This document shows positions 1 to 64,000 of a stretch of DNA of 64,000 nucleotides, one piece after another. This stretch comes from a virus, in the IMG/VR virus record IMGVR_UViG_3300047476_000639, positions 1 through 64,000 of that record. One strand, written 5' to 3'. The notes beneath the pieces are model-generated. The model made no database searches, had not been told where the DNA came from, and saw only the letters and a list, made by a program, of their open reading frames with translations. Every line of letters starts with the position of its first letter. Positions within the stretch are counted from its first letter, which is position 1. A program made the position numbers and the translations under genes.

Positions 1-70
1 GTTCTGAAGAGCGCCGCAAGGCTGCTATTGCTGCTGTTCTTCAAGCTCGTAGAGAGAAGAAGTAATAGCT

Positions 71-493
71 ATGAACAAAAAGCAACTTGCCGAAATGATC
101 AAAGAAATTCGCAAGCAGAAACTTGCCGAGATCATTGGCAAACCAGGTCCTTTTGATCCTGCACATCGCAAAGGTACTCATGGTGAAGATCCGCAAAGCT
201 CTAATCAGTTCTATCATATAAAAGAAAAAAAACAAATTGATGAAGTTCTTGGCGGAACATATCACAAGAGAAAAAGAAACGTCTTCTTTCAAAAGAAAAT
301 ACCAAGTGAAAGAAGCTGGCAAAAAGCTGGACAACAAAAAATGAAAGGTCGCTACGATGAAGAGATGGATATTGTTCATCGTGGTGGTAAGACAGAAACA
401 GGTAAATTATCTGATACGGTAGAAGTATCTCCAAGAGACAAAAATTCTGTCAACAAAGAAATTAGTATTACTAAAGAAAACAAGGAGAAATAA
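71..493 (+). CDS. hypothetical small lysine-rich protein
   Basis: ORF with ATG start; K/E-rich; no recognisable domain. Confidence 0.4.
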   Translation: MNKKQLAEMIKEIRKQKLAEIIGKPGPFDPAHRKGTHGEDPQSSNQFYHIKEKKQIDEVLGGTYHKRKRNVFFQKKIPSERSWQKAGQQKMKGRYDEEMDIVHRGGKTETGKLSDTVEVSPRDKNSVNKEISITKENKEK

Positions 494-496
494 CCA

Positions 497-1084
497 ATGC
501 TTTGGGGAAATAAAGACTACGCAACAGGTAACAACAAGCCTGTATATGCAAACACTACTTACTTAGTGTCTAACTCAACAATCAATGGAAGCAAGGCCAA
601 TACCTCAAAGTACTACGGTGCTGTGTGGGGCGTTTCTTCTACAGAAGCCGCAAATACTCTCGTTGATGGTAAAAAAGTTGCACATGCTGGTTGGGTATCA
701 CAAAAGATCGGTACAGGACCAATTGCTTCTATTGCTATCACGAACGGTGGTTCTGGTTACAATGCAGCCGGTTTCTTGAGAGTATCAGGCGGCGGTGATG
801 GTACGGTCAACGTAAGTTATGCAATTGCTAACTCACAAAATACTTTACAGTCATACTCTAGCAATGCCGCATGGAACACAATTTCATCTATCACTATTGT
901 AAATCCAGGCGCAGGTTTCAACGTTGCTCCTACCGTGATTGCACCGGGTTCTAACATCTCAGCAGCATCATTTGCTATTACACTCGGCGGTCGTGCCGGT
1001 CGTGTAAACTATGAAACACTTATCGCAATGGGTTCAATGACTGAAGACAACTCTGCTGACGATAAGTATTTCCCAGGCACCTAA
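497..1084 (+). CDS. hypothetical protein with GSGY / NPGAGF beta-repeat motifs also seen in the baseplate and fibre proteins
   Basis: Motifs ITNGGSGYNAAGF and IVNPGAGFNVAPTVIAPGS resemble repeats in the 50158, 52234 and 54580 proteins; tightly packed after the upstream gene. Confidence 0.45.
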   Translation: MLWGNKDYATGNNKPVYANTTYLVSNSTINGSKANTSKYYGAVWGVSSTEAANTLVDGKKVAHAGWVSQKIGTGPIASIAITNGGSGYNAAGFLRVSGGGDGTVNVSYAIANSQNTLQSYSSNAAWNTISSITIVNPGAGFNVAPTVIAPGSNISAASFAITLGGRAGRVNYETLIAMGSMTEDNSADDKYFPGT

Positions 1085-1101
1085 TATAAAGGCACAATAA
1101 C

Positions 1102-1965
1102 ATGAAAAAGTTCCGAGAATATATCACTGAAGAAATGATGCCTTATGCTCAAACCGAAAAAGGGTTTGTAGGTGTCGATAATGGTCCTGTTAGAGATAAC
1201 ATCAATATTCATTTAACTTCTATCACTGCTCGACCATACGCAACACCTTATCATGCTCTAGAAATGGTGCGTAAAGTTCTTGCACCATTTCATATCGGTC
1301 TGCCAGCAACAAACTTCTTGGCTGGTGATTCCGGCCATGAAGTTTTTGAGATCAATCAATTTGGTGAACGCATCGGCATGAAAAACAATGGTGATGTTGT
1401 CACCACAACAGGATCATCTTACTTTGTCTACTTTGAGTACTCAATGAATGATAAAGGTTCTTTTGATATATTCTCGGAAATTGTTAATAAAGAAGAGCTT
1501 GATGAACTTCTTGCCGATGTAGAAGATGAAATGGAAGAGGGTGACGAAGAGTATTACGACGATGATGTAGATGCTTCTGATTCTTACGATTCTTACAAAT
1601 CAGATAATAAAATAAATGAAGCAAAAGATTTTAAGAATGACTATGATCGTAACTGGAAGTATGTGAAGATGCATAATGCTGCTGCCAAGAAAGCAGGTGA
1701 GTACATAGATGATAAAAAGTTTGATAAAGCAAAGCTTAAAGTCAAGATGATGAAGCGTATCTCTAATAAGATTAGAGATCCTGATTCTGTTGATGAAGAC
1801 TATGATCTTGATTGGGCAAAAGAAACAAAACATACCAAAAACATTTTGTCTGGTGCAAGAAGAAAAGATGATAAGAAAAAGTGGAAAAGTTTTGTCAAAG
1901 ATGCTAACAAGAGAGCAGTAACAGGTATGTCTGGTAAAGCAGAGGGTGAAAAGCGCGAAAAGTAA
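1102..1965 (+). CDS. putative capsid-targeted internal protein with acidic central region
   Basis: N-terminus MKKFREYITEE resembles the T4 IPIII capsid targeting sequence; D/E-rich stretch; K-rich C-terminus. Confidence 0.5.
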   Translation: MKKFREYITEEMMPYAQTEKGFVGVDNGPVRDNINIHLTSITARPYATPYHALEMVRKVLAPFHIGLPATNFLAGDSGHEVFEINQFGERIGMKNNGDVVTTTGSSYFVYFEYSMNDKGSFDIFSEIVNKEELDELLADVEDEMEEGDEEYYDDDVDASDSYDSYKSDNKINEAKDFKNDYDRNWKYVKMHNAAAKKAGEYIDDKKFDKAKLKVKMMKRISNKIRDPDSVDEDYDLDWAKETKHTKNILSGARRKDDKKKWKSFVKDANKRAVTGMSGKAEGEKREK

Positions 1966-1967
1966 TA

Positions 1968-2354
1968 ATGATCAATAATCTAAGTGATGATAACTTTATA
2001 CTCTATGCGATGAAGTCTTACGATAAACCCAACTGCATTATGAGTGAATTTGAAGAAGACTTCAAAAGACTAAAGTATGTCAAGCGTCTCATTAAGAGAT
2101 ACAAGGTTACAGGTGAATTGAAAGAGCGGTTGATACTTAATCATATCATCATTCTTACAAATGTATTCGGTGTAGAACCTGCGGTGAGAATGTTGTTCTA
2201 TAAGATAGACGAAACGGACTATCATGTGCTGAAGACGTTCTTACTATTTTTGAACTTCATGCCTCAGCACATAAACGGAATAAAAGGAAAGTACCTGAAC
2301 TCATCAGATATAGGAGTAGATATCTTGGTAGGTAAGAGGTTACAGGATCTTTAA
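1968..2354 (+). CDS. hypothetical protein
   Basis: ORF immediately following the previous stop (TAATAATG). Confidence 0.45.
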   Translation: MINNLSDDNFILYAMKSYDKPNCIMSEFEEDFKRLKYVKRLIKRYKVTGELKERLILNHIIILTNVFGVEPAVRMLFYKIDETDYHVLKTFLLFLNFMPQHINGIKGKYLNSSDIGVDILVGKRLQDL

Positions 2355-2396
2355 TAAAGGTATTCATTTCATGGTGGACATAGCCATTATGAGGTC

Positions 2397-3161
2397 GTGT
2401 CAAGAGGTTGTCAAGAGAAGAAGATGAAGAAGCTCATTAGAAAAAAAATTCAAGAAGGCGAAAGCACATGGGACAGTATCTCTGCTTTCGGAAGACAGGC
2501 TGCTGATACCGCTACATTTGGTGGTTACAAATATGCTAGAGCCGGTGCAGACTATGCAGCAAAGAATATCGCAAGCATGGCAGGTTACGGCAAAGGTACA
2601 ACATACGATAAAGAGTTAGATCAGGAAAAAGAAAAGCTTGCACATGATGATGCAGAACACCAACAAGCATCATCAGCAGGAAGACTAGCAGGCGCAACAG
2701 CGGTGGTTGCTGCACCAGAAATTCCTGTTGTAGGCGCTACAATCGGTTCTGCAATCAGTGCTGGTGATAAAGCCAGCAAGATTCCGTATTATCTAGGTCT
2801 AGCAAAGAAAGCCATTGGTCTTGAAGAAGAGATGACTGCTGGCTCAGGTCAAATCGCAGGAATTGGTATTGGTCCACAAGGTGAACCGGGAAGACCTGCA
2901 CAAATGATGCCAATGGTTAAGAGAGCCAAGCGTGGTAAGTTAGGACAATGGGACACTTTTCAAGTTTCGTCCGATAGATTTCATAAGATCAAAGAAGAGA
3001 AGCGCAAGGGTGCTCAGTGGCGCAAGTATCTAGAAGAAGATGACTACTATCACGACATTCGTGAATATGCCAATCATCCAAAGAATAGAAAGAAGCCGAT
3101 CATCATTCAAGATGAACGTACTGGTGCTATGACATTTGCGCGTTACGGTAAGGAAAGATAA
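2397..3161 (+). CDS. hypothetical Gly/Ala-rich protein
   Basis: ORF; start may be an internal ATG (MKKLIRKK); G/A-rich central segment. Confidence 0.45.
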   Translation: MSRGCQEKKMKKLIRKKIQEGESTWDSISAFGRQAADTATFGGYKYARAGADYAAKNIASMAGYGKGTTYDKELDQEKEKLAHDDAEHQQASSAGRLAGATAVVAAPEIPVVGATIGSAISAGDKASKIPYYLGLAKKAIGLEEEMTAGSGQIAGIGIGPQGEPGRPAQMMPMVKRAKRGKLGQWDTFQVSSDRFHKIKEEKRKGAQWRKYLEEDDYYHDIREYANHPKNRKKPIIIQDERTGAMTFARYGKER

Positions 3162-3163
3162 TA

Positions 3164-3952
3164 ATGATCACTAGAGAAATGCTTAAGAAGATTGCACCAA
3201 ACTCAAAAGAAGAAATCATTGGTCCTTTGGTTGGCTATCTCAACATGTACATGCCAAAATATGAAGTGAACAATTATCTACGTGTCTGTCATTTCATTGC
3301 ACAGGCGGCACATGAAGCGGCTTCGTTTAGAACACTAGAAGAATATGCATCAGGTGCGGCTTATGAAGGACGCAAAGATTTGGGTAACACACAACCCGGT
3401 GATGGCATTCGCTACAAGGGCCGTGGTATATTCCAGCTAACAGGTCGCGCCAACTATCGCACAATAGGTGCTAAGATAGGAAAAGATTTGGAGAATAATC
3501 CAAAACTTGCAGAAACACCAGAGATATCAGTATTGACCGCTCTTGAGTATTGGAAATCACGCAAGCTTAATCCTCTTGCAGATAAAGATGATGTGCTTGC
3601 TATTACGAAGAAGATCAATGGCGGCACTAATGGATTTGAAGATCGTAAGAAGTATCTCGCTAAAGCTAAGACTGTTATACCTAAAGATTTTTCATTCAAA
3701 GAATCAGAACCTGAAAGTCCTCCACCTCCTGTAGATCCTTTAGTGCCTTCAATCGTCGTGGCAAAACGCGGTGATGTGTCACCTTACATTGCTGATTTAC
3801 AGAACATGTTGATCAGAAAGGGTGCAAGACTTGCTAAAGACGGAAACTTTGGGCCAGCAACTGAAGCTGCTGTGAAAGAATTCCAGACAAAAAGCAAATT
3901 GCCTGTCACAGGTCAGATCGACACTGACACACTTAATCTGTTGATGGTGTAA
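3164..3952 (+). CDS. endolysin: GH19 chitinase-like lysozyme domain plus C-terminal peptidoglycan-binding domain
   Basis: GH19 signature GRGIFQLTGRANY and AAHEAASF; C-terminal PG_binding_1-like DGNFGPATEAAVKEFQ...LPVTGQID. Confidence 0.8.
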   Translation: MITREMLKKIAPNSKEEIIGPLVGYLNMYMPKYEVNNYLRVCHFIAQAAHEAASFRTLEEYASGAAYEGRKDLGNTQPGDGIRYKGRGIFQLTGRANYRTIGAKIGKDLENNPKLAETPEISVLTALEYWKSRKLNPLADKDDVLAITKKINGGTNGFEDRKKYLAKAKTVIPKDFSFKESEPESPPPPVDPLVPSIVVAKRGDVSPYIADLQNMLIRKGARLAKDGNFGPATEAAVKEFQTKSKLPVTGQIDTDTLNLLMV

Positions 3953-3953
3953 G

Positions 3954-4418
3954 ATGAAGACGCTCAAATCATTTCTTGAAGAAGCCATGACAACACCATA
4001 TGAAAATTTCTATGCAGGTGTAGAAAAAGGAAAATATGGTGATACTCATCGATATCATTTCTATGATCATAAGAATAGACCTTTTGCCGTTCAGATTTAC
4101 AACCGTACTGAAGGTATGACAAAAGGAAAAGCGGAAGTGTCGTTCGAAGATGAACACGGTTCAATAGGAACAACAGGCCAGTCCGGTAAACATGCTATGA
4201 GAATATTTTCAACAGTGAAAGATATCATGAAGAAACATGCAGATACCCATAAAGACATAGATCATTATGTCTTTTCTGCATTCAAGAATGAAAAAGATCC
4301 TGAAAACAAAGTAGATTCAAAAGCAAAACTATATTCAACTATCGCAAAGGCTCACGGCGGAGCTAAAACAGCAGAGACTGATTTTTTTCACAACTATAAA
4401 GTACCAATCAAGAGGTAA
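3954..4418 (+). CDS. putative capsid-targeted internal protein
   Basis: N-terminus MKTLKSFLEEA matches the T4 CTS pattern MKTYQEFIAE; TAAGATG overlap with the endolysin stop. Confidence 0.5.
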   Translation: MKTLKSFLEEAMTTPYENFYAGVEKGKYGDTHRYHFYDHKNRPFAVQIYNRTEGMTKGKAEVSFEDEHGSIGTTGQSGKHAMRIFSTVKDIMKKHADTHKDIDHYVFSAFKNEKDPENKVDSKAKLYSTIAKAHGGAKTAETDFFHNYKVPIKR

Positions 4419-4423
4419 AAATA

Positions 4424-4708
4424 ATGGAATCATGGATCAAGCAATATTGGAGACCTGCAATTGCATGGCAATATCTTGCTGTGTGTTTATTTGACTTTAT
4501 AATTTTTCCTGCTGCATTCATGTATCTCACAAAACAACCATGGGATCCAATCACTCTCAAAGAGGGTGGGTTCTATCATCTTGCTATGGCAGCGATTATC
4601 GGTGTTGCAGCATGGACAAGAGGACAAGAAAAGATACAGCGTATTACATTGGGTGACGAACTCTTGGAACGTACAACAACAACTCAGACACCTACAGGAA
4701 CAAAATGA
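4424..4708 (+). CDS. small membrane protein (possible holin)
   Basis: Two predicted hydrophobic helices; sits near the endolysin. Confidence 0.4.
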   Translation: MESWIKQYWRPAIAWQYLAVCLFDFIIFPAAFMYLTKQPWDPITLKEGGFYHLAMAAIIGVAAWTRGQEKIQRITLGDELLERTTTTQTPTGTK

Positions 4709-5463
4709 AAACATTCTTAGAATACCTAAAAGAAGAAGGTGTGCTTGATAGCATCGGCACAGGATTCAATCAGGTGCTTAATCCTATTCGTAGACAGTTA
4801 GGTGTAAAAACCGGTGAACTTCCTGCTGGCACCAAAGAAGTTGATTACTCTGCTATTGGCAATAAAGCTCTTAGTACATTTGACACTGCAATGTCTGCAT
4901 TTGGTGGTGCCGATCCCGGTAAGAAGAATATCGATAAACCTAAAAATGTTTCATCTAAAATTCAAGATAGAGTGCCTCAACAAATTCCAAGAAGTCCTCT
5001 AGATAAAGCACCAGAAAGACAAACATCTGTTGCATTCCAGAGACAATTATCACGCGATGTTGCTCCTCGTCCACAGTTTGGCCAGGATACCGCAATGAAG
5101 ATGTTGAAGTTTGAAAGAAAATTGAAAGCTGACATGAAGTCATTTGATGATGATATGAAGATGCGAAAAGCTGAGTTTGATATAAAGTTCAAAGCTGCAA
5201 TGGAAAAGAAGCAACCATCTAAAGCTTCTATTGGTGATACAGGAATCAAGAAGACTACAACAAGTCTTGTTAACAAGTCTCAGCTTGCACCGGTTGAAAA
5301 CCAGAAAGCATCTTCTGGTGGTTCATACAAGATCAAGGCAGGCGACAATCCAACAAAGATCGCTAAGGACTTAGGAATGACTTTGAAAGATTTAGAAGCG
5401 AAGAATCCAGGAATACTTAAGCGTTCTAAGAGATTGAAGATCGGCGGCACCGTTAATAGATAA
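4705..5463 (+). CDS. LysM-domain protein with CTS-like N-terminus
   Basis: N-terminus MKTFLEYLKEE; C-terminal LysM YKIKAGDNPTKIAKDLGMTLKDLEAKNP. Confidence 0.6.
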   Translation: MKTFLEYLKEEGVLDSIGTGFNQVLNPIRRQLGVKTGELPAGTKEVDYSAIGNKALSTFDTAMSAFGGADPGKKNIDKPKNVSSKIQDRVPQQIPRSPLDKAPERQTSVAFQRQLSRDVAPRPQFGQDTAMKMLKFERKLKADMKSFDDDMKMRKAEFDIKFKAAMEKKQPSKASIGDTGIKKTTTSLVNKSQLAPVENQKASSGGSYKIKAGDNPTKIAKDLGMTLKDLEAKNPGILKRSKRLKIGGTVNR

Positions 5464-5473
5464 GAGGTAAAAT

Positions 5474-5983
5474 ATGTTAGCATTATTATCGCCACTCTTT
5501 GGCATTCTAGGCAGTTTACTGCCTTCTATTGTGAGAATATTTGAGCGAAAGCAGGAGATTAAGTATGAGATCGAACTTACAAAAATCAAGTTGGATGCGG
5601 CAGAACGACAAGCCGATCTCACTTACAGTATTGAAATGGTCAAGAACGATGCTGTCTCACGACAATCTGCTCTTGATCATGATAAGTCTCTTGATGGTGG
5701 AGTCTTTATTAACGCACTACGCGCTTCTATTCGCCCTGTTATAACATATACATTCTTTTTCCTTTTCTGTGCAGTGAAGATCGCCGCTGCCTATGTCATG
5801 CTCTCAACAGGACAATCTGTACCTGAGATGTTGAAGGCTGTGTGGGATATTGAAACGATGTCACTATTCTCTACGATCATTGCTTTCTGGTTTGGTAGTA
5901 GAGTTATGGAAAAGCAAGAGAGAATTGCACAACCTAAACTCAATGTTACTGTGACAAAGACTGAACAGAAGAACACTAAATAA
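5474..5983 (+). CDS. membrane protein, candidate holin (about 3 TM helices)
   Basis: N-terminal TM LALLSPLFGILGSLLP, central amphipathic region, two C-terminal TM helices. Confidence 0.4.
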   Translation: MLALLSPLFGILGSLLPSIVRIFERKQEIKYEIELTKIKLDAAERQADLTYSIEMVKNDAVSRQSALDHDKSLDGGVFINALRASIRPVITYTFFFLFCAVKIAAAYVMLSTGQSVPEMLKAVWDIETMSLFSTIIAFWFGSRVMEKQERIAQPKLNVTVTKTEQKNTK

Positions 5984-6004
5984 TACAAAAAAGGGCGGCT
6001 GAAA

Positions 6005-6484
6005 GTGACAGAAGAGCTTGATACCAAGATAGAAATTGAATTACTTAAAAAAGATGTTGTAACCATGTCGGCGCTTCTGACGAAGTTTGATGCCGCGCTC
6101 GACAAGATGCAAGAGATCGCATCAAGTCTTTCAAGAATGGTATCTTTGCAAGAGCAGAGACTTGAAGTCCAAGAAACCTCAACCAAAGAATTGCAAAGCG
6201 TACTGGAAATGCGTAGAATAGAACATAACTCAGAAATCAAAGAATTGCACTCACGAATAACAACCGTAAACCGCGAACTCTCAGATAAAATTGATGATAC
6301 TGAAAAGAAGATACTTGATGAAATTCAATCTCTCAAGATAGAGTTGAAGGGCGACAACAAAGGCATAGGTACTAGACTTTCACAGATCGAAGCATGGAAG
6401 TATGGCGTTGCCGCTGTAATCGCCGCTCTGTTATTCCTTGCAACAAAAAATGCAATCAACATCAGCAAACTGTTTGGTATTTAA
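6005..6484 (+). CDS. coiled-coil protein with C-terminal transmembrane anchor
   Basis: Heptad-like E/K/L-rich sequence; C-terminal AAVIAALLFLA; the track's first codon is GTG, so the start is uncertain. Confidence 0.4.
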   Translation: MTEELDTKIEIELLKKDVVTMSALLTKFDAALDKMQEIASSLSRMVSLQEQRLEVQETSTKELQSVLEMRRIEHNSEIKELHSRITTVNRELSDKIDDTEKKILDEIQSLKIELKGDNKGIGTRLSQIEAWKYGVAAVIAALLFLATKNAINISKLFGI

Positions 6485-6495
6485 GCTTCACACTA

Positions 6496-6548
6496 GATTT
6501 CCTATCACATTCTGATATAATGCCACCTGTTTAACTGTAGGTGGCATT
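6496..6548 (+). promoter_or_regulatory. sigma70-like promoter (TTCACA ... GATATAAT) followed by a 7-bp hairpin GCCACCT/AGGTGGC overlapping the primase RBS
   Basis: Sequence ttcacactagatttcctatcacattctgatataatGCCACCTgtttaactgtAGGTGGCattATG. Confidence 0.4.
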
Positions 6549-7553
6549 ATGTCTTTGTATATTGACAAGAAGTTCGTTTCGCTCGTTTCAACAAAGCTAG
6601 AGAGATTTAAGCAGAAATCGGAATTCCTTTGGAACTTCCGTTGTCCTATCTGTGGAGATTCCAGCAAGAACAAGCTGAAGGCGCGAGGATATTTCTTTCG
6701 CAGAAAGTCTGATCTATTCTTTCAGTGTCACAACTGTGGCACTTGCATGTCTATGGGAAACTTCTTGAAGACCATGGACAAATCTCTTTATCGTGAGTAT
6801 CAGCTTGAACGCTACAAGGAAGAAAGCAATGGTAATGTTGCTAAGCCTGACTTCTCATATGTAGCTGTGAAACCAGTCTTCAACATTCAGAAAAAGATCA
6901 ATCTTCCTACAATCAAGTCTCTCTCAGAAGAGCATATTGCAAAACAGTATGTTCGCAGTCGTAAGATTCCTATCGACACTGAACTATATTACGCACACGA
7001 CTTCAAGTCATTTGTGTTAGAGATGCTGCCTGATTATGAGAAGACGCTATACACGGAATCTCGTATCATCATTCCTTTTTATGACAAAGATAAGAAGCTC
7101 CTTGGTTTTCAAGGTCGCGCTGTTGGTGAATCCAAAGTGAAGTATATCACAGTGAAGCTTGATGATGATTTTCAGAAAGTTTATGGTCTTGATCGTGTTG
7201 ATCTGAGCAAGCGCATATACGTAGTAGAAGGTCCAATCGACAGTCTGTTTTTACAGAACTCTCTTGCGACCATGGACGCATCGCTATATAATATTACTCT
7301 TTTGCTCGGCAATCATGACTATGTGTTCATTCATGACAATGAGCCGCGCAACTCTGCTATCGTAAAGCAGATGGCGAAGACAATAAGTCACAATAAAAAT
7401 ATTTTTATTTGGCCTCAAGATATAGTGTCCAAAGACATAAACGACTGGATATTGACTGGAGCGACAACTTCAGAAATTCTCAGTATTATAGATAGAAATA
7501 CGTTTGAAGGTTTAAGAGCAAAGTTGGAGTTTGAGAGATGGCGAAAGGCGTGA
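6549..7553 (+). CDS. DNA primase (zinc ribbon plus TOPRIM), T4 gp61-like
   Basis: N-terminal CPICGDS...CHNCGTC zinc ribbon; TOPRIM motif YVVEGPIDSLFL; acidic DNEPRN. Confidence 0.7.
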   Translation: MSLYIDKKFVSLVSTKLERFKQKSEFLWNFRCPICGDSSKNKLKARGYFFRRKSDLFFQCHNCGTCMSMGNFLKTMDKSLYREYQLERYKEESNGNVAKPDFSYVAVKPVFNIQKKINLPTIKSLSEEHIAKQYVRSRKIPIDTELYYAHDFKSFVLEMLPDYEKTLYTESRIIIPFYDKDKKLLGFQGRAVGESKVKYITVKLDDDFQKVYGLDRVDLSKRIYVVEGPIDSLFLQNSLATMDASLYNITLLLGNHDYVFIHDNEPRNSAIVKQMAKTISHNKNIFIWPQDIVSKDINDWILTGATTSEILSIIDRNTFEGLRAKLEFERWRKA

Positions 7554-7801
7554 GATATTTTCGTAAAAGGCCTGTGACTATAGAAGCAATGCAGCTAACA
7601 GATGCGGCATCAGTTTTAGATATTGAAGAATGGATAAACAGTCCTACAACTGGTTATCAAACTAATCCACCGACAATCTGGATTGATACATTAGAAGGTC
7701 GCATGACCGCAAATGCAGGCGACTGGATCATCAAGGGTGTGAACGATGAGTTCTATCCTTGCAAGAATGAAATCTTTATTAAGACATATCAGGAAGTATA
7801 A
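7538..7801 (+). CDS. hypothetical protein
   Basis: ORF overlapping the primase end by 16 nt. Confidence 0.4.
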   Translation: MAKGVRYFRKRPVTIEAMQLTDAASVLDIEEWINSPTTGYQTNPPTIWIDTLEGRMTANAGDWIIKGVNDEFYPCKNEIFIKTYQEV

Positions 7802-7802
7802 T

Positions 7803-8507
7803 ATGCAGAATGTGAGACTGATCGGCGTTACACAGCCGAATATCAATATGAATGGTGATGATGTTGGCATTGATCGCGGCAAGATGACACCAATGACCGC
7901 AGAGCAGTTGATTGCATACTGTGCCCGCGTGTCTAATCCTGCTAATCAGGACAATCCAGATAGTGAGAAGTTGCTCAAGTATCTTGTGAAGAACAAGCAC
8001 TGGTCGCCATTTGAGATGGTGCATGTAGTTATGGAAATCAATACGACACGCGACATTGCACGGCAGATCCTTCGTCATCGTTCATTTTCATTTCAAGAGT
8101 TTAGTCAGCGTTATGCTGAAGTTGGTAATCCTCTTCAGGCCATGCAGGGCCGAGAACCAAGACTTCAAGATATCAAGAACCGACAAAACAGCATTGAAGG
8201 TGTTGATGCTAAGATATCTGAAGAGTGGTATGAAAAGCTTACAGAGGTCATGGACGTTTCTTATGCAAACTACAAGTGGGCCATCGACAATGGTATCGCC
8301 AAGGAGCAGGCCAGAGTGTTTCTTCCTGAAGGCTTGACTAAGAGCCGCATGTATATGTCTGGTTCACTTCGTTCATGGATTCACTACTGCGAACTACGCA
8401 TGGGTAACGGTACCCAGAAAGAACACCGTGAAATCGCTACACAATGCTGGAACATCATCACTGAAAAGTTCCCATCACTTAAGAACGTCTTAGAAAATAA
8501 TCAATAA
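7803..8507 (+). CDS. thyX: flavin-dependent thymidylate synthase ThyX
   Basis: ThyX signature RHRSFSFQEFSQRY; start taken at the ATG (MQNVRL) just after the upstream stop. Confidence 0.85.
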   Translation: MQNVRLIGVTQPNINMNGDDVGIDRGKMTPMTAEQLIAYCARVSNPANQDNPDSEKLLKYLVKNKHWSPFEMVHVVMEINTTRDIARQILRHRSFSFQEFSQRYAEVGNPLQAMQGREPRLQDIKNRQNSIEGVDAKISEEWYEKLTEVMDVSYANYKWAIDNGIAKEQARVFLPEGLTKSRMYMSGSLRSWIHYCELRMGNGTQKEHREIATQCWNIITEKFPSLKNVLENNQ

Positions 8508-8527
8508 AAAAATTTAGGAGTATTTGT

Positions 8528-10453
8528 ATGTCAGGCAGTAACATGTTACCGACCCTCTATCAGGAGTTCATTCATAAGTCACGCTATGCCCGATGGCTAT
8601 GGGAAGAAAATCGTAGAGAGAATTGGGACGAAACCGTTGCACGTTATTTCAATTTCTTTGATGAGCATATCAAAGAAGTTACAGGTTATAATGTAACTAA
8701 AGAAGAGCGTAAGCAGCTAGAAGAAGCTGTACTCAATCTTGAAATCATGCCATCTATGCGTTGCTTGATGACTGCTGGTGAAGCACTCAAGCGTGAGAAT
8801 GTTGCTGGCTATAACTGTTCGTATGTTGCTGTTGATAGCCCTCGTTCGTTTGATGAAATTCTTTATATCTTGATGAATGGTACTGGTGTAGGTTTCTCAG
8901 TAGAATCCAAGTATGTGGATCAACTGCCTGTGGTCCCCGATGCTTTCTTCGATACTGAAACTACAATTTCCGTTGCTGACTCCAAGTTGGGTTGGGCAAA
9001 GGCTCTCAAAGAACTTATTCATCTTCTTTATGCTGGCCAAGTACCTGCTTGGGATTTGAGCAAAGTTCGTCCTGCTGGTGCACCTCTTAAGACATTTGGT
9101 GGTCGAGCATCTGGTCCCGGTCCATTAGAAGAACTCTTCAAGTTTACTGTTGCAACATTTAAGAAGGCCGCAGGTCGTAGACTGAACACATTGGAGGCAC
9201 ATGACATTGTTTGTAAAATTGCTGAGATTGTCGTTGTCGGCGGTGTTAGACGCTCTGCGCTTATTTCTCTTTCTGACCTTAGTGATGATAGAATGCGCGT
9301 TGCAAAGTCTGGTGACTGGTGGAAAGAGAATGTACAACGCGCTCTTGCTAACAACTCTTTCGTTGCAAAAGAGAAGCCTGATGTGGGCCTCTTCATGCGT
9401 GAGTGGCTTTCCCTCTATGAGTCGCGCTCTGGCGAACGCGGCATTTTTAGTCGAACTGCGTCTAAGAAGCAGGCTGAGAAGTTCGGACGCCGTGATCCTG
9501 AACACGATTTCGGCACCAACCCATGTTCTGAAATCATTCTCCGTTCACGCGAGTTCTGTAATCTTACAGAGGTTGTCGTCAGAGGAGATGATACGCCCGA
9601 ATCACTCAAGCGCAAGGTCAAACTCGCAACTATACTTGGTACATTCCAATCCACACTTACCAACTTCAAATACTTGAGCAAGAAGTGGGCTGAGAACTGT
9701 GCTGAAGAGCGGCTGCTTGGTGTGTCATTGACTGGCATCATGGACAATCAGTTTACGAATGGTGGTGTTGCAGGTGTTGAACATCTTGGACCAATGTTGG
9801 AGGGACTACGTGAAGAAGCTGTCAAAACTAACAAGACTTGGGCTGCAAAGCTTGGTATACCTGTCTCTGCTGCTATTACTTGCGTCAAGCCTTCTGGCAC
9901 TGTATCTCAGTTGGTTGACTCCGCATCTGGTATTCACGCCCGTCATAGTCCTTACTACATTCGTACTGTTCGTGCAGATAAGAAAGATCCTCTCGCAGTT
10001 ATGATGAAGGACATGGGTTTCCCATGTGAAGATGATGTGATGAAACCTGACCACACCTATGTGTTTTCGTTCCCGCAGAAGTCACCTGATCATGCCGTGT
10101 TCCGTACTGACATGACTGCTATTCAACAGCTTGAACTGTGGCTTGTTTATCAGCGCCATTGGTGTGAGCATAAACCTTCTGTTACTATCTCTGTAAAAGA
10201 AGAAGAGTGGCCAGAAGTTGGCGCATGGGTCTATAATCACTTTGATGAAATGTCAGGTGTTTCTTTCTTACCATTCTCTGATCATGTCTATAAGCAAGCG
10301 CCTTATCAAGACTGCACGAAAGAAGAATATGAAGCTCTTCTTCAGAAGATGCCAAAGAATGTCATTTGGACCGATTTGGCTAAGTACGAAAAGAGAGACA
10401 GTACAACCGGCTCACAAGAACTTGCTTGCGTGGCCGGAGGCTGTGAAATTTAA
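8528..10453 (+). CDS. ribonucleotide reductase, class II-like (probably adenosylcobalamin-dependent)
   Basis: Catalytic motif TNPCSEIIL; N-terminal YQEFIHKSRYARW; C-terminal Cys pair CVAGGCEI; single large subunit with no visible NrdB partner. Confidence 0.7.
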   Translation: MSGSNMLPTLYQEFIHKSRYARWLWEENRRENWDETVARYFNFFDEHIKEVTGYNVTKEERKQLEEAVLNLEIMPSMRCLMTAGEALKRENVAGYNCSYVAVDSPRSFDEILYILMNGTGVGFSVESKYVDQLPVVPDAFFDTETTISVADSKLGWAKALKELIHLLYAGQVPAWDLSKVRPAGAPLKTFGGRASGPGPLEELFKFTVATFKKAAGRRLNTLEAHDIVCKIAEIVVVGGVRRSALISLSDLSDDRMRVAKSGDWWKENVQRALANNSFVAKEKPDVGLFMREWLSLYESRSGERGIFSRTASKKQAEKFGRRDPEHDFGTNPCSEIILRSREFCNLTEVVVRGDDTPESLKRKVKLATILGTFQSTLTNFKYLSKKWAENCAEERLLGVSLTGIMDNQFTNGGVAGVEHLGPMLEGLREEAVKTNKTWAAKLGIPVSAAITCVKPSGTVSQLVDSASGIHARHSPYYIRTVRADKKDPLAVMMKDMGFPCEDDVMKPDHTYVFSFPQKSPDHAVFRTDMTAIQQLELWLVYQRHWCEHKPSVTISVKEEEWPEVGAWVYNHFDEMSGVSFLPFSDHVYKQAPYQDCTKEEYEALLQKMPKNVIWTDLAKYEKRDSTTGSQELACVAGGCEI

Positions 10454-10463
10454 GGAACGATTA

Positions 10464-10625
10464 CATGTCAAAAGAAGTAGAAAAGGTAAAATGTGATTAT
10501 TGCGAATCCTCATATAAAATTCTTTATGACTATGAAGAGACGCAAGGCCAACCTCGGTTCTGCTCCTTCTGTGGCGAAGAGTGCTTTGATGAAGAAGAAG
10601 TAGATTTGGAGAGTGATGATGAATA
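10464..10625 (+). CDS. small zinc-ribbon protein (53 aa, not in the ORF track)
   Basis: MSKEVEKVKCDYCESS...RFCSFCGEEC then an acidic tail; RBS-like aagga upstream. Confidence 0.3.
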
Positions 10626-10775
10626 AGTTATTCAGACTGATATTCAAAAAATATGAAGAAGATGATGTATCGCTGTATGTTCATAGTGGTGTTGGATACT
10701 CAGGTATAGACTTTGACTTATGGTATGCACAACCGGCAAGATTGAAACATTGTGGTGTTGGTTTTGGAGGTACGT

Positions 10776-11123
10776 ATGACTGATTATGCAAAGGGCTTCA
10801 AGGACGGTTTTGCTGCTGGGCTTGAAGAAGGTAAGAAGATTGCACCAAAAGAACAAACGTATAATCCATGGATTGATACTGGTCCATATGTTGGTAAGGT
10901 AAAAGAAAGCTGCCCCAAGTGTGGTATCAAGATTAGCGGTGTGATGGGATATGTTTGTTCTAGTCCAAACTGCCCAACATTTCCACAAGTGACATGTGGT
11001 ACCCCAATGACAGGTGCTGTTGGTCCTATGCCGACACAGAGTTGGAATCCTTTTTATAATGATTTACCAGGTCCCATGGATTATAATGATTTCAAAGAGA
11101 CATACCCTTCTGGGTACAGGTAA
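10776..11123 (+). CDS. Cys-rich hypothetical protein
   Basis: CPKCGIKISG...CSSPNCP; start moved to the ATG with ttggagg RBS. Confidence 0.4.
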   Translation: MTDYAKGFKDGFAAGLEEGKKIAPKEQTYNPWIDTGPYVGKVKESCPKCGIKISGVMGYVCSSPNCPTFPQVTCGTPMTGAVGPMPTQSWNPFYNDLPGPMDYNDFKETYPSGYR

Positions 11124-11143
11124 CATACATACCCTAAAAGGGT

Positions 11144-11551
11144 ATGCTCATGTGGTACTACAACGACAAAGAAATTGGTGATGATGATATCGAAGGCTAT
11201 GTGTCCTTTGTGTATCGCATCACCAATCTAGAAAATGGAAAACAATACATTGGTAAAAAGAACTTCACGAAAGTCCGAAGCAAAAAAGTCAAAGGCAAAA
11301 CGCGAAGAAAAAGAGTCAAAAGTGAAAGCGACTGGCGAGAATACTTTGGTTCAAACCTCACACTTCTTGGAGACGTTGAGAAACTGGGACGAGACGGATT
11401 CAAAAGAGAAATCTTGAAGCTCTGCAAGTCTAAAGGCACAGCGAACTACTGGGAAGCTTGGTATCAAATGAATGAGAAAGTTTTAGAATCCGATACGTAT
11501 TACAATGATTGGATAATGGTCAAAGTTCACAGGTCGCATATCAAAGAATAA
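11144..11551 (+). CDS. GIY-YIG-like nuclease domain protein
   Basis: GYVSFVYRITNLENGKQYIGKK fits the GIY-x(10)-YIG module. Confidence 0.5.
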   Translation: MLMWYYNDKEIGDDDIEGYVSFVYRITNLENGKQYIGKKNFTKVRSKKVKGKTRRKRVKSESDWREYFGSNLTLLGDVEKLGRDGFKREILKLCKSKGTANYWEAWYQMNEKVLESDTYYNDWIMVKVHRSHIKE

Positions 11552-11613
11552 CGCGACACTCTGTCATGCTGCATTGCACAATGCAAAATACTATATATTA
11601 GTGACAATCAGAC

Positions 11614-11811
11614 ATGACAGAAAGGAGTCCTACCATGATCGCATGGGGAAGAGCATTACAGAATATGATGTGTTTTAGAGATACGGAGAGCGGCCTAGTT
11701 CGTATGTTCAGAACTGAATACTCTAAGGAATATCAGCATCTGCGAAAGCAGGGCACAGATATTGATGATAGCTTTGTGAGAACATTCTTGGAATTGAAAA
11801 AGCAGTCCTAA
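11614..11811 (+). CDS. hypothetical small protein
   Basis: ORF with aaggag-like RBS (gaaaggagtcc). Confidence 0.35.
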   Translation: MTERSPTMIAWGRALQNMMCFRDTESGLVRMFRTEYSKEYQHLRKQGTDIDDSFVRTFLELKKQS

Positions 11812-11840
11812 CCAATACTAGAAGTTGTATTCTATGGTAA

Positions 11841-11875
11841 ATGGCAGAAATTCAGTTTTCTGCCATTTTTTGTTT
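11841..11875 (+). terminator. rho-independent terminator
   Basis: 10-bp stem ATGGCAGAAA / TTTCTGCCAT, loop ttcagt, then TTTTTGTTT. Confidence 0.6.
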
Positions 11876-11903
11876 GACATTCATTTCCGTATCCTTTATA
11901 AAT
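11874..11903 (+). promoter_or_regulatory. sigma70-like promoter, TTGACA - 17 nt - TATAAAT
   Basis: Consensus -35 and -10 elements just downstream of the terminator and upstream of the GC-rich gene. Confidence 0.5.
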
Positions 11904-11932
11904 GTCTTTGTAACAACGAAAGAGGTTCTCGA

Positions 11933-12202
11933 ATGTCTTACGTGATCTACAACACCGAAACGACCCGTCTCGCCGGTGGCTCCTTCAACTACAAAGTTTA
12001 CCCGACTGAGCGTGGAGCTAAGATTGCTCTCGCCCGTCTTGAAAACAAGTCTGACTTTGCTATCGCTGAGATCAACCACTTCTACGCAAACATTGAGAAG
12101 AAAGAGACGAAGCGCAACATGATGAGTGGAAAAGAGTTCACTCAGGGTGTGAACACTCCTCTGTGCTGTGATCCGTCTTCTGAAACTTACTGGAGCATGT
12201 GA
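11933..12202 (+). CDS. hypothetical protein in a GC-rich island with host-like codon usage
   Basis: ATG with aaagagg RBS; strong third-position C/G bias unlike neighbouring genes. Confidence 0.5.
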   Translation: MSYVIYNTETTRLAGGSFNYKVYPTERGAKIALARLENKSDFAIAEINHFYANIEKKETKRNMMSGKEFTQGVNTPLCCDPSSETYWSM

Positions 12203-12308
12203 GAATGAAAAAGCGAAACTTTGTCGCGAAATCTTTGTGGTCGCCAAAGTTTCGCAAACAAGTTATAAAGTCTAAGAAGGTTTATTCTCGCAAGGAGAAA
12301 CATAGAAG

Positions 12309-12494
12309 ATGGGCTTAAAGACTTACACATATTACAACGAGATTCCGAAGCTATTGCAGGATTATGTTCTGGTGGTTTCTGGTGCGCGAAACATTCTTGA
12401 GATTGATCTTGATGATATCAATCTGTTTCTCTCTGAGATGGATCAGTTTTGTCGCAAAGAACCTGAACATGAACAGGATGGTTGGGCAGTTTAG
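12309..12494 (+). CDS. hypothetical small protein
   Basis: ORF with aaggaga RBS. Confidence 0.35.
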   Translation: MGLKTYTYYNEIPKLLQDYVLVVSGARNILEIDLDDINLFLSEMDQFCRKEPEHEQDGWAV

Positions 12495-12859
12495 TGGCTA
12501 TTATCTACACACATAATCGATCAGCTAAGAAAAAGCCGTCAAAGAAGACGTTGCGTCTTAGAGAAGAGCGTTCTGCATATTTTGCATCTATAAAGAATAC
12601 TGTAGATGCACCTGATCGTTCGATGTATTTACCGGCACCACTGGTTAAGAAGTCGCTTCCGCCTTTATCTAATTCTGTTGGAAATGGCTTCAAGCGGTCT
12701 GTTGAAGACTATAAATGGAAGCGTGACCGAGAAGAATCCGTTGCCACTGCTAAAGCGATTGAAGAAAAGAAGAAGCGCCTGGCTCCGTCATTCAACAAGG
12801 GTCCTGTTCAGTACATCACTGATGGTGCTGACGTTGAAACACTAGGGAGAAAAATGTGA
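12482..12859 (+). CDS. hypothetical basic protein
   Basis: ORF overlapping the upstream gene. Confidence 0.4.
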   Translation: MGSLVAIIYTHNRSAKKKPSKKTLRLREERSAYFASIKNTVDAPDRSMYLPAPLVKKSLPPLSNSVGNGFKRSVEDYKWKRDREESVATAKAIEEKKKRLAPSFNKGPVQYITDGADVETLGRKM

Positions 12860-13053
12860 TGATTAGAGAAGAGCATAAAGCATATCATTCTGATGTTCAG
12901 AAGATCATTGACAGACTGCAAAAAATTCAAGATATTTTTGCTTCTGAGCATATTGAAGATGCAATGAGAATGTTGGTTATCCAATCGTGGGAAATCAAAG
13001 CGCACCGCGACCCCGTGAGCCGCGACACTTGGGAAAAATTTGAAGGAAAGTAA
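12856..13053 (+). CDS. hypothetical small protein
   Basis: ATGA overlap with the upstream stop. Confidence 0.35.
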   Translation: MMIREEHKAYHSDVQKIIDRLQKIQDIFASEHIEDAMRMLVIQSWEIKAHRDPVSRDTWEKFEGK

Positions 13054-13054
13054 A

Positions 13055-13495
13055 ATGAACAAGGTTATCGTTTTTGACATTGATGGCACTCTTGCGAACA
13101 TTGAGCATCGCAGAGCTTTTGTCGCAACGAAGCCAAAGAACTGGAAAGCATTCACTGCGGGTATCCCAAATGATACTCCGCATGAAGAGATTGTGTGGCT
13201 TACTCGCGCACTATTCACTCACAATACCACTGTCGTTCTTTGCTCTGGTCGTGGTGAGGAACAACGTGAAGTGACCGAAAAGCAGATGAAGGACTTTGGT
13301 GTGACTTTCGACAAGCTATTCATGAGGCCCGCAAAGGATCATCGGCCTGATGATATCATCAAGGTTGAACTGCTTCAGCAGATCCGTAAGGAGTTTGGTG
13401 AGCCGTTTCTGTGGTTTGATGACCGTACGCGGGTAGTTAATGCAATCCGTGCCGAAGGCGTTCGTGTCCTTCAGGTGGCACCAGGAGATTTCTGA
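13055..13495 (+). CDS. pnk: polynucleotide 3'-phosphatase (HAD family), homologous to the C-terminal half of T4 Pnk
   Basis: HAD motif I VFDIDGTLA; C-terminal WFDDRTRVVNAIRAEGVRVLQVAPGDF closely matches T4 Pnk [26 protein letters not shown]; ATG with gaaggaaag RBS (the track start is TTG). Confidence 0.75.
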   Translation: MNKVIVFDIDGTLANIEHRRAFVATKPKNWKAFTAGIPNDTPHEEIVWLTRALFTHNTTVVLCSGRGEEQREVTEKQMKDFGVTFDKLFMRPAKDHRPDDIIKVELLQQIRKEFGEPFLWFDDRTRVVNAIRAEGVRVLQVAPGDF

Positions 13496-13577
13496 TGGAA
13501 TTTTTAGTGATCATCGTCATTTTTCTCCTGTGTGCTGTTTTAGATAAGTTGAATAACTTAGAAAAGTTGGTAAAGAA

Positions 13578-13796
13578 ATGATCACGAAAGAAAACTTCGG
13601 CGGTATTGCTGTTGCCGATTTGCTTGTGATGACAGGCCTTGCAAAAAGCAAATCTGAAGCAAGACGCGGTATACAACAAGGCGCCGTTCGTATGAATGAT
13701 AGAAAGATTACTGATCCAACTATGCGTGTCGGTTGGTTGAAGAAAGATGATGGCACGTTTGAAGTTTGGTCATTGGAGGAAAGTAATGAAGTATGA
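13578..13796 (+). CDS. stand-alone S4-fold RNA-binding protein resembling the TyrRS C-terminal tRNA-binding domain
   Basis: LAKSKSEARRGIQQGAVRMNDRKITDP matches the TyrRS C-terminal / S4 consensus (SxxEARRlIqqGgVrvNgekvtDp). Confidence 0.55.
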   Translation: MITKENFGGIAVADLLVMTGLAKSKSEARRGIQQGAVRMNDRKITDPTMRVGWLKKDDGTFEVWSLEESNEV

Positions 13797-14976
13797 ATTT
13801 CCTAACATATTACACATAGATGATGTGTTACCGCACATTAAGGACTCTCCTGAGTTCATCCATGCTGTGAAGGATGGCTATACCGTAATCAACTACGTTG
13901 TGGCTGGTCACGATACTTTTCCTGATGTTGAACAGTCGCCTGAACTTGAATTTGATATTCTTGCCCAGCGCAATGCTCTTCGTCGTGAGTGTCGCGGTCT
14001 TGTGTTTGACTCTGAAACTGGTGAACTGATCAATCGTCGGTATCACAAGTTCTTCAATGTGAACGAGCGTGATGAGACTTTGCTGGACAAGATTGACTGG
14101 TCTAAGCCTCACATTATTCTTGAGAAGCTTGACGGCTCAATGGTATCTCCTTGCCGAGTGCGTAACCACATTCGTTGGATGACCAAGATGGGCGTTACTG
14201 ACACTTCCATGGAAGCAGAAGCATTTGTGGCTAAGAACCCAAAGTATGCTCTTGTTGCTCGGATGGCATATGATCGTGATCTGACTTTGATCTTTGAATG
14301 GTGTTCTAACAAGAACCGTATCGTACTGGACTATCCTGATGATCGTCTTGTGCTTACTGCTGTTCGGTTCAACGATAATGGTAAGTACATGCCATATGAT
14401 GAACTGAAGCAACTCGCGGCTGGGTTTGATATCCCTCTTGTTCAGGCGTGGGACTCTCGTATCACACATGATGTTCTTACCAAGATTGTTCGTCAATCTG
14501 AGAACATTGAAGGTGTGGTTGTTCGGTTTGATGACGGCCACATGGTCAAGATCAAGTCGGACTGGTATGTCCGTATTCACAAGGTCAAGTCTATGCTTGG
14601 TCAGGAACGTGATGTTGTAGAACTGATACTGAAGAACGAATTGGATGATATGCTTCCTGTCCTTCCAAAAGAAGACGTTGAGCGAGTGGAAAAGTTCCGT
14701 GTGAAGATGGAAGAGAGACTTCGCGCCGATGCTTACGTTCTGGATCAGACTATTCGTTACACCCGTTCTGGAATGGATCGGAAGTCTTTTGCATTAGAAG
14801 CAGCACCTAACATCTCTCCTGTGATTCGTGGTATGATCTTCCAGTTTTGGGACAAGGAATGTAACGAACACTTGACTTATCAGGCCATTGTTGCTACAAT
14901 ACTCAAGAACTGTGGCAATAACGGTTCCTACGCAAAGGTCAAGGAAGCGTTTCTAAAGGATGTTAACTATGTCTAG
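13786..14976 (+). CDS. rnlA: RNA ligase 1 (T4 RnlA-like)
   Basis: Nucleotidyltransferase motif [12 protein letters not shown] (T4 ILTKEDGSLVS); [23 protein letters not shown] versus T4 [23 protein letters not shown]. Confidence 0.85.
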   Translation: [396 protein letters not shown]

Positions 14977-15457
14977 GCCGAAATTGTGGATGCTTGTCGG
15001 AGTCCCTGGCTCCGGCAAGTCTACTTGGATAAACAGTGGTATTGTCGGATCTGGTGTCTATGTGGCATCTACCGATAATATCATTGAAGGTCTTGCTCAG
15101 ATTGCCGGAAAGACCTATGATGAAATGTTTAAGTCTTCTATCAAGTATGCTGAAAAGACAATGTATGTGAATGTCATGGATGCTGTGAAGCGAGATATGA
15201 CTATTATCTGGGATCAAACCAATCTTACTTTTAAGTCTCGCGCTAAAAAGTTGATTATGATTCCTGATCATTATATGAAAATTGCCGTTTTATTTCCTAC
15301 TCCTCAAGAAAAAGAGTTGCAAAGGCGACTTAGTTCTCGGTCGGGCAAGACTATTCCTGAGCATGTGATTGCTTCGATGACTGACACGATGGAAGTTCCT
15401 ATGCTTGCAGAAGGTTTCGATGAGGTGCGTGTCGCAGATTTTATGGAGAATGTATAA
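14960..15457 (+). CDS. pnk: polynucleotide 5'-kinase (P-loop), homologous to the N-terminal half of T4 Pnk
   Basis: Walker A MLVGVPGSGKSTW versus T4 LTIGCPGSGKSTW; WDQTNL resembles T4 SDTNL. Confidence 0.65.
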   Translation: MLTMSRPKLWMLVGVPGSGKSTWINSGIVGSGVYVASTDNIIEGLAQIAGKTYDEMFKSSIKYAEKTMYVNVMDAVKRDMTIIWDQTNLTFKSRAKKLIMIPDHYMKIAVLFPTPQEKELQRRLSSRSGKTIPEHVIASMTDTMEVPMLAEGFDEVRVADFMENV

Positions 15458-15690
15458 TGAGTAATCCCTTTGATGCTCTTCACGCTGCTCTTGCTTCTGC
15501 GGAGCACCGTGACATGCCTGATGTTGAATATGAAACCCGAGATTGGTCTGCGTTCAACAATCTTTCAAGTGAAGAAAAGAAAGAGTTTAGTAAAAACGTT
15601 CCTGACTTTCTAAAGATCAAGAAGATTCGTCGCCCTTATGTTGGGGATCAACTGCTCTTGGATATCCTGGTATCGGCGGTTCTGCAATGA
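15457..15690 (+). CDS. hypothetical small protein
   Basis: ATGA overlap with the upstream stop. Confidence 0.35.
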   Translation: MSNPFDALHAALASAEHRDMPDVEYETRDWSAFNNLSSEEKKEFSKNVPDFLKIKKIRRPYVGDQLLLDILVSAVLQ

Positions 15691-15875
15691 CTGACGCATA
15701 TACTGTTGTTGTGTCTTATGGTGGCCGTCAGTTTTGTGTCTATTTTGGCTGTGGTGTTCTCGCATATAAGGTTGACTTGAACAAGATGGCACCCACTGGT
15801 CGTGCTGCATTCATGAGTGATCTTCGTGATCATTGTTTGGTTGATGTGCAAAAGGCTGCTACTCGTTATGTCTAA
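15687..15875 (+). CDS. hypothetical small protein
   Basis: ATGA overlap with the upstream stop. Confidence 0.35.
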   Translation: MTDAYTVVVSYGGRQFCVYFGCGVLAYKVDLNKMAPTGRAAFMSDLRDHCLVDVQKAATRYV

Positions 15876-16158
15876 TTGGGGTAGTGATGTTGAGGTTGAA
15901 CGGCGCAACCGCATCCGCTTGACCTTGGCTGCCTTTGCGTATGAGTTTGATGATAATCCTATCATGTCAGATGCAGAGTTTGATGAACTATCACAAAAGA
16001 TTAGACCTGATATTAAAACAGGTATGAAGAAACATGATGAGTTCTTTCGAGAGCATTTCGATCCAAACACAGGCATGTGGATTCGTCAGCATCCGTTTCT
16101 TCGCAAGGTAGAACATACATATCGTTGGTTCCTAAGTAAAGGATATTACAACAAATGA
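15868..16158 (+). CDS. small protein resembling NAD-dependent DNA ligase domain Ia
   Basis: TLAAFAYEFDDNPIMSDAEFDELSQKI resembles the LigA Ia motif AAxAYYvlDxPxiSDAEYDxL; ATGTCTAA overlap with the upstream stop. Confidence 0.4.
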   Translation: MSNWGSDVEVERRNRIRLTLAAFAYEFDDNPIMSDAEFDELSQKIRPDIKTGMKKHDEFFREHFDPNTGMWIRQHPFLRKVEHTYRWFLSKGYYNK

Positions 16159-16364
16159 ACGAACAACTGTATCAAGATACCGATGTGAGGGTGATAGATC
16201 AGCGTATTGGTATGGGTATCGGTGGTCTCAATACAGTCATTCGGCTGTATCATAAGCCAACTGGTATTCTTATTGAGATGCCAAGGTTGAATAGAAGTCA
16301 ATATTACGATAAAGTGTTGGCGTTTGAGATGTTAGAATATGCATTGTTGGGAGTGAAGGAATGA
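16155..16364 (+). CDS. hypothetical small protein
   Basis: Overlapping start and stop. Confidence 0.35.
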   Translation: MNEQLYQDTDVRVIDQRIGMGIGGLNTVIRLYHKPTGILIEMPRLNRSQYYDKVLAFEMLEYALLGVKE

Positions 16365-16506
16365 AAAAGTTTACAGTACACTACACAATCGGCGCATATC
16401 ATTATGAGTCGACCGTCAATACTTCAAGTTCTGGAGCAGCATTGTTCTGGATTGAAGCTATCGGCGGATATAACGGCTATGTCGTAAAAGAAGAGGAACT
16501 AGAATG
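16361..16506 (+). CDS. hypothetical 48-aa protein (not in the ORF track)
   Basis: ATG after gaagga RBS; ATGA overlaps on both sides fill the gap between tracked ORFs. Confidence 0.3.
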
Positions 16507-16710
16507 ATGTCTTTTGTATTTGATCATGAGATGATACATAAAGCATTACTCGCCAACGGTTGGTACAATCATTGGCATCCAGATAACTGGGTCCATCAAA
16601 TGGATAGTAATCCTGATTGGAGTGGAGTTAACATGAAGACGGCATTTGAAAGACTGCTTAAATCTAAGAACCTAATTCCTGCAAACGTCAATGATTGTTG
16701 GCAATCATGA
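16504..16710 (+). CDS. hypothetical small protein
   Basis: ORF with overlap. Confidence 0.35.
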   Translation: MMSFVFDHEMIHKALLANGWYNHWHPDNWVHQMDSNPDWSGVNMKTAFERLLKSKNLIPANVNDCWQS

Positions 16711-16907
16711 AAACACTGAGTGAATATAATGCTGAGTGGTCTGAGAAGAATAAGAAACTTGGTCGTCATGAAAAGTGGATTGCTCTCGCATGTGATCATT
16801 GTGGACATGAACTTGCAGGTGAAAACATTTTGCTAATGTCTAGTCCGCCGCAGCAAAACATTTATTGTCCGGGTTGTGGTTGGCAGGGTAGGAGATTTGT
16901 ATACTAA
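16695..16907 (+). CDS. small zinc-ribbon protein
   Basis: CDHCGHEL ... CPGCGWQ. Confidence 0.4.
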   Translation: MLAIMKTLSEYNAEWSEKNKKLGRHEKWIALACDHCGHELAGENILLMSSPPQQNIYCPGCGWQGRRFVY

Positions 16908-17155
16908 TGAACAACAGACATAAGTGGAAGAATGAGCAGTTTCGAGCATTGCTTTGGAAAGCCAGCATCGGTTACAATGATAGTTGGTCACAGGTTGATC
17001 CTGAAGTCCTTGAAAAGTTTGCTGAGTTGATTGTCGTAGATTGTTTGATTGAGATTGAACGTCTTGGCATTCGTAATGGTGATACGGAACATAACAGAGC
17101 ATTAGGTGCTGCATGGAAAGCAATCTCTGAAAAATTTGGTGTAACAGAAACATGA
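16907..17155 (+). CDS. hypothetical small protein
   Basis: TAATGA overlap. Confidence 0.35.
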   Translation: MNNRHKWKNEQFRALLWKASIGYNDSWSQVDPEVLEKFAELIVVDCLIEIERLGIRNGDTEHNRALGAAWKAISEKFGVTET

Positions 17156-17829
17156 AGTTCGGAATCTTTTCAGACCTGCACATGGAGTTTCAACCGTGGT
17201 TCTTTGAGCCTGATCCTGATGTGTTCTATTTGAATGCTGGTGATACTCATCCGCAGAAATTGACGCGCGATTACTTCTATTCGCTATTCAAAGATAAACT
17301 TTTTTCAGTGCCAGGTAATCACGACTACTACGGTAACTCGTTTGCCAATGCCGATATGGACTTTCCAGATCCAGTTTTCTTAGCAAAACCTGATGGCAGC
17401 ACCATCACTATCGCCGGCGCCACTCTTTGGACTGACATCTCTCCCGTTCGTTGGTGGGATTTCAAAGAGTATATGATGGACTATCGCAACATCAAAGGTA
17501 TGAACTATGATCGTTACATGAATGCACACAAGACGCATCATGACTATCTGTTCAATGCAGGTGCCGATATTTGGGTTATACATCATCTACCATCTTATCA
17601 GTCGGTGCATGAAGAGTATCGTCACTCTAACGGTAATGATTTCTTTGCTACTGAACTTGCGCCGAAGATCCTTGAAATGAAGAAGCCGCCAAAGCTGATC
17701 GTTCACGGACACACACATAAGCAGTGTGACTATATGATTGGCGAGACTAGGGTGATTTGTCATCCGCGCGGGTATCCGGGTGAGAATGATTGGTATCAGA
17801 ACTATCAGCCGTTGATTGTAGAGGTGTAA
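17152..17829 (+). CDS. calcineurin-like metallophosphoesterase
   Basis: Metal-ligand motifs GDTHP, GNHDYYG, HGHTH. Confidence 0.65.
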   Translation: MKFGIFSDLHMEFQPWFFEPDPDVFYLNAGDTHPQKLTRDYFYSLFKDKLFSVPGNHDYYGNSFANADMDFPDPVFLAKPDGSTITIAGATLWTDISPVRWWDFKEYMMDYRNIKGMNYDRYMNAHKTHHDYLFNAGADIWVIHHLPSYQSVHEEYRHSNGNDFFATELAPKILEMKKPPKLIVHGHTHKQCDYMIGETRVICHPRGYPGENDWYQNYQPLIVEV

Positions 17830-18071
17830 TGATGTTAGAAATAGACTGGGAAGACATCGCAAGATTTCTGTTTGATCTGCTAGATGATATTGACACCGCA
17901 TCGGATATTGCAAAGTCTGATGATAAGTTATATCGTGAGTACGTGGAGAAGTTACATCGTCGTAGATTTGAAGTTGCCGACACAGATGGTTATGAGGTAA
18001 TATTCAAGGATAGAGTAAATGAACAGGAATCAATTCTAAACACAACCAAGACAATTTTTTTTCGAGGTTGA
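17829..18071 (+). CDS. hypothetical acidic protein
   Basis: TAATG overlap with the upstream stop. Confidence 0.35.
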   Translation: MMLEIDWEDIARFLFDLLDDIDTASDIAKSDDKLYREYVEKLHRRRFEVADTDGYEVIFKDRVNEQESILNTTKTIFFRG

Positions 18072-18095
18072 CAACAAATCGCTTCCGTGTATACT
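18068..18095 (+). promoter_or_regulatory. sigma70-like promoter, TTGACA - 16 nt - TATACT, followed by conserved ATATACACATACT
   Basis: Near-consensus hexamers; the same downstream 13-mer recurs at the 20246 promoter. Confidence 0.5.
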
Positions 18096-18486
18096 ATATA
18101 CACATACTCGATTAAGGATAGTTTACAGCAATGATCTATGGATCAGTTGGTTCGATTCCAACATTTGTCGCAATGCGGCGAATACAAATACTATCCTGTT
18201 GAATTCCTGAAAAGGAGACACTATAATATACTAACGTGCTTTGGGATCAGTTCCGCAAACAATCTTTGCTCCATGAATGCAAAAAAGATGATCCCGCTGA
18301 CTTTTAGAATGTGTACAGCAACAACTTAAAAAGCTGAAAGACCTTCGGGTCACAGTGAGTTTCGATTTCTCACCAAAATCAAAAAGTAGGAACACATTCT
18401 GTTGATTTTAGATTCAGTTCCGCAAACTAAAAAAATCAAACTTTGAATTTGACAAAAAGATGAATCTGTAGAAAAGGAAAAGTGAA

Positions 18487-19923
18487 ATGAACTCTTTTGT
18501 AAATGCTATCGCTAACCAAGAAGCTCGTACTGAAAACGGTATGAAGGCTCTTGCATCTACCACAAGCAAGAACGTTGATCTGTTCTTCAAGATCGGTGCT
18601 TCGCGTGGTAAAGATATTACTGCCGACTTTACCAGCGCATATGTTGAAGATCGTGACACTGCGCTTCGTATTGCACAGTGGGCCCGCGATATCCGTGGTG
18701 GTGCTGGTGAACGTAAGCTATTTCATGACATTATCAACAATCTCATCAACTCTGATGAAGCTGCTGCAATAGCACTGCTTCGCAAGGCTCCTGATCTTGG
18801 TCGTTGGGATGATGTTTTGGTGGCCATCGGCGCGCAGGGTGCAGTTGGTGATGCCGCTGTATCGATGATCAAGTCTTCACTCGACAAGGGTGATGGTCTG
18901 TGTGCGAAGTGGATGCCACGTAAGGGCGCTCTTGCAGCAACTCTTCGTGAGAAGCTTGGATGGACTCCGAAGTATTATCGTAAGCGTCTTGTAGAACTGA
19001 CAAAGGTTGTTGAAACACAGATGTGTGCTAATGATTGGGACAACATCAATTTCAACCACGTTCCTTCTGTTGCTTCTGCTCGTTACAAGAAGGCGTTCAA
19101 GCGTCACACTGCAAAGTATGCTGAGTGGACTACAAAGCTCGTTTCTACTGATCCTTCTGTTCGTGCAGAAGTAAAGGTAAATGCTGGTGCTGTGTATCCT
19201 TATGATGTAATCAAGGGTTTGTCTGCTTATGGCATCAACTATGATAAGTCTAACCTTGATCATATCGTTGCACAGTGGGAAGCTTTGCCTAACTTCGTTG
19301 GTGATGCATCTATTCTACCAATCGTAGACGTTTCTGGTTCAATGGCCTGCAAGGCCGGCGGGTATCAGTCTAAGAGCATGACTACTTGCTTGGATGTCTC
19401 TGTGTCGCTTGGTCTTTACCTTGCAGATAAGAACAAGGGTGTATTTAAGGATACATTCTTGACCTTCTCTACTAAGCCACAGCTTGTTACTCTCAAGGGC
19501 AACATCGTTCAGAAGATCGAACAGATGATCCGCGTTGACTGGGAGATGGACACCAATCTACATGCTGCAATCAAGAAGATCCTTGATGTGGCTATTAAGG
19601 GTAAAGTTCCTCAGTCTGATATGCCAAAGATGCTGCTGATCCTCTCAGACATGCAGTTCAATGGTTGCGTTGAGTATGATGACAGCGCGATTGAAATGAT
19701 CCGCCGTAAGTATACTGATGCCGGCTATGAAATGCCGAAGGTCGTGTTCTGGAACCTGAACGCACATGAAAATGTGCCTGTTAAGGAGAACGAGAACGGA
19801 GTTGCTCTGGTATCTGGCTTCTCGCCATCTATCGTGAAGAGCGTTCTCGCTGCCGATCTATCCGGTTTCACTCCAGAAGCCATCATGCGTAAGACCATCA
19901 TGGTCGAGCGTTACGACTACTAA
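18487..19923 (+). CDS. vWA-like (possibly DUF2828-type) domain protein
   Basis: MIDAS-like VDVSGSM; about 480 aa; long 5' leader upstream. Confidence 0.45.
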   Translation: MNSFVNAIANQEARTENGMKALASTTSKNVDLFFKIGASRGKDITADFTSAYVEDRDTALRIAQWARDIRGGAGERKLFHDIINNLINSDEAAAIALLRKAPDLGRWDDVLVAIGAQGAVGDAAVSMIKSSLDKGDGLCAKWMPRKGALAATLREKLGWTPKYYRKRLVELTKVVETQMCANDWDNINFNHVPSVASARYKKAFKRHTAKYAEWTTKLVSTDPSVRAEVKVNAGAVYPYDVIKGLSAYGINYDKSNLDHIVAQWEALPNFVGDASILPIVDVSGSMACKAGGYQSKSMTTCLDVSVSLGLYLADKNKGVFKDTFLTFSTKPQLVTLKGNIVQKIEQMIRVDWEMDTNLHAAIKKILDVAIKGKVPQSDMPKMLLILSDMQFNGCVEYDDSAIEMIRRKYTDAGYEMPKVVFWNLNAHENVPVKENENGVALVSGFSPSIVKSVLAADLSGFTPEAIMRKTIMVERYDY

Positions 19924-19926
19924 TAA

Positions 19927-19950
19927 AGGGAGCTTCGGCTCCCTTTTCCC
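19927..19950 (+). terminator. rho-independent terminator with UUCG tetraloop
   Basis: AGGGAGC-TTCG-GCTCCCT followed by TTT. Confidence 0.5.
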
Positions 19951-19974
19951 TCCCTCACATAAGGAAATCATGAC

Positions 19975-20256
19975 ATGAATGAACTACAGTGGAAGGCAGC
20001 TAAGAAGGCAGCCTTGGCAGTGCTTATCGCAATTTGTGTGATTACCATCATGGCCCTTTCTGCAAAAATTGGAATTCTCATATTGGTTCTTGGTGCTGTT
20101 GCTGCCGCAGCATATTGCATTTCTATGGAAATGGAACAGGACAAGATCCGTGCAAAGGAACATGAAGAAACTCGGCGAAAGATCGATGAACATTACGCTG
20201 AGATTTATAATCGCATGAAACAGAACCAAGAGGGTCCTGTGAAAGTTGACAAGTGA
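19975..20256 (+). CDS. small membrane protein
   Basis: Two hydrophobic helices (AALAVLIAICVITIMAL and ILILVLGAVAAAAYCI). Confidence 0.45.
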   Translation: MNELQWKAAKKAALAVLIAICVITIMALSAKIGILILVLGAVAAAAYCISMEMEQDKIRAKEHEETRRKIDEHYAEIYNRMKQNQEGPVKVDK

Positions 20257-20274
20257 TCTAGTGAACACTACCAT
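20246..20274 (+). promoter_or_regulatory. sigma70-like promoter, TTGACA - 17 nt - TACCAT, followed by ATATACACATACT
   Basis: Shares the downstream 13-mer with the 18068 promoter. Confidence 0.45.
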
Positions 20275-20308
20275 ATACACATACTGATAGCACGAAAGGA
20301 AATAATCA

Positions 20309-21235
20309 GTGTCATATTATGAAGAGCAGCGCCGCAAGGCATTTGAACAGGAACAACAGGAGAAGAAAGCAATGATTAAGCGGGTCGCAACGTTTGCGGG
20401 ACTTGGTGTGGTGTCTTTCGTGGCACTTGGTATTTTCTTTGGATCGTGGTATACGGTCGATGAAGGTGAACGTGCAGTCATTCTGACAAACGGATCTTTT
20501 ACCGAAATTGCTCAGCCGGGTCTGAACTTCAAGATGCCTTTTATACAGGCCGCAAGGTTCTTCACGATCCGTAATCAGGTTGCTGAGTTTGATCAAATGG
20601 CAGCATATTCATTTGATCAGCAGATTGCTGAAATGAAAGTGTCTGTCAACTATCAGATTGCTCCAGAACTTGTAGAGCGTATCTATAAGGAATATGGATC
20701 GATGGAAGGTGCAGTAACTCGCGTCATCAATCCAAAGGCTCTAGAGACTGTAAAGACCATTTTTGGTCAGTATAGCGCACAGCGAGCCATTCAGGAACGC
20801 GGTAAGCTCAATACTGATATTACTCTTGCACTTCAGAATGCGGTAAAGTCTTCTGGTATTCAGATTACTTCTGTTCAGGTCGAGAACATCGATTTCTCTG
20901 ATGCATATGAAGGTGCTGTTGAAGCCGCTGCAAAGGCAAAGGCAGACATTGAGCGTTCTAAGTCAGAACTACTTCGTGTCGAACAGGAAGCACAGCAGAA
21001 GGTAAAGCAGGCACAGGCTGAAGCAGAAGCTAAGAAGCTTCAGGCAGATGCTGATGCCTATGCCACTTCCGCAGCAGGTAAGGCAACCGCTGAAGCAATC
21101 CGCGAACGTGGTGCTGCACTGAGAGATAATCCTCAGCTTGTTGATCTTGTTGCCGCAGAACGTTGGAATGGTCAGCTTCCTACCAGCATGGTACCAGGAT
21201 CGTCTGTACCCTTTATCAATGTTCAGCCTAAGTAA
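20309..21235 (+). CDS. SPFH / band-7 (prohibitin, HflK/C-like) domain membrane protein
   Basis: N-terminal TM followed by SPFH-like YTVDEGERAVIL...; coiled-coil AQAEAEAKK; start could instead be the internal MIKR. Confidence 0.65.
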   Translation: MSYYEEQRRKAFEQEQQEKKAMIKRVATFAGLGVVSFVALGIFFGSWYTVDEGERAVILTNGSFTEIAQPGLNFKMPFIQAARFFTIRNQVAEFDQMAAYSFDQQIAEMKVSVNYQIAPELVERIYKEYGSMEGAVTRVINPKALETVKTIFGQYSAQRAIQERGKLNTDITLALQNAVKSSGIQITSVQVENIDFSDAYEGAVEAAAKAKADIERSKSELLRVEQEAQQKVKQAQAEAEAKKLQADADAYATSAAGKATAEAIRERGAALRDNPQLVDLVAAERWNGQLPTSMVPGSSVPFINVQPK

Positions 21236-21251
21236 TGACACTCTACGCGAA

Positions 21252-21283
21252 GAGGCGCCCCTGTGAAGAGGGGCGCCTTTGTT
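21252..21283 (+). terminator. rho-independent terminator
   Basis: GGCGCCCC-tgtgaaga-GGGGCGCC followed by TTTGTT. Confidence 0.6.
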
Positions 21284-21306
21284 ACGTTCAATGTGAGGAA
21301 TGTAAA

Positions 21307-21573
21307 ATGAAAATTGTAATCTATACAAAACCCAATTGTAATTGGTGTGTCAAAGCTAAAGAACTAATGAACAAGTTACATCTCAAGTATGATGAGAAGA
21401 AGCTTGATGAAGACTATACGCGAGACTATCTCAGAGCATTGATCTATGGTGATAGTCCTGCATCTTTGAATCCTCCTCTTACCGTTCCTCAGATTTTTGT
21501 TAATGGCCATCGTATTGGTGGATATGAAGACTTTGCAGAATATTGTGACAATCACGGACTTACAGGAGAATAA
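21307..21573 (+). CDS. nrdC: glutaredoxin (T4 NrdC-like)
   Basis: CNWC active site after beta1; PQIFVNGHRIGGYEDFAEY versus T4 NrdC PQVFAPDGSHIGGFDQLREY. Confidence 0.75.
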   Translation: MKIVIYTKPNCNWCVKAKELMNKLHLKYDEKKLDEDYTRDYLRALIYGDSPASLNPPLTVPQIFVNGHRIGGYEDFAEYCDNHGLTGE

Positions 21574-21574
21574 A

Positions 21575-21847
21575 ATGATTAAGTTGAAGCGCACCAGAGA
21601 AATTGAGATTGATATTGAAGAAGCACAAAATCTTGTGGCACAAGTTTTGAAGGAAGACTTTGATTTCTTATCTAAAGAAATTCATGAGATGAAGTATAAG
21701 ATGACAACCTTAAGTCAGGTTGAAATCCAAGATTGGAATAACAACGTCGAAGTTCGTGATGCAATGAAGCGTCTTATGCAGTATTACATGACGCGAAATG
21801 ATTACAATGAGTTTATGGAACTTCAGAGAGTATATGGAAATGTCTGA
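21575..21847 (+). CDS. hypothetical protein
   Basis: ATG overlapping the nrdC stop (TAAAATG). Confidence 0.4.
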   Translation: MIKLKRTREIEIDIEEAQNLVAQVLKEDFDFLSKEIHEMKYKMTTLSQVEIQDWNNNVEVRDAMKRLMQYYMTRNDYNEFMELQRVYGNV

Positions 21848-22121
21848 CTATACTGTTGATCCTCTTTTTATTGATCGTGCAGAACTGAGTCGAATTCTCA
21901 AAGAGAATGTGATGATTGTTGATTTCAGAAAAGCAGATGGTACGCCTAGGATCATGAGGTGTACCTTGAAGAGTAGCTATCTTCCTTCTATTTCTGCACC
22001 GGTTAAGAAGGCTCGACTTCATAGCAATGAAAGCATTTCAGTATGGGACGTTGACCTATCTGCTTGGCGGTCATTTCGCATAGACTCCATCAGCAGTATC
22101 AAGCATTCAGAGTTGGTATAA
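21834..22121 (+). CDS. hypothetical protein
   Basis: ORF; start is ambiguous between two nearby ATGs. Confidence 0.35.
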   Translation: MEMSDYTVDPLFIDRAELSRILKENVMIVDFRKADGTPRIMRCTLKSSYLPSISAPVKKARLHSNESISVWDVDLSAWRSFRIDSISSIKHSELV

Positions 22122-22232
22122 AGAAAGGAAATAAATATAATGCCGCATCCTCATAAGAATAGGCCGAGAACTGGTCGTCGTAAGGTTGGTTCAAAGAAGA
22201 GAAAGAACGCACGTAAGAATAGGAAGTAATGC

Positions 22233-22466
22233 ATGAGCAAAAGCAGGGCTGAACGTAGACACCACCATCGTAGAATGTTGAACAAAGTCAAGAAGTTTAG
22301 TTTATATGAAAACTACTTCTGGAACGAAGAAGACAAACTTCAGCATCAACGAAAGATGGCTGAGACACGAAAGCCCTGCTCTTGCTATATGTGTGGTAAT
22401 CCACGCAAACATTGGAAAGATAAGACAATGCAAGAGAAGCGATTTGATGAGTATGAGAAAGAATAA
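22233..22466 (+). CDS. small basic Cys-containing protein
   Basis: His/Arg-rich N-terminus; CSCYMCGNP. Confidence 0.4.
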   Translation: MSKSRAERRHHHRRMLNKVKKFSLYENYFWNEEDKLQHQRKMAETRKPCSCYMCGNPRKHWKDKTMQEKRFDEYEKE

Positions 22467-22798
22467 TGTCAGCAGACAATGGTGTGTACATTCTGTGTAC
22501 CAAAGGACCTGAGTTTAGAGTAGCATACGCTCAGAATATTGATGAAATCTACGGCGAATTCTCCGATGAGAGTTACAAGTGGCAAGGAGACCCGCACTCT
22601 ATGTTGAGTGTTTTTGGTCAAGCCACTGTTTTTATTGACGAATTTGAAGCTATTGACAATGCAGAGCAAATTGCGCTATCCTATGACTATCTTGAAGACG
22701 GCATCTGTCTTATTCGAGACTTCGATGACTGGGATTTCAACAGGTTAAAGGAAACACATGGCCAAGAAACCGAAAGCAATTCGCGGGAAGTTCGCTGA
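22466..22798 (+). CDS. hypothetical acidic protein
   Basis: ATGTCAGC overlap. Confidence 0.4.
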   Translation: MSADNGVYILCTKGPEFRVAYAQNIDEIYGEFSDESYKWQGDPHSMLSVFGQATVFIDEFEAIDNAEQIALSYDYLEDGICLIRDFDDWDFNRLKETHGQETESNSREVR

Positions 22799-23882
22799 CG
22801 AAAAGTATATGGGTCCAGAACCCGATCTTCGTGGTGAACCGACTAACGCGCAGATCATCGGCGCTTATAACTGGTACAATTATTTTTATGATGGTGATCA
22901 GGCAAAGTCTTGGATCATAGAGTATGTGAATGAGTTTCACAAAACAGAAAAGGAACTAATCAAAAATGTCAACAGAATTGATACTAATCATTGTCGTACT
23001 AGCGGTTGGAATTGCCGTATACTTTCGATGGGCGGCAATCTCCCGCAAGATGTCAAAGACAGAAACATCAAGCGAATCCGTGAGCTTGCCGGTAGCACCA
23101 GAAGCGCCGGTCGAGCAGCCGAAGCCGAAGAAGTCAAGGGCACGCAAGTCAGCCAAGTAATTTCTATTCAAGAACGAGTGGCCAATCGCGCAAATGACTT
23201 GATCTCCGATATTGAAGTCCACTTGGACAATTATTATCGTGATGAAACGGCGTTCAAGCCTAGCGATTGGCTCTCACAACATGACGTTAAGCCTGCAATC
23301 GCACAGAAGATTGCAGATTACTATAAGCCTCTGTACTCTGAAGTGTTTGATGCATTGCAGGGCAAAGATGCTCAGTTGAAGGAAGCCTATTCATCTTGGA
23401 CGAAGCTGAAGCTTCGTGCCTATGTTGAATTCATTAAGTCAATCATCTCTGCCGCTGAAACGCGCGCCACTGTTGTCAAGGCGGCACGTAAGCCTCGCAA
23501 GAAGAAAGAGAAGCCGGCATCGGCACTTGTCTCTAAGCTTAAGTTCAAAGAAAAGGATGATACGTACAATGTCACTTCAGTCGATCCAAAACAGGTTATT
23601 GGCTGCAATCAGCTTTGGGTGTTCAATACCAAATATCGATCTCTTACTGTTTACAATGCTATGGGCCCTGCTGGCCTTAGCATCAAGGGTTGCACAGTAA
23701 TTGGGTATGATGAGAAGACTTCTATCGTGAAGAAGCTTCGCAAGCCTGAACAGCAACTCAAGGCACTGCTTGATGGTGGTAAAGTTGTCCTCCGCAAGTT
23801 CATGGACAACATCAAGTGCAAGTCGAAAGAAGCATCTGGTCGCATAAATAATGAGACTGTTCTTCTAAGGATTATTAAATGA
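22758..23882 (+). CDS. hypothetical protein (374 aa)
   Basis: Long ORF with no recognised motifs. Confidence 0.45.
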   Translation: MAKKPKAIRGKFADEKYMGPEPDLRGEPTNAQIIGAYNWYNYFYDGDQAKSWIIEYVNEFHKTEKELIKNVNRIDTNHCRTSGWNCRILSMGGNLPQDVKDRNIKRIRELAGSTRSAGRAAEAEEVKGTQVSQVISIQERVANRANDLISDIEVHLDNYYRDETAFKPSDWLSQHDVKPAIAQKIADYYKPLYSEVFDALQGKDAQLKEAYSSWTKLKLRAYVEFIKSIISAAETRATVVKAARKPRKKKEKPASALVSKLKFKEKDDTYNVTSVDPKQVIGCNQLWVFNTKYRSLTVYNAMGPAGLSIKGCTVIGYDEKTSIVKKLRKPEQQLKALLDGGKVVLRKFMDNIKCKSKEASGRINNETVLLRIIK

Positions 23883-24280
23883 CAGATAACGTATTCCAAT
23901 TCCCCAAAGACAAGATCGTTCGTGAAGTTCCCCCAAACATAGATGAAATTGAAAAGCACCGAGAGCGTGGCAGACAGAACTATGCAGAAGATATCGTAGG
24001 TGATATTATTGAGAATATGATGCTGCTTCTGGACTCTTATGGTATTGATCAAGATGGCAAACACTTTCAGCGTGACTTCACATTTGCAATTGATGCAATG
24101 CGTTCTACAATCTATCGCGCCATGGCCGTAGAACACACACTACAGGCTTTCGTTGACACTCATGTATCGATCATGAAGAAAGATGAAACTGGTAATGTGG
24201 TGATCGATGCGCCGCCAGAAATGGAAGAGATCATACTTCAAGAGCTTGAAGAAAAAGAAGATGAAGACACGATAGCGTAA
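23879..24280 (+). CDS. hypothetical acidic protein
   Basis: ATGA overlap. Confidence 0.4.
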   Translation: MTDNVFQFPKDKIVREVPPNIDEIEKHRERGRQNYAEDIVGDIIENMMLLLDSYGIDQDGKHFQRDFTFAIDAMRSTIYRAMAVEHTLQAFVDTHVSIMKKDETGNVVIDAPPEMEEIILQELEEKEDEDTIA

Positions 24281-24316
24281 AGACTATATAATCGTATAGT
24301 TAAAAAGGAAAATGTT

Positions 24317-25171
24317 ATGGCTATTCTGATTGATCTAAATCAGGTGTTGATCTCTAATCTCATGCAACAGATCAACTCCAATCCTAAAATCAAGCTTGAT
24401 GAAAATCTTATTCGACATATGGTTTTGAACAGCTTGCGCTCCTACATTAGTCAGTTCAAAGAGAAATATGGTGAAATCATCATCGCATGTGATAACAAGC
24501 GGTTCTGGCGGCGCGATGTATTTCCTCTATACAAGGCTAATCGTAAGAAAGCCAGAGAAGAATCCGGTTTTGATTGGGGGTTGATCTTCGAAACTCTCAA
24601 TAAGATCCGTGAAGAACTCAAAGAAAACTTCCCATACAAAGTGATTGATGTAGACGGTGCAGAAGCAGATGATGTGATCGCCGTGATTGCTGCACGTAAA
24701 GCGCCGCATGAGGAGGTGCTTATTCTTTCTTCAGATAAGGACTTTGTTCAGCTTCAGAAGTATCCAAATGTGAAGCAGTATAGTCCGATACTCAAGCGAT
24801 ATGTTGAGACTGACGATCCCAAAAAGTATATCAAAGAACATATTATTCGTGGTGATCGCGGTGATGGTATTCCAAACTTTCTGTCCGCTGATAATGTCTT
24901 TGCTATCGGTGAACGACAGAAGGTCATAAATACCAAGAAGCTTAATGAATGGCTTAGTAAAGCTCCAGAAGAGTTTTGCACTACCGAGATCATGCTGAGG
25001 AACTACAAGCGAAACCAGATGCTGGTTGATCTTGATTACATTCCTGAGACGATCAAGGCTCAGATCATTGACAGTTATGATAATGTGAAAGTGGCTAGCA
25101 GGACGAACTTGTTTAACTACTTCGTTGATAAAGGTCTGAGAAATCTATTTGATGTTATACAGGAGTTTTAA
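24317..25171 (+). CDS. rnh: RNase H / 5'-3' flap exonuclease (T4 rnh homologue)
   Basis: Several blocks near-identical to T4 RNase H: FWRRDVFPLYKANRKKAREES, DKDFVQLQKYPNVKQYSP, LVDLDYIPE, YFVDKGLRNLFDVIQEF. Confidence 0.85.
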   Translation: MAILIDLNQVLISNLMQQINSNPKIKLDENLIRHMVLNSLRSYISQFKEKYGEIIIACDNKRFWRRDVFPLYKANRKKAREESGFDWGLIFETLNKIREELKENFPYKVIDVDGAEADDVIAVIAARKAPHEEVLILSSDKDFVQLQKYPNVKQYSPILKRYVETDDPKKYIKEHIIRGDRGDGIPNFLSADNVFAIGERQKVINTKKLNEWLSKAPEEFCTTEIMLRNYKRNQMLVDLDYIPETIKAQIIDSYDNVKVASRTNLFNYFVDKGLRNLFDVIQEF

Positions 25172-25608
25172 TGAGTAATAAAAATATCTATGAGGTGTTT
25201 GATGATTTCATCAATGCACCCACACGCGAAGAGAAGATCGCAGTGCTACACCGCAATAAGGGTAATGCACTAGACGCCGTTCTGCGAGGCACGTTTCATC
25301 CATATATCAAATATGTTTTTGATGAGATTCCGCCGTATCAGAAGTCCGATGCCCCAGTTGGATTAGGCTACACATCACTACATCAGGAACTCAGTCGAGT
25401 TTACCTGTTCGAAGAAAATAATCCACGGGTCTCCACCAATCTCACACTAGACAGAAAGAAGTATCTGCTGGTACAGATGTTAGAGGCTCTTGAAGCAAGA
25501 GAGGCAGAAGTGCTGGCCAATATGTTGATGAAGCGACAATCGGTCAAAGGTCTGACATACAAGTTGGTACAAGAAGCTTTTCCTGGAATGTTACCTGATG
25601 ATTATTGA
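25171..25608 (+). CDS. hypothetical protein
   Basis: TAATG overlap. Confidence 0.4.
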   Translation: MSNKNIYEVFDDFINAPTREEKIAVLHRNKGNALDAVLRGTFHPYIKYVFDEIPPYQKSDAPVGLGYTSLHQELSRVYLFEENNPRVSTNLTLDRKKYLLVQMLEALEAREAEVLANMLMKRQSVKGLTYKLVQEAFPGMLPDDY

Positions 25609-25643
25609 TTGCTCTTCGTTATGCTGTTTCACAAGGATGAGAA

Positions 25644-26045
25644 ATGGCAAAGAGGCACTACAGGTCAAAACTAGAAAAGGTTATGCAAGAGAAGTGTGAA
25701 CTAAATTACGAAACAACGATTGAGGATTGTCAGAAATGGTTTAACATCCTCAATCGTGAACTCTTTGAGAACTCGCTGCCCAAAGTGAGTGAGATAGATA
25801 TAAGATGGCGCAGAGGCGCACATGCGTGGTATGATTATGATGAGACCCTTCCCGGCAACGGTACTGCAAGATTGCTCATGAACAGACGATACAAATCCAA
25901 AAAGTTTTTTATTGAAGTGTTAGCCCATGAAATGGTGCATCACTATCAATATACCAATAACGAAGCGGTGGGTCACGGCTCTTCGTTCTTAAAATGGCGT
26001 GACAAGTTTAATCAGAAAGGCTTGAACCTCGTAAAGGCTTATTAG
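25644..26045 (+). CDS. SprT-like zinc metallopeptidase domain protein
   Basis: HExxH motif VLAHEMVHHYQY in a SprT-like context. Confidence 0.5.
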   Translation: MAKRHYRSKLEKVMQEKCELNYETTIEDCQKWFNILNRELFENSLPKVSEIDIRWRRGAHAWYDYDETLPGNGTARLLMNRRYKSKKFFIEVLAHEMVHHYQYTNNEAVGHGSSFLKWRDKFNQKGLNLVKAY

Positions 26046-26046
26046 C

Positions 26047-26214
26047 ATGAAGTACAAAAAGAACCACTATGGAACTCATGAAGATTATGATGATGCAGAA
26101 TATGCGGATCTCAGAAAAGGTCAAAAGAGACGACCTATTCGCAACTGGACAAAAGCTTGGGTGGAACACGAAACCGAAGCAGATGCCGTAGACGATTTTT
26201 ACGTTCGGCGCTAA
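26047..26214 (+). CDS. hypothetical 55-aa protein (not in the ORF track)
   Basis: ATG two nt after the upstream stop; acidic and basic mix. Confidence 0.25.
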   Translation: MKYKKNHYGTHEDYDDAEYADLRKGQKRRPIRNWTKAWVEHETEADAVDDFYVRR

Positions 26215-26223
26215 ACCATTGAT

Positions 26224-26282
26224 TTGCAATAAGGAACTTTTTTGAAGAACCCTATTGCAATCTATTCCGGGTGTGCTATATT
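26224..26282 (+). promoter_or_regulatory. sigma70-like promoter (TTGCAA - 16 nt - TATATT) with an 8-bp inverted repeat TTGCAATA / TATTGCAA overlapping the -35
   Basis: Read directly from the sequence upstream of the GC-rich gene; the right repeat arm coincides with the -35 hexamer. Confidence 0.45.
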
Positions 26283-26314
26283 CTTCTCATCAACGAGACA
26301 GAGGAGACTACCGA

Positions 26315-26974
26315 ATGGCTATCACCCACATGGTTTCTGAGAAGTACGAAATGGTCGACGGCAAGTACACGAAGGTCGCCGAGGCCTACTCTGAGACGAT
26401 TGCTCATGGTTGTGTGCTTGAAACTGGCACCCGTTCGTGCCGTATCATGTCCGATGTCTGGGGTTCTGAGAAGTACGCGCTGTACTGGGACGCTGTTGAG
26501 AAGAAGCCTGTCATGGACATTCTCGACACTTGCGACTACAACTGGTACTGGGGCGACAAGGTTTCTGCCACTGTTGATGCTACTCCTGAAGTCAAGGAAG
26601 CGTATCGCCACTATCGCGTGAGCCGTCAGTTTGAGCGTATGCTTGAAGAGTCGCAGCATACTGCGAAGCAGATTGAGAAGGGTTGCGTTGCAAAGGTTAC
26701 TCGCGGCAAGACTGCTGTTGGTACTCAGGGCAAGGTAATCGCAGTGATCAAGGCCAGCTACGGCATGGGCTATCGCGCTTCTGTTGAGAACAAGCTTGGC
26801 ATTGCAACTTCTGATGTCACGTACAAGAAGGCACTTCCGAACGGCAAAGTGGTTGATGCACACAAGGACGTTGTGTGGGTTTGGGCCCGCAACTGTGTTC
26901 GTGTTGATATTGCTGAAGTCAACGAACATGAAGTGTGGCTTCAGGCTGAAAAGCATTTCCCCCGGGCTGCTTGA
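26315..26974 (+). CDS. hypothetical protein in the second GC-rich island
   Basis: ATG with gaggagac RBS; third-position G/C bias; the + strand is chosen over a 290-aa antisense ORF. Confidence 0.5.
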   Translation: MAITHMVSEKYEMVDGKYTKVAEAYSETIAHGCVLETGTRSCRIMSDVWGSEKYALYWDAVEKKPVMDILDTCDYNWYWGDKVSATVDATPEVKEAYRHYRVSRQFERMLEESQHTAKQIEKGCVAKVTRGKTAVGTQGKVIAVIKASYGMGYRASVENKLGIATSDVTYKKALPNGKVVDAHKDVVWVWARNCVRVDIAEVNEHEVWLQAEKHFPRAA

Positions 26975-27029
26975 CAGCAGCCCTAACTTCCTGTATAACA
27001 CTCTCATAGTCAACACGGAGACACACACA

Positions 27030-27266
27030 ATGACTGTTCGTTCTTTCAAGTCTAGCACCAGCTTCGACAAGTCTCTTGAACTTCTCATCACCGAAACTGA
27101 TGATGGTCGTAAGACGACCTCTGCATACAGCGGTTTCCGCACTCTCAAGGAAGCAGAAGACTTTGTTGAGTGGTGGGAAGACTTGTATAGCTGGGGTTAC
27201 ATGGGTTCTGCTAGTGTCTCTTCTGATTTGGTTGTTCACACTTCTCGTTATAACTCTTGCGATTAA
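27030..27266 (+). CDS. hypothetical protein
   Basis: ATG inside the GC-rich island; Trp-rich C-terminus. Confidence 0.4.
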   Translation: MTVRSFKSSTSFDKSLELLITETDDGRKTTSAYSGFRTLKEAEDFVEWWEDLYSWGYMGSASVSSDLVVHTSRYNSCD

Positions 27267-27276
27267 GGAGATTTGT

Positions 27277-27444
27277 ATGACCGTTGACAAGATCCGAGTT
27301 TTTGATTATCTTGAAGCTCTACGGCAATCAGGCATTACTAACATGTTTGGTGCTGCGCCCTATATCGAACGGGTATTTGATGTCCCGCGCAAGGAAGCTG
27401 TATCTCTTTTGGTCGAATGGATGGAGATTAAGTCAAATGGGTAA
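27277..27444 (+). CDS. hypothetical small protein
   Basis: ATG with aaggag RBS. Confidence 0.45.
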   Translation: MTVDKIRVFDYLEALRQSGITNMFGAAPYIERVFDVPRKEAVSLLVEWMEIKSNG

Positions 27445-27655
27445 GGTCAAGGACTGGTTGATGGAAATGGAATCGCATGTGTGGACTGCCATGGAAATTG
27501 GTATGCCCCGTGCAAATGTTTACCCGTATGTCTGTACTCAGATGCACGGTGCTTCTGAGCGTGATGTAGATAGCATCATCGATCAGATACAGAAACACTA
27601 TTATGGCTACACGTTTAACGAGAATGGAGAGATGAAGTATGTCACGAACGAGTAA
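27437..27655 (+). CDS. hypothetical small protein
   Basis: ATGGGTAA overlap with the upstream stop. Confidence 0.4.
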   Translation: MGKVKDWLMEMESHVWTAMEIGMPRANVYPYVCTQMHGASERDVDSIIDQIQKHYYGYTFNENGEMKYVTNE

Positions 27656-28106
27656 GCACGGTAAGAGGCCTGAATTCGTCGCACTTGAGCTTTTTGAGCG
27701 ACAGATCACCGTGACGCCAGCAGATGTAGATCATTATGTTGGAACAACAGGTTACGCATCGAAATATGTGTGCTTTCTGAAGCGTGACGGATACCAGTTT
27801 GAAACCAACAAGGACGGTCGGACAGTCGTGTCCTATGTCTATAAGGGAATGACTAAGACTGGTGTTAAGAAAGCTGCCACGGCTGCTCCTAAAGCGTCCA
27901 AGAAGGCTCCGGAGAAGAAGCCAAAGGTCGCAAAGGTCATTGCTAAGAAGGCTGCTCCGGTCAAGAAGCCCAAGTTTTCGGCTGAAGAAAAGATGCTCCG
28001 TGAACTGGACATGCTCCCTGAGAAGGACTTTAGCTCCAGTTCGTTCTCTATCGATTCCGAGTGGGACTCCGCTGATGGACTCGACGTTGCAACTCTGCTG
28101 GGTTAA
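27639..28106 (+). CDS. DNA-binding protein with histone H1-like lysine/alanine-rich tail
   Basis: AAPKASKKAPEKKPKVAKVIAKKAAPVKKPK repeats. Confidence 0.5.
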   Translation: MSRTSKHGKRPEFVALELFERQITVTPADVDHYVGTTGYASKYVCFLKRDGYQFETNKDGRTVVSYVYKGMTKTGVKKAATAAPKASKKAPEKKPKVAKVIAKKAAPVKKPKFSAEEKMLRELDMLPEKDFSSSSFSIDSEWDSADGLDVATLLG

Positions 28107-28140
28107 GCAGGCTACATAGTTACTTTAGAAAGAGGTAAAA

Positions 28141-28359
28141 ATGAACAAGCGTAGTATCATGGCAGGCCTTTTGGCTCTACCTTTCATATCCGTTGCTGCA
28201 AGCGCGGCATCTCAGCGTAACACTGCCACATGGAAGGTTCCGCCTGGTGTAAAAAAGATCCGTGTAAGATCATGGAATCCTGATGGTTCAATTGACATGG
28301 ATCGTACATTGAATGTTTCACCTAATCAGACTTTTCGTATCGATGCTATTGAGGACTAA
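28141..28359 (+). CDS. small secreted protein
   Basis: Signal-peptide-like MNKRSIMAGLLALPFISVAASAAS. Confidence 0.45.
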   Translation: MNKRSIMAGLLALPFISVAASAASQRNTATWKVPPGVKKIRVRSWNPDGSIDMDRTLNVSPNQTFRIDAIED

Positions 28360-28587
28360 CAGAGCACAACTTGGTTATATCTCGAAAACGATATTGATGT
28401 TTCTGGATTTAACATTGATAAAGATTTTGAATATATTGGAGATTTTGTTAACCCGATGAATCTTCAGCCGTGTGTGATGTATTCAAGGACTGCTCAAACT
28501 ACTGTATCTGGTCTAATTGAAGGTCTAACTCTTGTTATTCCTATGAGACTTGGTGTATACCCAAAACAAACATATAACAGGTAAAGT

Positions 28588-28677
28588 GATGACTGAGAGT
28601 GATTTCACCGTAATCATAATGATGATTGGTAGCTTCTTTCTTGGCTATGCCGTACATGGCTATATGTTCGGAGTATA
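28588..28677 (+). CDS. 29-aa hydrophobic peptide (not in the ORF track)
   Basis: MTESDFTVIIMMIGSFFLGYAVHGYMFGV; ATG after aggtaaagtg. Confidence 0.25.
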
Positions 28678-28678
28678 A

Positions 28679-28909
28679 GTGATGGCAGATATCATCAAAA
28701 TGGCAGAAGCTTACAATGAATTTGTTGTATTAGAAGACGGCTTCTGCTATTATTGGCCTAGTCAGCACGGCGCAATCTCTTCACATGAACTGCGCCAGCT
28801 TGCAGATGAACTTGATAAACGTAATAAAAAGTGGAGCGAAGAAATAGATGAATATTTTCGCAATCAGCAACGATCCGAAGCAAGCAGCGAAGTGGATGGT
28901 CGACAATGA
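28679..28909 (+). CDS. hypothetical small protein
   Basis: ORF. Confidence 0.35.
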   Translation: MMADIIKMAEAYNEFVVLEDGFCYYWPSQHGAISSHELRQLADELDKRNKKWSEEIDEYFRNQQRSEASSEVDGRQ

Positions 28910-29100
28910 TTAAGGCAGAAAACATTCCAGATGAAGTATATGATGCTGTCGGTATTCCAAAGTGGCAGGCTCAAGCTTATCTTTTGGCTATGTTGAATGC
29001 ATGGCCAGGAGCGACTGTAAACACACATTGCGATAACATGGGCGAATACAATGCTGCTCACCTTCCTCTGTCGCAAGAAAATCGTAAAGATGATCTGTAA
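28906..29100 (+). CDS. hypothetical small protein
   Basis: ATGA overlap. Confidence 0.35.
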   Translation: MIKAENIPDEVYDAVGIPKWQAQAYLLAMLNAWPGATVNTHCDNMGEYNAAHLPLSQENRKDDL

Positions 29101-29151
29101 AGATGATATAATGATTCTACAAAACGCAATAAGGTATTTGGAAAACAATCA

Positions 29152-29685
29152 ATGAACATCTTTGCCGTAGATCAAAATCCCTATCAGGCCGCAGAATGGC
29201 TTGTTGATCGTCATGTAGTTAAAATGGTTTTAGAAAGTTGTCAGCTATTGTCGACCGCACACCGGATCCTTGACGGCACTGAGTATGTTGGCAAATCCAA
29301 GACTGGCCGCAATGTCAAGCGTTGGATGCTTCCAGACATTGATATGGATCTAAATCTGTATGATGCCACACATGTCAATCATCCATCAGCCGTGTGGTGT
29401 CGTACAACAATCTACAACTACAATTGGCTATATCAGCATTTTGTTGCTCTGATGAATGAGTATACATATCGTTATGGCAAAGTTCATAAGTGTGAATCAA
29501 TGTCACAGTGGCTTGTTTATCCGCCAAAGAACATCAAGATTGCAGAACTAACGCCAGTGTCGCCTGCAATGCCTGATGAATACAAAGTGCCTAATGATCA
29601 CGTAGAATCCTATCGCAACTATTATCGTATCGCAAAAGAGAGAATGCATTCATGGAAAAATCGAAACCCACCGCCCTGGATATAG
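29152..29685 (+). CDS. conserved hypothetical protein
   Basis: N-terminal MNIFAVDQNPYQAAEWLVDRHVVKMVLESCQLL; a very weak resemblance to the T4 DenV N-terminus (LADQHLMAEYRELPRVF) is noted but not asserted. Confidence 0.45.
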   Translation: MNIFAVDQNPYQAAEWLVDRHVVKMVLESCQLLSTAHRILDGTEYVGKSKTGRNVKRWMLPDIDMDLNLYDATHVNHPSAVWCRTTIYNYNWLYQHFVALMNEYTYRYGKVHKCESMSQWLVYPPKNIKIAELTPVSPAMPDEYKVPNDHVESYRNYYRIAKERMHSWKNRNPPPWI

Positions 29686-29996
29686 TAGATCAATTGCGCC
29701 TGGAAGATTCTAACGAAAGACAGTCTGAGCGTGAAGCACGGATTGTTCTTTCTGCGCTTTTGAATGATGCCGCAAATGAACTTGAAGCACAACTGGCCCT
29801 GCTAGAAAAGCAGCAGGTCATTATTCGTCGTATCTATGCAGAGAAGCTGCCTGACACTTGGTTCGTGTGTGGTGAAAGTGGTAACAAGGATCAGAACGGA
29901 CTGCCTGATCGCATCGAAATCTGTCCTGCTTATGGTGTAGACTGGTCGCAGATTTATGAGCGAACTGATCGTACAATTGGTGGTATGGGATCATGA
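29652..29996 (+). CDS. hypothetical protein
   Basis: ORF overlapping the upstream gene end. Confidence 0.4.
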   Translation: MEKSKPTALDIVDQLRLEDSNERQSEREARIVLSALLNDAANELEAQLALLEKQQVIIRRIYAEKLPDTWFVCGESGNKDQNGLPDRIEICPAYGVDWSQIYERTDRTIGGMGS

Positions 29997-30181
29997 ATGA
30001 ATTAGATCAGGCCGCCGAACGAGCAATAGATAAGCATGAGAGGCTTCTTCATCTGAAAACGATGGAGTTGCTTCTTGGTTCTATGGTCGCAAGACAAGGC
30101 GTCAAAGAAACACGCAAGCTACTGTTGCAGTACGCAAGACAACTAAGAGAGTTTCACACATAGGAGATACTAAATACTAGC

Positions 30182-30439
30182 ATGATTTATTCATTTATAG
30201 ATACCGAAACTGAAGAAGAGTTCGAACTAGAAATGACCTATGATCAACTCAAGGCATTTCTAGAATCCAATCCAAGATTTAATCAAACGTTTAAGATGAA
30301 CGTAGTCGATCCTGTTGGCATCGGCGTAACAAAGCCACCTTCTGATTTCCAGAAGTATGTGCTTGGTAAAGTTGCTGCGGCACCTGGTGCCGATAAGTCT
30401 GCTATCAATCGCAGATGGAGTCACAAACGAGAGTGGTAA
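30182..30439 (+). CDS. hypothetical small protein
   Basis: ORF. Confidence 0.4.
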   Translation: MIYSFIDTETEEEFELEMTYDQLKAFLESNPRFNQTFKMNVVDPVGIGVTKPPSDFQKYVLGKVAAAPGADKSAINRRWSHKREW

Positions 30440-30517
30440 AACACCAAAGAAGACGAGTTTCAAAAGAGAGCGGTCGTGGAAGCGATGCGCTCTCTTTTGC
30501 TTTACAAGGAGTACACA

Positions 30518-31230
30518 TGTCTAAGAAGCCTAAGAACAAAGCGCAAGCAAACAATAACAACGAAAAGAAGGCTGCACATTTCGAGTTGAGACATATTAAA
30601 CCTCTCACTCCAAATCAAGAAAAAGTCTTTACAGCATATCGTCAAGGTTATCACTTGATGCTTCACGGATTTGCCGGTACAGGCAAAACATTCTGCGCTC
30701 TTTACTTAGCATTAAATGAGTTATTGTCTAATGAGTCCATATACAACAAGATCGTTATCATTAGATCGGTTGTACCATCTAGAGATATGGGCTTTTTGCC
30801 CGGTTCAATGAAAGAAAAGATACAGGTCTATGAAGAGCCGTATCGTGAAATCTGTGATAGCTTATTTGGTCGTGGTGACGGGTATGACATACTGAAGATG
30901 AAGGGTATTGTACATTTCACTACAACTTCTTATCTCCGTGGTCTGACATTCAACAATGCTATTGTTATACTAGATGAAAGCCAGAACTTGTCGTTCCAAG
31001 AGTGTGACACAGTTCTGACAAGAATGGGTGATGAGAGCCGATTGATTGTTTGTGGTGATTTCAGACAGACAGACTTAAACAAGCCTCATGAGAAAGAGGG
31101 TGTTACTCAATTGATGCGAATTACCAATCGTATAAATACCTTTCAGCATATTGAGTTTGAGAAAGAAGATATCGTTCGCTCAGGCTTGGTCAAATCTTAC
31201 ATCATCCAAAAACACGAATTAGGACTATAA
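30518..31230 (+). CDS. phoH: PhoH-like ATPase
   Basis: Walker A LHGFAGTGKTF; PhoH block IVILDESQNLSFQECDTVLTRMGDESRLIVCGD; start at the ATG with caaggag RBS. Confidence 0.8.
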
Positions 31231-31232
31231 CA

Positions 31233-32567
31233 ATGACAAACAAGTACCTCATAGAGAGAGTATCAGATTATCTCGACAAGATGGGCAAGTACACTCTCAA
31301 TGAGGACTTGCTAATGGAAGAAGACATGCCGGATCAAAGTGAAGAACAGAGGGCCGAATGGATGCCTCCTGTTCTTCATGATTTCATGTTTCATTTGAGC
31401 GGTCCTAGTGACCCTCACGGAAACAAGAAAAAGGTTCTCATGGAAGAAGTTCTTGATGAGGTGACATTGATTGATACGACAAAAGGTATCGTTCCAATGG
31501 CACACAAGAACATGAACCTACCAAAGACCAGTGCTATCATCAATAAGACTGAAGAAGAGCGCGGCGGTAGAGAAGAAAATCTCCACAAGAAGATCAATGC
31601 AGGATTCAAGAAAGCTGATGCTGAAATGAGTTCTGAAGATAGAAAGACAAGAAGAGCTAAACTAAGAGAAGCAAGACAGACATTTGCTTCATTCGCGCAG
31701 GCGCGAGGCTTCAAGAGTAGAACCGCACCAAAGCTTATGGGCGGAAATATGAAGACTGAAAAATCTTCAGGTGAAGGCGTTCTTACAACAGGACTCAATC
31801 TTGCGCCACATGCTACAGCAGGACTTCATGGCTTCGATACTTGTCCAAAAGCATCAAAAGATTGTAGAAAAAATTGCCTAGGTACAGAAGCAGGCGGTAA
31901 TCGCCAGTATCCAGATGCCGCTTTGGCAGCTAAGACTTTAAGAACACACTTTGTAGCCCATCATCCTGAACATGCTGCAAGAATTATGGATGCTGAGATT
32001 GAAGCACATAAGAAAGCAGCAAAGAAAAAGGGTATGATTCCTGGTGTTCGTCTTAATGTTACATCTGACATTTCTTGGGAACATCATGCACCAAAGATGT
32101 TTGAGCGTCACAAGGATGTCCAGTTTTATGACTACACCAAGATGCCAAACAGAGTTATGAGACAGTATGAGCCAAAGGTGGAAGGCAGTCATTTCAATAA
32201 GGCGGGTCATCCTGCCAACTATCACCTAACACTTTCTCATACAGGCACAGGACACGCGGAATCAAATGATGCTGATGTGGTAAAGGTGCTTGAAAAGGGT
32301 GGTGTCGTTGCGTCTGTATATCAGCGCGGCAAGAAGAACAAGAAGCCAACTGCATATGAAGATGTGAAGACAGGTAAGAGATATCCTGTTGCAAACGGCG
32401 ACGATGACGACAACACGTTTGATCGTCACAACACTCTCGGCAAAACAGAAGGTTCACCTAGCCATGGTGTCGTTTCTGGTTTACAATTGAAGGGTGTTAA
32501 GAATGAAGACGCCGGAGTATTTGCTAATAAAGTAGATGATGACGGAATCGTTCGCATCAATAAGTGA
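31233..32567 (+). CDS. hypothetical protein (444 aa)
   Basis: Long ORF, charged, with a Cys cluster CPKASKDCRKNC. Confidence 0.45.
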   Translation: MTNKYLIERVSDYLDKMGKYTLNEDLLMEEDMPDQSEEQRAEWMPPVLHDFMFHLSGPSDPHGNKKKVLMEEVLDEVTLIDTTKGIVPMAHKNMNLPKTSAIINKTEEERGGREENLHKKINAGFKKADAEMSSEDRKTRRAKLREARQTFASFAQARGFKSRTAPKLMGGNMKTEKSSGEGVLTTGLNLAPHATAGLHGFDTCPKASKDCRKNCLGTEAGGNRQYPDAALAAKTLRTHFVAHHPEHAARIMDAEIEAHKKAAKKKGMIPGVRLNVTSDISWEHHAPKMFERHKDVQFYDYTKMPNRVMRQYEPKVEGSHFNKAGHPANYHLTLSHTGTGHAESNDADVVKVLEKGGVVASVYQRGKKNKKPTAYEDVKTGKRYPVANGDDDDNTFDRHNTLGKTEGSPSHGVVSGLQLKGVKNEDAGVFANKVDDDGIVRINK

Positions 32568-32573
32568 GTTGAT

Positions 32574-33005
32574 ATGCCAAGATTAGTATTGATTACAGGC
32601 GGCTTTGATCCTGTACATTCAGGTCATATAGAGTATATCAATGCCGCCAAGTCTCTCGGAGACTATCTGTTTATTGGGTTAAACAGTGATGATTGGCTTG
32701 CTCAGAAAAAGGGCAAGCCGTTCATGCCTTGGCATGAGAGACATATGATACTTGCAAACTTAAGGAGTGTTGATGATGTATTTGCTTTCAATGATAACGA
32801 TGGTACTGCTATCGATGCTATTAGGACTATTCGTGAAGCGAACCCTGATTGCACGATCATCTTTGCAAACGGTGGCGATAGAACGAAAGAAAACATACCA
32901 GAGATGAACTGTGGTGTTGATGATATAGAATTTGTGTTTGGTGTTGGTGGTTCAGATAAGAAAAACAGTTCTAGTTGGATACTCAATAAATGGAATGAAA
33001 AATGA
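32574..33005 (+). CDS. cytidylyltransferase-like nucleotidyltransferase
   Basis: Rossmann-like VLITGGFDPVHSGH (HxGH motif). Confidence 0.55.
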   Translation: MPRLVLITGGFDPVHSGHIEYINAAKSLGDYLFIGLNSDDWLAQKKGKPFMPWHERHMILANLRSVDDVFAFNDNDGTAIDAIRTIREANPDCTIIFANGGDRTKENIPEMNCGVDDIEFVFGVGGSDKKNSSSWILNKWNEK

Positions 33006-33535
33006 AGACACTAAAACAATTCCTTAAAGAAGCGTTTGATGCTGAAGCAATCAAGATTGCCAATTCTACATCACGAACATCAGGCGCAGTTGGTGCCAAA
33101 GCTATTACACCTCGTTATGTTGAATCCATTGCAAACGCGAAGCAAACCGTTTTAGACTTCGGTTCTGGTAAAGATGCTGCACATGCAAAACGTTTGCGTG
33201 AAAAAGGACTGAATGTCACTGCACATGAGTTTGGTGATAATCAAAACGAGAACCATGATCCTGACGCATTATCTAGACAATATGATCATGTTTATGCATC
33301 TAATGTTTTGAATGTACAGTCTAGCAAGCCGATGATGCATGAGACACTTAATCAGATACACCGAGCCGTCAAGAAAGGCGGAAGCTTTACCGGTAATTTC
33401 CCAATGTCACCACGCAAAGCAGATGATATTGATGCTGATCATGTACATCAGGAATTAGAGAAGAGATTTGAAACAGTGAAGCGTGTTGGTGGATCAAAGA
33501 AGGCGCCGCTGTTCCATGCGACGAATCCAAAATGA
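33002..33535 (+). CDS. SAM-dependent methyltransferase-like protein with CTS-like N-terminus
   Basis: N-terminus MKTLKQFLKEA; motif I VLDFGSGKD; YDHVYASNVLNV. Confidence 0.5.
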   Translation: MKTLKQFLKEAFDAEAIKIANSTSRTSGAVGAKAITPRYVESIANAKQTVLDFGSGKDAAHAKRLREKGLNVTAHEFGDNQNENHDPDALSRQYDHVYASNVLNVQSSKPMMHETLNQIHRAVKKGGSFTGNFPMSPRKADDIDADHVHQELEKRFETVKRVGGSKKAPLFHATNPK

Positions 33536-33729
33536 AGCACTTCATTAAGTATCTTGATGATAAGAATGCTGAGAAAGAAAAAGACATAGAGATGAAGATG
33601 AATGCGGCTATCACAGAGAACGATAAGACTATGTATGCCGCACATGATTATTATGGTAGTCCAAAAAAGTTGGTGTTCAAGCGCAAGTCACCAAGCTCTT
33701 CAGGTGGTAGCGCAGATGGTGGTGAATAA
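33532..33729 (+). CDS. hypothetical small protein
   Basis: ATGA overlap. Confidence 0.35.
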   Translation: MKHFIKYLDDKNAEKEKDIEMKMNAAITENDKTMYAAHDYYGSPKKLVFKRKSPSSSGGSADGGE

Positions 33730-33944
33730 TGTATCTTGATCCATGGATGATAGTTGTACTCATTCTAGCTTTCGGTATTTGCTCCTTGATCAGTAGAAGA
33801 CAAGGTGTTTATTTCGGAGTTGTTAACACTCTTCGAGGATTACACGAACAGAAAATTATCAAGATCGATACGAATGGTATAGTAAGTCCTTACAAGACAC
33901 TCGAAACGGTAAAAAAGAGAAAAAGAAAAGATGCTAAGTTTTAA
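33729..33944 (+). CDS. small membrane protein
   Basis: Hydrophobic helix IVVLILAFGICSLI. Confidence 0.4.
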   Translation: MYLDPWMIVVLILAFGICSLISRRQGVYFGVVNTLRGLHEQKIIKIDTNGIVSPYKTLETVKKRKRKDAKF

Positions 33945-34782
33945 GACATACTTGACTGAAGAGAAGAAGAAGAAAAAGAAGCAGCGTGAAGAATCCAAGC
34001 ACTATAATAAAGTCTTCATGGGTAAATCAGACATTGAAGCTGATGAGACTAAGAAGAACTATAACAAAGTCTTCATGGGCAAAAAGAAGATTGATGAAGA
34101 TATTCTTCCTGAACCTCACATTGGCCGTCCTTCAGGTGCGATTGAAACTCTACACAAGAAACTGTCAAGACATTACAAGTTTGGTAAAAAGCTTAAGCTG
34201 AGAGAAGAGCCTAAGCTTGATGATCCGCACGGCGATGAAAAGGTTGGCATTAGACGTTACACCGGTATTGCGTATAAACACATAAACAAAGCACTATATA
34301 AAGGTGATACCAGTCTTCTTTTACCAGAACATCAAGATGCAATGCAGCAAGTGATGGGCGCACAGAGACGCCATAAGACTCCTGTAGCCATGACTGTTCA
34401 CACAGGTATCAAGCGTGATCCAAGACAGATGGAAAAACACGAAGGTCAAATCAAAATGGAGATGCCGGCATTCACCAGCACTTCATTAGATGTGGATCAA
34501 GCTAAAGAGTTTGCACGACCATCAAACGAAGGAACTGGCAATCCCAACACATATGAAAATCATGTCGTACACATTGATGTACCAAAAGGTTCTCATGGTG
34601 TGTATGTTGCTCACCATAGTCAAATGCCAGATGAAAAAGAATTCATTCTTCATCCGGGCGCACGGGTGCATTTACATCCTGAACCAACTCATGTTGAAGA
34701 AAAAGATGATGGGTGGGGTGATACAACGAGAACATATCACTGGCGAGGTAAACTTGTACACGATGGTGTTAAAGACGTTTGA
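33931..34782 (+). CDS. ADP-ribosyltransferase (R-S-E class, Alt/Mod or exoenzyme-like) with CTS-like N-terminus
   Basis: YTGIAYKHINKALY (R-region), FTSTSLD (STS motif), EKEFILHPGA (ExE motif); N-terminus MLSFKTYLTEE; tandem NYNKVFMGK repeats. Confidence 0.65.
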   Translation: MLSFKTYLTEEKKKKKKQREESKHYNKVFMGKSDIEADETKKNYNKVFMGKKKIDEDILPEPHIGRPSGAIETLHKKLSRHYKFGKKLKLREEPKLDDPHGDEKVGIRRYTGIAYKHINKALYKGDTSLLLPEHQDAMQQVMGAQRRHKTPVAMTVHTGIKRDPRQMEKHEGQIKMEMPAFTSTSLDVDQAKEFARPSNEGTGNPNTYENHVVHIDVPKGSHGVYVAHHSQMPDEKEFILHPGARVHLHPEPTHVEEKDDGWGDTTRTYHWRGKLVHDGVKDV

Positions 34783-34836
34783 CACAAACTATTCCGTAAC
34801 ATATAATTATGGTCAAACTGAAATAACGGAAACATT

Positions 34837-35466
34837 ATGAAAAGATATGTGATTGGTGATGTGCATGGTTGCTATGATGAACTGTGCGAACTGTTTGAGA
34901 AGATTGAGAAGCACCACGGCGGTTATGACTACAAGCTGATTTTTGTTGGTGACTATGTTGATCGTGGACCAAAATCAAAAGATGTTGTAGACTTCATTAT
35001 GAAGATGCAGAAGCGCGGCCATGTAGCTCTCATGGGCAATCATGAAGATATGCTTATCGCTGGTGAATACATGTATGCTGCTGAAACAATTGTCAGCTTT
35101 GGTGGTTTTCGCGGCCATTATATACCCGATTGGGCAATGAATTGGATGAAGGCACTGCCAAAGTATTATGAAGATGATACAATCATTGTGGCTCATGCTG
35201 GTGCTAATCCTGCATTTCCAATGAATGAACAAACAGATACTATGCTCTTGTGGTTACGATATCAGCCGCACCATAATGCACACATGGGTAAGCATTTCTA
35301 TCACGGACATACTCCACACATAGGTAAGATTGAGCAAGCAGAGGATCGCACAAATGTAGATACTGGTTGTGTGTATGGCGGACATTTGACGGCCGCTATT
35401 GTAGGAGATGATGGCAAACCTGAAGGTTTCATTCAGGTGCCACACAAGAACAGTGCGTATGCATAA
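34837..35466 (+). CDS. Ser/Thr protein phosphatase, PPP family (lambda PPase-like)
   Basis: GDVHGC, GDYVDRG, GNHE motifs. Confidence 0.75.
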   Translation: MKRYVIGDVHGCYDELCELFEKIEKHHGGYDYKLIFVGDYVDRGPKSKDVVDFIMKMQKRGHVALMGNHEDMLIAGEYMYAAETIVSFGGFRGHYIPDWAMNWMKALPKYYEDDTIIVAHAGANPAFPMNEQTDTMLLWLRYQPHHNAHMGKHFYHGHTPHIGKIEQAEDRTNVDTGCVYGGHLTAAIVGDDGKPEGFIQVPHKNSAYA

Positions 35467-35482
35467 AGCATATATACTGTAG

Positions 35483-35800
35483 TTATCGTTGAAGGAAAAC
35501 GAAAAACACTGAGGACTGGGGGGCGGTACCCCACGCCTCCACCACGAACACACTGAGAGTCTGACCAGCAGATCATGGTGAACTATGCAATGGGAATGTT
35601 CACTTGCTTGGTGTGTTCTTGATGGGGGCGAACTAGGATCGACTGAGTGTAGAATAGTTGACTGGAGATAACCGTAGGCGACTACGTACAAGCGCAAAAC
35701 TCTAAATGCAAACGATAACGTTCCTGCATATAAGGCTTACGCTCTAGCAGCGTGATACCTGTGGGTATGGCTCCACCTAGAAACAGAACGGGCCACTTTA
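35483..35800 (+). ncRNA. ssrA: permuted two-piece tmRNA (ssrA): acceptor piece ending ...CGCCUCCACCA, then intervening hairpin, then coding piece starting GGGGGCGAACUAGGAUCGAC with tag ORF (A)NDNVPAYKAYALAA-stop
   Basis: The 5' end matches the universal tmRNA start GGGGnnGAuucuGGAUUCGAC. Upstream, T-arm TGGGG-GGCGGTA-CCCCA is followed by CGCCTCC-ACCA, complementary to GGGGGCG with a G3-U70 wobble. cucuaaauGCAAACGAU... parallels the E. coli resume region; the tag ends ALAA. Confidence 0.6.
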
Positions 35801-35824
35801 ACACACATGACACAGGAGTATATC

Positions 35825-36082
35825 ATGTCAAAGACACCTTATGAACTACGTTATGAACTTCTTATGCTTGCTCAAAACATCCTCACAGAACAAATTATGA
35901 ATGAACGCATTCGTCTTGAGAATGATTGGAGTCTCGCAAGAGAGAAGGCCTCCATTCAGCTTTCTAATGGTGACACAAAGATTGATCTTCCACCTTTCCC
36001 CGAGGTACCTAAGATCAGTGAAGAGGCTATTATCAAGATGGCAGAAAAGCTTAATACATTTGTGTCTAAGAATGCCGAATAA
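35825..36082 (+). CDS. hypothetical protein
   Basis: ATG with caggag RBS. Confidence 0.4.
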   Translation: MSKTPYELRYELLMLAQNILTEQIMNERIRLENDWSLAREKASIQLSNGDTKIDLPPFPEVPKISEEAIIKMAEKLNTFVSKNAE

Positions 36083-36299
36083 AGATGAGATCGCAAACTT
36101 CTCTCTAGCCATTGAGACTTTGGTTAGAGAGAAGTCCATCCCTTACATGGATGCCGTGCTGTTATATTGTGAGAACACTGGACTTGAAGTAGAGCTTGCA
36201 GCTAAACTCATTTCTAGTGTTCTCAAATCCAAACTGAAGATTGAAGCAGAAGAGCTTCACTTTCTTCCCAAATCAAACACAGCAAAACTTCCCTTCTAA
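36072..36299 (+). CDS. late-transcription accessory protein, T4 gp33-like (C-terminal region)
   Basis: YMDAVLLYCENTGLEVELAAKLISSVLKSKLKIEAEELHFL versus T4 gp33 YLEATTAFLEENSIPETQFAKFIPSGIIEKIQSEAIDENLL; position 5' of the 59-32 pair as in T4; ATGCCGAATAA overlap. Confidence 0.45.
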   Translation: MPNKDEIANFSLAIETLVREKSIPYMDAVLLYCENTGLEVELAAKLISSVLKSKLKIEAEELHFLPKSNTAKLPF

Positions 36300-36314
36300 C
36301 AAAAGGACACACAC

Positions 36315-36869
36315 ATGACAAACACGTTAACCGATAACGACACTTTTGCGGTATCGACGCTGAAAGACAAACTCAAGTCTAATCTGAAAGAAGTTCTTGG
36401 TGACATAAAGTTTTCTTCATACTTCAACCCAGAACAGCTTGTTATTGCAGGTGGTTGCTTCACATCTCTGTTTCATAGCGATACTGTTAAAGACTATGAT
36501 TTCTTCATTCTGAACAGCACACATGAACAAGACAAGCTTTTTGAGAAGACCATATTGAAGCATGGAGATATGTCTTATATCAAGAACAAGAACATCAAGG
36601 CAACTCACACGAACACATCAAATGCTGTGCAGTGGATTCTTACCTCTTATAAGAACAGGAAAGAACTCATCGATAGCTTTGATATGCTTCACTGCACGAT
36701 CTCTTATGTGCCGCATGAAGATGCCTTGTATGTGAGTCCTCTTACTCTTCATTGCATCAAGAATAAGATCATGCGGCCAAACCTGAAAAGGAAGCCTGAA
36801 GAGATTGAATATTGGCGTATTGAAAAGTTTAGGGTAAGGGGCTGGAAGAATGAGATTGTCGGCGTATGA
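36315..36869 (+). CDS. hypothetical protein
   Basis: ORF; overlaps the next gene by 20 nt. Confidence 0.4.
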   Translation: MTNTLTDNDTFAVSTLKDKLKSNLKEVLGDIKFSSYFNPEQLVIAGGCFTSLFHSDTVKDYDFFILNSTHEQDKLFEKTILKHGDMSYIKNKNIKATHTNTSNAVQWILTSYKNRKELIDSFDMLHCTISYVPHEDALYVSPLTLHCIKNKIMRPNLKRKPEEIEYWRIEKFRVRGWKNEIVGV

Positions 36870-37461
36870 TACATTCTGTCTTTATCTGGCACTGAAAAAT
36901 CACTTTTCAAGAGACAGTTACGATTTCTTCAAGTACAATGGTAAGACGCATGTGAATAAAGAAACATTCCTCAATCGCAGAGACCGACTACAGTTTCAGC
37001 GGCTCTCAAAGAGGTATGATGCTGATCAGATGCGGGATTTCTTTATTGCAAACTTTCTACACGACGAAAGCATTTGGGTTGGTAATCTTCTTGATGACAA
37101 TTCTGATGAACGCTATAATGAGTATATGAAGAGGAAGCAGTCCCTTTCATATGTGTTCAAGAACGAGCTTGATAAAATTTTAGATGATGTAAATGGTGAT
37201 ATCAAAGCTCTGTTCAAACCACATGATGGAACTCTTCCTCTTCTAACTGCTCACTACCAACATGAGGCATCGCTAGAAACACTGGCGATACTCGACTACT
37301 TCGTAGACTACTTCAACAGATATGATGATCGATACAAAGATGATTATATGTGGAGTAAGACACGAAAGAGGTGCAAGAAGCTTTTCCCTTTCATTGAGTT
37401 TGATAAAAATAAAATGAAAGAATTGCTTAAAGAGAAGTTGAATGCGCCTATATACTCTTGA
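36850..37461 (+). CDS. helicase loader, T4 gp59-like
   Basis: FCLYLALKNHF...YDFFKYN and RRDRLQFQRLSKRY...IWVGNL parallel T4 gp59 YKLYLMIKQHM...YDVIKYN and RRDKYFFQKLSEKY...AWIGDI. Confidence 0.7.
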   Translation: MRLSAYDTFCLYLALKNHFSRDSYDFFKYNGKTHVNKETFLNRRDRLQFQRLSKRYDADQMRDFFIANFLHDESIWVGNLLDDNSDERYNEYMKRKQSLSYVFKNELDKILDDVNGDIKALFKPHDGTLPLLTAHYQHEASLETLAILDYFVDYFNRYDDRYKDDYMWSKTRKRCKKLFPFIEFDKNKMKELLKEKLNAPIYS

Positions 37462-37520
37462 CGGAACGAGATTGTTCTGTCAACATACAACGATATACAA
37501 CGAACATACGGAGAAAATAC

Positions 37521-38444
37521 ATGACTAACTTTGCATCCCTTAAGAAGACTTCTTCTGACATTTCCCGCCTCACTAAAGAAATCGAAAAGATCAATAACCC
37601 AGAGTCCAGCACTGAGTATGAAGAAGACACGCGCTTCTGGAAGCTCACTCGCGGTAAGGACGGAAACGGTTCTGCTGTCATTCGCTTTCTTCCCGGTCCT
37701 GCGGTTGATGGTGATGATGCTCTTCCTTGGGTACGTTACTTTGACCACTGGTTCAAGGGTCCCACTGGTAAGTGGTACGTAGAGAATTCTCTGACGACCT
37801 TCGGTAAGAAGGATCCCGTCTCTGAGTTCAACAGCACCCTTTGGGGTGATTCCTCAATCAAGGACGAATCCTTCCGTCCTCTTGAGCGCAAGCAGGCGCG
37901 TGAACAGAAGCGCAGGCTTCATTATGTTTCTAACATCTATGTTGTCTCTGATCCTGCCAATCGTGAAAACGAAGGCAAGGTGTTCCTGTTCAAGTATGGT
38001 AAGAAGATTTTTGATAAGATCACTCTTGCTATGAAGCCTGAGTATGAAGGTGATCAGGCCATTGTTCCCTTCGATTTGTGGAAGGGTGCAAACTTCAAGC
38101 TTCGCTGCCGCACCGTAGCTGGTTATCCTAACTATGATCAGTCTGTCTTCGATGGTGTCTCTGCACTCCATGATGACGATGCTGTGCTTGAGAAGATTTG
38201 GAAGTCTGAGTTCTCTTTGAAGGAGTTCATCGATCCTAAGAACTACAAGTCTTACGATGAACTGAAGAAGCGCCTGAACGAGGTGCTTGCTTTGAATGAT
38301 CAGATTACGGACTCTGTGACTTCTTCAAGGCCCGTTGATCCGGTTACTTCGTCAAAGCCGACCTTCGACGGACCAAAGACAAAGAAGTATGATGATCCTG
38401 CGCTTGATGATGATGAAGATTACTTCAAGAACCTGATTGACTAA
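37521..38444 (+). CDS. single-stranded DNA-binding protein, T4 gp32-like
   Basis: GNGSAVIRFLPGP versus T4 GNGQAVIRFLPSK; ENEGKVFLFKYGKKIFDKI versus ENEGKVFKYRFGKKIWDKI; acidic C-terminal tail. Confidence 0.85.
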   Translation: MTNFASLKKTSSDISRLTKEIEKINNPESSTEYEEDTRFWKLTRGKDGNGSAVIRFLPGPAVDGDDALPWVRYFDHWFKGPTGKWYVENSLTTFGKKDPVSEFNSTLWGDSSIKDESFRPLERKQAREQKRRLHYVSNIYVVSDPANRENEGKVFLFKYGKKIFDKITLAMKPEYEGDQAIVPFDLWKGANFKLRCRTVAGYPNYDQSVFDGVSALHDDDAVLEKIWKSEFSLKEFIDPKNYKSYDELKKRLNEVLALNDQITDSVTSSRPVDPVTSSKPTFDGPKTKKYDDPALDDDEDYFKNLID

Positions 38445-38474
38445 TAAATAAGAATAGCAGGCGAGCGCGAGAAG

Positions 38475-38506
38475 GGGAGAGTTTCGGCTCTCCCTTTTTT
38501 ATTTTT
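38475..38506 (+). terminator. rho-independent terminator between convergent + and - genes
   Basis: GGGAGAG-tttcgg-CTCTCCC followed by TTTTTTATTTTT. Confidence 0.6.
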
Positions 38507-41459
38507 GTGCGTAGATTGTTCTTGGCGCAGAGTGATAACCATGATTGTCGAAATATTTGTCTCGCGCATATGCCCTCAGTGCTGATGGTGCATAATCAAT
38601 TGCACCAAGAGAAGAAGGTGTCGTGGATTGATTTGACGGCGAATAACCGCCAGTAGACATTGAAGCTACATTCTTTGGTGTTTCAGTTGATTTGCTACTC
38701 AATACATCTTCGTCCATGGCCACATCAGAAGCTCTCTGATCTGTACCATCAAGAGATACAACATCTTGAGCTTGCCGTCTTTCTTTCGGAGGAATGATCA
38801 CAGCGGTTTCATCTGAAGCAACTTCAATGCCTGTTGGTGATCCATCTTTGCGAACAACCTTCAAATTATCTTTTGCTTTAATCGTGCCGCCTTCTGCCAA
38901 CTTCACTGAAGAGTTTGCATCTTCACCTGTTGTTGTGATAAGAGGTTCAGAGGTAGATTGACTTTGCTTTTCTGAGGTCTCTTTAGATCCATCAGCCATC
39001 ACAGCATCTTGGGCAGCTCCGTTTTCTCTTCTACCAATAGCAGTTTCAATTTCACTCTTCTTTGCTAAAGCCTCAGCACTATCATCTTTTATGTTTTGTA
39101 TCTCAGCAGTAAGCTCTTCAACGCTTTTAGCAGCATACTTTCTATCATTCTCTCTATACTTTAATTCGTTTTGTATGTCTTTGATTTCAAAGGCCGTGTC
39201 TTCATTTTGATCGGCAGATTTTTGCAGATACTCAAGTCTGTTCTGTAAAGACTTAGCTGATTTTGTAGTATAATCGTTATCATATTGTTCTTTTGTTTGC
39301 TCTTCTGCTGATGTTTCTGGTTGAACTTCAGCTTTAACTTTTTCTTCTTTTTGTTGCTCATAGAACTCCGCATATTTGTCTCTACTTAACTCATAACCAT
39401 TTTTTGTTTCCGTCCATAGACCATGCTTGACCATAGTATCTGCAAAGCGTTTGCCTTCGTCCCCAAAATATTCAGGATTAGTAAATAGTATTTGCCTTAC
39501 TTGATCATAAGTTTCGGCCGTAACATTTCTACTAGGAGCAAAATGCACATGGTTTGGATGTCCGTGTCCTTTAGGTGATAATCTCCAACCTGATGAAGAT
39601 GCTAATCTTCTACCTTGATTGATTAGTTCTGTAGGTTTTAATAAGCTGACCATTTTCTCATTAAACATCAAATCACCTAAAGCTTGATTGATCTCAAGAG
39701 AAGCTGCTTGAGATCCTACCTGCTTAACCCATTTTGGTCTTACTCCTTCACCACTCGAAATGTCAGCAGCCAAGGCGGCATGAGCACCTCTGTGATGTCC
39801 TTTTGGAGAATGTCCAGTGATAGTTTCGGTGCCCTCAGGATTAAAAACACCTTGTCTAACATATGGATTTTCACCAATGGCTTTACCAAGACCTAGACCA
39901 CCAATAAAGTTCATAGCAGGCATAAAGTTTTCTTCTGCATATTTTGATGTGGCGTTGCCTTTACCCGGTAACGAATAATCTTCAGAAGGATCGTAACCTC
40001 TAATGAAACTTCCTGCTGGTGCCGCTGTCAACTTTTCAGCAGTAGCACCACTCTCTGTTAATCCTTTCTTATGCATGATCTCAGCTAAGTTTGCTTCAGC
40101 CTCATTAAACTCTTCTGGAGTTTGAAGCTTTTCTGCAAAATCTACAATGTTTACACCAGCACCCATACCTCCGGGCCCGGTCTCTATGATACCACCAAGC
40201 TTCTTAAGTGTTTCATCATCCATTGACTTTACAACTTGAACAAATTTTGGCATATCTTCTGCTGAAACTTTTTCATCAAGAGTGGCTGTATCAATGCCCA
40301 TTTTCTTCGCTAATACAATTCTATCAGCAGCATTTACTATTTTTGGCTTTTCAAAGTCTCGCACAAATGCTGTGGTTGTTTCTTCAAAGTTGTTTGACGT
40401 TTTTAGAATTTCATTTAGTCCAGCATAGTTCTTATTATTTTGAAATAGATCAAAAGATTCATCAATCGAATCTTTCATCGACGCAATATACTCATCAACA
40501 TCTTTTACGTTGCTTTTGTTAACATGGTACTTTCTAACATCTACTCCGGCCTCGGCGCCTGCACCTCTAACATTCAAGTGAAACACACCGCCGGAATCAC
40601 CATGATCTCCATATGGTAATAGTCCTAAATGACTTTCAGCCATTGCATTCGCAACCATACCTTTGATGGCGGCATCTGTATATCCAGCCTCTTTACCTTT
40701 TTTAGCAATGTAATTGGCTAGTTCTGTTTGAATTTTAGCATTGTCTTCTTTATTACCCATACCGGCACCATATGTTGCGTAGTATTTGCCAGTTAGTTTG
40801 TTATCTCTAAATGTGGTAATAGGATTTTTGAATTTGAAACCTGTAACTTCACTTTCAGATTTAAACTCACTAAGAACTTTTTTCTTAGCCGCTTCGACCG
40901 ACATCGTGTCTTTGACATAGATGTTTCTTGTACTTTGAGGATGTACCGCCTGTTGTGATCTCTTTATGCCTATAGACTTTAGTTCTGCATCAGAAAGACC
41001 TGAAAAAGGGTCATCTGTTGATGAGAATGATTGTGTTTTCTTGTTTCTAACGACTTCATCAAAGGCCTTTCTCACATTTGCTGGTAGAGATTTTCTTAAT
41101 TTCTCTTTATTAACTTCACCAGTTAGATCGGAATCTTTACCAATTTGTTTTTTTGTCTTTGTGCCTTTTGGACTAACATATGAACTTGGCGCTTCGCTGG
41201 TAATCGGTGCAGAAGGTAAACCTTGTCCAAACTTACCAGAAGCTATCTGTGATGTGGCCAATTGAAATCCACCAATGTCAGGCAGTCTTTCTCTATAGTA
41301 CCTAGGGAAGAGATTGGCCAATTGTGATGGTGTCAGAGCCTGTATCAACTGAGAATAAAACGTGTTATCGGCTTGAGCCATATCAAAGCGTTGCCTTGCT
41401 GAAGTACTCTTCAGCAGCTTATCATAACTGATTGTATACTCATTTGGATTGATGGCCAT
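38499..41459 (-). CDS. large (986 aa) virion-associated protein with peptidoglycan-hydrolase-like motifs (M15 peptidase-like; possible SLT-like)
   Basis: GHSPKGHHRGAHAALAADIS plus PNHVHFAP resembles the M15/VanY H..G.A.D...H.H signature; AESHLG...GDSGGVFHLN is vaguely SLT-like; A/E/K-rich coiled regions. Confidence 0.45.
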   Translation of the reverse strand: MAINPNEYTISYDKLLKSTSARQRFDMAQADNTFYSQLIQALTPSQLANLFPRYYRERLPDIGGFQLATSQIASGKFGQGLPSAPITSEAPSSYVSPKGTKTKKQIGKDSDLTGEVNKEKLRKSLPANVRKAFDEVVRNKKTQSFSSTDDPFSGLSDAELKSIGIKRSQQAVHPQSTRNIYVKDTMSVEAAKKKVLSEFKSESEVTGFKFKNPITTFRDNKLTGKYYATYGAGMGNKEDNAKIQTELANYIAKKGKEAGYTDAAIKGMVANAMAESHLGLLPYGDHGDSGGVFHLNVRGAGAEAGVDVRKYHVNKSNVKDVDEYIASMKDSIDESFDLFQNNKNYAGLNEILKTSNNFEETTTAFVRDFEKPKIVNAADRIVLAKKMGIDTATLDEKVSAEDMPKFVQVVKSMDDETLKKLGGIIETGPGGMGAGVNIVDFAEKLQTPEEFNEAEANLAEIMHKKGLTESGATAEKLTAAPAGSFIRGYDPSEDYSLPGKGNATSKYAEENFMPAMNFIGGLGLGKAIGENPYVRQGVFNPEGTETITGHSPKGHHRGAHAALAADISSGEGVRPKWVKQVGSQAASLEINQALGDLMFNEKMVSLLKPTELINQGRRLASSSGWRLSPKGHGHPNHVHFAPSRNVTAETYDQVRQILFTNPEYFGDEGKRFADTMVKHGLWTETKNGYELSRDKYAEFYEQQKEEKVKAEVQPETSAEEQTKEQYDNDYTTKSAKSLQNRLEYLQKSADQNEDTAFEIKDIQNELKYRENDRKYAAKSVEELTAEIQNIKDDSAEALAKKSEIETAIGRRENGAAQDAVMADGSKETSEKQSQSTSEPLITTTGEDANSSVKLAEGGTIKAKDNLKVVRKDGSPTGIEVASDETAVIIPPKERRQAQDVVSLDGTDQRASDVAMDEDVLSSKSTETPKNVASMSTGGYSPSNQSTTPSSLGAIDYAPSALRAYARDKYFDNHGYHSAPRTIYAQK

Positions 41460-41462
41460 CTC

Positions 41463-41663
41463 TTATCTCTTAGCTCTCTTTTGCAGCAAGGCTCTATCGC
41501 GTCTTGCCTCTTCTTGTTGCTTCACATGATCTTTCAGCATGTCAAGGTATAACCCTTTCTCCCAAGGTATCATATTATCAAGCTCGGTCAGGCTATACTT
41601 GTGCATGTGCATCAAAGCAAAATTGGTTCTGAAGAAATTCTTCAGCGTATCATGACCGAGCAT
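41463..41663 (-). CDS. hypothetical small protein
   Basis: ORF adjacent to the large virion protein. Confidence 0.35.
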   Translation of the reverse strand: MLGHDTLKNFFRTNFALMHMHKYSLTELDNMIPWEKGLYLDMLKDHVKQQEEARRDRALLQKRAKR

Positions 41664-42385
41664 TACTGAAAAAAACTTTCAAAATCCTGTATCTTGATCT
41701 TGTGCTTGAACCCACACTTACCACAGTTGGCATCTGCCACAAACTGGAAGAACGGTAAATCATTGATAAACACATCTAGCTTTCTAAACTGTTGCTCTGT
41801 CAGGTTCTCAATAAATGCACGAAGATCCTCTTTAGTAAAATCTTTGGCGGTCAACACAGTATCTTTCTCATAGATGATAGCAATACAATTCACCAATAGA
41901 TCAATCTTCTTATCAAATGGGTTCGTAGCACTGTTCACACTCTTCATTGCACTGTAAGTCGGATACTTCATCTTGAGCTTGATACCACCACCAAGGTCGA
42001 TATCAAGATTTTCTTTATCAGCACCATATACTTCATAATCGGTGATATTTAATTGGACATCAAAAACGTGCAAGCATGGCTTACCTTCTACTTCATTACG
42101 GCACTTATATCTGAGATCGATGACTTCACCGATAGACTTTGCACGTAATGCAATAAAGAGATAATCGATATCAAAGAATGCAAGCTTATCTACATTGATA
42201 TCACCAGACACCAAGCAGTTATTGATGACCTGTTTTGTTGTCTTGATGATTTCATCGGAATCATTGCTCTCAGAAGCCATTAGCAACAGCTTCTCTTCTT
42301 TCACCACAAATGGTCGAAATGTACCTTCTTCACCTGTTGAAGGCACTTTCAGCGTAAATGTTGGCAGATCAATCTTAGGTAACAT
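41663..42385 (-). CDS. hypothetical protein (240 aa)
   Basis: ORF in the minus-strand block; C-terminal CGKCG. Confidence 0.4.
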   Translation of the reverse strand: MLPKIDLPTFTLKVPSTGEEGTFRPFVVKEEKLLLMASESNDSDEIIKTTKQVINNCLVSGDINVDKLAFFDIDYLFIALRAKSIGEVIDLRYKCRNEVEGKPCLHVFDVQLNITDYEVYGADKENLDIDLGGGIKLKMKYPTYSAMKSVNSATNPFDKKIDLLVNCIAIIYEKDTVLTAKDFTKEDLRAFIENLTEQQFRKLDVFINDLPFFQFVADANCGKCGFKHKIKIQDFESFFQ

Positions 42386-42401
42386 AATATCTCCTCATAT
42401 T

Positions 42402-43043
42402 TTAAGTGTTAGCAGTATTTTCACCAAAGTTATAGTCAATTAAGTTTCTACCCCACTTGGTATATGTGAACGTGACAGCAAGTCTCTGAAAGTTATCGTC
42501 TGCCCATGTAACTGGTTGAGGACTGATCTGAATAGGATATGCTTCTAGCAAAGTGATGACATACTTGGCGTCATGTCTCTCACCTAGCTGAAAGATATCA
42601 ATCTCTGTGGCATAGTCTTTCTTGTAGTTGAAATCAAAAGTGCTGATTGGATTGATCTGCTCCTGCCATGTATCAAACAACTCTCTTTCTTTAGAGTTGA
42701 TGCGGCACAGAAACGTGAAGTTCACATCTTCATATACTGTTTGAAATGGAAACTTGACACTTGGCCCGTAATAACGGATATCTGAGTTCATGAAGGTGCG
42801 ACCTGGAAACTCAGCAACTTCACACAAGTAAATCAAATCACCAAATGTAGATGTGACACCGCGAATACTATTCTGTCTTCTAGAGTCCAGTCTACCAACA
42901 CCACCGTTGAAAATTGCAGGGCACGGCTTGATGTTGACCACGAACCTTGCAGAACGAGCGGGCCCCATGCCCTCATTCATCTTGCCTAAGATTTTGTTCA
43001 TCTCAAGATTGGCTGGTACTTCTTTACCGTTGAAATTTGCCAT
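42402..43043 (-). CDS. hypothetical structural protein (213 aa)
   Basis: ORF in the minus-strand block. Confidence 0.4.
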   Translation of the reverse strand: MANFNGKEVPANLEMNKILGKMNEGMGPARSARFVVNIKPCPAIFNGGVGRLDSRRQNSIRGVTSTFGDLIYLCEVAEFPGRTFMNSDIRYYGPSVKFPFQTVYEDVNFTFLCRINSKERELFDTWQEQINPISTFDFNYKKDYATEIDIFQLGERHDAKYVITLLEAYPIQISPQPVTWADDNFQRLAVTFTYTKWGRNLIDYNFGENTANT

Positions 43044-43054
43044 TTATTCCTCTT

Positions 43055-43615
43055 TTACTTCTTTACTACGAAGAGTTCGACTGGTAGCTCAATGGCTCTA
43101 TCCCACTCGGTTCCCGGCACTTCAATGAAAGGACTTCTGACTTGTGAGAATAGATATCTCTTGATGCAGGGACGCATTTGAGTATTGATCCTCTTGGTAC
43201 TAGCCAATAGATCATATGAGAGCTTGAGCTTGGTCTTCTCTGTGAGATTAGGACTTGTCTTGAACTTTAGCAACCTACCAAGCAAATCTGCACGTTCACT
43301 CTGGCTGAGATAGTGCAAGTTAAGACCTAGAAAACCATCTGAGTATCTCTCAATTGGAAACACCAAAGGAAATCTGTCATAGATCGGCAGCGTCTTCTTG
43401 TGCTTAGGGTCATACCAGAAGAAGTACATCTTACCAATGACCGTAACGCTTCTGCTACGATCTACTGATGAAATGATCTTTCTACGGTATCCAATAGCGG
43501 TCGTAACCTTACCAGAAAACCAGTCGCTTAATTCTTTTTTGTTGTATTTGTTGTTGGCCATGGACCTATTTATTTGATTCCAAGATGATCTTCGGTCATT
43601 ATCTTGAACTCCCAA
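43055..43615 (-). CDS. hypothetical protein (186 aa)
   Basis: ORF; overlaps the next gene by 45 nt. Confidence 0.4.
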   Translation of the reverse strand: MGVQDNDRRSSWNQINRSMANNKYNKKELSDWFSGKVTTAIGYRRKIISSVDRSRSVTVIGKMYFFWYDPKHKKTLPIYDRFPLVFPIERYSDGFLGLNLHYLSQSERADLLGRLLKFKTSPNLTEKTKLKLSYDLLASTKRINTQMRPCIKRYLFSQVRSPFIEVPGTEWDRAIELPVELFVVKK

Positions 43616-44010
43616 CCACGATCAGCACAATATTCTTCAGCGGCAGCCCACTTGGCTTGGTTCTTACCCCATGTTGTAACCTCTGTGATATATTGCTTAG
43701 TGATACGTTTCTTCTTGGCAGGTTCTTTTGTCTCTTTCTTGGGTTTTATCTCAATCAACATCTCTTTGATGTTACCCTTTGTATCTCTGGCCTTCATGTA
43801 GAAATCAGGAAAATACCTATGGTAGCGATTATCTAGAGGTGACTTGTAAGGTATGATGACCTCTTCGCTCGACCACTCTAGAACCGCTATATTCTCATCT
43901 AAGTATTTCATGAATTTACGCTCCCATAACGAACGATAGATAATGTTCGTGGGATCACCCTTGTACTTCTTTGGGTTTTTAGGAGTAAATTTGCCTTTGT
44001 AGGTTTTCAT
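43570..44010 (-). CDS. PD-(D/E)XK nuclease, T7 endonuclease I-like fold
   Basis: YRSLWERKF...LEWSSEEVIIPY...YFPDFYM...IEIKP parallels T7 endonuclease I FRSGLEDKV...FEYEEWKVPY...YTPDFLL...VETKG. Confidence 0.5.
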   Translation of the reverse strand: MKTYKGKFTPKNPKKYKGDPTNIIYRSLWERKFMKYLDENIAVLEWSSEEVIIPYKSPLDNRYHRYFPDFYMKARDTKGNIKEMLIEIKPKKETKEPAKKKRITKQYITEVTTWGKNQAKWAAAEEYCADRGWEFKIMTEDHLGIK

Positions 44011-44017
44011 ATAAATA
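44010..44017 (+). promoter_or_regulatory. T4-type late promoter TATAAATA
   Basis: Exact TATAAATA about 30 nt upstream of the first + strand structural gene. Confidence 0.45.
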
Positions 44018-44048
44018 TATATAACTCAATGAGGATTCACAGAGAACC

Positions 44049-45035
44049 ATGGCAACATCAGCACTACCGGGTGTAGACAGCAAATACAATTTCAGTTATT
44101 TCAAGTTTCCTAGCGACCTCACTCAGTCGCATAACAACCACTACATGGTTATTCAAATCAACGTACCGGTTAATCCTCTTACTGGTAATGCTAAAGGTAA
44201 TTACGGTCTTCAATCAAACGGTGATTACTCTAAAGTAGATGAATTGAACGTTGTTAGTGATGCAAGATTTGTTAACCCAACACCAATTGGTCGTATTGGT
44301 GGTCTTCCTGGGGCCCGCGAAACAAACCAAGTCGATATTGGTAGCTATGATCCTACAAAATACTTCTATACCAGAGGCACACGAAGAATATCCGATGCCA
44401 TTGCTCTATTCATGCCTACACCTATTATCTACAATACCATCAACGACTATGAAGAAATCAAGCTGACACAGTTATTTGGTCAAGGCATCGCCGCTCTAGC
44501 TGGCTCCATGGCAGGCAGAAGAACAGCAGCGCAAGCAAATGCTTCTGTTGATGATGCGCGGCAGGCAGCCGAGGGAGCATCTGGCGCTGTTTCTTCAGCA
44601 GGTCAGGTTATTGGCCGAGCAAGCCAGATGTTTGGCTACCCAATCAATCCAAAAGTAGAAGTGCTGTTCTCTAACACAAAGCTCCGCCAGTATGTCTTTG
44701 AGTTTCTAATGGCACCAACTTCTGAAGAAGAATCCAAGAATATCGCAAATATTATTCGCACACTTAGATTTCATGCTGCTCCTGAGTTGGAGTCATATGG
44801 TACATTCTTTATTCCGCCATCTGAGCTAGATATTACTTTCTATCATAATGGTAAAGAAAATACTGTGCTGCCGCGCGTAAATACATGTGTCATTGACCGT
44901 ATCGAAGTTGACTATACCCCACAACAGGGTATGTACACGACTTTCAGCAATGGTTATCCAGTAACAACCAGACTGAGCCTTGGTCTTCGCGAAGTTGAAG
45001 TTATCCACAAAGCAAGAGTATACGAAGGGTTCTAA
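44049..45035 (+). CDS. baseplate / tail-tube-associated structural protein (candidate gp48/gp54-like)
   Basis: First gene of the + strand structural module behind a late promoter; assignment is by position only. Confidence 0.4.
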   Translation: MATSALPGVDSKYNFSYFKFPSDLTQSHNNHYMVIQINVPVNPLTGNAKGNYGLQSNGDYSKVDELNVVSDARFVNPTPIGRIGGLPGARETNQVDIGSYDPTKYFYTRGTRRISDAIALFMPTPIIYNTINDYEEIKLTQLFGQGIAALAGSMAGRRTAAQANASVDDARQAAEGASGAVSSAGQVIGRASQMFGYPINPKVEVLFSNTKLRQYVFEFLMAPTSEEESKNIANIIRTLRFHAAPELESYGTFFIPPSELDITFYHNGKENTVLPRVNTCVIDRIEVDYTPQQGMYTTFSNGYPVTTRLSLGLREVEVIHKARVYEGF

Positions 45036-45038
45036 GAT

Positions 45039-45794
45039 ATGCCTACATTTTTCTCTAAATTCCCTGTCGTTCAGTATGACATGGAAAATAAAAGGTACAT
45101 TTACCAGAATTCACAGGTTGTCACCAACATACTGTTCAGAGTGGCAATGATCCGTGAAGTACTAGAGAATTCTGCTTCGTATTTTCAGTATACCATTACA
45201 GACAATGACAAACCAGAAACACTGGCAGACAAGTTCTATGATGATCCAGAAGCACACTGGGTTATTCTCTATGCAAACAACATTTTTGATCCTCAGTATG
45301 ATTGGCCTCTGGACTCAAAGTCTTTCTACAAATATATGGTTGATAAGTACAGACCACAAGCAGAAGCTGATTTAGGCGCAGGCATTCCTGATTACAGAGT
45401 ATATGACTGGACACAAGACACCACCAATCCTAACTCTGTGCATCATTATGAGAAGATTGTTACCAGAGAAAATGAAGCCGCTCAAATTATTTCCGAAAAG
45501 AGAGTTGAGATTAATAAAGAAAAAGAATGGGTAATTTCTTATATTACGGTGCCATTTGATGTATTTGATGAGCTACCAGAACAGTCTGTAGAGTTCTTCA
45601 ATAAACCAAATGAACTGAGTACAACGATTACACAGACAACAACCAAAACATCTGTGACATACCATGACTATGAAGACAATGAGAATGAAAAGAAGAGAAA
45701 CATCAAGGTGATCAAGAAAGCTTATTATAGACAGATCGTATCTGAATTCAATGATCTGACAGGCACCGATACGTATACTAGAAGGCTTATATAA
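45039..45794 (+). CDS. baseplate wedge protein with LysM-like (P2 gpX-like) domain, candidate gp53-like
   Basis: YTITDNDKPETLADKFYDDPEAHWVILYANNIFDP resembles the gpX/LysM-like fold that T4 gp53 also carries. Confidence 0.4.
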   Translation: MPTFFSKFPVVQYDMENKRYIYQNSQVVTNILFRVAMIREVLENSASYFQYTITDNDKPETLADKFYDDPEAHWVILYANNIFDPQYDWPLDSKSFYKYMVDKYRPQAEADLGAGIPDYRVYDWTQDTTNPNSVHHYEKIVTRENEAAQIISEKRVEINKEKEWVISYITVPFDVFDELPEQSVEFFNKPNELSTTITQTTTKTSVTYHDYEDNENEKKRNIKVIKKAYYRQIVSEFNDLTGTDTYTRRLI

Positions 45795-47026
45795 TGACAG
45801 AACCACGTTCAGACTTTCAAAAGACGCTGATTTCTGCACTAGCATCTTTTGAAGTATCTATACCTTCAGATTTCAAAGAAAGACTAGATGTTACACCAGT
45901 AGAGGTCAATCTGGTTGAAAGTCTTTTAACACCCGGTCTACAGACCTCGGTGACATTTCACAGCTATATGAATAATTCAGGTGAAGGTATCAAGAATTTC
46001 AATAATTTCAAAGGTAAAGACCTAGAAATTACCATAGAACGACCAATTCTTGCTGAGTTCGGTACACAGTATTATTTACCAATCAAACAAGTGGCTTATC
46101 GTTTAAGCAACCGCAAATTACTCAACATGAATACCGAGATGTTCACTGTACATGGTTGTGATCCGTCTCTACTCAATGATGCTAACGCACTGGTCAACCA
46201 AGCATGGAAATGCGTAACACCCTCTTCAGTAGTATCTGAAGTGCTATCTGCTTGCGCTGGTGTCAGCACCATGGATATTGAATCCTCAGGACCCGCCAGA
46301 GATTATATTGCAAAGAATATTCACCCATTCAAGGTCGTAGCAGAACAAGCAGAGGTGGCCTTGGCATCTGGTGATGATCCATCATTTATTCACTATATGA
46401 CCTATCAAAACTATGGCACTCACCACTTCAGGTCACTCAAATCGCTGGCGAGCCAGCCATCTATGACCACATTTTCATTCTCAGAAACAGGTATAAACAA
46501 GGGTTACGGTGACCCATTTACGATCATCGATTATTCATTTCCTTGTGACTTTGATTTATTGTCCGATATTCTCAATGGCACTGGATTAAATGGTAGGCCA
46601 ATCAATAGTGCTATCGTATTTAATCCAGCATTGTTCTCAATGGGCCTATTTGGTACTCAGCAAGTAGGATGTGGTATTGGTGCAGGTGATACTATGGTGA
46701 CATTCTCTAACCTTGGTGCTGAAGGTCAGCTAGACACATGTAATCTTGATATCGAAAAGTATTTACCGCGTAGACAGGCCAGAATGGGACTGCTTGAGCA
46801 AGACAAGATTGCTCTACGTATGACGGTGCCATGGAATCCATCACTTAATGCTGGTAAAGTCATCACCGCCGAGTTCTATGACAAGGCATCACCCGGTGCA
46901 TCTTCGTATACATATGGTTCAGGAACTTATTTGATTTCGAGTTTGGTACACAACATAAAGCAGGGTGGTTTTGCAACAACTACATTGGATTGTGTATCGA
47001 CAACAGTTGGTATTGGAGTAGTATAA
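45794..47026 (+). CDS. baseplate hub-like structural protein (candidate gp27-like)
   Basis: Position upstream of the spike-like protein; about 410 aa; weak. Confidence 0.3.
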   Translation: MTEPRSDFQKTLISALASFEVSIPSDFKERLDVTPVEVNLVESLLTPGLQTSVTFHSYMNNSGEGIKNFNNFKGKDLEITIERPILAEFGTQYYLPIKQVAYRLSNRKLLNMNTEMFTVHGCDPSLLNDANALVNQAWKCVTPSSVVSEVLSACAGVSTMDIESSGPARDYIAKNIHPFKVVAEQAEVALASGDDPSFIHYMTYQNYGTHHFRSLKSLASQPSMTTFSFSETGINKGYGDPFTIIDYSFPCDFDLLSDILNGTGLNGRPINSAIVFNPALFSMGLFGTQQVGCGIGAGDTMVTFSNLGAEGQLDTCNLDIEKYLPRRQARMGLLEQDKIALRMTVPWNPSLNAGKVITAEFYDKASPGASSYTYGSGTYLISSLVHNIKQGGFATTTLDCVSTTVGIGVV

Positions 47027-47027
47027 C

Positions 47028-48287
47028 ATGGCATTGAAATATGCAATCGTACTTGATAGACATCCAGAATATGGTGTGAAAGTATTACCTATTGATTTGA
47101 ATCCGGCGACAGTGCCAAAAGAAAAGCTTGCATGGTCGCATGTCTTCTCAGGTCCTAATGAGCGCGGCCGTAATTATGTACCAGAAATTGGTCAGCCAGT
47201 TCTCATTGAAGATAATCACTTTGTAGCAGGGCCTTCTGGTTCTAATTTTCACCCTGTTGTAGCCACTTTGAATCCTTCAATTAATCAACAAGGTGGTCTG
47301 CCAGGTAATATGAACCTCATGCAGGCATTTCAAGAGTTTCTATCTAGCACAAAGAATAATCTGCTTGTGCCACCAAATGTCAAAGAAGAAGGTGACCCAG
47401 TAGTACGTAAGAGACAAGATCGTGGTGACTATAACTTTGGTCAAACAAAGGGTATGCCGTCACACACATCTATTGCTCAGACATTTGGTATGGTTCTACC
47501 TCAAGTCAAGAATATCTCTACAGCCATTGACCAGTTCAACGGCGTACTAAATGCTGGTATGCTAGGATCATTTCCAGGTTCTTCGCTTGGTAATATTGTA
47601 GGTATGATCTCAAGTAATCCTGTATTTCAGCAGGCCCTTGGTCAGTTATCACCAGATGTACAGCAAGCATTTTCAGCCATCTCTACATTCTCTCGCACAG
47701 TTCAAGGTGGTGCTGGTGGTTATGGTTATTCTCTTGGTAGCACTGTCAATGAACAGTCAATAAATGAAAATGCAGTCAAGCTAATCACAGAGGTCAAAGA
47801 CGTTGCTGACCTGGCCAGAGTGCTGCAAGAACTTCAGTCAAACACAATGCTTCATGGCTGCGAAACACTGAGCAATGAAATCATCTACGTAAATGATGCA
47901 GTTACAGCTAATGCCAATGCTACAGTAAACGTTGGTAATGTCATTATAGCCAATGCAAATACGGTAAACACCAATACTTCCGCAATTATCATTACTTCAT
48001 GCGGTAAGGTTGAAACAAAAGACAGTTCAGATGTGCTTGATATATTGAATTTCATCATGTCTCTGTTGAATTCATTCCAGAATATACCATCATCTCAGTC
48101 AGGTACTGGTATCGGTGGTTCAAATGAAGTCTATAAGAAATGGGCTGAAGCTCAGAGAAGACTACCACCTCAAATCGAACAAGCAAGACAGAAACTCATT
48201 AGAGATGTATCGACTGCCGGAGGTAAAGACTCCAATTTTGCTATTATTCAGCAAATACAGAACTTAGCTTACATACTGACGAAATAA
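47028..48287 (+). CDS. structural protein (419 aa)
   Basis: ATG right after the upstream stop; Asn/Val-rich beta-like repeats. Confidence 0.4.
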   Translation: MALKYAIVLDRHPEYGVKVLPIDLNPATVPKEKLAWSHVFSGPNERGRNYVPEIGQPVLIEDNHFVAGPSGSNFHPVVATLNPSINQQGGLPGNMNLMQAFQEFLSSTKNNLLVPPNVKEEGDPVVRKRQDRGDYNFGQTKGMPSHTSIAQTFGMVLPQVKNISTAIDQFNGVLNAGMLGSFPGSSLGNIVGMISSNPVFQQALGQLSPDVQQAFSAISTFSRTVQGGAGGYGYSLGSTVNEQSINENAVKLITEVKDVADLARVLQELQSNTMLHGCETLSNEIIYVNDAVTANANATVNVGNVIIANANTVNTNTSAIIITSCGKVETKDSSDVLDILNFIMSLLNSFQNIPSSQSGTGIGGSNEVYKKWAEAQRRLPPQIEQARQKLIRDVSTAGGKDSNFAIIQQIQNLAYILTK

Positions 48288-48299
48288 TAGGAGAATATT

Positions 48300-49094
48300 A
48301 TGGCACAGCAAGACAGTGGACAAACAGAACCAAGAAAGAAATCAGTACCTAAATTCGATCAGTTCAAGACACCTCATGATATTCCTCAAGCATTTGAAAA
48401 AATGGAGAATGTCACTGCGCTTCACCACGGTAGATCAGGTAATCTGATTGCCGCTGGTGACAATAAAGACGGTGAATTCTTGATGTTTCAGCACGTATCT
48501 GGTTCAGCATTTTATATCAATCCAGATGGAGCAGTTCAGTTTGTCTCTCACAACGGTCAGAACAGCTTGGTATTTGGTGAGAACAGAGTAATGGTCACGG
48601 GCGCACATGATATTGTGGTGCATGGTGGTGGTTCAATGAAAGTTGATGGTGACTACAACACAACCATCATGGGTGACTGCATTCAAACAATACAGGGTGA
48701 TATGATTACTTCATGTAAGAACCGTTTTGAAACAGTAGACGGTATGAACAGTCAGATTGCTCAGAACCATGCGGTCATGGCCAAAGAGAGCGTAGCAGTA
48801 TCATCTAAAGAACATATGTCGATCTCAGCAGGCAAAGGCCTTGGCATTTCATCACAGTCTGATGGTATTAAGATTGAAGGTAAAGGTGATGTGAGCATTG
48901 AGTCCACAGGTGGATCAATGAACTTTGTATCTAGAGGTATGTTTAATGTCTTTGCTGGTGCCAATTTTAATCTAGATGCGTCACCAAATATCTATTTCAA
49001 TTCAAATAAAGCTACTGCGGCAGATGCAAGAAAAGGTAAATTTATAGCGGCTCAGACTGCTACACCAGAACCTAACAGTTATATGGTAACATAA
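48300..49094 (+). CDS. baseplate central spike, gpV/gp5-like
   Basis: Beta-rich Gly-spaced repeats (VHGGGSMKVDGDYNTTIMGD...) typical of spike beta-helix; sits immediately upstream of the gp25-like gene. Confidence 0.45.
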   Translation: MAQQDSGQTEPRKKSVPKFDQFKTPHDIPQAFEKMENVTALHHGRSGNLIAAGDNKDGEFLMFQHVSGSAFYINPDGAVQFVSHNGQNSLVFGENRVMVTGAHDIVVHGGGSMKVDGDYNTTIMGDCIQTIQGDMITSCKNRFETVDGMNSQIAQNHAVMAKESVAVSSKEHMSISAGKGLGISSQSDGIKIEGKGDVSIESTGGSMNFVSRGMFNVFAGANFNLDASPNIYFNSNKATAADARKGKFIAAQTATPEPNSYMVT

Positions 49095-49112
49095 TGAGAC
49101 ATAAATAATACC

Positions 49113-49520
49113 ATGCTAAGACAATCAATATCCAGACTAAATGACTACTCAGACCTAGACCTCGATTTCTTAAGAAATCCGACAACCAATGATGTTGTTC
49201 TCAAAAGAGGCCAAGATGCCATCAAGAGATCAATACGTAACTTGATACTGACCAATTACTATGATCGACCATTCAGACCATCAGTTGGTTCTAATGTGCA
49301 AAGGCTTTTGTTCGATGAGATTGCTGATCCACTGGTCAAGAACCTGTTAGAAGCGGCTATCTCAGAGACTATCTTCAAGTTTGAACCTAGAGTTCGTCTA
49401 CAGTTCGTTGAGGTCAATCCTGATCTAGATGCCAATGGTATCAATGTGCGTCTTCAGTATACTATTTTGAACACAGAAGAACCAGTATTAACGACACTAT
49501 TTCTAGAAAGAATCCGTTGA
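49113..49520 (+). CDS. baseplate wedge protein, gp25 / gpW-like
   Basis: About 135 aa; DLDFLRNP...GQDAIKRSIRNLILTNYYDRPFRPSVGSNV fits the GPW_gp25 family pattern. Confidence 0.65.
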   Translation: MLRQSISRLNDYSDLDLDFLRNPTTNDVVLKRGQDAIKRSIRNLILTNYYDRPFRPSVGSNVQRLLFDEIADPLVKNLLEAAISETIFKFEPRVRLQFVEVNPDLDANGINVRLQYTILNTEEPVLTTLFLERIR

Positions 49521-49559
49521 AATGTATAGAATACTATATACTCCGAAAAGGAGTGTTAA

Positions 49560-50156
49560 ATGGAACAATACGGATTTGTCTATCTTTGGTATGACAAGAA
49601 GCACAAAAGGTATTACATAGGTTGCCGGTGGGGATCAGAAAATGATGGTTATATTTGCAGTTCAACATGGATGAAACAAGGTTATAAGCATAGACCAGGT
49701 GACTTCAGAAGAAAGATTTTAAGTAAGGTGTACACCAATAGAAAAGACTTGCTTGAAGAAGAATGCCGATGGTTGTCAATGATCAAAGAAGATGAATTAG
49801 GTAAGAGATACTATAATCTACACAACCATCACTTTGGTCATTGGTCCTCAGATTTATATAAGAAAGAGAAGACCATCAAGAAGATGATAGGAAACAAAAA
49901 CAGATTGGGTGATACAAAGACACCTGAAGAGAGACAGAAAATCAGCAAGTCTCTGACTGGAAGAAAAAGAAGTGCCGATAGCATTGAGAAGCAAAGACGT
50001 TCTCTATTAGGCAAAAAGCAAACACCAGAGAGTGTTGCTAAAAGAGTTGCGGCCAATAAAGGTAAAAAGAGACAAGGCCAGGCCTTGTTAAATATGCAAG
50101 AAGCAGCAAGAAAAATGCGTGTTGTGAGACAAAACAACATCGCACTAAGAGGTTAA
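49560..50156 (+). CDS. free-standing GIY-YIG homing endonuclease with NUMOD-like C-terminal DNA-binding repeats
   Basis: GFVYLWYDKKHKRYYIGCR GIY-YIG module; repeated TPEERQKISKSLTGRKRS and TPESVAKRVAANKGKKRQ; inserted between the gp25-like and gp6-like genes. Confidence 0.7.
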   Translation: MEQYGFVYLWYDKKHKRYYIGCRWGSENDGYICSSTWMKQGYKHRPGDFRRKILSKVYTNRKDLLEEECRWLSMIKEDELGKRYYNLHNHHFGHWSSDLYKKEKTIKKMIGNKNRLGDTKTPEERQKISKSLTGRKRSADSIEKQRRSLLGKKQTPESVAKRVAANKGKKRQGQALLNMQEAARKMRVVRQNNIALRG

Positions 50157-50157
50157 A

Positions 50158-52230
50158 ATGTCATCTGCAAATACAGCACTAAGAGTTACGGAATTAGATT
50201 TCGTTTCAATCAAAGAAAACATCAAGAATTATTTGAGAGGCCAATCGGAATTTCAAGACTTTGATTTCGAAGGCTCTGCCATGTCCGTCTTGCTGGACAT
50301 TCTTGCATATAACACTCACTATATGGGCTACTATGTCAATATGGTGGGTAACGAGATGTTTCTTGATACTGCACAGATCAGACAGTCGGTCATATCACAT
50401 GCAAAGATGATCAATTATTTCCCTAAGAGTCCAAGGGCATCAGAAGTCAAAGTAAATATTCGTGTCACACCAAGTATCAATGAAGATCAATCGGTGACCA
50501 CCCTTACACTTGACAAGTACACCAGATTTTTAGGTAGAGATATTGACGGTGTAAACTATCAGTTCGTCACAAATGACACATACAATACAAGCAAATCAAA
50601 CGGTTCTTTCCAGTTCGCAAACGTAACACTCAAGCAGGGTGAAGTTGTCACCAGACAGTTCGTTATGGACTCTCTCAATATAAAGAGACGCTTTGATATT
50701 CCTTCTGCCAATATCGACACCGATACGGTATCTATCATTGTGCAGGAATCTGCTATCAATACTTACACAGAGGTCTACACTGCATATCAAGATGTGCTTG
50801 ATATCAACGCAAACACCAAGGCATATTTCATTGAAGAAAATGAAAAGGGCCAGTACTCAGTTTATTTTGGTGATAATGTCGTAGGCAAAAGACCAAAAGA
50901 TGGTAATATCATCACCATTACCTATCTTGATGTAATGGGTTCAATGACCAACAAGATAAACAATTTTGCAATTGTTCAAACTGCTGGTGGATATTTCAAT
51001 GATAACGTATCTGTAACCACTATCTCAGCATCTTATTCAGGTGCAGAAAGAGAAACAATTGCAGATGTTCGCTATAGAGCACCATACCACTATGCAACTC
51101 AAAACCGTGCTGTAACTGTAGGTGACTATGAGACTTTAATTCTCAGAGATTACAGCAATATTGATGCAGTCAAGACATGGGGTGGTGAAGACAACGATCC
51201 ACCTATCTATGGTAAAGTGTTCTTGTCTCTCAAGACTAAAGAGAACTATTTCTTGTCAAATCAAGAAAAAGAAAATATCAAAGAGAGTTTAATCCGTAAC
51301 CGCAATGTTCTCACTGTTATCCCTGAGATTGTAGATCCAGACTATTCATATATCATTGTCAGAGGTGATGTGTATTACGATCCAACACTGACAAGTTTGT
51401 CTGCTGAACAGATCAAGAGTTATGCAAGAGCCGCTGTTATTGATTATAAGACAAGAGAATTGACAGGGTTTGATGCGACATTCAGATTAGAAGACCTTCA
51501 GAGCTTCGTGAAGACTTCTGAAAAGTCTATCAAGGGTTCTGACATGAAGGTGTTCTTGCAGAAGAGAATTCAGCTAACACCATCAGAGACAAAAAAATAT
51601 ACGATCAATGCCAATTTCCCTATCAAGAAGGGTGATTATAATCAGCAGATAGCTTCATATCCTACTGTAAAGGTTTATGACTCCTCTAACACACTTAGAG
51701 AGGTTAAGTTCGAAGAAGTACCAGAAGCATTTACTGGTGTGGATTCTATTGAGATCGTAAATCCTGGTATCAACTATACTTCAACACCTACGATCACTAT
51801 CACAGGTGACGGTTCAGGAGCAACAGCCGTTGCAAGAATAGCCGGCGGTAGAATTGTAGAAATTACAGTGACAAACAAGGGTGTTAACTATACCAGAGCG
51901 GTCGTATCGATCTCTGGTGTTGGTTCAGAAGCATCTGCTGTGGCCAAGCTACAGTCAAAGTTTGGTAAACTTCGCACATTCTACACAAAAGAAAATGGTG
52001 AGAAAGTTATTGTCAATGCCGAGGCTGGAACAATCAATTACGAAACAGGGTTTATTGACCTGACTTCAGTATTTACGCTTGGCACTACAACCAACGACTT
52101 CTATGATACAAACATCTTGACATTTGATTTACCAATAGAAAGACATAACATCTATCCTCTACGCAATCGTATTGTAGACATAGATGAAAATGATGCACGA
52201 TCAATTCAATTAACAGTTCTACCAGAGTAA
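50158..52230 (+). CDS. baseplate wedge protein, gp6 / gpJ-like
   Basis: 690 aa (T4 gp6 is 660 aa); position directly after gp25; C-terminal GSGY / GDGSGA repeat module. Confidence 0.5.
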   Translation: MSSANTALRVTELDFVSIKENIKNYLRGQSEFQDFDFEGSAMSVLLDILAYNTHYMGYYVNMVGNEMFLDTAQIRQSVISHAKMINYFPKSPRASEVKVNIRVTPSINEDQSVTTLTLDKYTRFLGRDIDGVNYQFVTNDTYNTSKSNGSFQFANVTLKQGEVVTRQFVMDSLNIKRRFDIPSANIDTDTVSIIVQESAINTYTEVYTAYQDVLDINANTKAYFIEENEKGQYSVYFGDNVVGKRPKDGNIITITYLDVMGSMTNKINNFAIVQTAGGYFNDNVSVTTISASYSGAERETIADVRYRAPYHYATQNRAVTVGDYETLILRDYSNIDAVKTWGGEDNDPPIYGKVFLSLKTKENYFLSNQEKENIKESLIRNRNVLTVIPEIVDPDYSYIIVRGDVYYDPTLTSLSAEQIKSYARAAVIDYKTRELTGFDATFRLEDLQSFVKTSEKSIKGSDMKVFLQKRIQLTPSETKKYTINANFPIKKGDYNQQIASYPTVKVYDSSNTLREVKFEEVPEAFTGVDSIEIVNPGINYTSTPTITITGDGSGATAVARIAGGRIVEITVTNKGVNYTRAVVSISGVGSEASAVAKLQSKFGKLRTFYTKENGEKVIVNAEAGTINYETGFIDLTSVFTLGTTTNDFYDTNILTFDLPIERHNIYPLRNRIVDIDENDARSIQLTVLPE

Positions 52231-52233
52231 TAA

Positions 52234-54549
52234 ATGGCAAACACCAATAGTAAAATCTCTAATCTGGTTGCGTCTCAGGTTCCTTTCTTTGTAAGAAATG
52301 ACCATGAGACTTTTGTGCGCTTTCTTGAAGCTTACTACGAATACACAGAGCAAAACGGTAAAGTAATTGAACGCGGCAAAAATTTACCAGCATATGCAGA
52401 TATCGATAGAACTGTTGATGAATTTGCTGAGTATTTTTATAGAACATTTATTAACCAGATACCAAGAGAGATCATTGCTGATAAGGCGCTGGTACTCAAG
52501 CATATCAAAGATTTCTATAAGGCCCGTGGTACAGAAAAATCAATTGAGTTCTTGCTTCGTATTTTGTTTGGTGAAGAGAACACAGAGTTCTATTACCCAA
52601 AGAGAGATGTTCTCAGGGCCTCTGATGGTAAGTGGTTTATTGAAAAGTCTGTCAAGATTGAAGATGTAAAAGTTGATGGTGTAGCAAATTCTTCTGTGAA
52701 TGTTTTACAAAACTTCAAGAGTAGAAAAATTACAGGTAATACAACTGGTGCATATGCCATCGTAGAACGTGCAGATGTATACTATGAGGCAGACGTTCTT
52801 ATCTATGAACTGAAGATTTCTAACCAGTACAAAACATTCAGAGCCGGTGAAACTATCTTCACTCTCTTTGATGATAACGGTACAACACGCAGCCTGACTG
52901 CAAACTTATTCAAAGGGTTCATCAATACTGTTGATGTGACTACACCCGGTGCTGGTTATACAGTTGGTACCGAAGTGCCTATAGAAAGCCTCACAGGCAC
53001 AGGCGGAAATGTCATCATTTCTTCTGTTACTTCAGGCAACATTGTGTCTCTTGGTGTTATCAAAGGCGGTGCTGGATTTCAAGTTTCTGATCAAATGATC
53101 ATCGCCGGCGGCGGCGGTGTTGGTGCCGGTGGTTTTGTGGCTACAGTATTGAAAGATAACTCAGTTCACCCAAACACATATTCTGTGCCTATCTCTACAA
53201 TTGCACTTGAAGCAAACACAACAATTGGTAATACTTTATATTCTAATTTAAGTTCGTCAAATGTAAATACAGCTATCGCCAATGCCACTTCATATTTTAC
53301 ATATGGTAATACTGGACCTATCTTAGCGGCGACCGTGTCTTTCCAAGGTAGCGGTTACTCATCGCTACCTTCTATCTCTGCGGTATCTAATACTGTTGTT
53401 CGTAGCTTAGGTGTTCTAGGTCGTATGGAAATTGTCGATGGTGGATTAGGTTACGCCAACGGTGATGCCATCACTTTCACCAATACAATAGGTGGTTATG
53501 GAGTCGGCGCTTTAGCAAACGTAAAATCTGTAGATGCCAACGGTAAGATTGTATCAGTTCAATTTGTACCTGTGCCTGGTCAAATAACTGGTGGTTCTGG
53601 ATATTCTCAGGCCAAATTACCAAGCGCAAATGTGTCTAGCGGAACAGGTAACGGTGCTCAAATTTTAGTTACAGCAATTCTTGGAGATGGTGAAGACATT
53701 CAAGCTGGTACCAGCACTCTTGGTGGTATCATCAAGCTGACCATCGTGAACAGAGGTACAAACTATGATGTAGACACAAAGCTGAACTTGACCAGTATTG
53801 GTGACGGTACAGCCAAAGCAAACGTATCTATCGTTACAGGTTCATTTACATATCCTGGTAGATATCTCAATGATGACGGACATCTGTCTGGTTACAACTT
53901 CTTGGAAGATAGAGATTACTATCAAAACTATTCATACGTTGTGAAGGCTAGACAGTCTATTGAGAAGTATAGAAAAGCTCTCAAAGACCTAATTCACCCA
54001 GCAGGCATGAAGTTGTTTGGTGAATACTTGTTTGTTGATCCTCTGGTCAACCTATCATTCAATAGCACAACAGGTCAATATTCAAATACAACTCAGATCG
54101 GCACATATATCTCTACATCTAATGCCAATGGTACTCTGGTTCTGGTGTACAGTCCTAATGAAGATGTGTCTAGTTTTGCTAATGTCTATATCGAAATTGA
54201 AAGTGGTGACACTAGCAACTTAAGCAATGGTATATTCAAGACAAACGCTGTAAACTCAGCAGCATTTACGATCTACTATGCCAATACAGTATCTGGTACA
54301 GTATCTGCAAACTCAGGACTTGGAAATACAAGAGTTCTTACAGGTTCTGGTACAGCATTCAATACGCTGAACCTTGGTGATGCAATTCGAATTTCAGGAT
54401 ACTCAAATACCTTCTATGTTGGTTCTGTACACAACAGCACATCTATGTCTGTCACAACAGTGTTGCCTAAGAATTTGACAGGAAATACTTTCTACAGAGT
54501 TCAAACTAGAGCGAACAGCAGCGGCAACCTTTTGTTTATTAGCGTATAA
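52234..54549 (+). CDS. baseplate / tail-fibre structural protein with repeated GSGY-GxGxGA modules
   Basis: 771 aa; several TPGAGYTVG...TGTGGN and GSGYS... repeats. Confidence 0.45.
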   Translation: MANTNSKISNLVASQVPFFVRNDHETFVRFLEAYYEYTEQNGKVIERGKNLPAYADIDRTVDEFAEYFYRTFINQIPREIIADKALVLKHIKDFYKARGTEKSIEFLLRILFGEENTEFYYPKRDVLRASDGKWFIEKSVKIEDVKVDGVANSSVNVLQNFKSRKITGNTTGAYAIVERADVYYEADVLIYELKISNQYKTFRAGETIFTLFDDNGTTRSLTANLFKGFINTVDVTTPGAGYTVGTEVPIESLTGTGGNVIISSVTSGNIVSLGVIKGGAGFQVSDQMIIAGGGGVGAGGFVATVLKDNSVHPNTYSVPISTIALEANTTIGNTLYSNLSSSNVNTAIANATSYFTYGNTGPILAATVSFQGSGYSSLPSISAVSNTVVRSLGVLGRMEIVDGGLGYANGDAITFTNTIGGYGVGALANVKSVDANGKIVSVQFVPVPGQITGGSGYSQAKLPSANVSSGTGNGAQILVTAILGDGEDIQAGTSTLGGIIKLTIVNRGTNYDVDTKLNLTSIGDGTAKANVSIVTGSFTYPGRYLNDDGHLSGYNFLEDRDYYQNYSYVVKARQSIEKYRKALKDLIHPAGMKLFGEYLFVDPLVNLSFNSTTGQYSNTTQIGTYISTSNANGTLVLVYSPNEDVSSFANVYIEIESGDTSNLSNGIFKTNAVNSAAFTIYYANTVSGTVSANSGLGNTRVLTGSGTAFNTLNLGDAIRISGYSNTFYVGSVHNSTSMSVTTVLPKNLTGNTFYRVQTRANSSGNLLFISV

Positions 54550-54552
54550 ATA
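54545..54552 (+). promoter_or_regulatory. T4-type late promoter TATAAATA
   Basis: Exact TATAAATA 28 nt upstream of the 54580 start. Confidence 0.4.
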
Positions 54553-54579
54553 CCACAATAGAACTGGAACAGTACAATA

Positions 54580-55905
54580 ATGGCTTCAATTTTTTCTGAA
54601 AACCTTAAGATTTACAATGCGGAACAATTCAAAAAGTCTGTATCTGATCAAGGTCCAACAAATATCTACCTGACAATTGGAAAAGTAAGAGCTTGGTCAA
54701 ACGATGCGGCACCACCTCAGGCCAACTCTTCTGTTGGTGCATTTAATGATGTATGGCAGAATATGATTGCAGCTAAACTCATTAGTGGTGGTGATGTTCG
54801 TCACGGTATCAGAAGAATTGATTGGTCGGCCAACACAGAATACAATCAATATCATCATTGCACCTGTTCTCTACTTTATGATAGCACAGATTTCTATGTA
54901 CTGACTACAGATTGGAATATCTATAAGTGTTTGTCTAATGCAATTGGGTCACTATCGACAGTGATGCCAACTCAGACAATTACAGATGCTTCTGTTGAAG
55001 AACAAGACGGATATATCTGGAAGTATATGTACACGCTGACAGCCGAAGAGCGCATTAGATTTTTGACAAATGACCATATGCCAGTCAAAACACTCTTGGT
55101 TGATAACAACACTCTACAATGGCAGGTTCAAGACGATGCAAAAGTTGGCTCTATCGATATCATCAGAGTTGATAATGTAGGATCAGGTTATACAAATGCC
55201 AACAGCATCACAGTAACTATTACTGGTGATGGTACCGGTGCATCAGCAAGAGCAAAGGTCAATACAATATCAAATACGATCTCTGCTATTATCATGGTCA
55301 ATCATGGACTAAACTATACAACAGCCAATGTTTCTATCTCAGACACAGGCAGCGGCGTTGGTGCTGAAGCTTCTGTGGTGTTTCCGCCTCCCGGCGGCCA
55401 TGGTTCAGATGCGATGCGTGAACTTGGCGGTTCATATTTGATACTTAATCCAAGACTAAAATCATCAGAAGACGGTAAAATATCCATAAATAACGAGTAT
55501 AGACAGATTGCGATTATTCAAGATCCGATAGTTGCAGGTACAGGTAATGTTGCTTCAAATACAACATACTCTCAAGTGCTTAGACTAACAATGAGCCCCG
55601 GTTCAATTGATTTCTTAGAAGATGAGTATGTATATCAAGGCGGTTCTTTAGCTACTGCAACGTTCAAAGGTTTGGTTGTTGATTTTGACACTAGCAACAA
55701 CATACTGCAATTGACAGATACTTTTGGTGATGTGACTTCTTCTCTGCTTCAAGGCGCCAATAGCGGCGCGGCCCGATTTGTTGAGTCCATCACAGAAAAA
55801 GAATTAAGACCATACAGCGGCAACTTGCTGTATATTGATCAGATATCACCTATTGAAAGAGCGGCTGATCAAACAGAAGATTATAAGATAGTGTTGAAGT
55901 TTTAA
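54580..55905 (+). CDS. baseplate / tail-fibre structural protein
   Basis: 441 aa; DNVGSGYTNANSITVTITGDGTGASA repeat module. Confidence 0.45.
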   Translation: MASIFSENLKIYNAEQFKKSVSDQGPTNIYLTIGKVRAWSNDAAPPQANSSVGAFNDVWQNMIAAKLISGGDVRHGIRRIDWSANTEYNQYHHCTCSLLYDSTDFYVLTTDWNIYKCLSNAIGSLSTVMPTQTITDASVEEQDGYIWKYMYTLTAEERIRFLTNDHMPVKTLLVDNNTLQWQVQDDAKVGSIDIIRVDNVGSGYTNANSITVTITGDGTGASARAKVNTISNTISAIIMVNHGLNYTTANVSISDTGSGVGAEASVVFPPPGGHGSDAMRELGGSYLILNPRLKSSEDGKISINNEYRQIAIIQDPIVAGTGNVASNTTYSQVLRLTMSPGSIDFLEDEYVYQGGSLATATFKGLVVDFDTSNNILQLTDTFGDVTSSLLQGANSGAARFVESITEKELRPYSGNLLYIDQISPIERAADQTEDYKIVLKF

Positions 55906-55920
55906 GAGGAAGAATAAAAA

Positions 55921-58900
55921 ATGGCAAATACAGCCAATGGCAAGTTGACTACAGATTTCAATGTATATCCTTATTACGATGACTACGATGAAGGTAAGAA
56001 ATTCTATCGCATTCTCTATAAGCCAGGCTTTGCAGTTCAGGCTAGAGAGCTTACTCAAATGCAGACAATGCTGCAAAAGCAGATCGATAGATTTGGTAAG
56101 CATATCTTCAGAGAAGGATCTATCGTTCTTCCCGGTAAGTTCAACATTGAAAAAGATGTGCCTTATGTAAAGGTACGTGACGTTGATGATTCCAATGTTG
56201 CCATCTCTATTTCAGATTATAAGAAGTATGTTGTAACAAATGATGCTAACGGACTTGAAGCATTTATTGAAGATGTTGTAGATGGTACAGAAACAACCGC
56301 CAATACCAAGACGATCTTCGTCACATACAATAACTCTGCAACGTCTAACTCTGATATCGTAACATTCCAGACCGGTGATACACTTACAACCAATATTGGT
56401 AAACTTATTGTTGTATCATCTGTTCCAGCAGGTGCAAACAATGCTACTGGTAAAGGCACTCGCTTTGTTATTGAACAAGGCGTTCTATTCGCTAAAGAAC
56501 ATTTCATTTACTTCCCAACATCATCTATCGTTCTTTCTCCATATTCACAGACATTCTCTGGTATTGTAGGCTTTACCATTACAGAAAAGATTATCACTGC
56601 GGCACAGGACTCAAGCCTTCTTGATCCAGCATTGGAGTCTTCAAACTACTCCGCGCCGGGCGCAGATAGACTACAGCTAGATATTTCTCTGCAATCATAT
56701 AGTCTTGATGAAGTCATTGATAACCCAGATTTTATTCAGTTGTTCTCTATCCGTGATGGTATTGTTACAGAAATCTATGATAGACCTATGTACAATATTC
56801 TTCGTGATGAAATGGCAAAGCAGAGATTTGATGAGTCCGGTGACTATTACGTACATGGTCTAGGCGTTCGTCTACGTGAGAATTTGAACATAGCAAATAA
56901 TGGCGGTCTTCTTGCTACAGGCAACAACGAATTGTTGTCAGTAGGTGTTGAGCCTGGTATTGGTTATGTTAAAGGTTATGAAGTCAATAAACTTGTAACT
57001 GAATATGTTTCTATTGAAAAAGGACTATCAAACACAACAGTCAATACGCAAATCTCAAGCGCATCAATGGGCAGCTATGTTACATTGAATGAGTTTATCG
57101 GATCTCTTGACCACGACAAAGGCCAACAAGTTGTCCTATATGATAAAGCAGACAAGAGACTGACAAACAAACTATACACCGGTGCACCAACAGGTAACTC
57201 TATCGGTACAGCCAGAATGATGGCTTATGAATATAATTCAGGTGTGTTAGGTACTCCTTCTGGTACAGTTGATTTCTATGTTACAGACCTAAGAATGAAC
57301 GGCACGAATGCTTTTGCAAATGTAAAAAGTTTTTATGCGCCAACAACAGGATTAGGTGGTGACATTGTACTAAATGTCAATGAAACAGAAACTATTTTAA
57401 GAGATTCAACAACATCCGCTCTATTATACCCTGTTGGTTCTTATGCGGTAAAAGACTTGAAGGATTCTTCTGGTAATCCAAGAACAACATTCAACTTCAA
57501 GAGAACATCTGCGGTATCACCTATTACTACATCAGGCACAGTTACTCTTACTCTTGGTACATCTGGTATTGGTGAAACTCTTCCATATGGTACAGACTCC
57601 GATCTTTCTGACAGTGACAAGAGAGAGATCATATTCACACTTGACAGCAATGTGAACATTGCAGGACCAGGTACAGTAAACATATCATCTGGTTCAGATA
57701 TTCTTACAGGTACAAGTACAGAATTCTTAAAGTATAATAGTGGCGACAAGATTGAAATTCAAGGTATTGCCAACACATATTACATTGCTGCAATCGAAAC
57801 TGATCTAAGACTTAGACTTACAGAAAATGTCATGTCTTCTGGTGTGACAGGAAATACATACAACAAAGTCTACAAAGCAGGTGATGTAATTGACCTTACA
57901 ACAAAAGGTAACACTGGATTAAAGAGAATTGTTTCTACAACATCAACTCAGTTATCATTCGATCTGAAAGAAATATATCCAACAAGCATTACAGGTAAAG
58001 TAACATATCAAGTTGTCCGTCCTAATAGTGCCGAAGTTACAAAAAATCTATCACAAGAAAGATATGTGAAGATTAATTGTTCTACAGCAGGTACAGTCGG
58101 ACCATTCAATCTTGGTTTTGCTGATGTGTATCGCATAAGAAAGATCATCAAGAAATCTGGTAGCTACCCAACAAGTCTTTCAGATGGTACAGATGTGACA
58201 TCACTATTCACGTTTGATAATGGTCAGCGTGATATGTACTATGAACACGGTAGCATCAAGCCTAACTTTGCATTGGGCACAAATGATAGATTGCTCGTTC
58301 AGCTTGACTATTTCATTCCTACATCATCACCAGGATTTGGATACTTCTCTGTTGAATCATATCCAGTAGATGATGATAGCTCACCTGCTGTAAGAACAAT
58401 AAGAACTGAGAACATACCGATCTATAGGTCTCCAATAACTGGTGCATCATATGATCTAAGAAATTATATTGATTTTAGACAGGTAAAAGCAAGTACTGCA
58501 TATGATCCTGGCGCAGCAACTACAATGGTAATTGCAGATGCAACTGAAAATCCTACTGTATCATCTACATTCATTGCTGATACGAATGGATTCAGATTGC
58601 CAGTTCCTTCTTCACAGCTAAGTTATGACTTCTCTTATTATCTTCCAAGAAGAGATGTTGTGGTCATTGACAAAAATGGCATCATATCTGTTGTCAAAGG
58701 TGTGCCTTCATCTTCACCTATTTCACCAGATATTCCTGCGAATTCAATGTCTCTGGCAAATCTATACATTGCACCATATCCTTCTCTTGCTCCAAATTAT
58801 GGACAAGCAATTCGTAGAAGAGACCTTGCATGTAATGCAATAAAGACATCTAACATTCGCTTTACTATGCGTGACATTAACGTATTGAAGGAAAGAATTG

Positions 58901-61900
58901 TCAACCTTGAATACTACACAAGTTTGAATCTTCTTGAAAAGACTGCCTCTGATCTCAAGATAAGAGATGAAAACGGACTTGAAAGATTTAAGAGTGGTAT
59001 TTTTGTAGATACATTCAGTGATCACAATAATGGTGATATAACAAATCCTGAGTATAAGATTGTAGTGGATCCAAAAGAACTTTCAATTCGTCCACAATAT
59101 ACAATGCACTCAATCGATTATGATCTGGTAGCAAACACCAATGTTGTAAAGACTGGTGATTTGATAACTCTACCATACACACATGTTACCTTGATTGACC
59201 AGCCAAGAGTTACAACATTCAGAAACATTGAGCTTTCAACATATCGCTTCATTGGTAATCTATATCTGTATCCAGATACCGATGTTTGGAGTGACACAGA
59301 TTACATTGCTGATGAAATCATATTTTCTGGACCAAATCCTAATTCTGTTCAGCAAGGAACAACTACAACATGGAATGCATGGCAGACAACTATTGTTGGT
59401 CAAACTTATCAAGATGCACTTTATGGCGGCGGCGGTTCTGGTACAGGTAATCCAAATGATCCTAAGATTTGGGGTAAACCAACAGCATTCACAGGTTCAC
59501 CTACAAAATTTGTAGACAGGGCTGCTACAGGTAATGGTATCGTGGCATCACTCACAACAGTAAGTGATAATGACTACAAGATCACCGAACTTTCAAAGAA
59601 GACGAGAACTGGTGTTGAAACAACAACATCGCTATCAGAAAAGTCTGAAACAATAGGTTCTAAGCTTCTTGACGTTTCGTTAAAGCCATATATCCGTGCA
59701 AGAACAATTCAAGTAAATGGTAAAGGTCTAAAGGCCAATACCAAATACTTCGTGTTCTTTGATGGTGAAAACATGTCAAACACAGGTATCACATCTTTTG
59801 TGAGACCTCTGTCAAAGAATGAATTTACAGCCGAAGCGGCAAACGTAGAAAACACTACTCTAACAACATACACATATAATCTTGGCTCTGATCTGAAGTC
59901 AGATGCGAACGGTGAAATCTTCTTCAATATGACAATTCCGCCTGGTATTTTCAGAATGGGATCAAGAGAAGTCATTGTAACGGATAGTCCAACAAACGCT
60001 GTAGATGCTTCAAGTTATGCAAAGAAAGAATATGTTGCAGCAGGATTAAGCGAAACAAAACAGAACTCAATTCTGACAACTCGCTCTGTTTCTGTTACAA
60101 CAAAACCATTGACAGAAACAGTTGATCAGACAAAAGTATATTACGTAAACAACATTTCATGTTCTGGTTACTCATTTATTCCAAAAGCTCCAGAAGGTGA
60201 AGAAGGCGTCTTCTTGACTAAACTTGATATGTGGTTTGCAGCAAAGCATCCTACACTTGGTGTGTGGGTAGAAATTCGTGAAATGGATAATGCTGGTGGT
60301 GTTACACGTAACCAAGTACCATTCTCAGAAGTATGGTTGACACCAGCACAAATGAATGTTGCTTCTGCTTCAGATGTGAAGAATGGAACTAATGGAACAA
60401 CAATTACATTCCCTGCACCTGTGTTCTTGTATAACGACACACAGTATGCATTCATCATTCACACTGTAGGTTTGAATCCAGACACATATTTCTGGGTATC
60501 TAGAGTTGGTGAAACAGATGTCAGAACAGGTCAAAAAGTTAATGCAAGACCTCTGACAGGCACATTCTATACAACAAATAACAATCTGAACTGGGACATG
60601 GTTCCAGATATTGACTTGTTCATCAAGTTCTATAGAGCTTCTTTCAGCACAGGCGTAACAGGTCAAGTTGTTCTAGGTAATAAACCAATTGAAAGAGCAA
60701 TTCTTGGCAACTTGAGTTCTTCAATTGTGAAGAATGGTGAAAGATTTGTCGGCAACGATAGATTGACACTAACTGGCAACACAACAAACAGAGGTGATGG
60801 AAACGCTCTCATTGTAGGTGATAGACTTATCGGTCAAAACTCCGGCGCTAACGCTGCCATCTTGAGCATCTCTGGCTCAGTATATGCTGTAGCAAACAAT
60901 CTTTACATATCAGGTGAAAGATTGACGCTTGCAAATGCAAATGGTACAACATATGCAAACACTTCTGTGATCAGCTTGAAGAGAACAGGACAAGCAATTC
61001 TTTCAGATTACAAAGTGTTTGAAGGTCTAAACCGTGCTGAGTTTGAAAAATCAAGCGGTAACTTCTATGTTGGTGACACAATTCGTGGTGTAACATCAGG
61101 AATTACAGCAACAATCGATGCTATTGCAAATCAGAGATACTCTTTGATCGATGTTGAACCAAGCTATATCAAATTCAATAAGACTTCAGTTGGATTTGAA
61201 GTAAGAACAACAGCCAACAATACAGCGGCTCTTGATAGCTATATCTCAGTGAATGATGGTCAGAATTATGAGTTTGACAATGAAAAAGTTATTCTCTCAA
61301 GATCATACGAAAAAGATGGTCTAGGCGGTAGCAGATCAAGCAATCTTAGAATTAGCATGTCAACAACAACAAACTATCTGTCTCCTGTTATTGACCTTGC
61401 AAAGACACAATCTGTTATCGTTGATAATATCATCAATGCAAATACAAAGGCAGAGAGTGCTGTTAACAAATTGACTTTGACTTTGACAACAGCAGCTAAC
61501 GGAACAATCAATGTTTCTGACAGACTTGTTGGTTCAAATTCGGGTGCAAATCTGATTGTCGAAGCCGTTGACGGAAGCAATTACATAATGTCAGCAAACG
61601 GTTTCTTCAACAGTGAACTTGTTATTGCATATAACAGCGATATGTCTTCAAAGAATACAGGTAATACTGTAAGCGCAACAGTGACAAATCTGTTCAATGT
61701 AAGAAGCGTTGATAGTGGTAAGCTCTTCAACAAGTATATCTCTCAACCAATCACACTTGCTGAAGGTCAAGATGCTGAAGATATTCGTGTGATCATAACT
61801 GCATACAGACCACCTTCAACAGACATCAAGATTTGGTTTAAGCCACGTCACAATGAAGATCCAGACACACTTGATGTTCTGCCTTGGATTGAACTTGAGA

Positions 61901-62184
61901 AGTCTGACGATACTGTATACTCATCTCTTGTAAATAGAAATGACTTTAAGGAATTTAACTATGTGATTCCTGCAAGACACTTGACAGGTAATAACTATGC
62001 ACAGAGCGGAAGTTCTCTTGGTGTATTCCAATACAGAAACACAAACAATACACAGTTTACTGGTTACAGATCATATCAGATCAAGATCGGTCTGCTTGGT
62101 GGTCCAGAAAACACTACAGATCCTATAAACAGTGCGATAGTTCCAAGAGTTGCAGACCTTCGTGTCATTGCGTTGCAGATATAA
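55921..62184 (+). CDS. giant structural protein (2087 aa), probable fibre or baseplate-distal component
   Basis: Uninterrupted 6.3-kb ORF; Thr/Ser/Asn/Gly-rich and beta-rich. Confidence 0.55.
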   Translation: MANTANGKLTTDFNVYPYYDDYDEGKKFYRILYKPGFAVQARELTQMQTMLQKQIDRFGKHIFREGSIVLPGKFNIEKDVPYVKVRDVDDSNVAISISDYKKYVVTNDANGLEAFIEDVVDGTETTANTKTIFVTYNNSATSNSDIVTFQTGDTLTTNIGKLIVVSSVPAGANNATGKGTRFVIEQGVLFAKEHFIYFPTSSIVLSPYSQTFSGIVGFTITEKIITAAQDSSLLDPALESSNYSAPGADRLQLDISLQSYSLDEVIDNPDFIQLFSIRDGIVTEIYDRPMYNILRDEMAKQRFDESGDYYVHGLGVRLRENLNIANNGGLLATGNNELLSVGVEPGIGYVKGYEVNKLVTEYVSIEKGLSNTTVNTQISSASMGSYVTLNEFIGSLDHDKGQQVVLYDKADKRLTNKLYTGAPTGNSIGTARMMAYEYNSGVLGTPSGTVDFYVTDLRMNGTNAFANVKSFYAPTTGLGGDIVLNVNETETILRDSTTSALLYPVGSYAVKDLKDSSGNPRTTFNFKRTSAVSPITTSGTVTLTLGTSGIGETLPYGTDSDLSDSDKREIIFTLDSNVNIAGPGTVNISSGSDILTGTSTEFLKYNSGDKIEIQGIANTYYIAAIETDLRLRLTENVMSSGVTGNTYNKVYKAGDVIDLTTKGNTGLKRIVSTTSTQLSFDLKEIYPTSITGKVTYQVVRPNSAEVTKNLSQERYVKINCSTAGTVGPFNLGFADVYRIRKIIKKSGSYPTSLSDGTDVTSLFTFDNGQRDMYYEHGSIKPNFALGTNDRLLVQLDYFIPTSSPGFGYFSVESYPVDDDSSPAVRTIRTENIPIYRSPITGASYDLRNYIDFRQVKASTAYDPGAATTMVIADATENPTVSSTFIADTNGFRLPVPSSQLSYDFSYYLPRRDVVVIDKNGIISVVKGVPSSSPISPDIPANSMSLANLYIAPYPSLAPNYGQAIRRRDLACNAIKTSNIRFTMRDINVLKERIVNLEYYTSLNLLEKTASDLKIRDENGLERFKSGIFVDTFSDHNNGDITNPEYKIVVDPKELSIRPQYTMHSIDYDLVANTNVVKTGDLITLPYTHVTLIDQPRVTTFRNIELSTYRFIGNLYLYPDTDVWSDTDYIADEIIFSGPNPNSVQQGTTTTWNAWQTTIVGQTYQDALYGGGGSGTGNPNDPKIWGKPTAFTGSPTKFVDRAATGNGIVASLTTVSDNDYKITELSKKTRTGVETTTSLSEKSETIGSKLLDVSLKPYIRARTIQVNGKGLKANTKYFVFFDGENMSNTGITSFVRPLSKNEFTAEAANVENTTLTTYTYNLGSDLKSDANGEIFFNMTIPPGIFRMGSREVIVTDSPTNAVDASSYAKKEYVAAGLSETKQNSILTTRSVSVTTKPLTETVDQTKVYYVNNISCSGYSFIPKAPEGEEGVFLTKLDMWFAAKHPTLGVWVEIREMDNAGGVTRNQVPFSEVWLTPAQMNVASASDVKNGTNGTTITFPAPVFLYNDTQYAFIIHTVGLNPDTYFWVSRVGETDVRTGQKVNARPLTGTFYTTNNNLNWDMVPDIDLFIKFYRASFSTGVTGQVVLGNKPIERAILGNLSSSIVKNGERFVGNDRLTLTGNTTNRGDGNALIVGDRLIGQNSGANAAILSISGSVYAVANNLYISGERLTLANANGTTYANTSVISLKRTGQAILSDYKVFEGLNRAEFEKSSGNFYVGDTIRGVTSGITATIDAIANQRYSLIDVEPSYIKFNKTSVGFEVRTTANNTAALDSYISVNDGQNYEFDNEKVILSRSYEKDGLGGSRSSNLRISMSTTTNYLSPVIDLAKTQSVIVDNIINANTKAESAVNKLTLTLTTAANGTINVSDRLVGSNSGANLIVEAVDGSNYIMSANGFFNSELVIAYNSDMSSKNTGNTVSATVTNLFNVRSVDSGKLFNKYISQPITLAEGQDAEDIRVIITAYRPPSTDIKIWFKPRHNEDPDTLDVLPWIELEKSDDTVYSSLVNRNDFKEFNYVIPARHLTGNNYAQSGSSLGVFQYRNTNNTQFTGYRSYQIKIGLLGGPENTTDPINSAIVPRVADLRVIALQI

Positions 62185-62187
62185 GAG

Positions 62188-62397
62188 GTGATGATGTCGG
62201 ACATAAAAACAGATGTACATGGTATATACAGAACGGAACAGGGTTATCTTATAAATAAAGATAACGAAAGTCTGCAAAACTACAGAACAACAAAAATGAG
62301 AATGTCTCAAATGAAGAGTGTTGTGAACGATGTTGAGCAACTAAAAAAAGATATGTCCGAAATAAAAGAATTACTAATAAAGGCGTTAAATAAATGA
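62188..62397 (+). CDS. small coiled-coil protein (possible fibre assembly factor)
   Basis: 69 aa between two fibre genes; ATGA overlap. Confidence 0.35.
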   Translation: MMMSDIKTDVHGIYRTEQGYLINKDNESLQNYRTTKMRMSQMKSVVNDVEQLKKDMSEIKELLIKALNK

Positions 62398-63905
62398 CTA
62401 TTGCTAACGTATCGTTATCGGATACATTTTACCAGTGGATGGTAACAACAAACCAATTGATTGTTCAATATGGTGAAACAAACCAGCTGGCTGTCAGTGC
62501 ATACAACACTACAAATGCAGCGTCATTTACTGCGGCCAATATCTCTGCCGCAATACTGATTGCAAACACTCAGTTCAACAATGTTATCATTGATGCTGTT
62601 GTCACATCAGGTAATCTTGCCAACAACGTAATTGCAAACACAACTGTATTAACTCAGTTCTATAATAACTCAAATACAAATGCAAATACTACTACAACAA
62701 ATATAGTCTACAACACTGGTTACGTGAGCAACGTAGCCAATCTGATGATAGATGACGGTAAAACAGCAAATGTTGTTGCTAATAACTCAGTCTTGGTTAA
62801 ACTACTGAGAGATTCCGCTAACGTATCATCTAATAGCGGCGCATACAATCTTATTGCTTCTGTCGGTTATACCAATAATGTTGCCAATGTACTCATAGAG
62901 TATGGTCAAGTTGCTAATACCGTAGCCAATAATAGTGTTCTCACCAAACTATTGAGAGATTCCGCTAATGTATCTGCCAATAGTGGTGCATATAATCTCG
63001 TTTCAACCGTAGACTATACCAATACATTAGTTGTTACACTAGAAAATAATGGTGTAGTGGCTAATACTGTAGCCAACAACACTGTTCTAGTAAAGTTGCT
63101 TAGAGATTCGGCCAATGCGGCAGCAATCAGTAACAGCTATGAACTACTCTCAACATCAGAGTATACTAATAACGTTGCAAATATCATCATTGATAATGGC
63201 CAAGTTGCAAACACCGTAGCCAACAACACTGTTCTAGTCAAAATACTAAAAGACACATCAAATGTCTCGGCAAATAGTGGTGCATACAATCTTATCGGTT
63301 CTGTTGCATACACCAACAATGTGGCAAATGTGATTGTCGCCGGCGGCACAGTTCCAAATGTCATAGCAAATAACGCAACAGTTCTAAATCAACTGTACAC
63401 TAATGCTAATACAAAAACCAATGAGATAATCTATAGTACAAGCTTCACAAACAATGTGGTGAATGCATTTATCGCTGCGGAATCTAGCAACATTTCAAAC
63501 GCTGTTCTTGCCAACACCGTAGTTCTTAATACGATTTACGACAATGCAAACGTCATAGCTAACGCTACAGCATCGAATGTTGTATTCAGTAATGCGTTCA
63601 TTGATTCCACGATCACATTGCTTATTGAACAAGGTCAGTTGGCAAATGCTGTTCTTCAAGATCCAAACGTTACAGCTACGATTTATAACACCGCTAACAT
63701 TCAAGTTGATAACTATCTTGCTAACACAAATATCAATGCTGCTTGGTCACAAGCTAACACTGCCAGAGTACATGCCAACAACGCATTTGCAAAAGCTAAT
63801 GCCGCTCTAGCCAACACAACAGCTTATACACTGACCATAACCGATTTGATCATTACAGGAAACGTAACGTTATCCGGTGCAACCTCTGTATTGAACTTAC
63901 TATAA
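62394..63905 (+). CDS. tail fibre protein with about 41-aa tandem repeats
   Basis: Repeats of VANTVANNTVLVKLLRDSANVSANSGAYNL...YTNNVANVI, seven to eight copies. Confidence 0.55.
   Translation: MTIANVSLSDTFYQWMVTTNQLIVQYGETNQLAVSAYNTTNAASFTAANISAAILIANTQFNNVIIDAVVTSGNLANNVIANTTVLTQFYNNSNTNANTTTTNIVYNTGYVSNVANLMIDDGKTANVVANNSVLVKLLRDSANVSSNSGAYNLIASVGYTNNVANVLIEYGQVANTVANNSVLTKLLRDSANVSANSGAYNLVSTVDYTNTLVVTLENNGVVANTVANNTVLVKLLRDSANAAAISNSYELLSTSEYTNNVANIIIDNGQVANTVANNTVLVKILKDTSNVSANSGAYNLIGSVAYTNNVANVIVAGGTVPNVIANNATVLNQLYTNANTKTNEIIYSTSFTNNVVNAFIAAESSNISNAVLANTVVLNTIYDNANVIANATASNVVFSNAFIDSTITLLIEQGQLANAVLQDPNVTATIYNTANIQVDNYLANTNINAAWSQANTARVHANNAFAKANAALANTTAYTLTITDLIITGNVTLSGATSVLNLL
62620..63600 (+). 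repeat. in-frame tandem repeat of about 123 bp (41 aa), seven to eight copies, within the fibre gene
   Basis: Recurring gttgctaata..gtagccaataa...ttgagagattccgctaatgtatc...agtggtgcatataatct units. Confidence 0.55.
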
Positions 63906-63915
63906 AGGAAATAAT

Positions 63916-64000
63916 ATGTCTGCATACGTAGAATTGTTCATGGATCAGGGTGCTTCGTTTAACAACGTCATCAACCTGTCTGATGATATTACCAATGCAA
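63916..64000 (+). CDS. hypothetical protein, 5' fragment truncated by the window end
   Basis: ATG after aaaggaaataat; MSAYVELFMDQGASF... Confidence 0.35.
   Translation, partial: MSAYVELFMDQGASFNNVINLSDDITNA

Follow-up and report, generated by a model that had tools for sequence, protein, structure and literature searches.

The RNA gene and its neighbors

The window, as we call the whole 64-kb stretch of phage DNA analyzed here, holds a gap between two phage genes on the same strand. Upstream is a gene for a PPP-family metallophosphatase, whose stop codon lies 16 nt from the start of the RNA gene described below; downstream are a small ORF coding for 85 amino acids and the genes for gp33, gp59, and gp32 (Table 1). 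The genome has a G+C content of ~41%. In this T4-like phage the gap was confirmed to be occupied by a two-piece (permuted) tmRNA gene of alphaproteobacterial type, which is complete and conserved. ARAGORN, which the initial annotation had named as a check together with the Rfam covariance models, called one permuted tmRNA at 35452-35846 (+) with the tag ANDNVPAYKAYALAA, and this was the sole RNA gene that it called in the whole 64 kb. The Rfam models RF04321 (tmRNA_permuted; 118.8 bits against a threshold of 47, model positions 1-213/213) and RF01849 (alpha_tmRNA; 88.5 bits against a threshold of 50, model positions 1-355/355) both matched, with E values of about 1e-22. A single RNA gene call in 64 kb and E values of this order with two models place the identification far beyond chance. 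The elements follow one another in the permuted order, ACCA, spacer, GGGGGCG, and tag, with all main elements on the plus strand at the positions where the initial annotation had put them. Its central proposal, that the phage encodes a two-piece tmRNA in permuted, alphaproteobacterial form, was thus borne out by ARAGORN, Rfam, comparative analysis, and synteny in T4-like contigs.

Table 1. Coordinates of the tmRNA gene, its structural elements, and the neighboring genes in the window
Feature	Position	Strand	Details
PPP-family metallophosphatase (209 aa), upstream neighbor	34837..35466	+	PF00149 62 bits; phrog_246
A/T-rich, -10-like element TATATACT	35471..35478	+	Just 5' of the first P2 base
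tmRNA gene	35482 to near 35797	+	Starts at the first base of the outer P2 helix
Acceptor piece (~63 nt)	35482..35544	+	RF04321 match start at 35482, ARAGORN permuted call, covariation
Outer P2 helix, GUUAUC/GAUAAC	35482..35487/35667-35672	+	6 pairs, 100% paired in 10 sequences
Inner P2 helix, CACUGAG/CUGAGUG	35507..35513/35643-35649	+	One G-G mismatch (35511/35645); 84.7% paired
T-arm, UGGGG/GGCGGUA/CCCCA	35517..35533	+	5-bp stem and 7-nt loop; 100% paired; loop is the RF01849 consensus GGCgGUA
3' acceptor strand with ACCA	35534..35544	+	CGCCUCC (35534-35540) pairs with 35624-35630; ACCA (35541-35544) is discriminator A and encoded CCA
Intervening segment (79 nt)	35545..35623	+	Closed by a 9-bp stem, 35546-35554/35610-35618
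Coding piece (~174 nt; 3' end approximate)	35624..35797	+	RF01849 match end at 35797; alignment conservation up to ~35797
PK1 region	35673..35695	+	P3 CGUAG 35673-77/CUACG 35682-86; P4 GCG 35678-80/CGC 35693-95
Tag reading frame	35708..35755	+	Resume codon GCA; 15 codons (35708-35752); stop UGA 35753-55; encodes ANDNVPAYKAYALAA
P5 mini-hairpin, GCU-CUAGC-AGC	35741..35751	+	In the last tag codons; 93% paired
PK2	35761..35795	+	S1 GUG 35761-63/CAC 35774-76; S2 UGGCUC 35768-73/GGGCCA 35790-95; invariant loop GAAACAGAA
85-aa ORF, downstream neighbor	35825..36082	+	ATG 7 nt after AGGAG; homologues in 48 viral contigs
gp33-like late-transcription coactivator (75 aa)	36072..36299	+	True gp33 homologue; PF16805 Trans_coact 70.2 bits; phrog_254
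gp59	36850-37461		
gp32	37458-38444		

The description of the surroundings needed revision. A noncoding gap of 340 nt followed directly by the gp33-like gene had been proposed; the gap does bear an RNA gene. The figure of 340 nt presupposes an ATG at 35807, but some relatives lack this codon and the ORF more likely starts at 35825; the next gene is the 85-aa ORF rather than gp33. No Pfam or PHROG family matched this ORF. In tblastn searches of GenBank phages, neither the 85-aa ORF (E <= 1e-3) nor gp33 (E <= 1e-5) had a match, and no close relative of the 12-kb neighborhood was found among these phages; blastn with the tmRNA matched only conserved tmRNA segments of ~100 nt, in two Rhodobacter phages and Sinorhizobium phage Phosso. 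The order in the window is tmRNA, 85-aa ORF, gp33, gp59, and gp32, and many IMG/VR contigs have matching sets of genes. A permuted tmRNA lay directly upstream of the 85-aa ORF in all 11 of its close relatives that had upstream DNA. The alpha-type acceptor motif is present in more than 119 IMG/VR contigs, of which at least 20 have gp33/gp59/gp32 homologues nearby.

The metallophosphatase adjoins the tmRNA in relatives L121-L125 as well. Its best PDB match was 4j6o, which we take to be the phosphatase domain of a bacterial RNA-repair protein, Pnkp; ApaH and lambda phosphatase were also among the top matches. The "tRNA-repair" neighborhood of the initial annotation was an overstatement, as the RNA ligase is 20 kb away and the phosphatase next to the tmRNA shows no more than a generic PPP/ApaH likeness. 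The slot upstream of gp33, which holds an alpha-type tmRNA here, is occupied by a beta-type tmRNA in one relative (L164) and by tRNA arrays in more distant ones.

The transcript ends are guesses, because no promoter or terminator was confidently called in the tmRNA region. No terminator-like site was found between the tmRNA and the 85-aa ORF, and the two are probably cotranscribed. The -10-like element TATATACT might be a promoter that fixes where the acceptor piece begins. A TATATAC-like or TATAAATA-like sequence occupies this position in most of the 10 copies aligned, though not in L120 or L124; the sigma-70 scan did not call the element, and its 9-mer was not enriched in the window.

Structure and covariation of the two pieces

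Comparative analysis was relied upon for the structure, since a single-sequence MFE fold of the whole gene missed the T-arm. Among 10 syntenic phage copies, a set that includes the window itself, from which the tested structure was drawn, 93.2% of cells were paired, compared with 35 to 50% when the partners were slid, and 22 pairs showed double (compensatory) changes; none of 500 shuffles reached the observed values. The covarying elements were the T-arm, the acceptor stem, both ends of P2, and the stem that closes the spacer. RNAalifold independently recovered the acceptor stem, T-arm, P2, and spacer stem. These data provide a covariation-backed structure for the phage clade.

The acceptor piece comprises the 3'-side strands of P2, the T-arm, the 3' acceptor strand, the discriminator A, and an encoded CCA. 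The two outer pairs of the T-arm are changed on both sides in 5 of the 10 sequences. Its loop, GGCGGUA, had been described as noncanonical; it is in fact the consensus T-loop of the RF01849 alpha model. The proposed pairing of GGGGGCG with CGCCUCC through a G3-U70 wobble was upheld: all 7 bp of the acceptor stem form (100% paired in the 10 sequences, 2 pairs with compensatory changes), the U-G is kept in 10/10 copies, and ACCA is invariant.

P2, which the initial annotation had been unable to discern by eye, was located as an outer and an inner helix, both with compensatory changes. Two pairs of the outer helix are changed on both sides (G-C to A-U in three sequences), as are two of the six counted pairs of the inner helix, which RNAalifold also predicted independently. 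The central part of P2 is not a regular helix, and the 7-bp helix of RF01849 is absent there, as seen from mismatch marks in the model alignment. A local hairpin in the acceptor piece (UCGUU/AACGA, 35486-35502) is 88% paired, and one of its pairs covaries; it shares positions with the outer P2 helix.

The nine pairs of the spacer stem were 100% paired, and seven of them are changed on both sides. The closing stem noticed earlier, GAACACAC (35546-53)/GUGUGUUC (35611-18), was retained, but the length given for the intervening segment, 76 nt, was corrected to 79 nt. The spacer interior is variable and unalignable between relatives, and an invariant UGAU stands just before G1. The acceptor stem together with the intervening segment folds at -42.9 kcal/mol (z = -4.5). 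The conserved spacer stem probably guides processing of the RNA. A 15-codon ORF can be read inside the spacer; it sits in the unalignable interior.

Besides GGGGGCG, the 5' acceptor strand, the coding piece has P2 strands, the PK1 region, the tag frame, P5, and PK2. In the PK1 region, P3, which corresponds to the GNRA hairpin of the initial annotation, was 92.9% paired and P4 96.7%. A single bulged hairpin (GCG-A-CU/AG-CGC) was 98% paired, with three double changes that all come from L151. By their pairing, the P3/P4 pseudoknot and the bulged hairpin appear equally compatible with this region.

The tag frame ending in ALAA and a stop was as predicted, its translation being ANDNVPAYKAYALAA. In relatives, the initial ANDN and the final ALAA of the tag are kept through synonymous codon changes and three different stop codons, and the middle varies. 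The third pair of P5 is U-A, C-G, or A-U depending on the sequence, with the Ala codons retained. S2 of PK2 covaries in relatives, where it is formed by GAGGGGA/UCCCCUC, GGAGGGG/CCCCUCC, GCAACCA/UGGUUGC, or GGCAGCUUU/AAAGCUGCC, as read from unaligned sequences; in the alignment its pairing counts are low because MAFFT misaligns the PK2 part. The hairpin AUACC/GGUAU that had been placed next to the stop codon is not conserved, with only 35 to 67% pairing in relatives; conserved instead is the pseudoknot with the invariant GAAACAGAA loop.

Proposed role and alternative explanations

To judge from the sequence comparisons above, this T4-like myophage very probably carries a functional, circularly permuted ssrA gene. 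The tmRNA, the 85-aa ORF, and gp33 would probably be transcribed as one precursor, in which the 3' half of the tRNA-like domain (35482-35544) precedes the 79-nt spacer and the 5' half with the mRNA-like part (35624 to ~35797). The intervening segment is presumably removed from this precursor by host tRNA-processing enzymes; RNase P cleavage just before G35624 and trimming back to the encoded CCA (35544) would yield two RNAs of ~63 and ~174 nt joined by the acceptor stem and the P2 helix. The acceptor piece would then be charged by host AlaRS via G3-U70 and the discriminator A. With host SmpB and EF-Tu, the tmRNA is predicted to enter ribosomes stalled on broken or stop-less mRNAs, where translation would resume at GCA 35708, the degradation tag ANDNVPAYKAYALAA with its LAA end would be added, and release would occur at UGA 35753. 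A tblastn search with E. coli SmpB gave no significant match in the 64 kb of genome covered by the window; function would therefore depend on a compatible host SmpB.

Ribosome rescue during infection, with host SmpB, AlaRS, and RNase P, is a reasonable and the most likely role for the gene. For the phage, the likely benefit is a greater capacity for ribosome rescue during takeover, when host and phage mRNAs are cleaved. The finding by itself raises no new question.

For Melnitz, Buchholz et al. raised the alternative that a working phage tmRNA mainly redirects proteolysis or regulation, either by tagging host proteins for amino acid recycling or as a timing or sensing device (PMC9004378). Such a function would accord with the middle of the tag, VPAYKAY, which differs from the bacterial tags sampled, e.g., ANDNYAEVALAA, and with the quick divergence of phage tags in this part, but we consider it quite unlikely here, as the sequence holds nothing that separates redirected proteolysis from ordinary rescue. 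Only ribosomes with an empty A site are substrates for tmRNA; to tag host proteins selectively would thus require an extra mRNA-cleaving activity, and none was identified here. A loss of function is even less probable. The missing middle P2 helix of the bacterial alpha model and the failure to find SmpB in the window might be expected if the gene were a host ssrA copied into the phage as a decaying or neutral passenger, functionless there. This is highly improbable given that every core helix is maintained by compensatory changes, that G3-U70, ACCA, and the resume region are invariant, that every tag read by ARAGORN in relatives is uninterrupted and has ALAA at its end, and that the slot is conserved although the flanking proteins are only 30 to 70% identical across the phages that share it.

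An assembly chimera with bacterial DNA, or an attP-type host tmRNA fragment left by integration and excision, is scarcely conceivable. The genes for tmRNA are common integration sites and fragments of them occur in prophages (PMC4383910), and some of the at least 119 IMG/VR matches may be such fragments. The gene described here, in contrast, is complete on both sides rather than a 3' fragment, and the close-set phage genes that flank it on the same strand belong to a neighborhood of T4-type replication and late-transcription genes. At least 11 independent contigs and one isolated phage show the same junctions. Moreover, the nearest tmRNAs are viral, with 63 to 87% identity, compared with 62% for the best of the bacterial matches listed.

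A functional rescue RNA could also be part of something larger. It may be that the slot upstream of gp33 is an exchangeable translation-RNA cassette in aquatic T4-like phages, and that the tmRNA, the adjacent metallophosphatase, and an Rnl1-type RNA ligase form a counterdefense kit against ribonuclease-based abortive infection by the host, a proposal that we regard as rather doubtful. If it held, such a kit would mend broken tRNAs and clear ribosomes that had stalled on cleaved mRNAs.

Comparison with known tmRNAs

The two-piece tmRNA of Alphaproteobacteria was reportedly described in Caulobacter crescentus by Keiler, Shapiro, and Williams in 2000. With the bacterial alpha form (RF01849), the phage gene shares the order of acceptor piece, spacer, and coding piece, the T-loop GGCGGUA, G3-U70, the encoded CCA, the 5' end GGGGGCGAAnUAGGAUCGAC, a tag with an ANDN start and an LAA end, and a conserved 3' pseudoknot with ...AACAGAA.... 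It differs in being phage encoded, in its longer spacer (79 nt), and in having a conserved purine-rich internal loop where the bacterial model has the central 7-bp helix of P2; compared with the bacterial genes sampled, only the tRNA-like segments are similar, and the best overall identity is 62%. The 5' 20-mer had at least 120 matching contigs, mostly alphaproteobacterial among the matches listed, a biased sample in which similarity was limited to the tRNA-like segments. An exact 28-mer from the resume region had no match in 185,579 species genomes.

Among phages, the mycobacteriophages of the Bxz1 group and Bacillus phage G have one-piece tmRNAs, and DS6A has a TLD-only RNA (Hudson et al. 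2014, PMC4131195). The Bxz1 group and phage G resemble the present case as lytic or large phages with their own ssrA and without smpB (PMC4131195), but their genes have the standard, unpermuted form. The DS6A RNA lacks a tag frame and is thought to inhibit host tmRNA (PMC4131195); a TLD-only inhibitory mimic of this type was rejected for the gene described here, in which a complete tag frame, the PK1 region, and PK2 are present.

The closest parallels are aquatic, and the novelty implied by the initial annotation was overstated: the arrangement has already been described for the Melnitz/pelagimyophage group and is present in HTVC008M. Immediately before gp33, the OM43 phage Melnitz and related pelagimyophages carry a two-piece alpha-type ssrA (Buchholz et al. 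2022, PMC9004378). These too are T4-like aquatic myophages with a permuted tmRNA of alphaproteobacterial lineage in the same operon, just upstream of gp33; SmpB was not reported for them, and the same role, upkeep of the hijacked translation machinery, was proposed (PMC9004378). The sequence in the window is too diverged from theirs for detection by blastn, and the 85-aa ORF stands between tmRNA and gp33. A glutamine (glnA-type) riboswitch in the 3' domain of ssrA was reported for Melnitz and Mosig and is not group defining. The present copy has none in or near the gene: no riboswitch, of the glutamine or any other type, and no further Rfam family besides tmRNA was found at E <= 1 in 35300-36000, and no riboswitch in the whole window at gathering thresholds.

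The cultured Pelagibacter phage HTVC008M (NC_020484) likewise has a permuted alpha-type tmRNA (RF01849, 83.8 bits; RF04321, 90.6 bits), and its slot has the same order as the window, PhoH ... tmRNA, small ORFs, gp33, gp59, and gp32. It differs in its short tag, ANFNEYALAA, and in having two small ORFs before gp33 rather than one. Such genes are under-annotated: the HTVC008M gene is missing from its RefSeq record, in which a CDS overlaps the 3' end of the RNA, and the tmRNAs of three relatives were found by Rfam but missed by ARAGORN. As argued for Melnitz (PMC9004378), whether the slot has an alpha-type tmRNA, a beta-type one, or none might help to infer host lineage or past host switches. The gene described here is a further example of a known arrangement, aquatic T4-like phages with the same gene at the same position having been known before, and it adds one more well-supported case of such phages keeping their own ribosome-rescue RNA at a fixed genomic position.

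A two-piece tmRNA gene downstream of the metallophosphatase

The gap that follows the metallophosphatase stop codon (35466) contains a permuted two-piece tmRNA gene of the alpha type, in a T4-like phage. The initial annotation had placed such a gene at 35483-35800, and all the elements it listed are present on the + strand between that stop codon and the next ORF. ARAGORN, run on the whole 64-kb window, called a permuted tmRNA at this site (35452-35846; tag ANDNVPAYKAYALAA followed by a stop codon) as the sole RNA gene, and found no tRNA genes in the window. Covariance models of Rfam release 15 also matched, with scores above threshold and over the full model length: RF04321 (tmRNA_permuted) reached 118.8 bits against a threshold of 47 at 35482-35755, and RF01849 (alpha_tmRNA) 88.5 bits against a threshold of 50 at 35437-35797, both with E ~1e-22. 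At gathering thresholds these were the only Rfam matches in the window, and a permissive scan of 35300-36000 revealed no further family, in particular no riboswitch. The finder calls, the covariation and the conservation of the slot, i.e., the genomic place of the tmRNA upstream of the gp33 region, support the two-piece alpha-type interpretation with small corrections.

Positions of the tmRNA elements and of neighbouring genes
Feature	Positions	Strand	Remarks
ADP-ribosyltransferase-like protein	33931-34782		upstream of tmRNA
PPP-family phosphatase	34837-35466		upstream, adjoins tmRNA
Acceptor piece	35482-35544	+	
Outer P2 strand GUUAUC	35482-35487	+	acceptor piece
Inner P2 strand CACUGAG	35507-35513	+	acceptor piece
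T-arm UGGGG-GGCGGUA-CCCCA	35517-35533	+	acceptor piece
3' acceptor strand CGCCUCC	35534-35540	+	acceptor piece
Discriminator A and encoded CCA	35541-35544	+	acceptor piece
Spacer	35545-35623	+	79 nt; closing stem 35546-35554 / 35610-35618
Coding piece	35624 to ~35797	+	
5' acceptor strand GGGGGCG	35624-35630	+	coding piece
P2 partner strand CUGAGUG	35643-35649	+	coding piece
P2 partner strand GAUAAC	35667-35672	+	coding piece
PK1 region	35673-35695	+	coding piece
Tag	35708-35752	+	coding piece; translated
Stop codon UGA	35753-35755	+	coding piece
P5 small hairpin	35741-35751	+	coding piece
3' pseudoknot	35761-35795	+	coding piece
85-aa ORF (orf85)	35825-36082		no family assignment
gp33-like coactivator	36072-36299	+	PF16805, 70.2 bits
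gp59	36850-37461		
gp32	37458-38444		~52% identical to cyanomyophage gp32

Covariation of the RNA and conservation of the tag

A search of IMG/VR with the 85-aa ORF yielded 48 loci. Upstream DNA is available for 11 of the close relatives (identity of 54% or more), and each of them carries a permuted tmRNA immediately upstream of this ORF; ARAGORN calls eight of them and Rfam adds the other three. The latter (2612-2974 in both L126 and L127, 876-1250 in L129) are full-length permuted tmRNAs scoring 114-126 bits with RF04321, on which ARAGORN is silent, and thus phage surveys based on ARAGORN alone undercount.

Ten copies were aligned. RNAalifold, run without prior structure, recovered the acceptor stem, the T-arm, both ends of P2 and the spacer stem, with compensatory changes in 20 of 47 pairs. 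When the structure was specified, pseudoknots included, 93.2% of cells were paired, versus 35-50% with the partners slid by 1-3 columns, a control that leans somewhat towards the structure, since the window sequence itself served to draw it and the copies are few and related. Both sides had changed in 22 pairs, and none of 500 shuffles reached the observed values.

The acceptor stem forms with a G-U at 3:70 as originally claimed, and this pair is kept in all ten copies. The T-loop, GGCGGUA, had been regarded as non-canonical; it matches the alpha-model consensus of the Rfam alignment in every letter. The spacer stem shows double changes in seven of its nine pairs while the spacer interior is not alignable, as would be expected if this segment served as a processing signal and not as a product. 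UGAU, directly before G1 at the spacer end, is invariant in the aligned copies, and the acceptor stem and spacer fold with -42.9 kcal/mol (z = -4.5). The CGUAG-GCGA-CUACG hairpin is real; it may be stem P3 of PK1 or, equally well, belong to an alternative bulged hairpin. The proposed stop-adjacent hairpin AUACC-UGUG-GGUAU is only 35-67% paired in relatives, which rules it out as a conserved element; a pseudoknot is conserved there instead. Stem 2 of this 3' pseudoknot covaries (UGGCUC/GGGCCA, GAGGGGA/UCCCCUC, GGAGGGG/CCCCUCC, GCAACCA/UGGUUGC, GGCAGCUUU/AAAGCUGCC) and its loop, GAAACAGAA, is invariant in relatives.

Central P2 is a conserved purine-rich internal loop with no regular helix, whereas the bacterial alpha model has a 7-bp helix. 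The strands between inner and outer P2 (35488-35506 and 35650-35666) are nearly invariant, purine-rich and non-complementary, and may form an internal loop specific to the phage clade or a protein-binding site.

The tags of the relatives (ANDNFAPRLALAA, ANDNFAPRMALAA, ANDNVPASKAFALAA, ANDNNVASKAYALAA, AANDNAPYKMALAA and AANDNAPFEMRLAA) share their first four and last four residues and vary in the middle. The terminal Ala-Leu-Ala-Ala is encoded by differing synonymous codons, followed by UGA, UAA or UAG, and in P5 one synonymous third position covaries with the base it pairs with. These sequence patterns amount to selection on peptide and RNA alike, and speak against the gene being a relic or a decoy without a tag.

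Genomic neighbourhood and variation of the slot

The gene following the tmRNA is orf85, and not the gp33-like gene as first annotated. No terminator-like site was found between the tmRNA and orf85, and co-transcription of the two is therefore likely. Upstream, no promoter was confidently called; most relatives have a conserved TATATACT 4 nt before the first P2 base, a motif not enriched in the window. Other T4-type genes of the neighbourhood code for a tail lysozyme protein, PhoH, RNase H, primase and an Rnl1-type RNA ligase. The window has a G+C content of ~41%, and no close DNA-level relative was found among GenBank phages. It also encodes an SPFH/Band 7 protein (20309-21235) and a class II (B12-type) ribonucleotide reductase-like protein (8528-10453).

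The adjacency of phosphatase and tmRNA is retained in five related loci (L121-L125). The best PDB match of the phosphatase is 4j6o, 'Metallophosphoesterase' (E = 3.5e-16), which we take to be the phosphatase domain of a bacterial RNA-repair protein, Pnkp, followed by ApaH Ap4A hydrolases and lambda phosphatase. The RNA ligase (13747-14976; PF09511, 110 bits), a second metallophosphatase (17152-17829) and a DUF2828/DUF7788 protein (18487-19923), located 16-22 kb upstream of the tmRNA, may provide further RNA-handling functions.

The content of the slot varies. In a T4-like contig (L164, IMGVR_UViG_3300035698_008589), a beta-type permuted tmRNA (2441-2856; RF01850, 95 bits) with a 28-residue tag, VNTNAMIEGFAQMAAQAVTPSDKVALAA, lies upstream of an orf85 homologue, gp59 and gp32, indicating that different phages carry different tmRNA lineages there. 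In L132-L163, loci whose 85-aa ORF relatives have 30-41% identity, the slot holds one to nine tRNA genes and no tmRNA (e.g., L132 1367-3623, L157 172-3701). Just downstream of the orf85 homologue are a wcaG RNA in L136 (3674-3782, 73 bits) and a freshwater-2 RNA in L133 (3818-3894, 58.5 bits); the latter hints that part of the phage group comes from fresh water. On a more far-reaching but rather improbable reading, the slot, with these differing contents, would be a cassette open to exchange, and the tmRNA, the adjacent phosphatase and the RNA ligase would work together as a counter-defence kit.

Proposed function and known phage tmRNAs

Keiler, Shapiro and Williams reportedly described the Caulobacter two-piece tmRNA in 2000 (cited in PMC9004378), and by homology with it the window copy would most likely work as follows. 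Host RNase P would cut the precursor at G35624, with trimming to the encoded CCA; the spacer would be discarded, and the acceptor stem and P2 would hold the two pieces together. Host AlaRS would charge the acceptor piece through G3-U70, and the complex, with host SmpB and EF-Tu, would rescue ribosomes stalled on stop-less mRNAs, adding a degradation tag. As no SmpB homologue was detectable in the 64-kb window, we infer reliance on host SmpB. The phage would benefit from added rescue capacity during the mRNA degradation of takeover, as similarly inferred in PMC9004378.

Catalogues of phage tmRNAs have existed for a long time (PMC4131195), and a 2025 database lists 79 unique phage sequences (PMC11915505). 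Two-piece forms represent 53 of the 133 unique structures from 402 tmRNA-encoding phage genomes, mostly of marine or aquatic phages (PMC9004378). The T4-like OM43 phage Melnitz has a two-piece alpha-lineage ssrA directly upstream of its gp33 coactivator, and permuted tmRNAs occur in 17 of 47 related contigs (Buchholz et al. 2022, PMC9004378). Melnitz ssrA comes with a glutamine riboswitch, whereas the window copy lacks one in Rfam scans, which is the usual situation (PMC9004378). The cultured Pelagibacter phage HTVC008M carries a permuted alpha-type tmRNA in the matching slot (RF01849, 83.8 bits; tag ANFNEYALAA). It lies at L290 6104-6462 (NC_020484 ~145103-145461) and is unannotated in RefSeq; the ARAGORN call runs at its 3' end into a hypothetical CDS, I899_gp195. 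At least 119 IMG/VR contigs contain the alpha-type acceptor motif; among those listed, 59 have full ARAGORN tmRNA calls, and at least 20 encode a homologue of gp33, gp59 or gp32 in the vicinity. Among the matches listed, the nearest tmRNAs to the window copy are all viral, from 87% identity (L122) down to ~63%, and the best bacterial one, from a biased bacterial sample, has 62%. The window tmRNA is a further example of an already described phage tmRNA type.
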